DNA of 32,000 nucleotides from Phycisphaera mikurensis NBRC 102666 (GCF_000284115.1 NC_017080.1:2820001-2852000); one strand, 5' to 3'; shown: positions 1 to 32,000, numbered from the stretch's first letter. A program made the numbers and translations. Notes: generated from the letters alone by a model not told the origin.

Positions 1-127
1 CCTCGGGGTCCAGGTCCGCCTTCGCGCAGAGCTCGAGGGCGGCCTTGGGGCCGATCCCGTAGATGTAGCGGAAGGAGATCCGCAGGGGCTTGTTGTCCGG
101 GATCTCGGTGCCGATGATGCGTGGCAT
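1..127 (-). CDS. rpsM: 30S ribosomal protein S13, N-terminal part (gene runs off the left edge)
   Basis: The reverse complement of 1-127 reads MPRIIGTEIPDNKPLRISFRYIYGIGPKAALELCAKADLDPE. This matches the conserved S13 N-terminus pattern (..IaG..iP..K...i.L.yIyGIG...A..i). The ATG is the complement of 125-127. It lies downstream of infA-rpmJ, as in the canonical operon. It is absent from the ORF track because the window edge truncates it. Confidence 0.9.
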   Translation of the reverse strand, partial: MPRIIGTEIPDNKPLRISFRYIYGIGPKAALELCAKADLDPE

Positions 128-225
128 GGGGGTTCCGCCGGGGGGGGCGGCCTTGGGTTGGGTTCGGGGGTCCGGAGGGTTCCGGAGGAGCGGGCGAGCG
201 GCGGACGCCGCCCGCCGGCCTTGCT

Positions 226-381
226 TCACTTCTTCACGCCGCGCTTGACCTTCGCTCCGCCCTGCCGGGCCTTGAACTTGGGGTTGGACTTGCAGATGAC
301 GTAGACGCGGCCGCGGCGGCGGACGATCTGGCAGTCCTCGGAGCGGGACTTCAACTTGCCGATGGAGCTGACGACTTTCAT
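226..381 (-). CDS. rpmJ: 50S ribosomal protein L36, 51 aa with a C-terminal extension
   Basis: This is the internal Met of ORF 226..432 (ATG = complement of 379-381). It gives [51 protein letters not shown], which follows the L36 pattern MKV..S.K......C.i.rR.G.v.ViC...PkhKqRQG. The 17 codons upstream in the ORF are Pro/Arg-rich and unlike L36. Confidence 0.85.
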
Positions 382-444
382 GAGCGTTTCGCCTTCAGGC
401 GGAGGGTGGACGAGGGAGCGGGTGCGAGGCAACAGACCCCCGCT

Positions 445-660
445 TCAGCGGCGGTAGGTGATGCGGCCCTTGGTGAGGTCGTACGGGCTGATCTCGACCG
501 ACACCACGTCGCCGGGCAGGATCCGGATGTAGTGCTTCCGCATCCGGCCGGAGATGGTCGCGATGATCTGGTGATCGTTCTCGAGCTTGACGCGGAACAT
601 CGCGCTCGGGAGGGACTCGGTCACCTCCCCCTCGAACTGGAGCATGTCTTCTTTGGGCAC
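445..660 (-). CDS. infA: translation initiation factor IF-1
   Basis: The tail of ORF 445..744 reads (V/M)[70 protein letters not shown]. This closely follows E. coli-type IF-1 (AKEDNIEMQGTV.E.LPN.MFRVELENGH.V.AHISGKMRKNYIRIL.GD.V.VE..PYDL.KGRI). I chose the GTG at 658-660 (complement cac), which is preceded by GGAG 6 nt upstream. The 28 upstream codons of the ORF are not IF-1-like. Confidence 0.9.
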
Positions 661-799
661 GGCAGGCTCCGGGGGCGGTACGCGGGCTCGGGGCGGCGTG
701 CCCTCGAACCCCGCGGGAGGGGAAGCAACGGGTTCGACCCGCACCCTCGGTAGGTGCAGGCAACGATCGCCCGCCCGCGGCTTGCGACGCGGGGCGGAG

Positions 800-827
800 A
801 GGATAGCAGGGTTTCGCGAGCGTGTAA
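800..827 (-). promoter_or_regulatory. candidate sigma70-type promoter for infA-rpmJ-rpsM
   Basis: The minus strand reads TTACAC (complement of 822-827), a 16-nt spacer, then TATCCT (complement of 800-805). It lies about 140 nt upstream of the infA start. This is a motif match only. Confidence 0.25.
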
Positions 828-915
828 GGACGGGTGTCGGGCGAGCGGGTTCGGAGGCTCGTTCGGTTTCCGGGGACGCCGAGCACCGCGGCTCGGAGCG
901 GCCGTGCGGGTCGAC

Positions 916-1062
916 GCGGGGCTGGATTCCGGTCGTGCTGCGCCCGATCCGGGCACGTGGAGGAGTGACTGCCGTCAGGCGGCTGCGCCGCCGGCGTGTC
1001 GAACCTGCGACCTCCGGCCACCGCTCCGCGGTGGCTCGGAGGCCGACAGGTTCGAATCCAAG
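916..1062. repeat. cluster of tRNA-fMet 3'-half fragments (tRNA-derived scars or pseudo-tRNA pieces)
   Basis: 916-929 (gcggggctggattc) matches tRNA positions 1116-1130 (gcgggggctggattc) apart from one g. 999-1017 (tcgaacctgcgacctccgg) is identical to 1129-1147. 1036-1062 (cggaggccgacaggttcgaatccaaga) is a diverged copy of the same tRNA segment in the opposite orientation. Together with 998-1024 it forms an imperfect long inverted repeat centred near 1027. Confidence 0.55.
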
Positions 1063-1077
1063 ACCTCAGCACAATTG

Positions 1078-1110
1078 AAAGAACCCCGGCCCAACGGGCC
1101 GGGGTTCTTT
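1078..1110 (-). terminator. intrinsic terminator, potentially bidirectional, directly 3' of tRNA-fMet
   Basis: There is a perfect 15-bp stem, aaagaaccccggccc (1078-1092) with gggccggggttcttt (1096-1110), and a 3-nt loop. The A/T-rich stem ends give a U-tract in either orientation. Confidence 0.8.
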
Positions 1111-1113
1111 CAA

Positions 1114-1187
<74 letters not shown>

Positions 1188-1277
1188 GCTGTGCCTTCAG
1201 TTTAGCCAGCCCGCCGCGGGGCCGCAAATCCGCGGACCGCCGCCCGAAAAGCCGGGGAAACCTCACGGTCCGCGGGT

Positions 1278-2276
1278 TCAGCCCAGCGCCCGGCCGACCG
1301 CCGCGACGACCTCCGCGTGGCAGGGGCCGTTGGTCGCGATGACGCCGCGGTTGTTGTCGAGGCCGCGGCCTTTCGAGAAGTCCAGCCGCCTGCCGTCGAC
1401 ATCGGTGACGGTGCCGCCCGCCTCCTCGAGCACGGCGACGCCGGCGGCGTGGTCCCAGATGCGCTCGACGTAGCCCGGCCGCGTCGGCAGCCGCAGGTAC
1501 GCGTCGGCCACCCCCATGGCGACCGCGGCGTACTTCGCCTGGCTGTCCATCCGCACCGGGTCGGCGGTGACGCCGAGCATCCTCACCACCTCGGCGGCCG
1601 CGTCCTGCTTGGTGTGCCCGCTCTCGACGCTCTCGCACACGCGGAGCACGCCGGGCACGCTCCGCTCGCTCACGGCGATCTTCCGCCCGTGGTGCGGGTC
1701 GTGGTCCGTGCCCTCCACCGGGTGCCGGTACGCGCCGGCTCCCTTCACCGCGACCAGCACCACGCCCGGCTCGTCCTGGCCGTCCACCGCGAGATTCGGG
1801 CACCCGAGCACGCCGCCCACCACCTCGCCGCCCTCGATCAGCCCCAGCGCCACCGCGTACTGCTCGCCGCGGAGGAAGCCCTTCGTGCCGTCGATCGGGT
1901 CGAGCGCCCAGTAGCGGTCTTTCCGCGGATCGTCGTCCCCGGCGGTCGCCGGATCGAACGATCCGCGGTCGATGGCCTCGATCGCCTCCTCGGCGGGCAT
2001 CCCCGCGTGCACCGCCACGCGCCCGAGCAGGTCGCGGTGCTCCCCGGTCCGCAGCTCCTCGGAGCCCTCCTCGCCGACGACGACCAGATCCGGGCACCGC
2101 TCCGCGAGGATCCCGCAGACCACCGCCTGCGAGGCGAAGTCGGCCACGGTCACCGGCGACTTGTCGCCCTTCTCCAGCGTGCCCGCGTTGACCAGGTCCG
2201 CCTGCACCCGCACGCAAACCTTGCAAGCCGCCCGCACCGCCTCCAGCCCCGCCTCGATCAGCTCGTCTCGGTTCAT
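1278..2276 (-). CDS. 3'(2'),5'-bisphosphate nucleotidase (HAL2/SAL1-type, inositol monophosphatase superfamily)
   Basis: The 332-aa ORF starts at an ATG (complement 2274-2276). It carries IMPase-family motifs: VVGEEGSE, WALDPIDGTKGFLRGEQYAVALGL (the HAL2/SAL1 signature) and WDHAAGVAVLEEAGG. Confidence 0.8.
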   Translation of the reverse strand: MNRDELIEAGLEAVRAACKVCVRVQADLVNAGTLEKGDKSPVTVADFASQAVVCGILAERCPDLVVVGEEGSEELRTGEHRDLLGRVAVHAGMPAEEAIEAIDRGSFDPATAGDDDPRKDRYWALDPIDGTKGFLRGEQYAVALGLIEGGEVVGGVLGCPNLAVDGQDEPGVVLVAVKGAGAYRHPVEGTDHDPHHGRKIAVSERSVPGVLRVCESVESGHTKQDAAAEVVRMLGVTADPVRMDSQAKYAAVAMGVADAYLRLPTRPGYVERIWDHAAGVAVLEEAGGTVTDVDGRRLDFSKGRGLDNNRGVIATNGPCHAEVVAAVGRALG

Positions 2277-2687
2277 GGCGCGACCCTATCGGGTCGCTCC
2301 GCCTGCGGCGGGGTGAGGCCCGGGATTCGTCGGGCTTCGGCCGGCAGAGCCCGGCGGAGCAGAGCGGCGGCCGGAGGCCGATGCTCTGGCCGCCGCGCTC
2401 CTTTGCTCCGGAATCCCGGCGCGAGTCGCGTCTGCGCTCTTTCGCTGCGTGACCCCGAGCAGCGGCGGAGGAAAAGACCGCGGACCGTGGCCTCTCCGCA
2501 CGCCGCAGGCCCGCGGTCCGCGGCTCTTTCCTGGAGCGACCTCCCGCGGCCTCGGCCGGGCCGGTGCGTCAACGATCTAATGTCCCGGGGTCACGCCGAC
2601 CGGAGTCGACGGGCGCCACCCGCAGAGGCCGCTCCGCGGCCTCGGAGGCGCGAACCTCCCCAACCTCATCCCGCCGGAGGCGGAGCT

Positions 2688-4508
2688 TTGCCTGTCGCCA
2701 ACCCGTACATCCGCAACTTCTGCATCATCGCCCACATCGACCACGGGAAGAGCACCCTGGCCGACCGCATGCTGCAGGGCACCGGGGCGATGGACGACCG
2801 CACCGCCCAGGACCAGAAGCTCGACTCGATGGACATCGAGCGCGAGCGCGGCATCACCATCAAGGCCGCCGCCGTCTCCGTCGAGCACACCTGGAACGGG
2901 CAGACCTACGAGCTCAACTTCATCGACACCCCCGGCCACGTCGACTTCCACTACGAGGTCAGCCGCGCCCTGGCCGCCTGCGAGGGCGCCTGCCTCATCG
3001 TCGACGCCACACAGGGCGTTGAGGCCCAGACCGTCGCCAACCTCTACAAGGCCGTCGACGCCGACCTCGAGCTCATCCCGGTCATCAACAAGATCGACCT
3101 GCCCTCCGCCGAGCCCGAGCGGCGGGCCATGCAGGTCGAGGACGTCCTGGGCCTGCCCGCCGAGGACTGCATCCTCACCTCCGCCAAGTCCGGCCAGGGC
3201 GTGGCCGAGCTGCTCGACGCCATCTGCGAGCGCTTCCCCCCACCGGAAGGCGAGATCGAAGCGCCCCTGCAGGCCCTCATCTTCGACGCCAAGTACGACG
3301 ACTACCGCGGCGTCATCGTCTACTTCCGCGTCATGAACGGGCGGCTGAAGAAGGGCGACCGCATCCTCTTCATGGGCAAGAAGCGGACCCACCAGGTCAC
3401 CGAGCTGGGCAAGTTCAAACCCGACATGGAGCCCAACGCCGACCCCTTCGAGGCCGGCGACGTCGGCTACATGATCGCCGGCATCAAGACCCTCGAAGAC
3501 GTCAACATCGGCGACACGATCACGCTGGACAACCACCGCGCCGCCACCGCCCTGCCCGGCTACGAGGAGCCGCAGCCGATGGTCTACTGCGACTTCTACC
3601 CCAGCGGCGACACCATGTTCGACGACCTGCGCGAGGCCATCGGCAAGCTCAAGGTCAACGATGCCAGCTTCACCTACGAGCCCAGCAGCTCCGAGGCCCT
3701 CGGCTCGGGGTTCCGCTGCGGCTTCCTGGGCATGCTCCACATGGACATCATCCAGGAGCGGCTCGAACGCGAGGGCCACGTCTCCCTCGTCCAGACCGCC
3801 CCCACCGTCACCTACGAGGTCCAGCTCACCGCCAACAAGGACGGCGTGCAGGAGGTGATCCAGATCACCAACCCCGCCGAGCTGCCGGACATGAGCCGGG
3901 TGAAGTCCATCCGCGAGCCCATGGTCGCCGCCGAGGTCATCACCCCGACCACCTCGATCGGCGACATCATGAAGCTCTGCGAGAACCGCCGCGGCGTCTA
4001 CAGAGGCCAGCGCTTCCTCTCCGAGGACCGCCAGATCCTCGAGTACGAGCTCCCCCTCGCGGAGATCATCTACGACTTCTTCGACAAGCTCAAGAGCATC
4101 ACCAGCGGCTACGGCACCGTCGACTACCGCGTCACCGGCTTCCAGGCCGGCGAACTCGTCAAGATGGACATCCTCGTCAACGGCTCCCCCGTCGAGGCCC
4201 TCTCGCTCATCGTCCACCGCTCCAAAGCCGAGTCCCGCGGCCGCCACCTCCTCAAGAAGCTCAAGGAGCAGATCGACCGCCACCTGTTCGAGATCCCCCT
4301 CCAAGCCGCCATCGGCGGCAAGATCATCGGGCGCGAGACGATCAAGTCCGTCGGCAAGAACGTCACCGCCAAGTGCTACGGCGGCGACGTGAGCCGCAAG
4401 CGGAAGCTGCTGGAGAAGCAGAAGAAGGGGAAGGACCGGATGAAGCGAATCGGAACGGTGGATATTCCGCAGGGGGCGTTTATGGCGGTGCTGGACACGG
4501 GGGAGTGA
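2688..4508 (+). CDS. lepA: elongation factor 4 (LepA)
   Basis: This is the C-terminal 606 aa of ORF 1317..4508. It reads (L/M)PVANPYIRNFCIIAHIDHGKSTLADRML...DTPGHVDF...NKIDL..., with an LepA C-terminal domain ending KCYGGDVSRKRKLLEKQKKGKDRMKRIG. The start is assigned to TTG 2688, preceded by GGAGG at 2677-2681. The in-frame ATG at 2580 would add 36 Arg/Pro-rich codons with many A/T third positions, which is atypical for this genome. Confidence 0.9.
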   Translation: MPVANPYIRNFCIIAHIDHGKSTLADRMLQGTGAMDDRTAQDQKLDSMDIERERGITIKAAAVSVEHTWNGQTYELNFIDTPGHVDFHYEVSRALAACEGACLIVDATQGVEAQTVANLYKAVDADLELIPVINKIDLPSAEPERRAMQVEDVLGLPAEDCILTSAKSGQGVAELLDAICERFPPPEGEIEAPLQALIFDAKYDDYRGVIVYFRVMNGRLKKGDRILFMGKKRTHQVTELGKFKPDMEPNADPFEAGDVGYMIAGIKTLEDVNIGDTITLDNHRAATALPGYEEPQPMVYCDFYPSGDTMFDDLREAIGKLKVNDASFTYEPSSSEALGSGFRCGFLGMLHMDIIQERLEREGHVSLVQTAPTVTYEVQLTANKDGVQEVIQITNPAELPDMSRVKSIREPMVAAEVITPTTSIGDIMKLCENRRGVYRGQRFLSEDRQILEYELPLAEIIYDFFDKLKSITSGYGTVDYRVTGFQAGELVKMDILVNGSPVEALSLIVHRSKAESRGRHLLKKLKEQIDRHLFEIPLQAAIGGKIIGRETIKSVGKNVTAKCYGGDVSRKRKLLEKQKKGKDRMKRIGTVDIPQGAFMAVLDTGE

Positions 4509-4681
4509 ATTTGCGATGATTCCGTTGCGACGGTCGAACTGCCTCGATGAAAGTTAATATGAGCACTCGGAATTGGTCGGCCAGCCGACACTCAAGAATG
4601 TAAACATCTGCCTTCGCGCCTCACCGAGATCCATGAAAGAATAGGATCTATTCAACCCGAATCGGTTCTTGAAGATTCATC

Positions 4682-7600
4682 ATGCAGTACCACACAATGA
4701 GCGATCCTGATCCTGCTTGGCAGTCAGCCATTGCCGACCGCAACGCGGTCCTCTGGATTACGCTCGGTGGCGCTAAATTGCCTGGCACATCGGTAGACGT
4801 GTATGCTCGCCTCCTCGCACAATCGTGGAACTCGATCTACTTTGAAGATGGATCTCTGCTTGATCGATGCTTCGCCGATGCAGAAAATCTCGCGGAAGAA
4901 TTGAGCTTCAAGCTGCGGCGACTTGATGGTCAAGACAATGAGCTAGCTAGACTGACTGGGAATCGAATCGGTATCTACGTGCCGCCGCTAGCAGATCCTG
5001 TTGAAGATCCCGCGGGCTTCGCCACACGCCTCGACATGTTCCGCCGTGTTCCACAGACCTCCACGGTGTTCGTGATATCTGACGGGGCAGCCGAGGATCT
5101 CAGTCTCGTCTCGCAAGCTTCTCGAATGCTTCCGGATGGAATGCGGGAGGTGGTGATCCTCGGTGGGAAACGCCCCGCTGAGGGTCCGCGTGCGAAGCGA
5201 GCAGTCCACTGGACAGCGGAAGCTGCAACTCTCGCCGCGTTCGCTCGCGAAGCAGTTGAGGCTGCCGATTCGAATGAACTCCGAGTGCGGGTGCGGAGCG
5301 GCACAGGCGTCGCAGATGTGAATCTCACGAAAGCTCTAGATCTCAGTTACCCCATCACAGATCGTTTTCAGATCGTTCGAGCTGCAGAGCTGACGGCCGA
5401 AGTCGAGGCGACGGAGGAGCTAGTTCAGACCCTCTTGACTGCAACCGGGTTCGATACAAGGCCATACGCCGCAGGAATTGTTTACAATCGCAATGGAGCG
5501 ATTCTTCACGACGTGCGACGCGCCCTCAAGAAATTTGAACGCGTCGGCCCGGAAGCGACATCTACTCTATGGATCGATGCAGAACCCGCATCGGGTGCGA
5601 CTACAGCATTGCGGCAACTCGCATTTGATCTTGCTCGCGACGGCTTTCCTGTATTGGTCGCAGATCCCGCCACAGTAGATTTTGACTTTCAGCAGGTCGT
5701 GGCCTTTCTTAAGTCTACTCGAGAAGTCGCTACAGATCAGTCGGATTCCCGCCTCGGCGAGTACCCTTGGGTCATTTTGTTCGATGCTGAACATGTGGCA
5801 AGGTCCGCCGAGTTCGTGACAGGATTAGCGAACGGCCTACGCAAGCGCCGGCAAGCTGCAGCAGTTGTCGCGGTGCGGCCTCACGTCCTATCCGATAATT
5901 CGGGGAGGATCAAAGCTAGCGGGCCTTCCACGTCGCTCGGACACCCGTTGCACAATCTTATTCTTCAATCAGAAGCGGAGGCTTTCGGCGAACACCTGAA
6001 CAAGTTCTTGCCGCTTAACCGCAAACGCAGTAGCCAGGAGTGGGGCAAATTCTGTCGTGAGGCCGAACGCCTCACCGGCACCGGCAAGCAAAGCCTATTT
6101 TGGGTCGCGATTCGATTCTGGCTGTTGCGCATGCCGAATGCTGAAGAGCCGCTGCGACAATGGCTTGCCCGGTCGCTGCAGGTAGTCCTCGAAGGCTCTG
6201 AGGCGCGGATGATGGCGGTTATTGCCACGGCCGTTCTGTCCCGCTACCGCTTGCCCCTTCCGCTGCGTTTGCTGACACCGGATGAGCGGGTCGAGATTCG
6301 AGACGTAGCCAAGCGAGAAGCTCAGGGCCTCGGCTTGCGCGAGCTCGAGGAGGAACGTCGATCTTTCATCTCGTTTCCGCATCCGATGATAGCCGATGAA
6401 ATACTGAGGATTTGCTTGGCCGAGCCGGCGGTTCTTGGATCATTAGGTGTATCGCAATGTTCCGGCCTTCTTGATCTTCAACTCCATGTGATCGAGAAGC
6501 TGATCCCCCGCGATTCGATGGGCTACGCTGAGGTGATACCCATCCTCGAGGAACTAGTGACCACCGCACTTCGCGTGGATCCTCGCTCGGCGCCTTCAAA
6601 CTATGCAGAGCGCGAGCGGATCGTGCTAATGCTTGAGCTGGCTCCAGATTCAGTCTTCGACTCGAGCGAAGTTTTCCTCCACCATCTTGCGATCTCACGT
6701 AGACACTTAGCAGCAGATCCTCCTCCAACAGCCTTCTGGGAGGATCCTGCGGCAGTTTGCGAGCAGCTTGAACTCGCAGAGTCTCATCTGAAAGAAGCCA
6801 TCGATCTTGGTCTCGACCGTGAAAACGAGTCGCAGGAAAAGCCGCTCAATCTCTATGTCTCCCTCGCATTGACTCTTGCTGTTCGCGCGGAATTTGAGCG
6901 AAAGATAGGGCGTTCCGATGAAGGAGATCGCTTTGCAGAGTCAGCTCAAGCACGCTATCTGCAAGCTCAAGCAATCGATCCTGACAACACCTACGTCCTC
7001 GAAAATTACGCTCGCTTGAAGATCAGGCAAGCGCGAGAGACGACGGAGTCTTCCGAACGACTGGAGCTTCTGGCGGACGCAATTTCCCTGCTTGACTGGG
7101 AGATGGCAGTCGACGATCGTAACGACCGCGAGGAGGTCGCACTCGAGGAGATGGTACGAGCCTACTCGATGCTTGAGCATGATACCGGCTTGGCGTCGGT
7201 GCGTGCGCTCGCTTCAACAGGTGCAGAGGCAGCTTCTGTAGTGATTGCTCGATTGCTGGCCTACCCAGATCGTTTTAGTAACCAGACGCAAGAAGAACCA
7301 AGGCTGAAGGAAGCGATCGATCTTCTAAAGCGTATCGATCCGGCTACAGCAAGTTGGCGTTCAAGAATTCTTCTGCACGAGCTTCAGGCTCTCAATGATC
7401 CTTATGGATTTGCAGCTCGTCTTGAACCTCTTGAAGAGCTTGATGCGCTAGGGGAATTCCCATGGCCACTCAAGCTACTGTACGAGCGCGCGATCCTGCT
7501 CTATCAGCTGGGTGAACATAAGAGAGGGAGCGAACATTTCCAGATTCTGCGTGATTCAATCTCATCGCGAAGTTCTGCGGTCTTCATCCCGGACGAACTC

Positions 7601-7855
7601 AGGTTCCTAGCCGACCCTAGAGATGAATTCCGCTCCGCCCTGCTCACGTCCCTCCGAGTGACGAAGACTACTGACGCTGGAAGCAGCTACCGTGGTATCC
7701 CTGAAGGTTGGGGCTCGACAGAGGTCACGTTTCGCCCTTACCTCTTTCCACGACAAAACATTCGTCGAAACGACGATTTAGATTGCATCATTCAATTTAC
7801 AACTTTCGGTCCCCAGGCAGTGCCGCGCAGCGAGATTCAATATGGCAAGGCGTAG
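4682..7855 (+). CDS. large STAND-like NTPase with lysine-less P-loop, TPR-like C-terminal repeats and unassigned terminal domains (1057 aa)
   Basis: ORF-track ORF with ATG at 4682; a second in-frame ATG lies at 4697 and there is no clear SD. Reading by eye: aa 1-195 is a Rossmann-like alpha/beta region with a Gly-rich loop ITLGGAKLPG. Aa 295-400 looks like an NTPase core. STLWIDAEPASGATTALRQLAFDL sits where Walker A would be, but has GATT instead of GK[ST]. YPWVILFDAEH is Walker-B-like, and AAVVAVRP is a STAND-type strand ending in Arg. LHNLILQSEAEAFGEHL and GKQSLFWVAIRFWLL resemble STAND helical-lid motifs. Aa 690-960 is helical and TPR-like (for example ARYLQAQAIDPDNTYVLENYARLKI). Aa 960-1057 is a beta-rich tail. 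The function is inference. Confidence 0.6.
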   Translation: MQYHTMSDPDPAWQSAIADRNAVLWITLGGAKLPGTSVDVYARLLAQSWNSIYFEDGSLLDRCFADAENLAEELSFKLRRLDGQDNELARLTGNRIGIYVPPLADPVEDPAGFATRLDMFRRVPQTSTVFVISDGAAEDLSLVSQASRMLPDGMREVVILGGKRPAEGPRAKRAVHWTAEAATLAAFAREAVEAADSNELRVRVRSGTGVADVNLTKALDLSYPITDRFQIVRAAELTAEVEATEELVQTLLTATGFDTRPYAAGIVYNRNGAILHDVRRALKKFERVGPEATSTLWIDAEPASGATTALRQLAFDLARDGFPVLVADPATVDFDFQQVVAFLKSTREVATDQSDSRLGEYPWVILFDAEHVARSAEFVTGLANGLRKRRQAAAVVAVRPHVLSDNSGRIKASGPSTSLGHPLHNLILQSEAEAFGEHLNKFLPLNRKRSSQEWGKFCREAERLTGTGKQSLFWVAIRFWLLRMPNAEEPLRQWLARSLQVVLEGSEARMMAVIATAVLSRYRLPLPLRLLTPDERVEIRDVAKREAQGLGLRELEEERRSFISFPHPMIADEILRICLAEPAVLGSLGVSQCSGLLDLQLHVIEKLIPRDSMGYAEVIPILEELVTTALRVDPRSAPSNYAERERIVLMLELAPDSVFDSSEVFLHHLAISRRHLAADPPPTAFWEDPAAVCEQLELAESHLKEAIDLGLDRENESQEKPLNLYVSLALTLAVRAEFERKIGRSDEGDRFAESAQARYLQAQAIDPDNTYVLENYARLKIRQARETTESSERLELLADAISLLDWEMAVDDRNDREEVALEEMVRAYSMLEHDTGLASVRALASTGAEAASVVIARLLAYPDRFSNQTQEEPRLKEAIDLLKRIDPATASWRSRILLHELQALNDPYGFAARLEPLEELDALGEFPWPLKLLYERAILLYQLGEHKRGSEHFQILRDSISSRSSAVFIPDELRFLADPRDEFRSALLTSLRVTKTTDAGSSYRGIPEGWGSTEVTFRPYLFPRQNIRRNDDLDCIIQFTTFGPQAVPRSEIQYGKA

Positions 7856-8606
7856 CGCTAGAAGACCTTCGAAGCCTGCGAGGCCATCGGAAGACCTATC
7901 CGCGGGCTTGGCGCAGATCCTCGCCCGAAATCACCTACTTTCGGACGCCGCTCACCGCTACGTCACGTTTGTCGAAGGAAGTAGTGATATTGCGTATATC
8001 AATGTAGCGGCATCGAGATTTGCGGAGCGCACGGGAACAGATCTACTCGATGCGGGAAACGGGACGAAATTGACATTCTTTTCACCCGCTCGCCCGAGCT
8101 CCAACCTAGTGAGGCGAGGAGGGGTAGAGCAACTCAAGAAGCTTGCAGATGATCTGAAGGTTTTTGCACTGCAACTCGATGCTGCTGGCCCTATCTGCTT
8201 TCTCTTCGACCATGATCAAGCCGGCTGCGACGGTGCTCGCGAAGTGCGGAAGATGGGGTACCAGACTGACGCGAGATGCGTGCTTACGCTTGATCCAAAG
8301 TATCACCCCCGTGCGTGCAGACATGCTAGAAAAGGTGGCGATCCGGTCGTGATCGAAGATCTCCTGTCGCTCGACCTTCAGCGACGATTTTTTGCTCAAG
8401 GAGGTTCATCATGCGATGTGGCTTACATCTCCGGCGATATCTCACGATTCTCCTGGCGGCATCCGTCAAAAGACGATTTATGTAGATTTGCACAAGCTCA
8501 TGCTTCGTGCGAAGACCTGATCGAAGTGGCTCGTATAATCTGGCGAATTCGCGAACTCTGGAGACTTCCAGTGCCGGAGGAAGCACGACAACTGCTTGAG
8601 GCTTGA
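7842..8606 (+). CDS. stand-alone TOPRIM-domain nuclease (OLD / DUF4435-like), 254 aa
   Basis: The ATG at 7842 overlaps the upstream gene's last 14 nt. TOPRIM signature elements occur in the right order: YVTFVEGSSDIAYI (conserved Glu45 in an EGxxD context), ICFLFDHDQAGCDGAREV (DxD, Asp123/Asp125, followed by G) and DPVVIEDLLSLDL (the IE[ND]hL motif seen near the end of OLD/DUF4435 TOPRIM domains). There is no ATPase domain. The N-terminal 16 aa are Arg/Pro-rich. Confidence 0.65.
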   Translation: MARRSARRPSKPARPSEDLSAGLAQILARNHLLSDAAHRYVTFVEGSSDIAYINVAASRFAERTGTDLLDAGNGTKLTFFSPARPSSNLVRRGGVEQLKKLADDLKVFALQLDAAGPICFLFDHDQAGCDGAREVRKMGYQTDARCVLTLDPKYHPRACRHARKGGDPVVIEDLLSLDLQRRFFAQGGSSCDVAYISGDISRFSWRHPSKDDLCRFAQAHASCEDLIEVARIIWRIRELWRLPVPEEARQLLEA

Positions 8607-8610
8607 AGGA

Positions 8611-8719
8611 GCCGCTCGGAGCCGCTGGGGCCGGAGGAGCCGGTAGTGGGCCGCTGGTGGGGGAGCCGCTGGGGCCAGACCTACTTCTGAAGGAGGCTGA
8701 TCCGACCCCGCCGATACTC
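8611..8719. repeat. REP-like repeat, copy A (short GCCGCTSGG motifs followed by a ~55-bp core)
   Basis: Four degenerate gccgct[c/g]g motifs occupy 8611-8675. They are followed by the core ccgctggggccagacctacttctgaaggaggctgatccgaccccgccgatactc (8666-8719). The core recurs at 9927-9980, with about 47 of 54 positions identical in an ungapped alignment by my count. Confidence 0.7.
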
Positions 8720-8888
8720 TGATCGGCCGCGGGTTGCTTCCTCCACCACCTCCGCCGCCCTCTCCAGGCGAACAGAAGGCCGATTCTCGGCTCTTTCCCG
8801 GGCATCTGGCAACCCGATGCGCAGCAGAGAAAGACCGCGTGCGGCCGGGCGGTCATTGAAGCTCCATTTCCGACAGACTCCTCGGTGG

Positions 8889-9842
8889 CTACCCCGGGGC
8901 CGCCGCCTCGGCCGGGAGCAGCTCGGCCGCCCGCTGCTCGATCAGCGTGAAGACGGCGGCGGGTTCGACCAGGTGACGCTTGCCGCGGCGGAGGGTGCGG
9001 GCGAGGCGGTCGAGGAAGGTGAGGTAGGCGTCGAAGGTGAGCCGGCGGCGGGGTTGGCGGAAGGGTCGATCAGGTCCGCTCGGCGGCGCCGGCTCCTGCG
9101 GGCCCCAGTGCAGCGGGGTGAGCCAGCGGCGGGTGCGGCGGATCCGGCGGCGGCGGCAGGGTTCGTCGCCCTCAGCCGGGGGATGGCAGCGGTGCGGCGC
9201 CTCGTCGTGTAGACGCACCTCCAGAGAGGTGTGGGTGCCGGCATGCGGGTGACGGCCGATGCCGGCGGCGAAAGGATTCAGTTCGATGTAGGCCTGCACG
9301 GCCAGCTCGGCGGACTCGTCGGCGGCGGCGAAGCTCTTGAAGCGGCCCTGCCAGAAGCAGCCGCTGCTTTTCGTCGTTCGGTTGTGCCACTCGGCCACGT
9401 GCTGTTTCAGGTCCTTCACAAAGCTGCTGAGGCTGCACAGCTTCGCCCGCGTGGCGGCGACCCATGCGGCGTCGGCGGCGTGTTCGCGGACGCGGGCGGC
9501 CCGAGCCTCGGCCGACTCGCCGCGGTGCCGCCAGCCCGGGTGGAGTCGGAGCCACCGCTCGGCCACTCCTTCTTCGCTCCAACGCGCCGCCTCCGCCTCG
9601 ATCATCCTCGCCTGGAGGTGGAAGTGGTTGCCCATGAACGCGGCGGCGGTCAGCTCGACGGCATAAACCGCGGCGAGATCCCGCAGCCGGTCGCTGCTCA
9701 CCTGCCGCAGGCTGCGGAGCCCGCTCTCCGGCGGCTCGTCCTCGCCGCCGAGCAGCCGCAGCCCGTGCGCAACCCGTGAGGTGACGTGCCGCGAGAAGCA
9801 GCCTCCTACTCGCTCTTGATGCTCCCGGGTGCGGCGTGCCAC
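8889..9842 (-). CDS. Y1/HUH (IS200-like, REP-associated tyrosine transposase-like) protein, 317 aa
   Basis: It has the HUH motif in AAAFMGNHFHLQARM and the catalytic-Tyr motif in AVQAYIELNPFAAGI (family pattern YIhxNPvrAG). The N-terminal segment (SRHVTSR...) resembles the YHVxxRG start of the family. The start is a GTG (complement of 9840-9842) and is uncertain. GC content is host-like. Confidence 0.7.
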   Translation of the reverse strand: MARRTREHQERVGGCFSRHVTSRVAHGLRLLGGEDEPPESGLRSLRQVSSDRLRDLAAVYAVELTAAAFMGNHFHLQARMIEAEAARWSEEGVAERWLRLHPGWRHRGESAEARAARVREHAADAAWVAATRAKLCSLSSFVKDLKQHVAEWHNRTTKSSGCFWQGRFKSFAAADESAELAVQAYIELNPFAAGIGRHPHAGTHTSLEVRLHDEAPHRCHPPAEGDEPCRRRRIRRTRRWLTPLHWGPQEPAPPSGPDRPFRQPRRRLTFDAYLTFLDRLARTLRRGKRHLVEPAAVFTLIEQRAAELLPAEAAAPG

Positions 9843-9914
9843 CGCCGCACCCTACCAAACAGAAACCGTTCTGTCTAGCCAGCCTTTCGAGTGGGAGCGG
9901 TACGACCTTGGGCG

Positions 9915-9980
9915 AACCGCTGGGAACCGCTGGGGCCAGACCTGCTTCTGAAGGCGGCCGATCCCGACCCGCCGATGCTC
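9915..9980. repeat. REP-like repeat, copy B
   Basis: Two copies of aaccgctggg (9915-9935) are followed by the core ccgctggggccagacctgcttctgaaggcggccgatcccgacccgccgatgctc (9927-9980). It has the same orientation as copy A, so the two copies bracket the RAYT-like gene as direct repeats 1261 bp apart. Confidence 0.7.
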
Positions 9981-10032
9981 CGAGGCCGGTCCTGAATGTG
10001 CCCAACCCCTTCGCCGGATCTACCGTGTCGGG

Positions 10033-11331
10033 ATGCTCGCCCGTCTGCGTCGGAGGTCTGTCGCCACGCTCGCCCTCGTCGTCGCCTCGAACGCGGCCGC
10101 GGGCTCGCCCCCGCCGCCCACGGCAGGCCCGCCGCCGCAGCCGCGCTTCTCGCTGGAGTGGCAGTGGTCGCGGATGGCCGAGGCGGAGGGACGCTTCAAC
10201 CTGGAGCGGTCGGCGGGCGACCAGAACACCAGCGTGGAGGTCGCCCGCTTCAGCGATGACGGGCGGCGGATCGTCACCGGAGCGAAGCTCGACAACTCGG
10301 TCCGCGTGTTCGACCTGGACGGCAAGCAGCTGTGGATCGCGCACCACGAGGCGGAGATCGAGCGGGCGGACTTCTGCGCCGGCGACCGCTTCGTCCTGAG
10401 CGGGGCCGAGGACGGAGCGGTCCGCGTGTTCGACGCGGACTCGGGCGAGCAGCGGGCGGAGCTGCCGCACGGGGCGGGCATTGACGCGATGGTCGTGAGC
10501 CCCGACGGGCGCCTGCTGGTCGTGGGAACCGAGAGGCGGACGGAGGTCGACGAGCCCGACGCCGCCCGTGACGAGCGGGCCCGGGAGGCCGACCCGGGGA
10601 TCTACACCACCGGCGACCTCGGCCGCGGCGAGGGCCTGTCGGTCTGGGCGATCGACGACCCGGACCCGTCCGCCTGGAGCCACCTCCTGTTCGTGGGGGC
10701 CGACGCGGAGACGATCGCCGACGTCAACGGGATCGACTTCACCGCCGACGGCTCGCTGCTCGTGGCGGCGTTCCGCGACGGGAAGGTGCGGGCCTACCGG
10801 GTGAACGTCGCCGAGGAGGGCGGCCGCGTGTCCGGGGCGTCGCTCACGCTGGAGCGCATCTTCGACTTCTCGCCGGGCTCGGCGAAGATCGCGCAGATCG
10901 CCGAGCCCGGCGGCGGCCTGCCCCGCCTGGTCGCGGCCGGGCAGAACGGCCGGATCGGGCCGCGGGTGTGGGACCTGGACAGCGGCGAGCAACTCGCCGA
11001 GCTGCCCGATTTCAGCCGCACGAACGACCCGCTGGCCTTCTCGCCGGACGGCCGCTTTTTGGTGGTCGGCGGCAACGAGGGCAAGACGCTAAACGACGGG
11101 CGGGACCGAGCGGGCCGCTACCTGGACCGCGGCGGCATGAGCCGCATCAGCGTCTACGCGGTGGAGGACCTGCTCGCCCTGGGCGACCGAACGCAGCCGT
11201 GCACCGTGATCGACGGGGTCTTCCGCCTGGAGTTCTGCGCGTTCAACGCGGAGGGCTCGATGCTGACGACCGGGCACGAGGACGGGAGCGTTCAGCTCTG
11301 GGAGGTCCGCCGGGCCGGCGAATCCCGCTGA
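10033..11331 (+). CDS. secreted WD40/beta-propeller repeat protein
   Basis: The 432-aa ORF has an N-terminal signal-like segment, MLARLRRRSVATLALVVASNAAAG. It carries recurring WD-like blades: DNSVRVFDLDGK, DGAVRVFDADSGE, DGKVRAYRV, GPRVWDLDSGE and DGSVQLWEV. Confidence 0.7.
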   Translation: MLARLRRRSVATLALVVASNAAAGSPPPPTAGPPPQPRFSLEWQWSRMAEAEGRFNLERSAGDQNTSVEVARFSDDGRRIVTGAKLDNSVRVFDLDGKQLWIAHHEAEIERADFCAGDRFVLSGAEDGAVRVFDADSGEQRAELPHGAGIDAMVVSPDGRLLVVGTERRTEVDEPDAARDERAREADPGIYTTGDLGRGEGLSVWAIDDPDPSAWSHLLFVGADAETIADVNGIDFTADGSLLVAAFRDGKVRAYRVNVAEEGGRVSGASLTLERIFDFSPGSAKIAQIAEPGGGLPRLVAAGQNGRIGPRVWDLDSGEQLAELPDFSRTNDPLAFSPDGRFLVVGGNEGKTLNDGRDRAGRYLDRGGMSRISVYAVEDLLALGDRTQPCTVIDGVFRLEFCAFNAEGSMLTTGHEDGSVQLWEVRRAGESR

Positions 11332-11409
11332 TCCGCCCGCCGCGGCCGATCCCGGAGCGGCGCGCTCCGCCGACGCGAGCGGGGAAGCCCCGCCCGCCGC
11401 CCGGCCGGA

Positions 11410-11449
11410 GCCGCTGGGGTGCCGCTGGGAACCGACCGACTCCTGATCC
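11410..11449. repeat. REP-like repeat, partial copy C
   Basis: The sequence gccgctggggtgccgctgggaaccgaccgactcctgatcc has the same doubled ccgctggg head as copies A and B. Its core is shortened and diverged (gaccgactcctgatcc against gacctgcttctga...gatcc). Confidence 0.45.
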
Positions 11450-11456
11450 GGCGGCT

Positions 11457-11495
11457 CCGGGCACGCTGCGCAGCAGGCGGGCGCAGCGTGCCCGG
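11457..11495. terminator. perfect 15-bp GC hairpin between convergent genes (factor-independent-type stem without U-tract)
   Basis: ccgggcacgctgcgc (11457-11471) pairs with gcgcagcgtgcccgg (11481-11495) across a 9-nt loop. It lies between the stop of the WD40 gene (11331) and the stop of the WXG100-like gene (11576). A second 8-bp inverted repeat, ggcacacg/cgtgtgcc, follows at 11494-11517. Confidence 0.45.
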
Positions 11496-11575
11496 CACAC
11501 GCCGCGTGCCGTGTGCCGCGGGGGCCGCTCGCGTCCGATCTGCGCTGAAGCTGGCCGCCGGGATCTCCGTCCGGC

Positions 11576-11845
11576 TCACCGGCCGAGGTAGCTCTTCACG
11601 TGGGCGGCTTTCTGCTTGAGCGCACGGGCGTGCAGCTCGCTGTGCTCGAGGAACTTGCCGATGACGCGGGCCTGAGCGTCGAACTCCGCCTGAAACTTCG
11701 CCTGCTCCTGGTCGTGCCAGCTGCCCTCCAGCCGCCGCATCCGCCCCTTGAGCTGCTGCATCAGCGACGCCATCTCCTGGTTGAACCGGGAGAGGTTGCG
11801 GGCGAAGTCTTCGAGTTCCTGGGGATCGACGTTGGCTTTGGCCAT
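11576..11845 (-). CDS. WXG100-like small helical-hairpin protein (89 aa)
   Basis: This is the internal ATG (complement 11843-11845) of ORF 11576..11890. It gives MAKANVDPQELEDFARNLSRFNQEMASLMQQLKGRMRRLEGSWHDQEQAKFQAEFDAQARVIGKFLEHSELHARALKQKAAHVKSYLGR. The size, two-helix layout and central L.g.W.d..q..F resemble the ESAT-6/WXG100 family, with WHD in place of WxG. Confidence 0.45.
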   Translation of the reverse strand: MAKANVDPQELEDFARNLSRFNQEMASLMQQLKGRMRRLEGSWHDQEQAKFQAEFDAQARVIGKFLEHSELHARALKQKAAHVKSYLGR

Positions 11846-11861
11846 CCGGCGACGATAGATC

Positions 11862-11925
11862 GGGGGGAAGAGGCAGAGGAAGAGGAGCAAGCGAAGAAGC
11901 GAAGAAGTTTGGAAGCGGAGAAGTC
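11862..11925. repeat. purine-strand (inverted) partial copy of the 8-bp repeat array
   Basis: The region reads ggggggaagaggcagaggaagaggagcaagcgaagaagcgaagaagtttggaagcggagaagtc. Positions 11891-11908 (gcgaagaagcgaagaagt) are the exact reverse complement of 12036-12053 (acttcttcgcttcttcgc). Confidence 0.75.
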
Positions 11926-11973
11926 AGGCAGGAGGCAGCGAGCGGTCGGCCAAGCCCCCCCGCCCCTGCTGAG

Positions 11974-12162
11974 TCCCCCGCTCCCCCACTCCCCCGCTCC
12001 CCCACTTCCCGACTTCCCCACTTCCCCACTTCCCCACTTCTTCGCTTCTTCGCTTCTTCACTTCTTCGCTTCTTCGCTTCTTCGCTTCTCCACTTCTTCG
12101 CTTCTTCACTTCTTCGCTTCTTCACTTCTTCGCTTCCCCGCTTCTTCCCCCCGCTTCTCCGC
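11974..12162. repeat. tandem array of about 23 units of an 8-bp pyrimidine repeat T[T/C]C[T/C][T/C]C[G/A]C
   Basis: Read directly, the units are tcccccgc tcccccac tcccccgc tcccccac ttcccgac ttccccac (x3) ttcttcgc ttcttcgc ttcttcac ... ttccccgc ... ttctccgc. The array lies between the gspE-like stop (12167) and the WXG100-like start (11845). An 8-bp period is not a multiple of 3. Confidence 0.9.
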
Positions 12163-12166
12163 CGCG

Positions 12167-13729
<1,563 letters not shown>

Positions 13730-13828
13730 GGAGTGCCTCCTCGTGCGGAGTCCTCGCGTGCGGGAAGGGTCACTTCAGGCACGGGGAGCCGAGAGAGTAG
13801 CGCACCGTGCTCCGGGGCCCACGCGAGG

Positions 13829-14437
13829 TCACCCCACCGCCGCCCGCAGCCGCCGGCAGCCGTCGCAGCTCCCGCACGGAGCCGGTCCGCGGAAGGCGCA
13901 AGCCCAGGCCAGGCCCGGATCGACCGAGGCCCGCCGCCCCAGCGCCATCACCTGTTCGAGGTGCAGCTCCACGAGCGGGGTCTCCACCGGCACGGGCTCC
14001 ACCCCGGCGGCCTCCTGCAGGCGGCGGACCAGGAGGCAGGTCTCGTGGGCGGCCAGCCGCGCCGGCACGGCGGCGGTGGCGTCGCCGGCCGCGTCGCCGC
14101 GGGCGGTCGCCCAGATCACCGGGGTGCTCCCGCGCCGGCCCGCCGCCTGGCACGCGGCGAGCAGCAGCTGCGCATCGGCGAGCGGCGGGTGTGCCGCCTC
14201 GCCGCCGGGCCCGCGCTCCGCGCGGAGGTGCACGGCGTGCAGCTCCTCCAGCGTTCCCAGCCCGTAGCGGTCCATCTGCTCGCGGAGGCGCCGCAGACGG
14301 GCGGCGCTGGCGTCGCGGCCGTCGTGCACGAAGAGCAGCCGCGGCATCGGCTTCCGGTCGCGGTGGCGGAGCGCGAGCACCACCAGCGAGGGGAGGTCGC
14401 CGGCGGCGAGCAGGAGCGGACGGGGGGCGGGGGGCAC
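13829..14437 (-). CDS. QueC-family (7-cyano-7-deazaguanine synthase-like) protein with degenerate PP-loop
   Basis: This is the C-terminal part of ORF 13829..15151. Its tail, ETPLVELHLEQVMALGRRASVDPGLAWACAFRGPAPCGSCDGCRRLRAAVG, follows the QueC end pattern (aPl..l.K.eiv.lg..lg.....T.SCy.....CG.C.sC..R). At the SGGxDS ATP-pyrophosphatase position the sequence is LLLAAGDLPSLVVLAL. The start is uncertain: GTG at 14435-14437 (202 aa, preferred) or ATG at 14345-14347 (172 aa). Confidence 0.5.
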   Translation of the reverse strand: MPPAPRPLLLAAGDLPSLVVLALRHRDRKPMPRLLFVHDGRDASAARLRRLREQMDRYGLGTLEELHAVHLRAERGPGGEAAHPPLADAQLLLAACQAAGRRGSTPVIWATARGDAAGDATAAVPARLAAHETCLLVRRLQEAAGVEPVPVETPLVELHLEQVMALGRRASVDPGLAWACAFRGPAPCGSCDGCRRLRAAVG

Positions 14438-14630
14438 GAGCGGGGGTGAGAAAGCCGGCAAGACTAAGCGGCGGCGTCGGCGCAAGCGTCGATCCGCGCA
14501 GCCGCCGGGCCGATCCGGCGGACCCCCGAATCCTCCCCCCGCTCCTTCGCCTGCCCGCGGACGCCGAAGACGCTCCCCCCAACCACTACCCTCCCGCCCC
14601 GCAGCCATCCGCCCTCGCGCGACCCCGCTT

Positions 14631-15425
14631 ATGCCCCTGCTCATCCTCCAACACGACGAAGCCGAGCACGCCGGTCGGCTGGGCGACATCCTCTCGGACC
14701 TGGGCCACCGGCTGGAGGTGCGCGAGCTGTTCGGCGGCGATGCCGTGCCCGGCGACCTCGACGGGATCGACGGCGTGATCTCGCTGGGTGGGGCGTACAA
14801 CGCCTTCCGCGATGCGGAGGACGCGGCCAGCGGCGAGCAGGAGCCGTCCTGGCTGCAGCCGGAGAAGGACCTGCTCCGCGCCGCCCACGAGGCGGAGGTC
14901 CCGGTGCTGGGGATCTGCCTCGGCGCCCAGCTGCTGGCCGTTGCACTCGGCGGCGAGGTCGGCCCGCTGGAGGCGGAGCACGCGCCGGAGGTCGGCTTCC
15001 AGAAGGTCACCTCCACCTTCTTTGGCAGCACCGATCCGCTGCTGGTGGGGCTTCCCTGGGCGAGCCACCCCTTCCACCTGCACGGGCAGCAGGTCACCAA
15101 GGCCCCGCCCGGCGGCACGCCGATCCCGCTGCAGGGCAGCCGAGCCTGCAAGGTGCAGGCCTTCAGAAGCGGGCTGACCAGCTACGGCATCCAGTACCAC
15201 TTCGAGTGGACGCGGAAGATGATGGTCGACGTGCTCGACGCGAACCAGGCAGAGCTCACCGAAGCCGGCGTCGACCTCGCCGCCGTTAAGGCCTCTTTCG
15301 ACGATCACTACCCGCTCAGCCGCCACCTCGGCGACCGGCTCTGCCAGAACCTCGCGAAGCTGCTCTTCCCGATCGACAAGCGGCTCCCGCCGGTGGGCGT
15401 CTCGGTCGAGAACTTCCGGGCGTGA
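14631..15425 (+). CDS. class I glutamine amidotransferase (GATase1, GuaA-N-like)
   Basis: The 264-aa ORF has a nucleophile elbow VLGICLGAQLLAVALGG (Cys) and a downstream YGIQYHFE (His/Glu), typical of type-1 GATases. Confidence 0.8.
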   Translation: MPLLILQHDEAEHAGRLGDILSDLGHRLEVRELFGGDAVPGDLDGIDGVISLGGAYNAFRDAEDAASGEQEPSWLQPEKDLLRAAHEAEVPVLGICLGAQLLAVALGGEVGPLEAEHAPEVGFQKVTSTFFGSTDPLLVGLPWASHPFHLHGQQVTKAPPGGTPIPLQGSRACKVQAFRSGLTSYGIQYHFEWTRKMMVDVLDANQAELTEAGVDLAAVKASFDDHYPLSRHLGDRLCQNLAKLLFPIDKRLPPVGVSVENFRA

Positions 15426-15458
15426 ATCGGCGGCGAGCGACGCCGCTGGACCGCCTCC

Positions 15459-16427
15459 TCAGCGGCGGCGGCGGGCGAGCAGGAGCGCCCCGGCGGCGGC
15501 GAGCGCCGCGCTGCCGGGCTCGGGCACCGGGGAGGAGCCGAAACCGAAGAAGATGACCCCCTCGTTGATGCCGACGATGTCGTAGGTGCCGTCGGTGAGG
15601 TCGAAGCGGGCGACGCCCCCCAGCCGGACCGTGCCCTCGGGTCCGTCGGGGTTCAGGAAATTGACGTTGCCGAACAGCGCATCGAAGCGGCCGTCCGCGT
15701 CCTCGTCCACCCCGGTGAGGGCCGCGCCGCCGGAGAGTGCCCCGCCGCCGACCCGCCCCGCGGCGCCGAGGGCGCCGACCACCGAAGCCGCTCCCGTGTC
15801 CGCGGCGAAGCGGATGAGGCTGCCGGTGTCCAGGTCCCACCCGTAGAGGTCGTCGCCGACGCTGGCCAGCGAGATGATGAACGCGTCGGGGTCGGTGGCG
15901 CCCGCGGCGGCGAGCGCAGCGTTGACGGCGCCCGCGGACCCGACGAGGCTGGCCGCGCCCGTGGTGGTGTCGATGCCGTAGAGGGCGTCGTCGCTCGTGG
16001 TGAAGGCGAAGGCGCGGCCGTCGCCGAGCACGTCGAAGCCGAAGGCGGAGATGCCCGCGGGCCCGCCCACCGCGGTCGCGTCGCCGTTGGAGGTGTCCAG
16101 CTCCAGCAGCTGGCCGCCGCGGAAGCCCAGCAGCCGGCCGTCGGGCGTGCCGCCCAGGGCCGGCGGCAGGCCGGTGGTCGCGGGCCCGACCGGCGTGGCT
16201 CTGCCGGTGACCGTGTCCACGGCGTAGAGGAAGTTCGACCGCGTGTCGTCGTGGCCCGGCTGCCCGGGCGTGATCGCCGGGTCGCCGGGCTCGAGCAGCT
16301 GGCCGGTGGCGAAGAAGGTCGCGGCGTGGGCGCCGGCGGCGGGCAGCACCGCGAGCGATGCGGCGAGCGCGGCGGCGGCAGGAGCGGCCCGACGGGCGGC
16401 CGCGTGGCGGGGGAGGGTGTTTCTCAT
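15459..16427 (-). CDS. PEP-CTERM-anchored secreted repeat protein (DUF4394-like repeats)
   Basis: This is the internal ATG (complement 16425-16427) of ORF 15459..16649. The signal peptide is MRNTLPRHAAARRAAPAAAALAASLAVLPAAGAHA. The C-terminus, VPEPGSAALAAAGALLLARRRR, is a textbook PEP-CTERM sorting signal. Internal LYGIDTTTGAASLVG and LYAVDTVTGRATPVG repeats are present. The upstream part of the ORF is translated 8-bp repeat and was rejected. Confidence 0.75.
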   Translation of the reverse strand: MRNTLPRHAAARRAAPAAAALAASLAVLPAAGAHAATFFATGQLLEPGDPAITPGQPGHDDTRSNFLYAVDTVTGRATPVGPATTGLPPALGGTPDGRLLGFRGGQLLELDTSNGDATAVGGPAGISAFGFDVLGDGRAFAFTTSDDALYGIDTTTGAASLVGSAGAVNAALAAAGATDPDAFIISLASVGDDLYGWDLDTGSLIRFAADTGAASVVGALGAAGRVGGGALSGGAALTGVDEDADGRFDALFGNVNFLNPDGPEGTVRLGGVARFDLTDGTYDIVGINEGVIFFGFGSSPVPEPGSAALAAAGALLLARRRR

Positions 16428-16585
16428 GCTTTCAGACGCTTGGTTTCTCCAGCCTCGAACACCCGAGGCGGTCATCACGCGGAATGATAACCAGTTCTCA
16501 TAACCCGTCTCGACCAACCCCGCGTGCAAAAACCCCGCCGCCAGCGCCCCCTCCCCAATCCTCCTGCAACCCCCCGCCCCCTCAC

Positions 16586-16681
16586 CTCCCCGCTTCTTCA
16601 CTTCTTCACTTCCCCGCTTCTCCGCTTCTCCGCTTCTCCGCTTCTTCACTTCTTCGCTTCCCCGCTTCTCCGCTTCCCCCC
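16586..16681. repeat. second array (about 12 units) of the same 8-bp pyrimidine repeat
   Basis: The units read ctccccgc ttcttcac ttcttcac ttccccgc ttctccgc (x3) ttcttcac ttcttcgc ttccccgc ttctccgc ttcccccc. The array ends one base before the ATG at 16682. Positions 16639-16669 are identical to 12115-12145 (31 nt). Confidence 0.9.
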
Positions 16682-17665
16682 ATGCCCACCCTCACCCTGC
16701 CCACCCCGCCCCGCTTCGACCTCGCCCGCACCGTCTGCTCGTACGGCTACTTCCTGCTCGCCCCCAACTTCTGGGACCCGGCGGCGGCGACGCTGTCCCG
16801 GCCGCTGAGGCTGCCGGACGGCTCGCCGGTGGACGTGGTCATCTCGCAAGCGACGTCCGCGGACCGTCGGCTCAAGGTGGCGTTGGAGGCCACGGTCCGC
16901 GGATCGGCGCGTGCTCTGGTCCTCGGGCAGGTGGCGCGGATGCTGCGGCTGGACGAAGACGACCGGCCGTGGCGGCGGACGATCCGGCGGGTGGACCCGG
17001 CGCTGGCGCGGGTCGCCATCGGGCGGATGTTCCGCAGCCCGACGCTGTTCGAGGACCTCGTCAAGACGGTCACCAGCTGCAACGTGAACTGGCCGAACAC
17101 GCGGGCCATGAACCGGCGGCTGTGCCTGGGCTTCGGCGGCGGGGCGTTCCCGACCCCGGCACAGCTCGCGGCGGCGAGCGAGGCCCAGCTCCGGGCGCAC
17201 GCCCGCGTCGGCTACCGGGCCGGCCGGATCCGCGAGCTGGCGCGGCGGGTGGCGGATGGCGAGCTGGACCTGGACGCGCTGGACGATCCGCGGCGGCCGA
17301 CCGACGAGCTCTTCGCGTCCTTCGCCGCCCTCCCGGGCATCGGGCCCTACGCCGCCGGCAACCTGTGCCACCTCGTCGGCCGCTACGACCGCCTCGCCAT
17401 CGACACCGAGACGCGCCGGCACTTCTGCCTGCGGCAGGGCGTCGACCGCCCCGCGCCCACCGACGCGGCGGCCAACCGCACGCTGGACCGGCGGATCGCG
17501 GAGCACTACGCCGCGGCCGATCCCTTCGCCTTCAAGTACTTCTGGGCCGAGCTCTGGGCGGATTACCAGCGTCGGAACGGGCCCGCCCACGCGTGGGACC
17601 GGGCGACGACCGGCGCTTCCTTCACCGCCTCGGTGCTCCGGAAGCAGGACGCCGCCGGCGGATAG
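16682..17665 (+). CDS. HhH-GPD superfamily DNA glycosylase (AlkA-like)
   Basis: This is the internal ATG 16682 of ORF 16358..17665 (327 aa). It has the helix-hairpin-helix motif FAALPGIGPYAAGNLCHL, followed by an Asp-containing segment RLAIDTETRRH. The AlkA-like N-terminal part is MPTLTLPTPPRFDLARTVCSYGYFLLAPN. The specific substrate is unknown. Confidence 0.6.
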   Translation: MPTLTLPTPPRFDLARTVCSYGYFLLAPNFWDPAAATLSRPLRLPDGSPVDVVISQATSADRRLKVALEATVRGSARALVLGQVARMLRLDEDDRPWRRTIRRVDPALARVAIGRMFRSPTLFEDLVKTVTSCNVNWPNTRAMNRRLCLGFGGGAFPTPAQLAAASEAQLRAHARVGYRAGRIRELARRVADGELDLDALDDPRRPTDELFASFAALPGIGPYAAGNLCHLVGRYDRLAIDTETRRHFCLRQGVDRPAPTDAAANRTLDRRIAEHYAAADPFAFKYFWAELWADYQRRNGPAHAWDRATTGASFTASVLRKQDAAGG

Positions 17666-17713
17666 GCTGCCGCCGCGCCCGCACGCGGCCGTCGCTCCGA
17701 CTCGTTCCCGATC

Positions 17714-20026
17714 ATGGCCGAAGCCAAAGCCCACTCGCTCGAGAAGTCGCTCGGGCTGTTCGACGTCTACGCCATCACGACCGCCGGGTTCTTCTCTGCC
17801 GGCTTCTTCGTGCTCCCGGCCCTCGCGTACGACGCGGCCGGCCCCTGGTCGCTGCTCGCGTACCCGCTGGCCGCGCTGCTGATGGTGCCCTCGATGATGT
17901 CGCTGGCCGAGCTGGCGACGGCGCTGCCGCGGGCGGGCGGGCCCTACTTCTTCCTGGATCGCTCGCTGGGCCCGGCGGTGGGCACGGTCGGCGGCATCGG
18001 CACCTGGCTGGCGCTGGTGCTCAAGAGCTGCTTCGCCTTCATCGGCCTCGGGGCGTACCTGGCGGTGATGCCGATCGTCGGCGGCTGGCTGCCCGAGGAC
18101 ACGGTGGCGAACGCCTGGGCGATCAAGGGCCTCGCGGTGGCGCTGACCGTCGGCTTCGCGGTGCTCAACATCGTGGGCGCGAAGGAGACGACCAAGCTCC
18201 AGAACGCGATGGTCATCAGCGTGTCCGTGGTGCTCGCCCTCTTCATCATCAGCGGGCTCTACCACGTGCTCGCCGGCAACGCCGCGGTGCCGCTGGAGCT
18301 GCGCTTCAGCGCGGAGGACCCGACGCTCATCACCGACGGCGGCGGCCGCGGCGCCGGCGGCCTGGTGGCGGCGATCGGGCTGGTCTTCTTCACCTCGGTG
18401 GGCATCATCAAGCTGGCGTCGGTGTCCGAGGAGATCGCGGCGCCGGGCCGGAACATCCCGATCGCCATCGGGCTGTCGATCGCGACCGCGACGCTGATCA
18501 ACGCCGTCGGCGTGTTCCTGATGATCGCCGTGGAGCCGCCCGAGGAGCTCGCCCACAGCTACACGCCGGCCTACGTGGCGGCGACCTACTTCTTCACGGG
18601 GCCCTACTCCATCGGCCTGATGCTGGTGTGCCTGGCGGCCGTGGCCGCCTTCGCGGCCAGCGGCAACGCCGGCATCCTCGGCGCCTCGCGGTACCCGCTG
18701 GCGATGAGCCGCGACCGCCTGATCGGCCGCTGGTTCGGCCGGACCAGCGGCGCGGGGACGCCGCTGTCGGCGATCCTCACGACGGCCGGGGTGATGATCC
18801 TGGTGATCGTCTTCCTGGACGCCAAGAGCGTCGCGAAGCTCGCTTCGGCCTTCGTGCTGGTGGTCTTCGCGCTCATGAACCTCGCGGTGATCGTGATGCG
18901 GCAGGCCCGGATCGAGAGCTACGACCCCAACTTCCGCTCGCCGCTCTACCCGTGGACCCCGCTGCTGGGGCTGACGATCAGCGTGTGGCTGATCATGCAG
19001 ATGGGCCCGCTGTCGCTGCTGTTCTCGCTCGCGGTGGTCGTCGGCAGCGGCGTCTGGTACCTGTACTTCGCCGCCGGCAAGGTCGAGCGGCACGGGGCGA
19101 TCTTCCACTGGTTCGCGCTCCTGGGCAAGAACCAGCACGACGAGCTCGACGCCGAGTTCCGGCAGATCATGGTGGAGAAGGGCGCCCGGCAGGAGGACCC
19201 CTTTGACGACGTGGTCACGCGGGCGACGGTGCTCGAGGCGCCCGAGGGCGCGGGCTACCACGGCCTGATCGAGCTCGCCAGCGAGGTGCTCGCCAAGAAG
19301 CTCCCGCGGACGGCGTCGTTCATCACCGAGAAGTTCGTCGAGAGCGGCAACTTCGGCTTCGCGCCCATGGCCTACGGCGCGGTCCTTCCGCACTTCCGCT
19401 CGGCCGACATCGAGAAGCCGGAGCTGGTGATGATCCGCAGCGCCAAGGGCTTCGTCACCAGCTTCAAGGCCGACGCGCCGCCCGGCGACGCGGGCAGCGA
19501 CGCGAAGAAGGTCGGCTCGACCATCCACGCGATGTTCCTGCTCGTGTCGCCGGAGGCGCACCCCGGCGTCCACCTCCGCATCCTCGCCCACCTCGCCGGC
19601 CGGCTGGAGAAGGAGGACTTCATGCCGGCGTGGCTGGAGGCCGACGGCGAGCAGACGCTCAAGGAGATCCTGCTGCGCGACGAGCGCTTCGTCAGCGTCG
19701 CCGTCGAGCCCAACACGCCGGCGGCAAGCCTGATCGACCGGCCGCTGCACACGATGTCGCTGCCGCCGGACGTGCTGGTCGCGATGGTCCGCCGGCGGAA
19801 CCGCGTCTTCGTGCCCCGAGGCAGCTCGGTGCTCCGCAGCGGCGACCGGCTGACGGTGATCGGCGAACCCGCGAGCCTGCTGGAAGTTGCCAAGAAGCAC
19901 GCCGGCGCGGACGAGGCGGCGCGGGAGCGGGCGCAGATCGAGCGGGCCGCCGAGGAGCGCACCGAGCAGGCGGGGGCGGCGCCGACCGCGGACAGCCCGG
20001 CGAGCGCCGGGCACGCGGGGCGGTGA
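17714..20026 (+). CDS. APC-superfamily amino-acid/polyamine permease fused to PTS-EIIA(Fru/Ntr)-like and TrkA-C (RCK_C) domains
   Basis: The ORF is 770 aa. The N-terminal ~480 aa is polytopic with APC-type motifs (LGLFDVYAITTAGFFSAGFFVLP, LAELATALPRAGGPYFF). Aa 500-650 resembles EIIA type 2 (AVLPHFRSADIEKPELVMIRSAKG...IHAMFLLVSPEAHPGVHLRILAHLAGRL). Aa 660-730 resembles TrkA-C (LPPDVLVAMVRRRNRVFVPRGSSVLRSGDRLTVIGEP). Confidence 0.75.
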   Translation: MAEAKAHSLEKSLGLFDVYAITTAGFFSAGFFVLPALAYDAAGPWSLLAYPLAALLMVPSMMSLAELATALPRAGGPYFFLDRSLGPAVGTVGGIGTWLALVLKSCFAFIGLGAYLAVMPIVGGWLPEDTVANAWAIKGLAVALTVGFAVLNIVGAKETTKLQNAMVISVSVVLALFIISGLYHVLAGNAAVPLELRFSAEDPTLITDGGGRGAGGLVAAIGLVFFTSVGIIKLASVSEEIAAPGRNIPIAIGLSIATATLINAVGVFLMIAVEPPEELAHSYTPAYVAATYFFTGPYSIGLMLVCLAAVAAFAASGNAGILGASRYPLAMSRDRLIGRWFGRTSGAGTPLSAILTTAGVMILVIVFLDAKSVAKLASAFVLVVFALMNLAVIVMRQARIESYDPNFRSPLYPWTPLLGLTISVWLIMQMGPLSLLFSLAVVVGSGVWYLYFAAGKVERHGAIFHWFALLGKNQHDELDAEFRQIMVEKGARQEDPFDDVVTRATVLEAPEGAGYHGLIELASEVLAKKLPRTASFITEKFVESGNFGFAPMAYGAVLPHFRSADIEKPELVMIRSAKGFVTSFKADAPPGDAGSDAKKVGSTIHAMFLLVSPEAHPGVHLRILAHLAGRLEKEDFMPAWLEADGEQTLKEILLRDERFVSVAVEPNTPAASLIDRPLHTMSLPPDVLVAMVRRRNRVFVPRGSSVLRSGDRLTVIGEPASLLEVAKKHAGADEAARERAQIERAAEERTEQAGAAPTADSPASAGHAGR

Positions 20027-20078
20027 GGCCACGCCGCCCGCCGGGAGCACCGGCGGGCGTTCCCGCGGACCGTCGGGC

Positions 20079-20498
20079 TCAGGCCCCCAGGAGCTCGACG
20101 GTCCGCGGGTCCTCTTCCCCGTGGAAGAAGGTTTCCAGCACGCCGCGGAAGGGCTCCGGCTCCCCGGCGACGCGGGCGAAGAGCGTGGCGGAGGAGCGGA
20201 GCTTGGCGGCGTCGGTGGACCCGAGCATGCCGGCGGCGTCCTTGTCGCGGTGGCCGAGAACGAGGCCGCAGGCCTGGAGCAGCCTCGGTCCGAGCACGGG
20301 GTGGGCGAGGTAGGCCTCGGCCTCGGTCCGGTCGGCGATCGCGTAGTGCCGGGCGGTCTCGCTGGTGCCCAGGCCCGCGAGCTGCGGGAAGACGTACCAC
20401 ATCCAGTGCGTGGTCTTCTGCCCGGCGGCCAGCTCGGCGACGACGTCGCCCCACTGCGGGTCCTGGGCGTCCACGAAGCGTTCGAGGCCGTCGTTCAT
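20079..20498 (-). CDS. DUF1810 family protein
   Basis: This is the internal ATG (complement 20496-20498) of ORF 20079..20885 (139 aa). It reads MNDGLERFVDAQDPQWGDVVAELAAGQKTTHWMWYVFPQLAGLGTSETARHYAI...EAEAYLAHPVLGPRL...GSTDAAKLRSSATLF, which follows the DUF1810 pattern (RF..AQ...y..a..El..G.K.sHWmWfiFPQ..GLG.S..a..Y.i....EA.aYL.hp.LG.RL). Confidence 0.8.
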   Translation of the reverse strand: MNDGLERFVDAQDPQWGDVVAELAAGQKTTHWMWYVFPQLAGLGTSETARHYAIADRTEAEAYLAHPVLGPRLLQACGLVLGHRDKDAAGMLGSTDAAKLRSSATLFARVAGEPEPFRGVLETFFHGEEDPRTVELLGA

Positions 20499-20567
20499 GA
20501 GCCGACGGTACCCGGCGGCCGTGCCGATTCCGCTGGCGGCGACGCCGCGGCGCCGGACACTGGTTCC

Positions 20568-20897
20568 GTGCCGCCGCCCGCCGTCCCCCGCCTGCTCGTC
20601 CTGGTCGCAGCCGCCGCCGGCTCCGGCTGCGTCACGGCGACGCCGGCGACGCCGGCCCCGGGCGACGCCGGCGCGGGCCCGGCGGTGCTGCCGGGCACGC
20701 CCGCCCCGCGGGCGGGGGCCTGGTACGCCAGCCGGCTCGACGGCGGCCGCGGCGTGTTCGCGGGGCACGAGGGCCCGGTGCTGGCGACGCGGACCACGCG
20801 GACCCGCGGCGGGCTGCGCGTCGGCGCCGACGGCCGCGTCCGCGACACGCTGTCGACGAGCACGCGGGGCGAGTCGGTGGTCCAAGGCGTCCGCTGA
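20568..20897 (+). CDS. small lipoprotein, paralog 1 (109 aa)
   Basis: The start is the GTG at 20568 within ORF 19887..20897; there is no in-frame ATG. The lipobox context is RLLVLVAAAAGSGC. The mature part (AWYASRLDGGRGVFAGHEGPVLATRTTRTRGGLRVGADGRVRDTLSTSTRGE) parallels the next gene. Confidence 0.5.
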   Translation: MPPPAVPRLLVLVAAAAGSGCVTATPATPAPGDAGAGPAVLPGTPAPRAGAWYASRLDGGRGVFAGHEGPVLATRTTRTRGGLRVGADGRVRDTLSTSTRGESVVQGVR

Positions 20898-20926
20898 GCC
20901 GCGCGGCCGGGGCGTAGGGTCCGCCC

Positions 20927-21244
20927 ATGCACCGCCTCGCCGCCGTCTGCGCCTGCCTGCTCCCGCTGCCGGGCTGCCTCACGCCGCCGCCGGAGCCGGC
21001 GCCCGCCGCACCGCCGCCGGCCCCCGCGGGTGTGGTGCTGCCCGGCGGGGCCGACGGCGCCAAGGCCGCCTGGTACGACGACCGGCGGGACGGCGAGTCC
21101 GAGGTCGTCGCCGGCCCCGCCGTGGCCGAGCGGACGCAGAGCGTCACCCGCACGCGCGGCGGCCTGAACGTGACGGCCTCGGGCGAGGTCCGCGACACGC
21201 TGGACCGGCGGACCCGCCGCACGCGGGTGCGCACGGCGGAGTGA
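20927..21244 (+). CDS. small lipoprotein, paralog 2 (105 aa)
   Basis: The ATG is at 20927. The signal and lipobox read MHRLAAVCACLLPLPGC. The mature part (AWYDDRRDGESEVVAGPAVAERTQSVTRTRGGLNVTASGEVRDTLDRRTRRT) aligns with paralog 1. Confidence 0.6.
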   Translation: MHRLAAVCACLLPLPGCLTPPPEPAPAAPPPAPAGVVLPGGADGAKAAWYDDRRDGESEVVAGPAVAERTQSVTRTRGGLNVTASGEVRDTLDRRTRRTRVRTAE

Positions 21245-21274
21245 TCCGCGGCCCGGGTTCCCGCCGCCGGTGCC

Positions 21275-21577
21275 TCAGGCCGGCGGCTCGGCGAGCATGC
21301 CGGCGAGGCGGGCGGCTTCGTAGAGGGTCGCCCGGGTGATCTCGATCATCACCGAAGGCGGCCACTGGAGCGTGGGATCGTTGCGGTAGGCCTCGGGCAC
21401 GACCGAGAGCGTGAAGCGGCGGACGGCTTCCTCCACCTCGCCGCGGCGGCGGCGGTGGGCGGCCTCGTCGCCGCCTCGCAGCGGCTCGCGGACGTCGCGG
21501 GCGAGCATGATCGTGTTGACCTGCCAGTCGAAGTAGCCCTGCAGCGGGTTGTCCTGCTCGCTCGCGTGATCAACCAC
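21275..21577 (-). CDS. hypothetical protein (100 aa), start overlaps hisA stop
   Basis: The GTG start (complement of 21575-21577) overlaps the hisA stop (21570-21572) by 8 nt. Third codon positions are strongly G/C, as in neighbouring genes. The composition is not low-complexity (VDHASEQDNPLQGYFDWQVNTIMLARDV...). No family was recognised. Confidence 0.5.
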   Translation of the reverse strand: MVDHASEQDNPLQGYFDWQVNTIMLARDVREPLRGGDEAAHRRRRGEVEEAVRRFTLSVVPEAYRNDPTLQWPPSVMIEITRATLYEAARLAGMLAEPPA

Positions 21578-22310
21578 CGCTGGCCTCCCCCTCGTAGGCG
21601 GCGACGCCCTCGGCGACGGTGAAGCGGTCTTCGTAGAGCGCCCGGCCGACGATCGCGCCCTGCAGCGGAAGCTCCGCGAGCCGCTTGAGGTCGTCGAGCG
21701 TGCCGACGCCGCCGGAGGAAACCACCGGCACCGCGGTGGCGGCGGCGATCTCGGCGGTGGCCTCCAGGTTGGGCCCCGCGAGCGTCCCGTCGGTGGCGAC
21801 GTCGGTGTAGACGATCGCGGCGAGCGGCCAGTCGCTGACGGCCCTCGCCAGCCCCAGCGCCGTCCGCTCGGAGGTCTGCTCCCAGCCCGAAACCGCCGCG
21901 TGGCCCGCCTTCGCGTCCAGCCCGAGCACGAGCTTGTCGCGGTAGCCGGGGTTGCTCATCAGCCCCTCGAACCACGACCACCGCTCGATGGCGGCGGTGC
22001 CGAGGATGACCCGCTCAACCCCGACCGAGAGCAGCGCGTCGATGGCGGCCTCGTCGCGGACGCCGCCGCCGACCTCCAGGCGGATGCCGGGGATGGCGGC
22101 GACTTCGCGGATCTCCCGGAGGTGCTTGACGCGGCCGGCCCGGGCCCCGTCGAGGTCGACCAGGTGGACCCAGGTGGCGCCGGCGTCGGCGTAGGCCTGC
22201 GCCTGCTCGGCCGCGGACACGCCGTAGGTCGTCTGCTGGTCGTAGTCGCCGCGCAGCAGCCGGACGACCTTGCCCCCGCGCAGGTCGATCGAGGGGAAGA
22301 GGAAGCGCAT
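21570..22310 (-). CDS. hisA: phosphoribosylformimino-5-aminoimidazole carboxamide ribotide isomerase (HisA)
   Basis: The 246-aa ORF reads MRFLFPSIDLRGGKVVRLLRGDY..., LVDLDGA, EVGGGVR, ..YTDVATDGTLAGPNLE.. and SGGVGTLDDL..L...GAIVGRALYE. These are the canonical HisA (beta/alpha)8 phosphate-binding motifs. Confidence 0.9.
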   Translation of the reverse strand: MRFLFPSIDLRGGKVVRLLRGDYDQQTTYGVSAAEQAQAYADAGATWVHLVDLDGARAGRVKHLREIREVAAIPGIRLEVGGGVRDEAAIDALLSVGVERVILGTAAIERWSWFEGLMSNPGYRDKLVLGLDAKAGHAAVSGWEQTSERTALGLARAVSDWPLAAIVYTDVATDGTLAGPNLEATAEIAAATAVPVVSSGGVGTLDDLKRLAELPLQGAIVGRALYEDRFTVAEGVAAYEGEASGG

Positions 22311-22357
22311 CGGCGGAGAACGTAGCAGGCCCGGCCCGCGGCCACGGCGGCGGCCGG

Positions 22358-23026
22358 CTATCGGTTCAGCCGCCCGAGCAGCGAGCGGGCGGCGGCGCCG
22401 CGGTGGGAGAGGGCGTCCTTCTCGCGGGGCTCCAGCTCGGCGGCGGTGCGGCCGTCGGGCAGGACGAACAGCGGGTCGTAGCCGAAGCCGTTGGAGCCGC
22501 GGCCGGCGGCGGGCCGTGCCGGATCGGCCGCCTCGGAGGGCAGGAGGATCCGGCCCTCCAGCTCGCCGCGGACCGTGAGGGTCGTGGGGCCCGGAGCCGC
22601 GTGGTCCGCGGATCCGGGCGCGGGGTGTACGGCGAGGACGCAGACGTAGCGGGCCCCGCGTCGCGAAAGCGGCACGCCCGCCAGCTCGTCGAGCAGCTTG
22701 GCGTTGTTGGCGGGATCGACCCGGTCGCGGCTGCCGCGGACGCCGCTGTAGCGGGCGCTACGCACGCCGGGACGCCCGCCGATCGCGTCCACCTCGATGC
22801 CGCTGTCGTCGGCGACGACGGTGCGGCCGGTCTGCTCCGCGTAGCCGCGGGCTTTGAGCACGGCGTTGCCCTCGAAGGTGTCGGCGTCCTCCACCGGGTC
22901 AACGAGCGACTCCGCGGTGGCGGCGTCGAGCGTGGCGATGGTGTCCCAGCCGGCGGCGAGGTCGCCGAGCACGGCCCGCAGCTCCGCGAGCTTGTGCGGG
23001 CTGGTGGTGGCGAGCAGCCATCTCAT
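22358..23026 (-). CDS. rdgB: non-canonical purine NTP pyrophosphatase (RdgB/HAM1 family)
   Basis: This is the internal ATG (complement 23024-23026) of ORF 22358..23062 (222 aa). It reads MRWLLATTSPHKLAELRAVL, FEGNAVLKARGYA, VADDSGIEVDAIGGRPGVRSARY, NGFGYDPLF and KDALSHRGAA, which match Ham1/RdgB motifs. Confidence 0.85.
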   Translation of the reverse strand: MRWLLATTSPHKLAELRAVLGDLAAGWDTIATLDAATAESLVDPVEDADTFEGNAVLKARGYAEQTGRTVVADDSGIEVDAIGGRPGVRSARYSGVRGSRDRVDPANNAKLLDELAGVPLSRRGARYVCVLAVHPAPGSADHAAPGPTTLTVRGELEGRILLPSEAADPARPAAGRGSNGFGYDPLFVLPDGRTAAELEPREKDALSHRGAAARSLLGRLNR

Positions 23027-23060
23027 CGAGCGGTTCCCGCAGGGGTTCGGGGGGCGGCGC

Positions 23061-23095
23061 AAAGAAGCGGCCGCTCCGGGCGGGAGCGGCCGCTT
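23061..23095 (-). terminator. intrinsic terminator downstream of the acidic lipoprotein gene
   Basis: The stem is aagcggccgctcc (23065-23077) with ggagcggccgctt (23083-23095), and the loop is 5 nt. On the minus strand the hairpin is followed by TTCTTTG (complement of 23058-23064). Confidence 0.7.
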
Positions 23096-23135
23096 GATTC
23101 GGTGTGCGGCGGCCGGAGGCGCCGCGCGAGCCGGC

Positions 23136-23414
23136 TCACATGCCGGTCTCTTCCTCGACCTCCTGGGCGGCCTCGGACTCGCCGGCCATCGTGTCGCCCT
23201 CCTCGGGGATGTCCAGGCCCACGGTCGGGACCTCGATGGTGGTCGTGCCGGTCTCCAGGTCCGGGCCCTCGACGTCGAGCTCGGGCATCTCGCCGCCCTC
23301 GACCGAGACCTCGGGCAGAGCGCCCGACTCCGCGTCGACGTCGCAGCCGGCGAGGCTGAAGGCGGAGACCGCGAGGGCGGCGGCGAGGAGCGTGGTGGGG
23401 GTGCTGATCTTCAT
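23136..23414 (-). CDS. small acidic lipoprotein (92 aa)
   Basis: The signal peptide and lipobox read MKISTPTTLLAAALAVSAFSLAGC. The mature part is highly acidic (EVSVEGGEMPELDVEGPDLETG...EEGDTMAGESEAAQEVEEETGM). A terminator follows. Confidence 0.7.
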   Translation of the reverse strand: MKISTPTTLLAAALAVSAFSLAGCDVDAESGALPEVSVEGGEMPELDVEGPDLETGTTTIEVPTVGLDIPEEGDTMAGESEAAQEVEEETGM

Positions 23415-23686
23415 GGTGTTTCCTTGAAAAGGTGGAACGGGCGGGGGATCCGCCAGATGGCCGCGGCCTCTGCCTGGGCCAGGAGTCAGGAAATCCCCTG
23501 CCCCTTTGCAACCGCAGCATAGACGGCTTGAGAGGGTGGTGCCACTTGCTCGGCGCAGCGGGGGCGTTGGCGGGGGCGGGGGCGTGGGTCGGGAGCGAGC
23601 GGAGAAGCCACGAGAAGTGCGGGAGCGAGCGACTCAGGCAGAAGCAGCCGCCGCGGCGTCTCGCGCCACCGCCGCGCCCGCTCCGG

Positions 23687-25396
23687 CTACCGCCACCAAT
23701 CCAGGTCGATCTTCTCGAAGATCACGTCGTGCAGGTCCGCGTCCCGGATCGCGTGCCGCTCCACCTCGGTCAGCGTCTTGAGGTAGCCGCGGTCCCCGGC
23801 GGCCTTCTCTGCCAGGTCCGTCAGCGTCTCGAAGCGGGCGACGTGGAGGATGAAGCGCTTGATGCCGTAGTCCACGGCCTGCCCGCGGCGGATGACGAAC
23901 GGCCAGTCGCTGGCCTGCAGCAGCAGCAGCTCGCGGCCCGCCTTCTCCAGCAGCTCGCGCACTTCCGGATCTCCGGCGTGGTCGAGCTCGTGGATCAGGC
24001 GGAGGAACGTGCCCTCGCACCGGTACTCGATCTCCCACATCCAGTCGACCTGCTCGTTGGTCCAGACGCGGTGATCGCCCTCCTCGCCCCACGATCCCTC
24101 GGGCAGCGTCACGACCTTGTCGACGAAGTGGTCGTCGAGGAACGCGGCCGTCGTCGAGAGCTCCACCTCGGGATCGGCGGAGAGCGTGAGCATCACGTCG
24201 CGGATGAAGTCGACCCCCTCGGCCCACCAGTGGCCGAAGAGCTCGGCGTCGAAGGTGCAGGTGACCATGCCCGCCTTGCCGGTGAGCTCCCGGTGCTTCC
24301 GCAGGCGGTCCTTCACCGAGTTGATGAAGTGCTGGCTGTGCTCGAAGATCTTCGCGGGCACGTCGTCGGGCACGTAGAGGTGCTTGTCGCCCAGATCGCA
24401 CTTGGAGCCGGTGATCTTCCAGTATTTCAGCCCGCGGCGCGGCCCCCACTGCTTGTGGAACTCCAGGTAGGTGCCGTCGGCGGGGTAGCCGATGGTGCCC
24501 GACCAGACCTTCTCGCAGACCTCCTGGTCGCGCCCGATCGCCCAGAGCCGGGCGAGCCCGTTCCCGTCGGAGTTGACGCCATGGGCCTCGTTCACGCTGC
24601 GCCAGCCGCGGCTGGGGTAGCTGGTGGCCTCGTCCCAGCCGACGTTGCACCACATGCCGTCGTTGAAGACCTGCTCCGAGCGGGATTGCTCGATGAGGTG
24701 GCTCTCCACGAAGAAGTGGTGGATCCCTTCGTCGGCCGCGAGGTGCTCGAGGCCGCACCGCACGCGGGGCTTGCCCCAGGGGATCGGCGGCTCCCAGACG
24801 CCGTTGGGCCGGTAGGCACACTCGGGGAACCACATGCCCCCGGGCCGGTGGCCCAGCACCCGCTCGCTGGTGGCCAGGCCGGCGCGGATCTGCCCGCGGA
24901 TCGCGTCGTCGGTGTTGAGCAGCGGCATGTAAGCGTGGGTCGCGTTGGAGGTCAGAACCTCCAGCCGGCCCTCCCGGGCGTGCTTGGCGTACGCGGCGGG
25001 GATGTCGCGCCCGAGTTGCTCGAACTGCGTCGAGAGCCCGCGGTAGAAATCCTTCCAGCGCTCCGCGAGGTACTTGAGGTGCCCGTTGCCGAGCTTCTCG
25101 AACTCCGCGACGTCGTCGGCCGCTTTCTGTGCCCGGTCCTTGAGGTACGCCTCGAAGCCGGTCTTGAAGACTTCGTGGTCGAGCTGTTCGAGGAGCACCG
25201 GCGTCAGGCCCATCGTCATCCGCGGCTGCGCGTTCATGAACACGCAGTGGTCGAGCATGCCCAGAAGGGGCAGGTACGTCTCCGCCGCCGCTTCGTAGAG
25301 CCAGTCCTCCCCATGGGGCCAGGTGCCGTGCCGAAGCACGTACGGCAGGTGCCCGTGGAGCACAAGACAGAAACTCCCGAGCGTTTCGTTGGACAT
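23687..25396 (-). CDS. glycoside hydrolase family 57 enzyme, probable 1,4-alpha-glucan branching enzyme
   Basis: The 569-aa ORF has the GH57 N-terminal signature GSFCLVLHGHLPYVLRHGTWPHGEDWLYEAAAETYLPLL, and then GMWFPECAY and TFDAELFGHWWAEG. The helical C-terminal region is as in Thermus-type GH57 branching enzymes. Confidence 0.85.
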   Translation of the reverse strand: MSNETLGSFCLVLHGHLPYVLRHGTWPHGEDWLYEAAAETYLPLLGMLDHCVFMNAQPRMTMGLTPVLLEQLDHEVFKTGFEAYLKDRAQKAADDVAEFEKLGNGHLKYLAERWKDFYRGLSTQFEQLGRDIPAAYAKHAREGRLEVLTSNATHAYMPLLNTDDAIRGQIRAGLATSERVLGHRPGGMWFPECAYRPNGVWEPPIPWGKPRVRCGLEHLAADEGIHHFFVESHLIEQSRSEQVFNDGMWCNVGWDEATSYPSRGWRSVNEAHGVNSDGNGLARLWAIGRDQEVCEKVWSGTIGYPADGTYLEFHKQWGPRRGLKYWKITGSKCDLGDKHLYVPDDVPAKIFEHSQHFINSVKDRLRKHRELTGKAGMVTCTFDAELFGHWWAEGVDFIRDVMLTLSADPEVELSTTAAFLDDHFVDKVVTLPEGSWGEEGDHRVWTNEQVDWMWEIEYRCEGTFLRLIHELDHAGDPEVRELLEKAGRELLLLQASDWPFVIRRGQAVDYGIKRFILHVARFETLTDLAEKAAGDRGYLKTLTEVERHAIRDADLHDVIFEKIDLDWWR

Positions 25397-25586
25397 GCGG
25401 AAAGCCTACCCGGCTGCTCCCGCGGGGGCCCGAAGTCCGCCGTGGGCGGGCGCTTCCGCGGACCGCCACGTCTTTCTGCCCGGGCGGCCGACGGTCCGCG
25501 GCGCAGGACAACGCCCGCCCGCGGGGAGCGGCCGGGCGTCGGATCGGTGCGGGTGGGCGGGTCCCGCCCGGGGCCGGCGTGTCCGC

Positions 25587-27284
25587 TTAGAAGGCGGTCG
25601 TCGGCTCGGTCTCCTCGGCGTCGGCGAGGTTGTCCGACTTCACGTTCAGCGTGAACTTCACGCGGCCGGGCTGCTCGGCCCGAGCGACGACCTCGAAGTA
25701 GATCTCTTCACCGGCGTCGAGCGACTCGTAGACCGGCAGCGAGAGCTCGCCGTTCTCGTTGGTGACGTCCTCGGAGCCGGAGACGAAGGCGAAGCCCTCG
25801 GGCAGCTGGCCGGTGATCGTCAGGTTCGTGTCGGCGGCGTTGCCCTCGTTGATGATGCGGACGCGGTAGGTGGTCTCGGCGCCGACCTCCACGGGGTCCT
25901 GCGTGTCGATGGTCTCCAGCTGCAGGGCCGGGATGCCGACCACGGACAGCTGCACGGGCTTCTCGAGCCGCACGGCGCAGTAGCCGTTGGCCACGGCGAC
26001 GCCGCTGTAGTCGCCGGGCGACGCGGGGCGGAAGGTCACGCCGACGGTGCGGCTCTCGCCGGGGGCGAGCTCGTCGATCAGGATGCCGCCGTCGGCGACG
26101 GTCAGGCTCGCGTCGTTGAGCGAGACGCGCTGGGCGTCGGCGGGCAGCGGGAGCGTCACCACGACGTCCCGGGCGGGCACGTCGGAAACGTTCTCGACGA
26201 CGGCCTCGATGGAGACGTCGCGGCCGAAGAACTGCTCGCCGGGCGAGCGGACCTGCAGCGTCAGCTCGGGCTTCATGAGCGTGAGCGGGCTGGAGCCGGA
26301 GAGGTCGCTGACGCGGTCACCGGTGCCGATGGCCCGGCCGAACACGTCCATCATGCCGGAACGCTGGATCTTCGCCTGCTCGAGGTCCAGCTGCACCGGC
26401 TCGCTCTCGAAGGTCTCGCCGGCGCCGATCGGGTCGACGTCCAGCGAGATGCTCCGCTGCCCGTCGGCCGCGACGAGGCCCTGCGGGAGCTCCTCGTTGA
26501 CGGTGATCCGGCCCGTCTCGCCGGTACCGACGTTCTGGAGGCGGTACATCACGAACACGTCGTCGCAGAGGTAGGCCTGCGAGACGGGGTTGCCCTCGGC
26601 GTCGACGAAGAGATGCTCCATCGTGACCTGCGGGGCCACCACCTGGATCGGGGCGCACTCGGCGGCGGAGTAGTCGGCCCACACGCAGCTGTGCAGCTGG
26701 CCCTCGCCGCCGGGGCGGCCCGCGATCGTGACCTCCCGGCTGTCGCCGGGCATCAGCACGCCGATGTTGAAGGACTGCTCGGCCATCTGCTGGTCGCCAC
26801 GCTCGCCCTTCTGCACGCCTTGCGGCACCTTCACCTCGGAGGGGGTGTTGGTCTGCACGACCTGGAAGTCGCCGATCATCGCGTGGTGCAGCACCACGTT
26901 GTGGAGGATCTTGTCGCTGTTGTTGCTCGCCTTGAGCGTGAAGCGGTTCTCGCTGTTGGCGAAGACCTGCTCGGGCATCATCCGCTCGATGGTGAGCAGC
27001 TCGCCGGCGCCGACCTCGGCGGTGGTGCCGGTGGACACGGTCCGCTCGGTGTCGGAAGCAGGCTGGGCCTGGGCGTGCGCGGCGTGGTCGTGCACGCCGT
27101 AAGCGGCGGGGGCGACGGCGGCGACCTCGGCGGTGGCCGGGGCGACGACCGGGGTCACCGGCACGGCGGTGACGGCGGCCTCGGTGGCGGGCCGGTTGTC
27201 GCAGGCGCCCACGAAGGCGGCGGAGACCGCGAGGGCGGTGAGGCCGGCGGCGTGGGAGGAGATGCGGAAGGGGCTGTTCATCAT
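25587..27284 (-). CDS. DUF11-repeat (conserved repeat domain) surface lipoprotein
   Basis: The 565-aa ORF has the signal and lipobox MMNSPFRISSHAAGLTALAVSAAFVGAC. It carries several DUF11-type units (FTLKASNNSDKILHNVVL..., VMYRLQNVGTGETGRITVNEELPQGLV, ETTYRVRIINEGNAADTNLTITGQLPEGFAFVSGS). Confidence 0.75.
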   Translation of the reverse strand: MMNSPFRISSHAAGLTALAVSAAFVGACDNRPATEAAVTAVPVTPVVAPATAEVAAVAPAAYGVHDHAAHAQAQPASDTERTVSTGTTAEVGAGELLTIERMMPEQVFANSENRFTLKASNNSDKILHNVVLHHAMIGDFQVVQTNTPSEVKVPQGVQKGERGDQQMAEQSFNIGVLMPGDSREVTIAGRPGGEGQLHSCVWADYSAAECAPIQVVAPQVTMEHLFVDAEGNPVSQAYLCDDVFVMYRLQNVGTGETGRITVNEELPQGLVAADGQRSISLDVDPIGAGETFESEPVQLDLEQAKIQRSGMMDVFGRAIGTGDRVSDLSGSSPLTLMKPELTLQVRSPGEQFFGRDVSIEAVVENVSDVPARDVVVTLPLPADAQRVSLNDASLTVADGGILIDELAPGESRTVGVTFRPASPGDYSGVAVANGYCAVRLEKPVQLSVVGIPALQLETIDTQDPVEVGAETTYRVRIINEGNAADTNLTITGQLPEGFAFVSGSEDVTNENGELSLPVYESLDAGEEIYFEVVARAEQPGRVKFTLNVKSDNLADAEETEPTTAF

Positions 27285-27397
27285 GGGTCGGGTCTCGTCT
27301 TTCCTGGGCAGTGGCCGCGGGAGCGCGGCGGGCGCGTGGTGCTTTCGCCGCTCGGCCTAGGCCGAAGGGACTACGCGCGGAAGCTAGCGCCAGCCCG

Positions 27398-27428
27398 GCC
27401 GCGGATCCACCGCGGGCGCGGCTTTTTT
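27398..27428 (+). promoter_or_regulatory. GC hairpin plus T6 tract just upstream of murC (possible leader attenuator or terminator of a short transcript)
   Basis: gccgcg (27398-27403) can pair with cgcggc (27417-27422), and is followed directly by tttttt (27423-28). An alternative inner stem is ccgcgg/ccgcgg (27399-27404 / 27410-27415). A T6 run is conspicuous in this GC-rich genome. No plus-strand gene lies upstream of it. Confidence 0.3.
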
Positions 27429-27467
27429 CGAGCATCCATGCGGCGGCGTCGGCGTCACACTGCGTCG

Positions 27468-28967
27468 ATGCCCGACGCTCCCGCCCCCGCTCAAGCCCAA
27501 GGCCAAGCCCCCGCCGCGACCGACCGACCGCACTTCGTGGGCATCGCCGGCAGCGGCATGTCCGGTCTCGCCCGGCTTGCGCGTGCCCGTGGCGCGGCGG
27601 TCACGGGAAGCGAGCGGGACGACGGGCCGGCCGCCGCGGCGCTGCGGGCGGAAGGCTTCCCGGTCTGCCTCGGGCAGCGGGCCGACACGCTACCGGCCGA
27701 CGCCACGCGGGTGACCGCCTCGGCGGCCGTGCCCGCGGACCACCCCGAGCTGGTGGAGGCCCGGCGGCGGGGGTTGCCGATCTTGAAGTACGCGGAGGCG
27801 CTCGGCGAGCTCATGGGGCTGCCGGGCACCGAGGGCGTGGCCGTCTCGGGCACCCACGGCAAGAGCAGCACCACCGCGATGCTCGCCCACGTGCTGCTCG
27901 CCTGCGGGCGCGACCCCTCCTTCATCCTGGGCGCGCGGTGCGAGCAGATCGGCGGCGGCAGCCGCTGCGCAGCGGCGGCGGCCGGCGGCGCGGGCCTGGG
28001 CGTGCTGGTGGCCGAGGCGTGCGAGTTCGACCGCAGCTTCCACCACCTCGCCCCGCGGCACGCGATCGTGCTCAACGTCGAGGCGGACCACCTGGACTGC
28101 TACGGCTCGCTCGACGAGATCGTGAAGAGCTTCGGCGTGTTCGTCGGGCGGCTGCCGGCGGGCGGGTCGCTGCTGATCCAGCACGAAGCGGCGGCGCGGA
28201 TCGCGGTGTCGGCCGCGGCCGGGCCCGGGGTCGGGGTCGAGACCCTGGGCTTCTCCCCCGACGCGGACTGGCGGGTGGGCGTGGACCCCGCGGGGCCGGA
28301 CGCCGCCGCCGGGGGACCCTCCGGCGACGCGGGCGTCACGCTCAGCCGGCGCGGCGAAGAAGTCGCCGCGTGGACGCTCGCCCTGCCCGGGCAGCACATG
28401 GCGTACAACGCCGCGGCCGCCGCGGTGACCGCACACCGGCTGGGCGTCCCGCTGGGGGAGGCCGCGGCGGCGCTGTCGGGCTTCCGCGGGCTCGACCGGC
28501 GGATGCAGCGGCGCGGACGCTTCGCCGTGCCCGGCGCCGCCGGGGGTGCCGCCGCCGTGATCGACGACTACGCCCACCACCCCACCGAGATCGACGCGAC
28601 GCTGCGGGCGCTGCGGGGGCACCACCGCCCCGCCCGCCTCTTCTGCGTCTTCCAGCCGCACCAGCACTCCCGCACGCGGCACCTGCTCGCCGAGTTCGCG
28701 ACCGCCTTCGAGCCCGCGGACCGCGTGCTCGTGCCGGACATCTACTTCGTCCGCGACTCCGAAGCCGAGCGGGAGGCGGTGACCTCCGGCGACCTGGTGA
28801 GGCTGCTGCGGGCGGGCGGCGTGGACGCCGAGCACGTCGCGGGCTTCGACGAGGCCGCGGCGACGCTGCGGGCCGAGCTGCGCGACGGGGACCTCGTGGT
28901 GACGATGGGGGCCGGCGACGTCTGGAAGGTGGCCGAGGCGCTGACGCGCCCGCCCGCGGCGGCCTGA
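27468..28967 (+). CDS. murC: UDP-N-acetylmuramate--L-alanine ligase
   Basis: This is the C-terminal 499 aa of ORF 25323..28967. It reads HFVGIAGSGMSGLARLA (the MurC N-terminal Rossmann motif), VAVSGTHGKSSTTAMLA (the Mur ligase P-loop), DDYAHHPTEI, and FQPHQHSRTR...PDIY. The start is ATG 27468; the in-frame ATG 27438 is an alternative. Confidence 0.85.
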   Translation: MPDAPAPAQAQGQAPAATDRPHFVGIAGSGMSGLARLARARGAAVTGSERDDGPAAAALRAEGFPVCLGQRADTLPADATRVTASAAVPADHPELVEARRRGLPILKYAEALGELMGLPGTEGVAVSGTHGKSSTTAMLAHVLLACGRDPSFILGARCEQIGGGSRCAAAAAGGAGLGVLVAEACEFDRSFHHLAPRHAIVLNVEADHLDCYGSLDEIVKSFGVFVGRLPAGGSLLIQHEAAARIAVSAAAGPGVGVETLGFSPDADWRVGVDPAGPDAAAGGPSGDAGVTLSRRGEEVAAWTLALPGQHMAYNAAAAAVTAHRLGVPLGEAAAALSGFRGLDRRMQRRGRFAVPGAAGGAAAVIDDYAHHPTEIDATLRALRGHHRPARLFCVFQPHQHSRTRHLLAEFATAFEPADRVLVPDIYFVRDSEAEREAVTSGDLVRLLRAGGVDAEHVAGFDEAAATLRAELRDGDLVVTMGAGDVWKVAEALTRPPAAA

Positions 28968-28997
28968 CGCGCAGCCTCCGGAGGCGGGAGCGCTACG

Positions 28998-29032
28998 CAA
29001 AAGGCCGTCGCCCTTTCTCAAGAGCGACGGCC
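28998..29032 (-). terminator. intrinsic terminator, minus-strand specific
   Basis: The 9-bp stem is ggccgtcgc (29003-29011) with gcgacggcc (29024-29032), and the loop is 12 nt. On the minus strand the hairpin is followed by TTTTG (complement of 28998-29002). There is no T-run after it on the plus strand. Confidence 0.65.
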
Positions 29033-29330
29033 CACAAGGGTCGAAGGGCACGAACTGCGCGTGACGGCAGTTCCGTCGAGCTGCCTAGCGCAGCGTGCCC
29101 CGGTGGTTGTGCATCTCGATGAGGGGCCAACAACCACAACAATCGGAATCGGACAAGGATCACGCTCCTTTCTGAGGGACTGGTTCCAGCCGTCGCCGGC
29201 CCGGGTTGTCCCCTTCGACCCCCCGAGCACGACGGTCGTCGCGGCGGGCAGGTGGGGAGCGGCCGGGCGGGCCGCCGGAGGATTTCCGCCCCCCGACGTC
29301 CGGGAGGCACAGCGGCCGCATCCGCGGCAC
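28998..29330 (-). ncRNA. candidate ~330-nt structured non-coding RNA (or carrier of a tiny ORF); family unknown
   Basis: The unit is bounded by a near-consensus promoter (29337-29365) and the terminator above. The two ORF-track ORFs here (28993..29310 and 29018..29365) are Arg/Pro/Gly-rich with no protein-like features. Several strong local stems are visible: GGATTT/AAATCC 29280-29336, GTGGTTGT/ACAACCAC 29103-29138, and GGGCACG/CGTGCCC 29045-29100 with nested CTGCGC/GCGCAG. Confidence 0.35.
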
Positions 29331-29336
29331 AAATCC

Positions 29337-29365
29337 ATTGAAGGACGGCGGGCGGCCGGTGTCAA
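29337..29365 (-). promoter_or_regulatory. sigma70-like promoter TTGACA-17-TTCAAT
   Basis: On the minus strand, TTGACA is the complement of 29360-29365. The spacer is exactly 17 nt (29343-29359). TTCAAT is the complement of 29337-29342. A perfect -35 hexamer is rare in this GC-rich sequence. Confidence 0.45.
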
Positions 29366-29416
29366 GGCCTCGCCCGAACTTTTCGCTTACCTGGAGGACC
29401 GCTCCCCCGCGGCGGC

Positions 29417-29623
29417 TCAGGCGGCCTGCGGCATCGGCTGGCCGACGCCCTCGTCCTCGGCGGCGGCGGCGGGCTCGGGGACGATCGTCTCGAGCCGCTG
29501 GAGGTACCGGCCGAGCGCGTCGGGTGTGAAGGCTTCCAGGAAGGCGGGCGTGGCGCCGGGGTTGAGCCGGCCGATGGCGGCGATGAGTTCGGCCTTGCGA
29601 TCGGCGATGCCGGGGAGGTTCAT
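29417..29623 (-). CDS. hypothetical small protein (68 aa)
   Basis: This is the internal ATG (complement 29621-29623) of ORF 29417..29761, preceded by AAGGA. It reads MNLPGIADRKAELIAAIGRLNPGATPAFLEAFTPDALGRYLQRLETIVPEPAAAAEDEGVGQPMPQAA. Third positions are strongly G/C. No family was recognised. Confidence 0.45.
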   Translation of the reverse strand: MNLPGIADRKAELIAAIGRLNPGATPAFLEAFTPDALGRYLQRLETIVPEPAAAAEDEGVGQPMPQAA

Positions 29624-29786
29624 CGGTTCGTCCTTCTGCGGGAAGCGTGGGGGGAGGCCGCCCGGCCGGGCGGCGGCCGGCTGCTTTCGGGAAGAGCGGT
29701 CGGTCGGACGCTCGGCGTGTAACCGGTGCGGACCCGCGGCCGCCCGCCCGCCGCGAGCCACCCCGCCCCGGCTTTATCCTTGGCCC

Positions 29787-30956
29787 ATGCCGATCACCAT
29801 CCTCTCGCCGCACTCCGGCAAGCCCGTGAAGATCCGCGACCAGGACCTCGGCCGGACCGTGCGGGACGAGGAGAAGCGGGTCTTCTTCGTGCTCGAGCGG
29901 CCCGGGGGCGGCGGGTATTACGCCGCCCTCACGCGCAACGGCAGCGAGAAAGACCTGGCGCGCTACGACGCCCTGGAGGCGAGGACGTCCGCCGGGGCGA
30001 CGCACGTGCAAGCGGTTGCCGCCGCCACGCCGCACGACGCCACCGGCCCGGGCCGCCCCGGCGGCAAGCTGCGTTGGATCGGGCTGGTGCTCGCGCTCGC
30101 GGTCCTGCTCGCCGCGGCGTACCTCGGTTATCGGGTTCTCTTCGACCGCGGGCTGCTCCCGGCCGCGGCGCCGGCGCCGCCGGCGGTGCCGCGGCTGCCC
30201 GCGGTGCCGGCGCTGCCCGGCGACGTGCTGCCGAGCCCGATGCCGCCGGCACCCGCCGGGGCGTGGATCGTGCCCGCGGCCTCGGTGCCGGCGCCGGCCG
30301 CGGCGTCGCCGCGACGCACCGCGCAGGCCCGCGACTACGCCGTGGTGCGTTACGAGCTGGCCGCCCCCGGCGGCGCGGTCATCGACGCCACGCACCCGAT
30401 GAAGCCGCTGGGCTTCGTGCTCTTCTCCGGCACCGCCTTCCGCGGGCTCGACAACACGGTGGCCGGCATGGCGGTGGGCGAGCGGAGAGCGGTCGAGCTG
30501 CCGGCGGCGGAGGTGGACGCGCAGCTGCCCGCCGGCGGCGCCGCGTACCGGCTGACGGTCGAGCTGCTGGGGCTGCTCCCGGGCGTCACCAAGGAGCTCG
30601 TGCGTCCGGGCGAGACCGGCGGGCGGGCCGCCGCCCCGGGTGACCGCCTGCGGCTGGCGTGGAGCGTGCGTCTCGACGGCCGCGCCGAGGCCATCGTCTC
30701 CACCGCCGACACCGGCGGCCCGGTGGCGGTGACGCTGGGGGCGGGCGACCTCATCGAGGGCCTCGAGCAGAACCTCGCCGGCATGCGCGTGGGCGAGGTG
30801 GCCAACTTCCGGGTGCCGCCCCACCTCGCCTACGGCGCGGCGGGCGCCGCCGGCGGCCTGGTGCCGCCGGACGCGGACGTGCTCGTCCGGGTGGAGCTGC
30901 TGGGCCTCGACGACGCCGCCGTGGCCGGCACCGGCGGGGAGGAGCCCGGGCGGTGA
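29787..30956 (+). CDS. membrane-anchored protein with two FKBP-type peptidyl-prolyl isomerase domains
   Basis: This is the internal ATG 29787 of ORF 29061..30956 (389 aa). It has a central TM segment WIGLVLALAVLLAAAYLGYRVLF. The C-terminal FKBP_C pattern is VAVTLGAGDLIEGLEQNLAGMRVGEVANFRVPPHLAYGAAGAAGGLVPPDADVLVRVELLGL. A more degenerate copy precedes it (FVLFSGTAFRGLDNTVAGMAVGERRAVELP...YRLTVELLGL). Confidence 0.7.
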   Translation: MPITILSPHSGKPVKIRDQDLGRTVRDEEKRVFFVLERPGGGGYYAALTRNGSEKDLARYDALEARTSAGATHVQAVAAATPHDATGPGRPGGKLRWIGLVLALAVLLAAAYLGYRVLFDRGLLPAAAPAPPAVPRLPAVPALPGDVLPSPMPPAPAGAWIVPAASVPAPAAASPRRTAQARDYAVVRYELAAPGGAVIDATHPMKPLGFVLFSGTAFRGLDNTVAGMAVGERRAVELPAAEVDAQLPAGGAAYRLTVELLGLLPGVTKELVRPGETGGRAAAPGDRLRLAWSVRLDGRAEAIVSTADTGGPVAVTLGAGDLIEGLEQNLAGMRVGEVANFRVPPHLAYGAAGAAGGLVPPDADVLVRVELLGLDDAAVAGTGGEEPGR

Positions 30957-32000
30957 AGGCGCTCCGCCGCCGATCGCGTGCCACGCTCGCGGTGCTCGCT
31001 GTGTCCGCCGCGGCGGGCCTGGTTCTCGCCGCGACCCTCGGGTCCGCGAGCTCCGCCCCGAGCACCGACGCCTTCCGCTACAGCGTGCAGGTCGACTGCA
31101 TCACCCTCGACCCGCAGAACACCAGCTCGCTGGTCGACTTCCGCGTCATCGAGACGATCTACGAGGGCCTGCTCGCGGTCGAGCCGGGGTCCGGTGCGCT
31201 CCGCCCCGCCGCCGCGTCGCTGCCCGAGGTCTCCGCCGACGGCCGGACGCTCACCTTCCGCCTCGACCCCGCCGCCCGCTGGTGCAACGGCGACCCGGTC
31301 ACCTCCGGCGACTTCGCCTTCGCGTGGACGCGCTCGCTCGCCACCGATTTCGCCGCGGTCTACGGCGGGCTCTTCGACGCGATCGACGGGGCGGAAGCGG
31401 CCTCGTCCCTCCGCGACGCGCAGCTGGAGGCGTACCGGCCCGGCACCGACGATCCCGAAGCGCTCTGGCACGCGTGGCTGGAGGCGGCCCGCGGGACCGT
31501 CGGCCTCGACGCGAGCGATCCCGCCGTGCTCGTCGTCCGCCTCGCCCGGCCGGTTGCCTACTTCCCGCAGCTGACCGCCTTCGGCGTCTTCGCCCCGAAC
31601 CACCGGCCGACGGTGGAGGCCGCGCTCTCCTTCGACGGCCGCACCGGCCGGGTCTTCCTCGACGCCGACGCGTTCAACGATCCCGACCGCGCCGTCACCA
31701 ACGGCCCGTACCGGCTCGCCGCCTGGGAGCACCGCCGGCGGATCGTGCTCGAGGCCAACCCGCACCACGCCGCGTCGCCCGCGACGCCGCGCGTCGTGCA
31801 GGACGTGGTGGAGGACAACGACCCGCTGCGGCTGGCCCGCGGCTTCGACGGCGACGCCGACTGGGTGCCCGATCTCGGCGGAGACCTCGCCGTGCGGCTG
31901 ATCGAGGCCGGCACGCCCGGCGTGATCACGATCCCGCGGGCGGGGCTCGAGTACGTCAGCCTCAACTGCCGCGACACCGTCGGTGGCCGAGCCAACCCGC
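30953..32000 (+). CDS. ABC transporter substrate-binding protein, family 5 (Opp/Dpp-like), partial (runs off the right edge)
   Basis: The GTG at 30953 overlaps the FKBP stop (GTGA). It translates VKALRRRSRATLAVLAVSAAAGLVLAATLG (signal), then FRYSVQVDCITLDPQNTSSLVDFRVIETIYEGLLAVEPGSGALRPAAASLPEVSADGRTLTFRLDPAARWCNGDPVTSGDFAFAW, which is the classic SBP_bac_5 N-terminal pattern. It is not in the ORF track because no stop lies inside the window. Confidence 0.8.
   Translation, partial: MKALRRRSRATLAVLAVSAAAGLVLAATLGSASSAPSTDAFRYSVQVDCITLDPQNTSSLVDFRVIETIYEGLLAVEPGSGALRPAAASLPEVSADGRTLTFRLDPAARWCNGDPVTSGDFAFAWTRSLATDFAAVYGGLFDAIDGAEAASSLRDAQLEAYRPGTDDPEALWHAWLEAARGTVGLDASDPAVLVVRLARPVAYFPQLTAFGVFAPNHRPTVEAALSFDGRTGRVFLDADAFNDPDRAVTNGPYRLAAWEHRRRIVLEANPHHAASPATPRVVQDVVEDNDPLRLARGFDGDADWVPDLGGDLAVRLIEAGTPGVITIPRAGLEYVSLNCRDTVGGRANP

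Follow-up and report, generated by a model that had tools for sequence, protein, structure and literature searches.

A low-GC islet of Phycisphaera mikurensis carries a conserved STAND-TOPRIM gene pair that is predicted to act in anti-phage defence

Introduction

What is encoded by the short, low-GC islet that follows lepA in Phycisphaera mikurensis NBRC 102666, and does it belong to a known class of defence system? We addressed this question in a window of 32,000 nucleotides (GCF_000284115.1 NC_017080.1:2820001-2852000), to which all positions below refer. An earlier note, made from the sequence alone, had proposed that the islet encodes a STAND-like sensor protein and a stand-alone TOPRIM nuclease, together forming a candidate defence pair.

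Results

The islet and its two genes

The islet spans 4.1 kb at a GC content of 55%, compared to 72% in the surrounding housekeeping region, and contains two co-directional genes. In 500-nt windows, GC was 0.52-0.59 across positions 4501-8500, 0.64-0.74 upstream and 0.67-0.75 downstream. Third-position GC was 0.55 in the large gene and 0.50 in the small gene, against 0.81-0.98 in presumed host frames that were themselves chosen by third-position GC. These values confirm the drop in both measures that had been noted from the lepA tail to 8606, and the composition of positions 4682-8606 is foreign. The gene upstream of the islet, which ends at 4508, is lepA (GTP_EFTU and LepA_C domains), placing the pair at a conserved-gene boundary as had been claimed. 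The islet contains the following features:

4509..4681, + strand: AT-rich leader in the intergenic space from the lepA stop to the first islet gene, where the low-GC islet begins
4682..7855, + strand: large gene, encoding a 1057-aa SIR2-like/STAND/TPR protein (BAM04542.1 / WP_014437755.1), with an ATG start and a TAG stop at 7853-7855
7842..8606, + strand: small gene, encoding a 254-aa stand-alone TOPRIM nuclease, with an ATG start (WP_154661873.1 is annotated from a later TTG)
7842..7855, + strand: 14-nt overlap of the two genes, with the small-gene ATG within the end of the large gene

The leader is probably a promoter region, judging from its base composition (GC is down to 0.52 in the 4501-5000 window) and a weak sigma-70-like match nearby at 4492-4520. 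It contains no att-like repeat, integrase or tRNA. A search of the window against Rfam returned tRNA as the sole family, with no match in the islet.

The two open reading frames, including the position of the second ATG 14 nt inside the first gene, are exactly as the earlier note described them, and we consider both to be real genes rather than chance ORFs because homologs of each occur in many genomes. NCBI records give the small gene a later start, yielding a product of 232 or 165 aa. We favor a start at ATG 7842 because an N-terminal M-x-RR-x-x-P-P segment is conserved in homologs of the small protein. At related loci, the distance from the large-gene stop to the start of the longest small-gene ORF ranges from -167 to +19 nt.

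The large protein has a STAND core without a Walker A lysine

The domains and motifs of the large protein are as follows:

4682..5281, + strand: N-terminal Rossmann-like domain, aa ~1-200, an inactive sirtuin (SIR2-like) domain by Pfam in homologs, with beta/alpha alternation in the model
5525..6712, + strand: STAND nucleotide-binding/oligomerisation module, aa 282-677 (Pfam PF24404, full model)
5588..5605, + strand: non-canonical Walker A, A-S-G-A-T-T, aa 303-308, with Ala306 at the lysine position and a strand-loop-helix in the model
5771..5791, + strand: Walker B, V-I-L-F-D-A-E, aa 364-370, with invariant D368 after a hydrophobic strand
6674..6703, + strand: invariant motif F-x-H-H-x-A-x-x-R-R, aa 665-674, closing the STAND module
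6731..7576, + strand: TPR-like alpha-helical repeat array, aa ~684-965, with continuous helix pairs in the model
7634..7831, + strand: small C-terminal beta domain, aa ~985-1050, conserved in sequence, with beta strands in the model

The 1057-aa protein matched nSTAND_NTPase7 (PF24404) over the entire model (1-399 of 399) with an E-value of 1.3e-149 (499 bits, against a cut-off of 27). The same family was matched by all 19 homologs. Its AF2 model (pLDDT 83) gave human SAMD9 (9zjs_B, E=2e-12) and EfAvs5 (9jap_A, E=7e-12) as top Foldseek matches, followed by TPR proteins. Both searches thus found the NTPase fold in question. When the large-family profile was searched against PDB sequences, neither SAMD9 nor Avs5 was found at E<=10, so the likeness to these proteins is structural only.

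The register of Walker A was set by alignment to the GSGKTT of thymidylate kinase. Among 37 family members, position 306 is Ala in 17, Gly in 13, Val in 3, Thr in 2 and Ile in 1, and is never Lys or Arg. The canonical GxxxxGK[ST] is absent from all 37, although the P-loop strand-loop-helix and its Thr residues are retained; in 13 of them the loop reads GGTT outright. Loss of the lysine is therefore a peculiarity of the whole family and no ground for excluding it from PF24404, but it places NTP hydrolysis, and possibly binding too, in doubt. Arg311, which lies downstream of the P-loop and is invariant in the family, is a candidate substitute for the missing lysine; position 300, which corresponds to SAMD9 H737, is Ala or Ser. 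At the end of the module, F665, H667, A670, R673 and R674 do not vary among the 37 members, and H668 is conserved in 97% of them, making this motif a candidate equivalent of the winged-helix His ("MHD"-type) nucleotide sensor.

C-terminal to the STAND core, the secondary structure of the model contains helical or winged-helix modules and then the repeats. Foldseek matched many TPR proteins, such as OGT, IFIT1, SPY and Ctr9, at E-values of 1e-4 to 1e-3, homologs of the large protein gave weak TPR_11 Pfam matches, and we presume this array to be the sensor. The C-terminal domain is strongly conserved (...FRP..F......D.LDC.IQFT.FGPQAVP); its beta strands at 990-1048 were modeled with low confidence (pLDDT 53-72), and it is possibly OB-like, as in SAMD9. 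The STAND-type reading that had been proposed for this protein, with an order of N-terminal module, NTPase core, helical lid and TPR-like repeats, is supported by the nSTAND7 match and by SAMD9/Avs5-type folds at ~1e-12; the term "NTPase core" has to be qualified by the missing lysine.

The N-terminal domain bears on whether the large protein could itself be the effector. Pfam PF24403 (iSirtuin) was matched in 8 of 19 full-length homologs (best E=7.5e-53), and the window protein matched no sirtuin model in Pfam even at E=1. Because EfAvs5, a SIR2-STAND protein, is the second-best structural match, one could propose that this domain is an active NADase, as in Avs5, with the TOPRIM protein as an accessory or second effector. 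We consider this barely credible, given that the Pfam class is "Inactive Sirtuin", that within the domain no His or Asn reaches 90% conservation among the 37 members, and that none of the Asn/Tyr/His-type residues of an active SIR2 NADase pocket, which in Avs5 include N141 and N180 (PMC11897194), is conserved in this family. The SIR2-like domain is predicted to be non-catalytic on the basis of these residues. We found no AlbA_2 effector by Pfam in the window protein, in which the SIR2-like domain comes first, or in its homologs, nor any additional Pfam or PADLOC domain, so the large protein appears to carry no enzymatic effector in cis.

The small protein is a predicted TOPRIM nuclease related to the retron Eco2 effector

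The catalytic residues predicted in the small protein are as follows:

7974..7988, + strand: E45-G46-S-S-D49, the TOPRIM Glu (metal A) and Asp (metal B), aligned with Eco2 E374 and D378
8208..8216, + strand: D123-H-D125, the invariant DxD motif, aligned with Eco2 D460 and D462
8355..8357, + strand: E172 in V-I-E-D-L-L, an invariant second metal-B ligand, aligned with Eco2 E515
8469..8471, + strand: K210, an invariant candidate catalytic lysine, in a stretch aligned by HMMER to the Lys-rich segment around Eco2 K562

The three TOPRIM hallmarks that had been read from the sequence (E45-G46-x-x-D49, D123-H-D125 and I171-E172-D173-L-L) are present, and E45, G46, D49, D123, D125, E172 and K210 are identical in all 55 relatives. 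In our reading of the alignment, K210 would correspond column for column to Eco2 K562. Mutation of the Eco2 residues aligned with this set abolishes Eco2 defence (PMC12405507), and a complete OLD/Eco2-type two-metal active site is predicted here.

A search of the small-family profile against the PDB retrieved the whole retron Ec67/Eco2 Toprim domain (aa 369-579, E=3e-5), and the alignment pairs every catalytic residue. The AF2 model (pLDDT 92.6) contains a four-stranded parallel sheet, and Foldseek matched it to Eco2 (9lm3_A, probability 0.98) and to a small TOPRIM protein (2fcj, probability 0.92); E-values for these TOPRIM matches were weak (0.02) despite the high probabilities, and RNase M5 and small TOPRIM proteins were among the weak fold matches. 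PADLOC RT-Toprim_I-C matched at E=1e-4, and NCBIfam retron_Ec67_fus scored 14.5 bits against a cut-off of 450. Members of the family resembled PADLOC TOPRIM models only weakly (6 AbiLii, 1 GajA), and the small protein gave no significant match to PADLOC AriB or Pfam DUF4435. By sequence and model, it is a TOPRIM nuclease whose nearest detectable relative is the retron Eco2/Ec67 effector. The assignment to an OLD/DUF4435 type therefore holds for the fold and the OLD-type residues, with retron Eco2 rather than DUF4435 as the nearest family.

This relationship also informs the likely substrate. As the relatives of the small protein are tRNases, DNase activity is not necessarily implied, and the analogy with Eco2, PARIS AriB and P2 OLD points to tRNA or another RNA as its most likely target. 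Alternatively, within the same architecture, the TOPRIM protein could be a DNase or nickase, like GajA or class 2 OLD in vitro, that degrades phage or host DNA. The predicted active site is a generic OLD-type two-metal site, one family member weakly resembles GajA, and OLD Toprim domains show processive nuclease activity with two-metal catalysis (PMC12405507). Sequence does not discriminate between DNA and RNA substrates, but the nearest relative by both sequence and fold, the Eco2 Toprim, is a demonstrated RNase/tRNase, and AriB and P2 OLD, once taken for DNases, both cut tRNA in vivo (PMC11464382, PMC12445682). We therefore regard a DNA-cleaving enzyme as a minority possibility.

The two genes form a conserved module with a patchy distribution

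At 54 of the 55 informative loci (21/21 informative genome loci and 33/34 further loci), the TOPRIM gene is the immediate 3' neighbor of the STAND gene, and the pairwise identity matrices of the two proteins are tightly correlated (r=0.97, Mantel p<=2e-4). The STAND and TOPRIM genes are thus a real, conserved two-gene module. Elsewhere, the same TOPRIM family is found fused C-terminally to AAA_16, AAA_22, nSTAND1 or nSTAND5-like NTPases.

A pattern-based scan of limited sensitivity found 20 loci among 185,579 species genomes, rare and scattered across unrelated phyla, and decaying copies of the pair exist. One homologous pair is that of Paraburkholderia xenovorans LB400. The GC content of the pair was below that of its flanks in 26 of 27 loci. 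At other loci, in a descriptive survey, the pair was located in restriction-modification, DISARM or ICE-like islands, with DISARM DrmD, C5-methylases, ResIII, integrases, resolvases, transposases, TniQ, ArdC and a serine recombinase with an S24 repressor among its neighbors. A defence-island setting is often seen elsewhere, with restriction-modification, DISARM and integrase genes beside the pair. In this window, the islet stands alone amid housekeeping genes: no further defence gene lies near it, and no mobile-element gene accompanies it. The pair family was absent from viral contigs and PHROGs.

These data bear on two further explanations. First, the pair could be a toxin-antitoxin-like addiction or exclusion module in which the large protein neutralises a TOPRIM toxin and stabilises a mobile element without sensing phage. 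The tight, overlapping operon, the foreign GC in 26/27 loci and the frequent integrase, transposase or recombinase neighbors are consistent with such a module, as is the toxicity of truncated Eco2 Toprim by itself (PMC12405507). However, a STAND protein of 1057 aa that combines several domains with a TPR sensor, a hallmark of ligand-sensing immune receptors, far exceeds the needs of an antitoxin, and no mobile-element gene accompanies the pair in the window. We consider this explanation improbable, and in part a matter of degree, because abortive-infection systems and toxin-antitoxin modules overlap in concept.

Second, the large protein could be a STAND-type regulator of a TOPRIM enzyme in RNA maturation (RNase M5-like), DNA repair or replication, since many STAND clades are non-defence regulators (PMC13581612), RNase M5 is among the weak fold matches noted above, and the window context is one of housekeeping genes. 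The patchy and rare distribution in that limited-sensitivity scan, the foreign composition, the island locations elsewhere, the decaying copies and the antiviral nature of the closest folds make such a non-immune signalling or housekeeping role very unlikely.

Discussion

Comparison with known systems

The earlier note could not place a STAND/TPR protein with a separate TOPRIM effector in any named system. PADLOC-DB 2.0.0 contains no model that either protein matches significantly: the large protein has no match at E<=1, and the small protein only weakly resembles TOPRIM models. We also found no paper describing a STAND and TOPRIM pair. The comparison it drew had not considered SAMD9, Avs5 and Avs9, which provide the closest known chassis.

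The large protein shares with SAMD9 (its best PDB structural match), SAMD9L and Avs9 the order of domains that follows their effector: a non-catalytic SIR2-like Rossmann domain, an intermediate domain, a STAND NOD, TPRs and, in a part modeled with low confidence, a small beta domain at the C terminus, which in SAMD9 is an OB fold. SAMD9 also shares the rare replacement of the Walker A lysine, reading GGT (PMC5445408, PMC13600222) where the family described here reads G-[A/G/V/T/I]-T-T. By analogy, the predicted output, translation shut-off via a tRNase-type effector, would be shared as well. In contrast, HMMER detects no sequence-level similarity to SAMD9, the lysine substitute H737 has no counterpart, and both the SAM domain and the AlbA_2 (Schlafen-like) tRNase domain of SAMD9/Avs9 are absent. 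In SAMD9 and Avs9 this chassis carries AlbA_2 as its tRNase effector (PMC12680541), which is lost in some SAMD9-family members (Mekhedov et al.); here, the nuclease is a separate downstream gene product with a TOPRIM fold unrelated to AlbA_2.

Avs5 (AVAST type 5) resembles the large protein as a single SIR2-STAND-sensor chain. Their Pfam STAND families differ, as the window protein matches nSTAND7 and not nSTAND3, into which Avs5 reportedly falls, and no PADLOC Avs model matches the large protein. Avs5 is a proven anti-phage STAND protein, with a sensor that groups with the SAMD9 sensor (PMC13581612), and it has a canonical Walker A (K379/S380) and an active SIR2 NADase as cis effector (PMC11897194). 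The large protein has lost both, with a TOPRIM nuclease present in trans instead.

In its two-gene logic, the pair resembles PARIS (AriA and AriB) and AbiL (AbiLi and AbiLii), in which a large NTPase sensor accompanies a separate small OLD-type TOPRIM nuclease; in PARIS, AriB is set free by the sensor ATPase, forms dimers and cleaves tRNA-Lys (PMC11464382). Their sensors are ABC/SMC-like ATPases, whereas the partner here is a STAND/TPR protein; the islet encodes no ABC ATPase, and neither islet protein significantly matched the PADLOC AriA and AriB models or Pfam DUF4435. Retron Eco2/Ec67 (type I-C) has the closest Toprim (E374/D378/D460/D462/E515/K562 aligned), a caged enzyme that cleaves tRNA (PMC12916289). 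Its reverse transcriptase and msr/msd RNA are absent from the islet, where the small protein is a Toprim only and the STAND partner may take the place of the msDNA cage. OLD and Gabija GajA likewise couple the TOPRIM catalytic scheme to an NTPase, and P2 OLD cuts tRNA-Thr (PMC12445682). They do so with an ABC-type ATPase in one chain, unlike the separate STAND-class protein here, although elsewhere this TOPRIM family does occur in cis, fused to NTPases of the STAND type. Finally, precedents for STAND sensors signalling to effectors encoded by another gene, both computational and experimental, come from multi-gene STAND conflict systems (Kaur et al. 2020/2021) and bacterial CARD-NLR-like systems. 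Those components are coupled by shared adaptor domains (EAD, Death-like, CARD), none of which is apparent on inspection of the two islet proteins, and no TOPRIM effector has been described for such systems in the literature we searched.

A proposed mode of action

We propose, as the likelier account of the islet, that it is a horizontally acquired immune module of two genes, in which a STAND switch built on the SAMD9/Avs5 plan is co-translated with a TOPRIM effector. The assigned domains, the intact catalytic residues, the strict gene linkage with co-divergence and the foreign composition are direct results of the analysis, as are the defence or mobile-element genes that often lie nearby. The scheme below is our inference; it covers physical contact between the two proteins, their trigger, the sequence of steps, the nucleic acid that is cut and the defence phenotype. 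The large protein would be an NLR-like switch composed of an inactive SIR2-like domain, a lysine-less P-loop oligomerisation module, a TPR-like sensor and a C-terminal beta domain. In an uninfected cell, the nuclease would be held inactive, either bound to the STAND protein, for which the non-catalytic SIR2-like domain is a candidate docking surface, or as a monomer. Binding of a phage- or plasmid-derived ligand to the TPR region would alter the STAND protein in its nucleotide-dependent conformation or its oligomeric state, and active TOPRIM dimers would be assembled or released. Cleavage of nucleic acid by these dimers would then stop translation and abort the infection.

The earlier interpretation is supported by this analysis, with its N-terminal module now specified as an inactive SIR2-like domain; the computational tests that it had listed as able to refute it (of the two folds, of co-occurrence and of prior classification) all came out in its favor. 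By analogy with the systems above, the pair probably functions in abortive-infection defence. Pfam already contains the nSTAND7 and iSirtuin families of the large protein, so that the novelty is confined to the pairing and to the TOPRIM partner, and the pair is most likely an uncharacterised anti-phage system in which the nuclease is supplied as a separate protein.

Genes, composition and borders of the islet

We found that the islet lies directly downstream of lepA, spans ~4.1 kb (4509-8610) and contains the pair as its only genes, with two overlapping reading frames (14 nt) as described in the earlier note. The features of the islet and its upstream flank are:

1114-1187 (-), tRNA-Met (CAT), 3.3 kb upstream of the islet
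1278-2276, inositol monophosphatase gene, 2.4 kb upstream of the islet
4508, stop of lepA, the upstream neighbour of the islet
4682-7855 (+), large gene, encoding the 1057-aa SIR2-like/STAND/TPR protein
7842-8606 (+), small gene, encoding the predicted 254-aa stand-alone TOPRIM nuclease

The sharp drop in GC content recorded in the earlier note was confirmed (0.52-0.59 over 4501-8500, compared with 0.64-0.74 before it and ~0.70 after it). GC3 is also low in both islet genes (large gene: 0.55; small gene: 0.50) relative to host-gene frames, which were chosen by the same GC3 filter and range from 0.81 to 0.98. At the islet borders we found no integrase, tRNA or convincing flanking att-type direct repeats, and an Rfam scan detected no retron RNA or other RNA family within the islet. 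The tRNA-Met gene is separated from the islet by the inositol monophosphatase gene and lepA, and, as it is not adjacent, it is unlikely to be an integration site. Just 3' of the small-gene stop, a GGAGCCGCT(C/G)GG motif occurs four times (8608-8680), at the point where GC content regains the host level; the copies could be a remnant of an insertion junction or merely GC-rich intergenic sequence. Elsewhere in the window, the segment at 20501-21500 has a GC content of 0.79-0.83, far over the window average.

The large protein corresponds to BAM04542.1/WP_014437755.1, and the small protein matches WP_154661873.1 at 100% identity. Public records differ on the length of the latter, giving 165 aa (BAM04543.1) or 232 aa (WP_154661873.1, starting at a TTG close to 7908), while the 254-aa form starts at the ATG at 7842 and overlaps the upstream gene. 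As homologs of the small protein keep a basic, proline-rich N-terminal segment (M-x-RR-x-x-P-P), we favour the 254-aa form.

The large protein combines a STAND core with an inactive SIR2-like domain

The proposal that the large protein has a STAND core was borne out by a match of residues 282-677 to the full length of Pfam model nSTAND_NTPase7 (PF24404; E=1.3e-149). Its own N-terminus reached no Pfam model; among 19 full-length homologs (22-55% identity, ~99% coverage), however many matched the 'Inactive Sirtuin' model PF24403 numbered 8 (best E=7.5e-53). Repeating the homolog search with the large-protein alignment added no sequences to these 19. An AlphaFold2 model built from this 19-sequence alignment (pLDDT 83) contains the following parts:

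aa ~1-200, alpha/beta Rossmann-like domain
aa ~200-280, short mixed domain
after aa ~280, P-loop module that includes helical and winged-helix segments
aa ~684-965, long helix-pair array
aa ~985-1050, small C-terminal beta domain, modelled at lower confidence

When this model was compared with solved structures using Foldseek, the top match was human SAMD9 (9zjs_B, E=2e-12), together with the SIR2-STAND protein EfAvs5 (9jap_A, E=7e-12), followed by TPR proteins (OGT, IFIT1, SPINDLY). A profile of the large-protein family searched against PDB sequences recovered neither SAMD9 nor Avs5, and gave only a thymidylate kinase P-loop and weak TPR matches. As no sequence-level similarity is detectable, we describe the large protein as having the SAMD9/Avs5 plan, and not as a proven member of the SAMD9 family.

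The Walker A motif of the large protein (window 5588-5605), whose register was fixed by alignment to the thymidylate kinase GSGKTT, lacks the lysine in 37/37 distinct aligned family members. In these nSTAND7 proteins the motif reads G-[A17/G13/V3/T2/I1]-T-T, and an arginine three residues past it (Arg311) is kept in 36/37. This sets the family apart from EfAvs5, which has a canonical Walker A (K379/S380; PMC11897194). In contrast, a lysine-less P-loop is shared with SAMD9, where 'GGT instead of GKT' has been called highly unusual (PMC5445408) and where a cryo-EM structure confirmed the GGT anomaly with ATP still bound (PMC13600222). The residue that compensates for the missing lysine appears to differ between SAMD9 and the large protein.

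A non-catalytic SIR2-like domain is likewise common to the large protein and SAMD9, in which it mediates activating contacts (PMC13600222). Across the same 37 sequences, the only positions of this domain conserved at ≥90% are L24, W25, W49, P97, R116, M119, D214 and P224. No conserved His or Asn is among them, which accords with the Pfam label 'inactive' and with the non-catalytic domain of SAMD9. We rejected an active SIR2 effector in the large protein, as conserved catalytic residues are absent. The large protein also differs from SAMD9 and bacterial Avs9 in having no AlbA_2 domain, the tRNase effector of both (PMC12680541).

The small protein is a predicted TOPRIM nuclease

The small protein is not covered by any family model of Pfam, NCBIfam, PHROGs or PADLOC, and its similarity to the retron type I-C Toprim part is weak (PADLOC, E=1e-4; NCBIfam retron_Ec67_fus, 14.5 bits, cut-off 450). 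Using a three-sequence profile against 1.84 billion cluster representatives, we recovered 83 related sequences (E≤1e-3). Aligning 55 of these showed ten invariant residues (E45, G46, D49, G94, D123, D125, G128, E172, K210 and R237), six of which (E45, G46, D49, D123, D125 and E172) belong to the TOPRIM hallmarks recognised in the earlier note.

The profile of this 55-sequence alignment matched the Toprim domain of retron Ec67/Eco2 (aa 369-579) at E=3e-5, placing E45/D123/D125 opposite Eco2 E374/D460/D462 (metal A), D49/E172 opposite D378/E515 (metal B) and, on our reading of the match, K210 opposite the catalytic lysine K562. Mutations of the metal-A, metal-B and catalytic-lysine residues of Eco2 abolish its defence (PMC12405507). 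An AlphaFold2 model of the small protein (47 sequences) reached a pLDDT of 92.6, and its best informative Foldseek matches were to Eco2 (probability 0.98, TM 0.51) and to a small TOPRIM protein (probability 0.92), albeit with weak E values (~0.02). A search of viral folds in BFVD gave only weak, primase-type TOPRIM matches.

We rejected a retron as the identity of the islet for lack of a reverse transcriptase and of an ncRNA, and PARIS and AbiL for lack of an ABC ATPase.

The two genes are conserved as a linked pair

The two homologs of the small protein found in databases each sit directly 3' of an nSTAND7 gene. Scanning with the large-protein alignment (one genome per species) yielded 20 loci from Planctomycetota, Myxococcota/'Deltaproteobacteria' and Betaproteobacteria, with hosts that include Paraburkholderia xenovorans LB400, Variovorax gossypii, Thauera, Accumulibacter and Gallionella. 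At every scanned locus with downstream DNA, a small-protein homolog identified by profile follows right after the large gene, with a spacing of -167 to +19 nt when its start is taken from the longest ORF. The same gene order was found on two additional contigs and at 36 metagenome loci. Aside from four contigs that end too early, the exception is a single locus whose large gene is truncated. In total, the two genes are neighbours at 54 of the 55 informative loci, a few near-duplicates included. The two proteins also co-diverge, with their pairwise identity matrices correlated overall (r=0.97, Mantel p≤2e-4) and inside the two main clades (r=0.89 and 0.96).

Two loci carry apparent decaying copies. 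At L055 (2661-3965) the large gene is cut off after ~400 aa and the TOPRIM gene is missing; at L013 (7023-11180) the large gene is split into at least five ORFs, apparently through frameshifts or assembly errors, with the TOPRIM gene still 3' of it.

Members of the TOPRIM family of the small protein are also found fused at the C-terminus of proteins of 417-877 aa (matches of 83-160 bits), whose N-termini are AAA_16/AAA_22/nSTAND1/nSTAND5-like NTPases. Taken together, these cis fusions and the trans pairs indicate that this family has repeatedly been wired to STAND-class NTPases. Six further relatives (P0077, P0080, P0083, P0089, P0097 and P0104) carry the TOPRIM family behind uncharacterised N-terminal domains of ~110-260 aa; those scanned (P0077, P0080, P0083 and P0089) had no Pfam match, and these proteins may represent additional fusions to sensors or regulators.

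Genomic setting of the pair

GC content of the pair is under that of its flanks at 26/27 loci, with a mean difference of 6.4 points. Within ≤6 kb of the pair, neighbours include a DISARM DrmD-like SNF2 helicase (E=0; L003:3131-6496), C5 DNA methylases (4), ResIII restriction subunits (4), tyrosine integrases (4), rve integrases, resolvases, TniQ, ABC-3C components and a Schlafen-type helicase. At locus L024 (1-9901, 16351-22787), the pair lies between a SNF2 helicase/reverse transcriptase/methylase/restriction cluster and ArdC/SSB genes, in an island that includes an N6/N4 methylase, a DDE transposase and a ResIII restriction enzyme; at another locus its neighbours are genes for a serine recombinase and an S24 repressor. 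Taken descriptively, such surroundings are characteristic of defence islands and mobile elements. The defence-island setting raised in the earlier note agrees with the neighbours at other loci, but does not extend to the window itself, where the islet is solitary among housekeeping genes (inositol monophosphatase, WD40, T2SSE ATPase, permease, GH57 and others).

On a Phycisphaerae metagenome contig (L023:10001-15125), a homologous pair of 48% identity adjoins an inositol monophosphatase gene sharing 41% identity with its counterpart in the window. Its presence at both places may reflect a common chromosomal neighbourhood or an insertion hotspot.

Carriage of the pair by phages is unsupported, as we found no relative of the large protein encoded on viral contigs and no match to a PHROG family.

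A candidate two-component immune system

The reading best supported by these data is a two-component abortive-infection system in which the STAND protein would act as sensor and switch, its TPR array binding a phage-derived ligand and its nucleotide-bound NOD governing conformation or oligomerisation without a Walker A lysine, like SAMD9. The TOPRIM protein is predicted to be the sole plausible enzyme of the pair. Either the resting STAND protein would sequester the nuclease and free it upon a trigger, as in PARIS, or STAND oligomers would recruit and activate the nuclease, in the manner of the cis effectors of Avs proteins. The inactive SIR2-like domain is a candidate docking surface.

Of the characterised enzymes closest to the small protein, the Eco2 Toprim acts as an RNase on tRNAs (PMC12916289, PMC12405507), PARIS AriB cuts tRNA-Lys once released from its ATPase (PMC11464382), and P2 OLD cuts tRNA-Thr (PMC12445682). 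By analogy with these enzymes, RNA or tRNA is a more likely substrate than DNA.

We consider it possible, if on balance somewhat doubtful, that the pair represents both the first known case of an NLR/STAND-type immune receptor that uses a separately encoded TOPRIM nuclease and a bacterial counterpart of SAMD9, with the AlbA_2 tRNase swapped for an unrelated, trans-acting TOPRIM tRNase. If so, the lysine-less P-loop and dead SIR2 domain would be ancient, conserved regulatory parts of a SAMD9-type chassis, the latter serving as a docking or activation platform for whatever effector is used.

The domains of the large protein are already in Pfam; our literature searches found no paper describing the iSirtuin/nSTAND7 domains. 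Searches by domain, locus tag, accession and STAND+TOPRIM combination likewise found no account of the pair, a 2026 survey of 589 STAND clades never mentions TOPRIM, and Kaur et al. 2020 mention neither Toprim nor SIR2. All database names of the pair proteins are 'hypothetical protein'. The suggestion that the pair falls outside named systems also held up on comparison with PADLOC-DB 2.0.0, in which the large protein had no match and the small protein had weak hits to TOPRIM models only.

Few building blocks of prokaryotic immunity are as widespread as STAND/NLR-like receptors and OLD-type TOPRIM nucleases, and trans-acting STAND effectors and NTPase-coupled TOPRIM nucleases are both established principles. 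To our knowledge, STAND proteins have so far been seen with cis or adaptor-linked effectors, and TOPRIM nucleases with ABC ATPases or retron reverse transcriptases. The strictly conserved STAND-plus-TOPRIM operon is an additional way to combine the two, and a candidate system missing from PADLOC-DB 2.0.0. It also offers a predicted stand-alone, probably regulated RNase or tRNase of 254 aa. The 1057-aa chassis, in which the two strangest traits of human SAMD9 (the dead SIR2 domain and the lysine-less P-loop) recur, has a separable effector and could be a simple bacterial model of SAMD9-type autoinhibition and activation, a form of switch control that bears on SAMD9/9L disease mutations.
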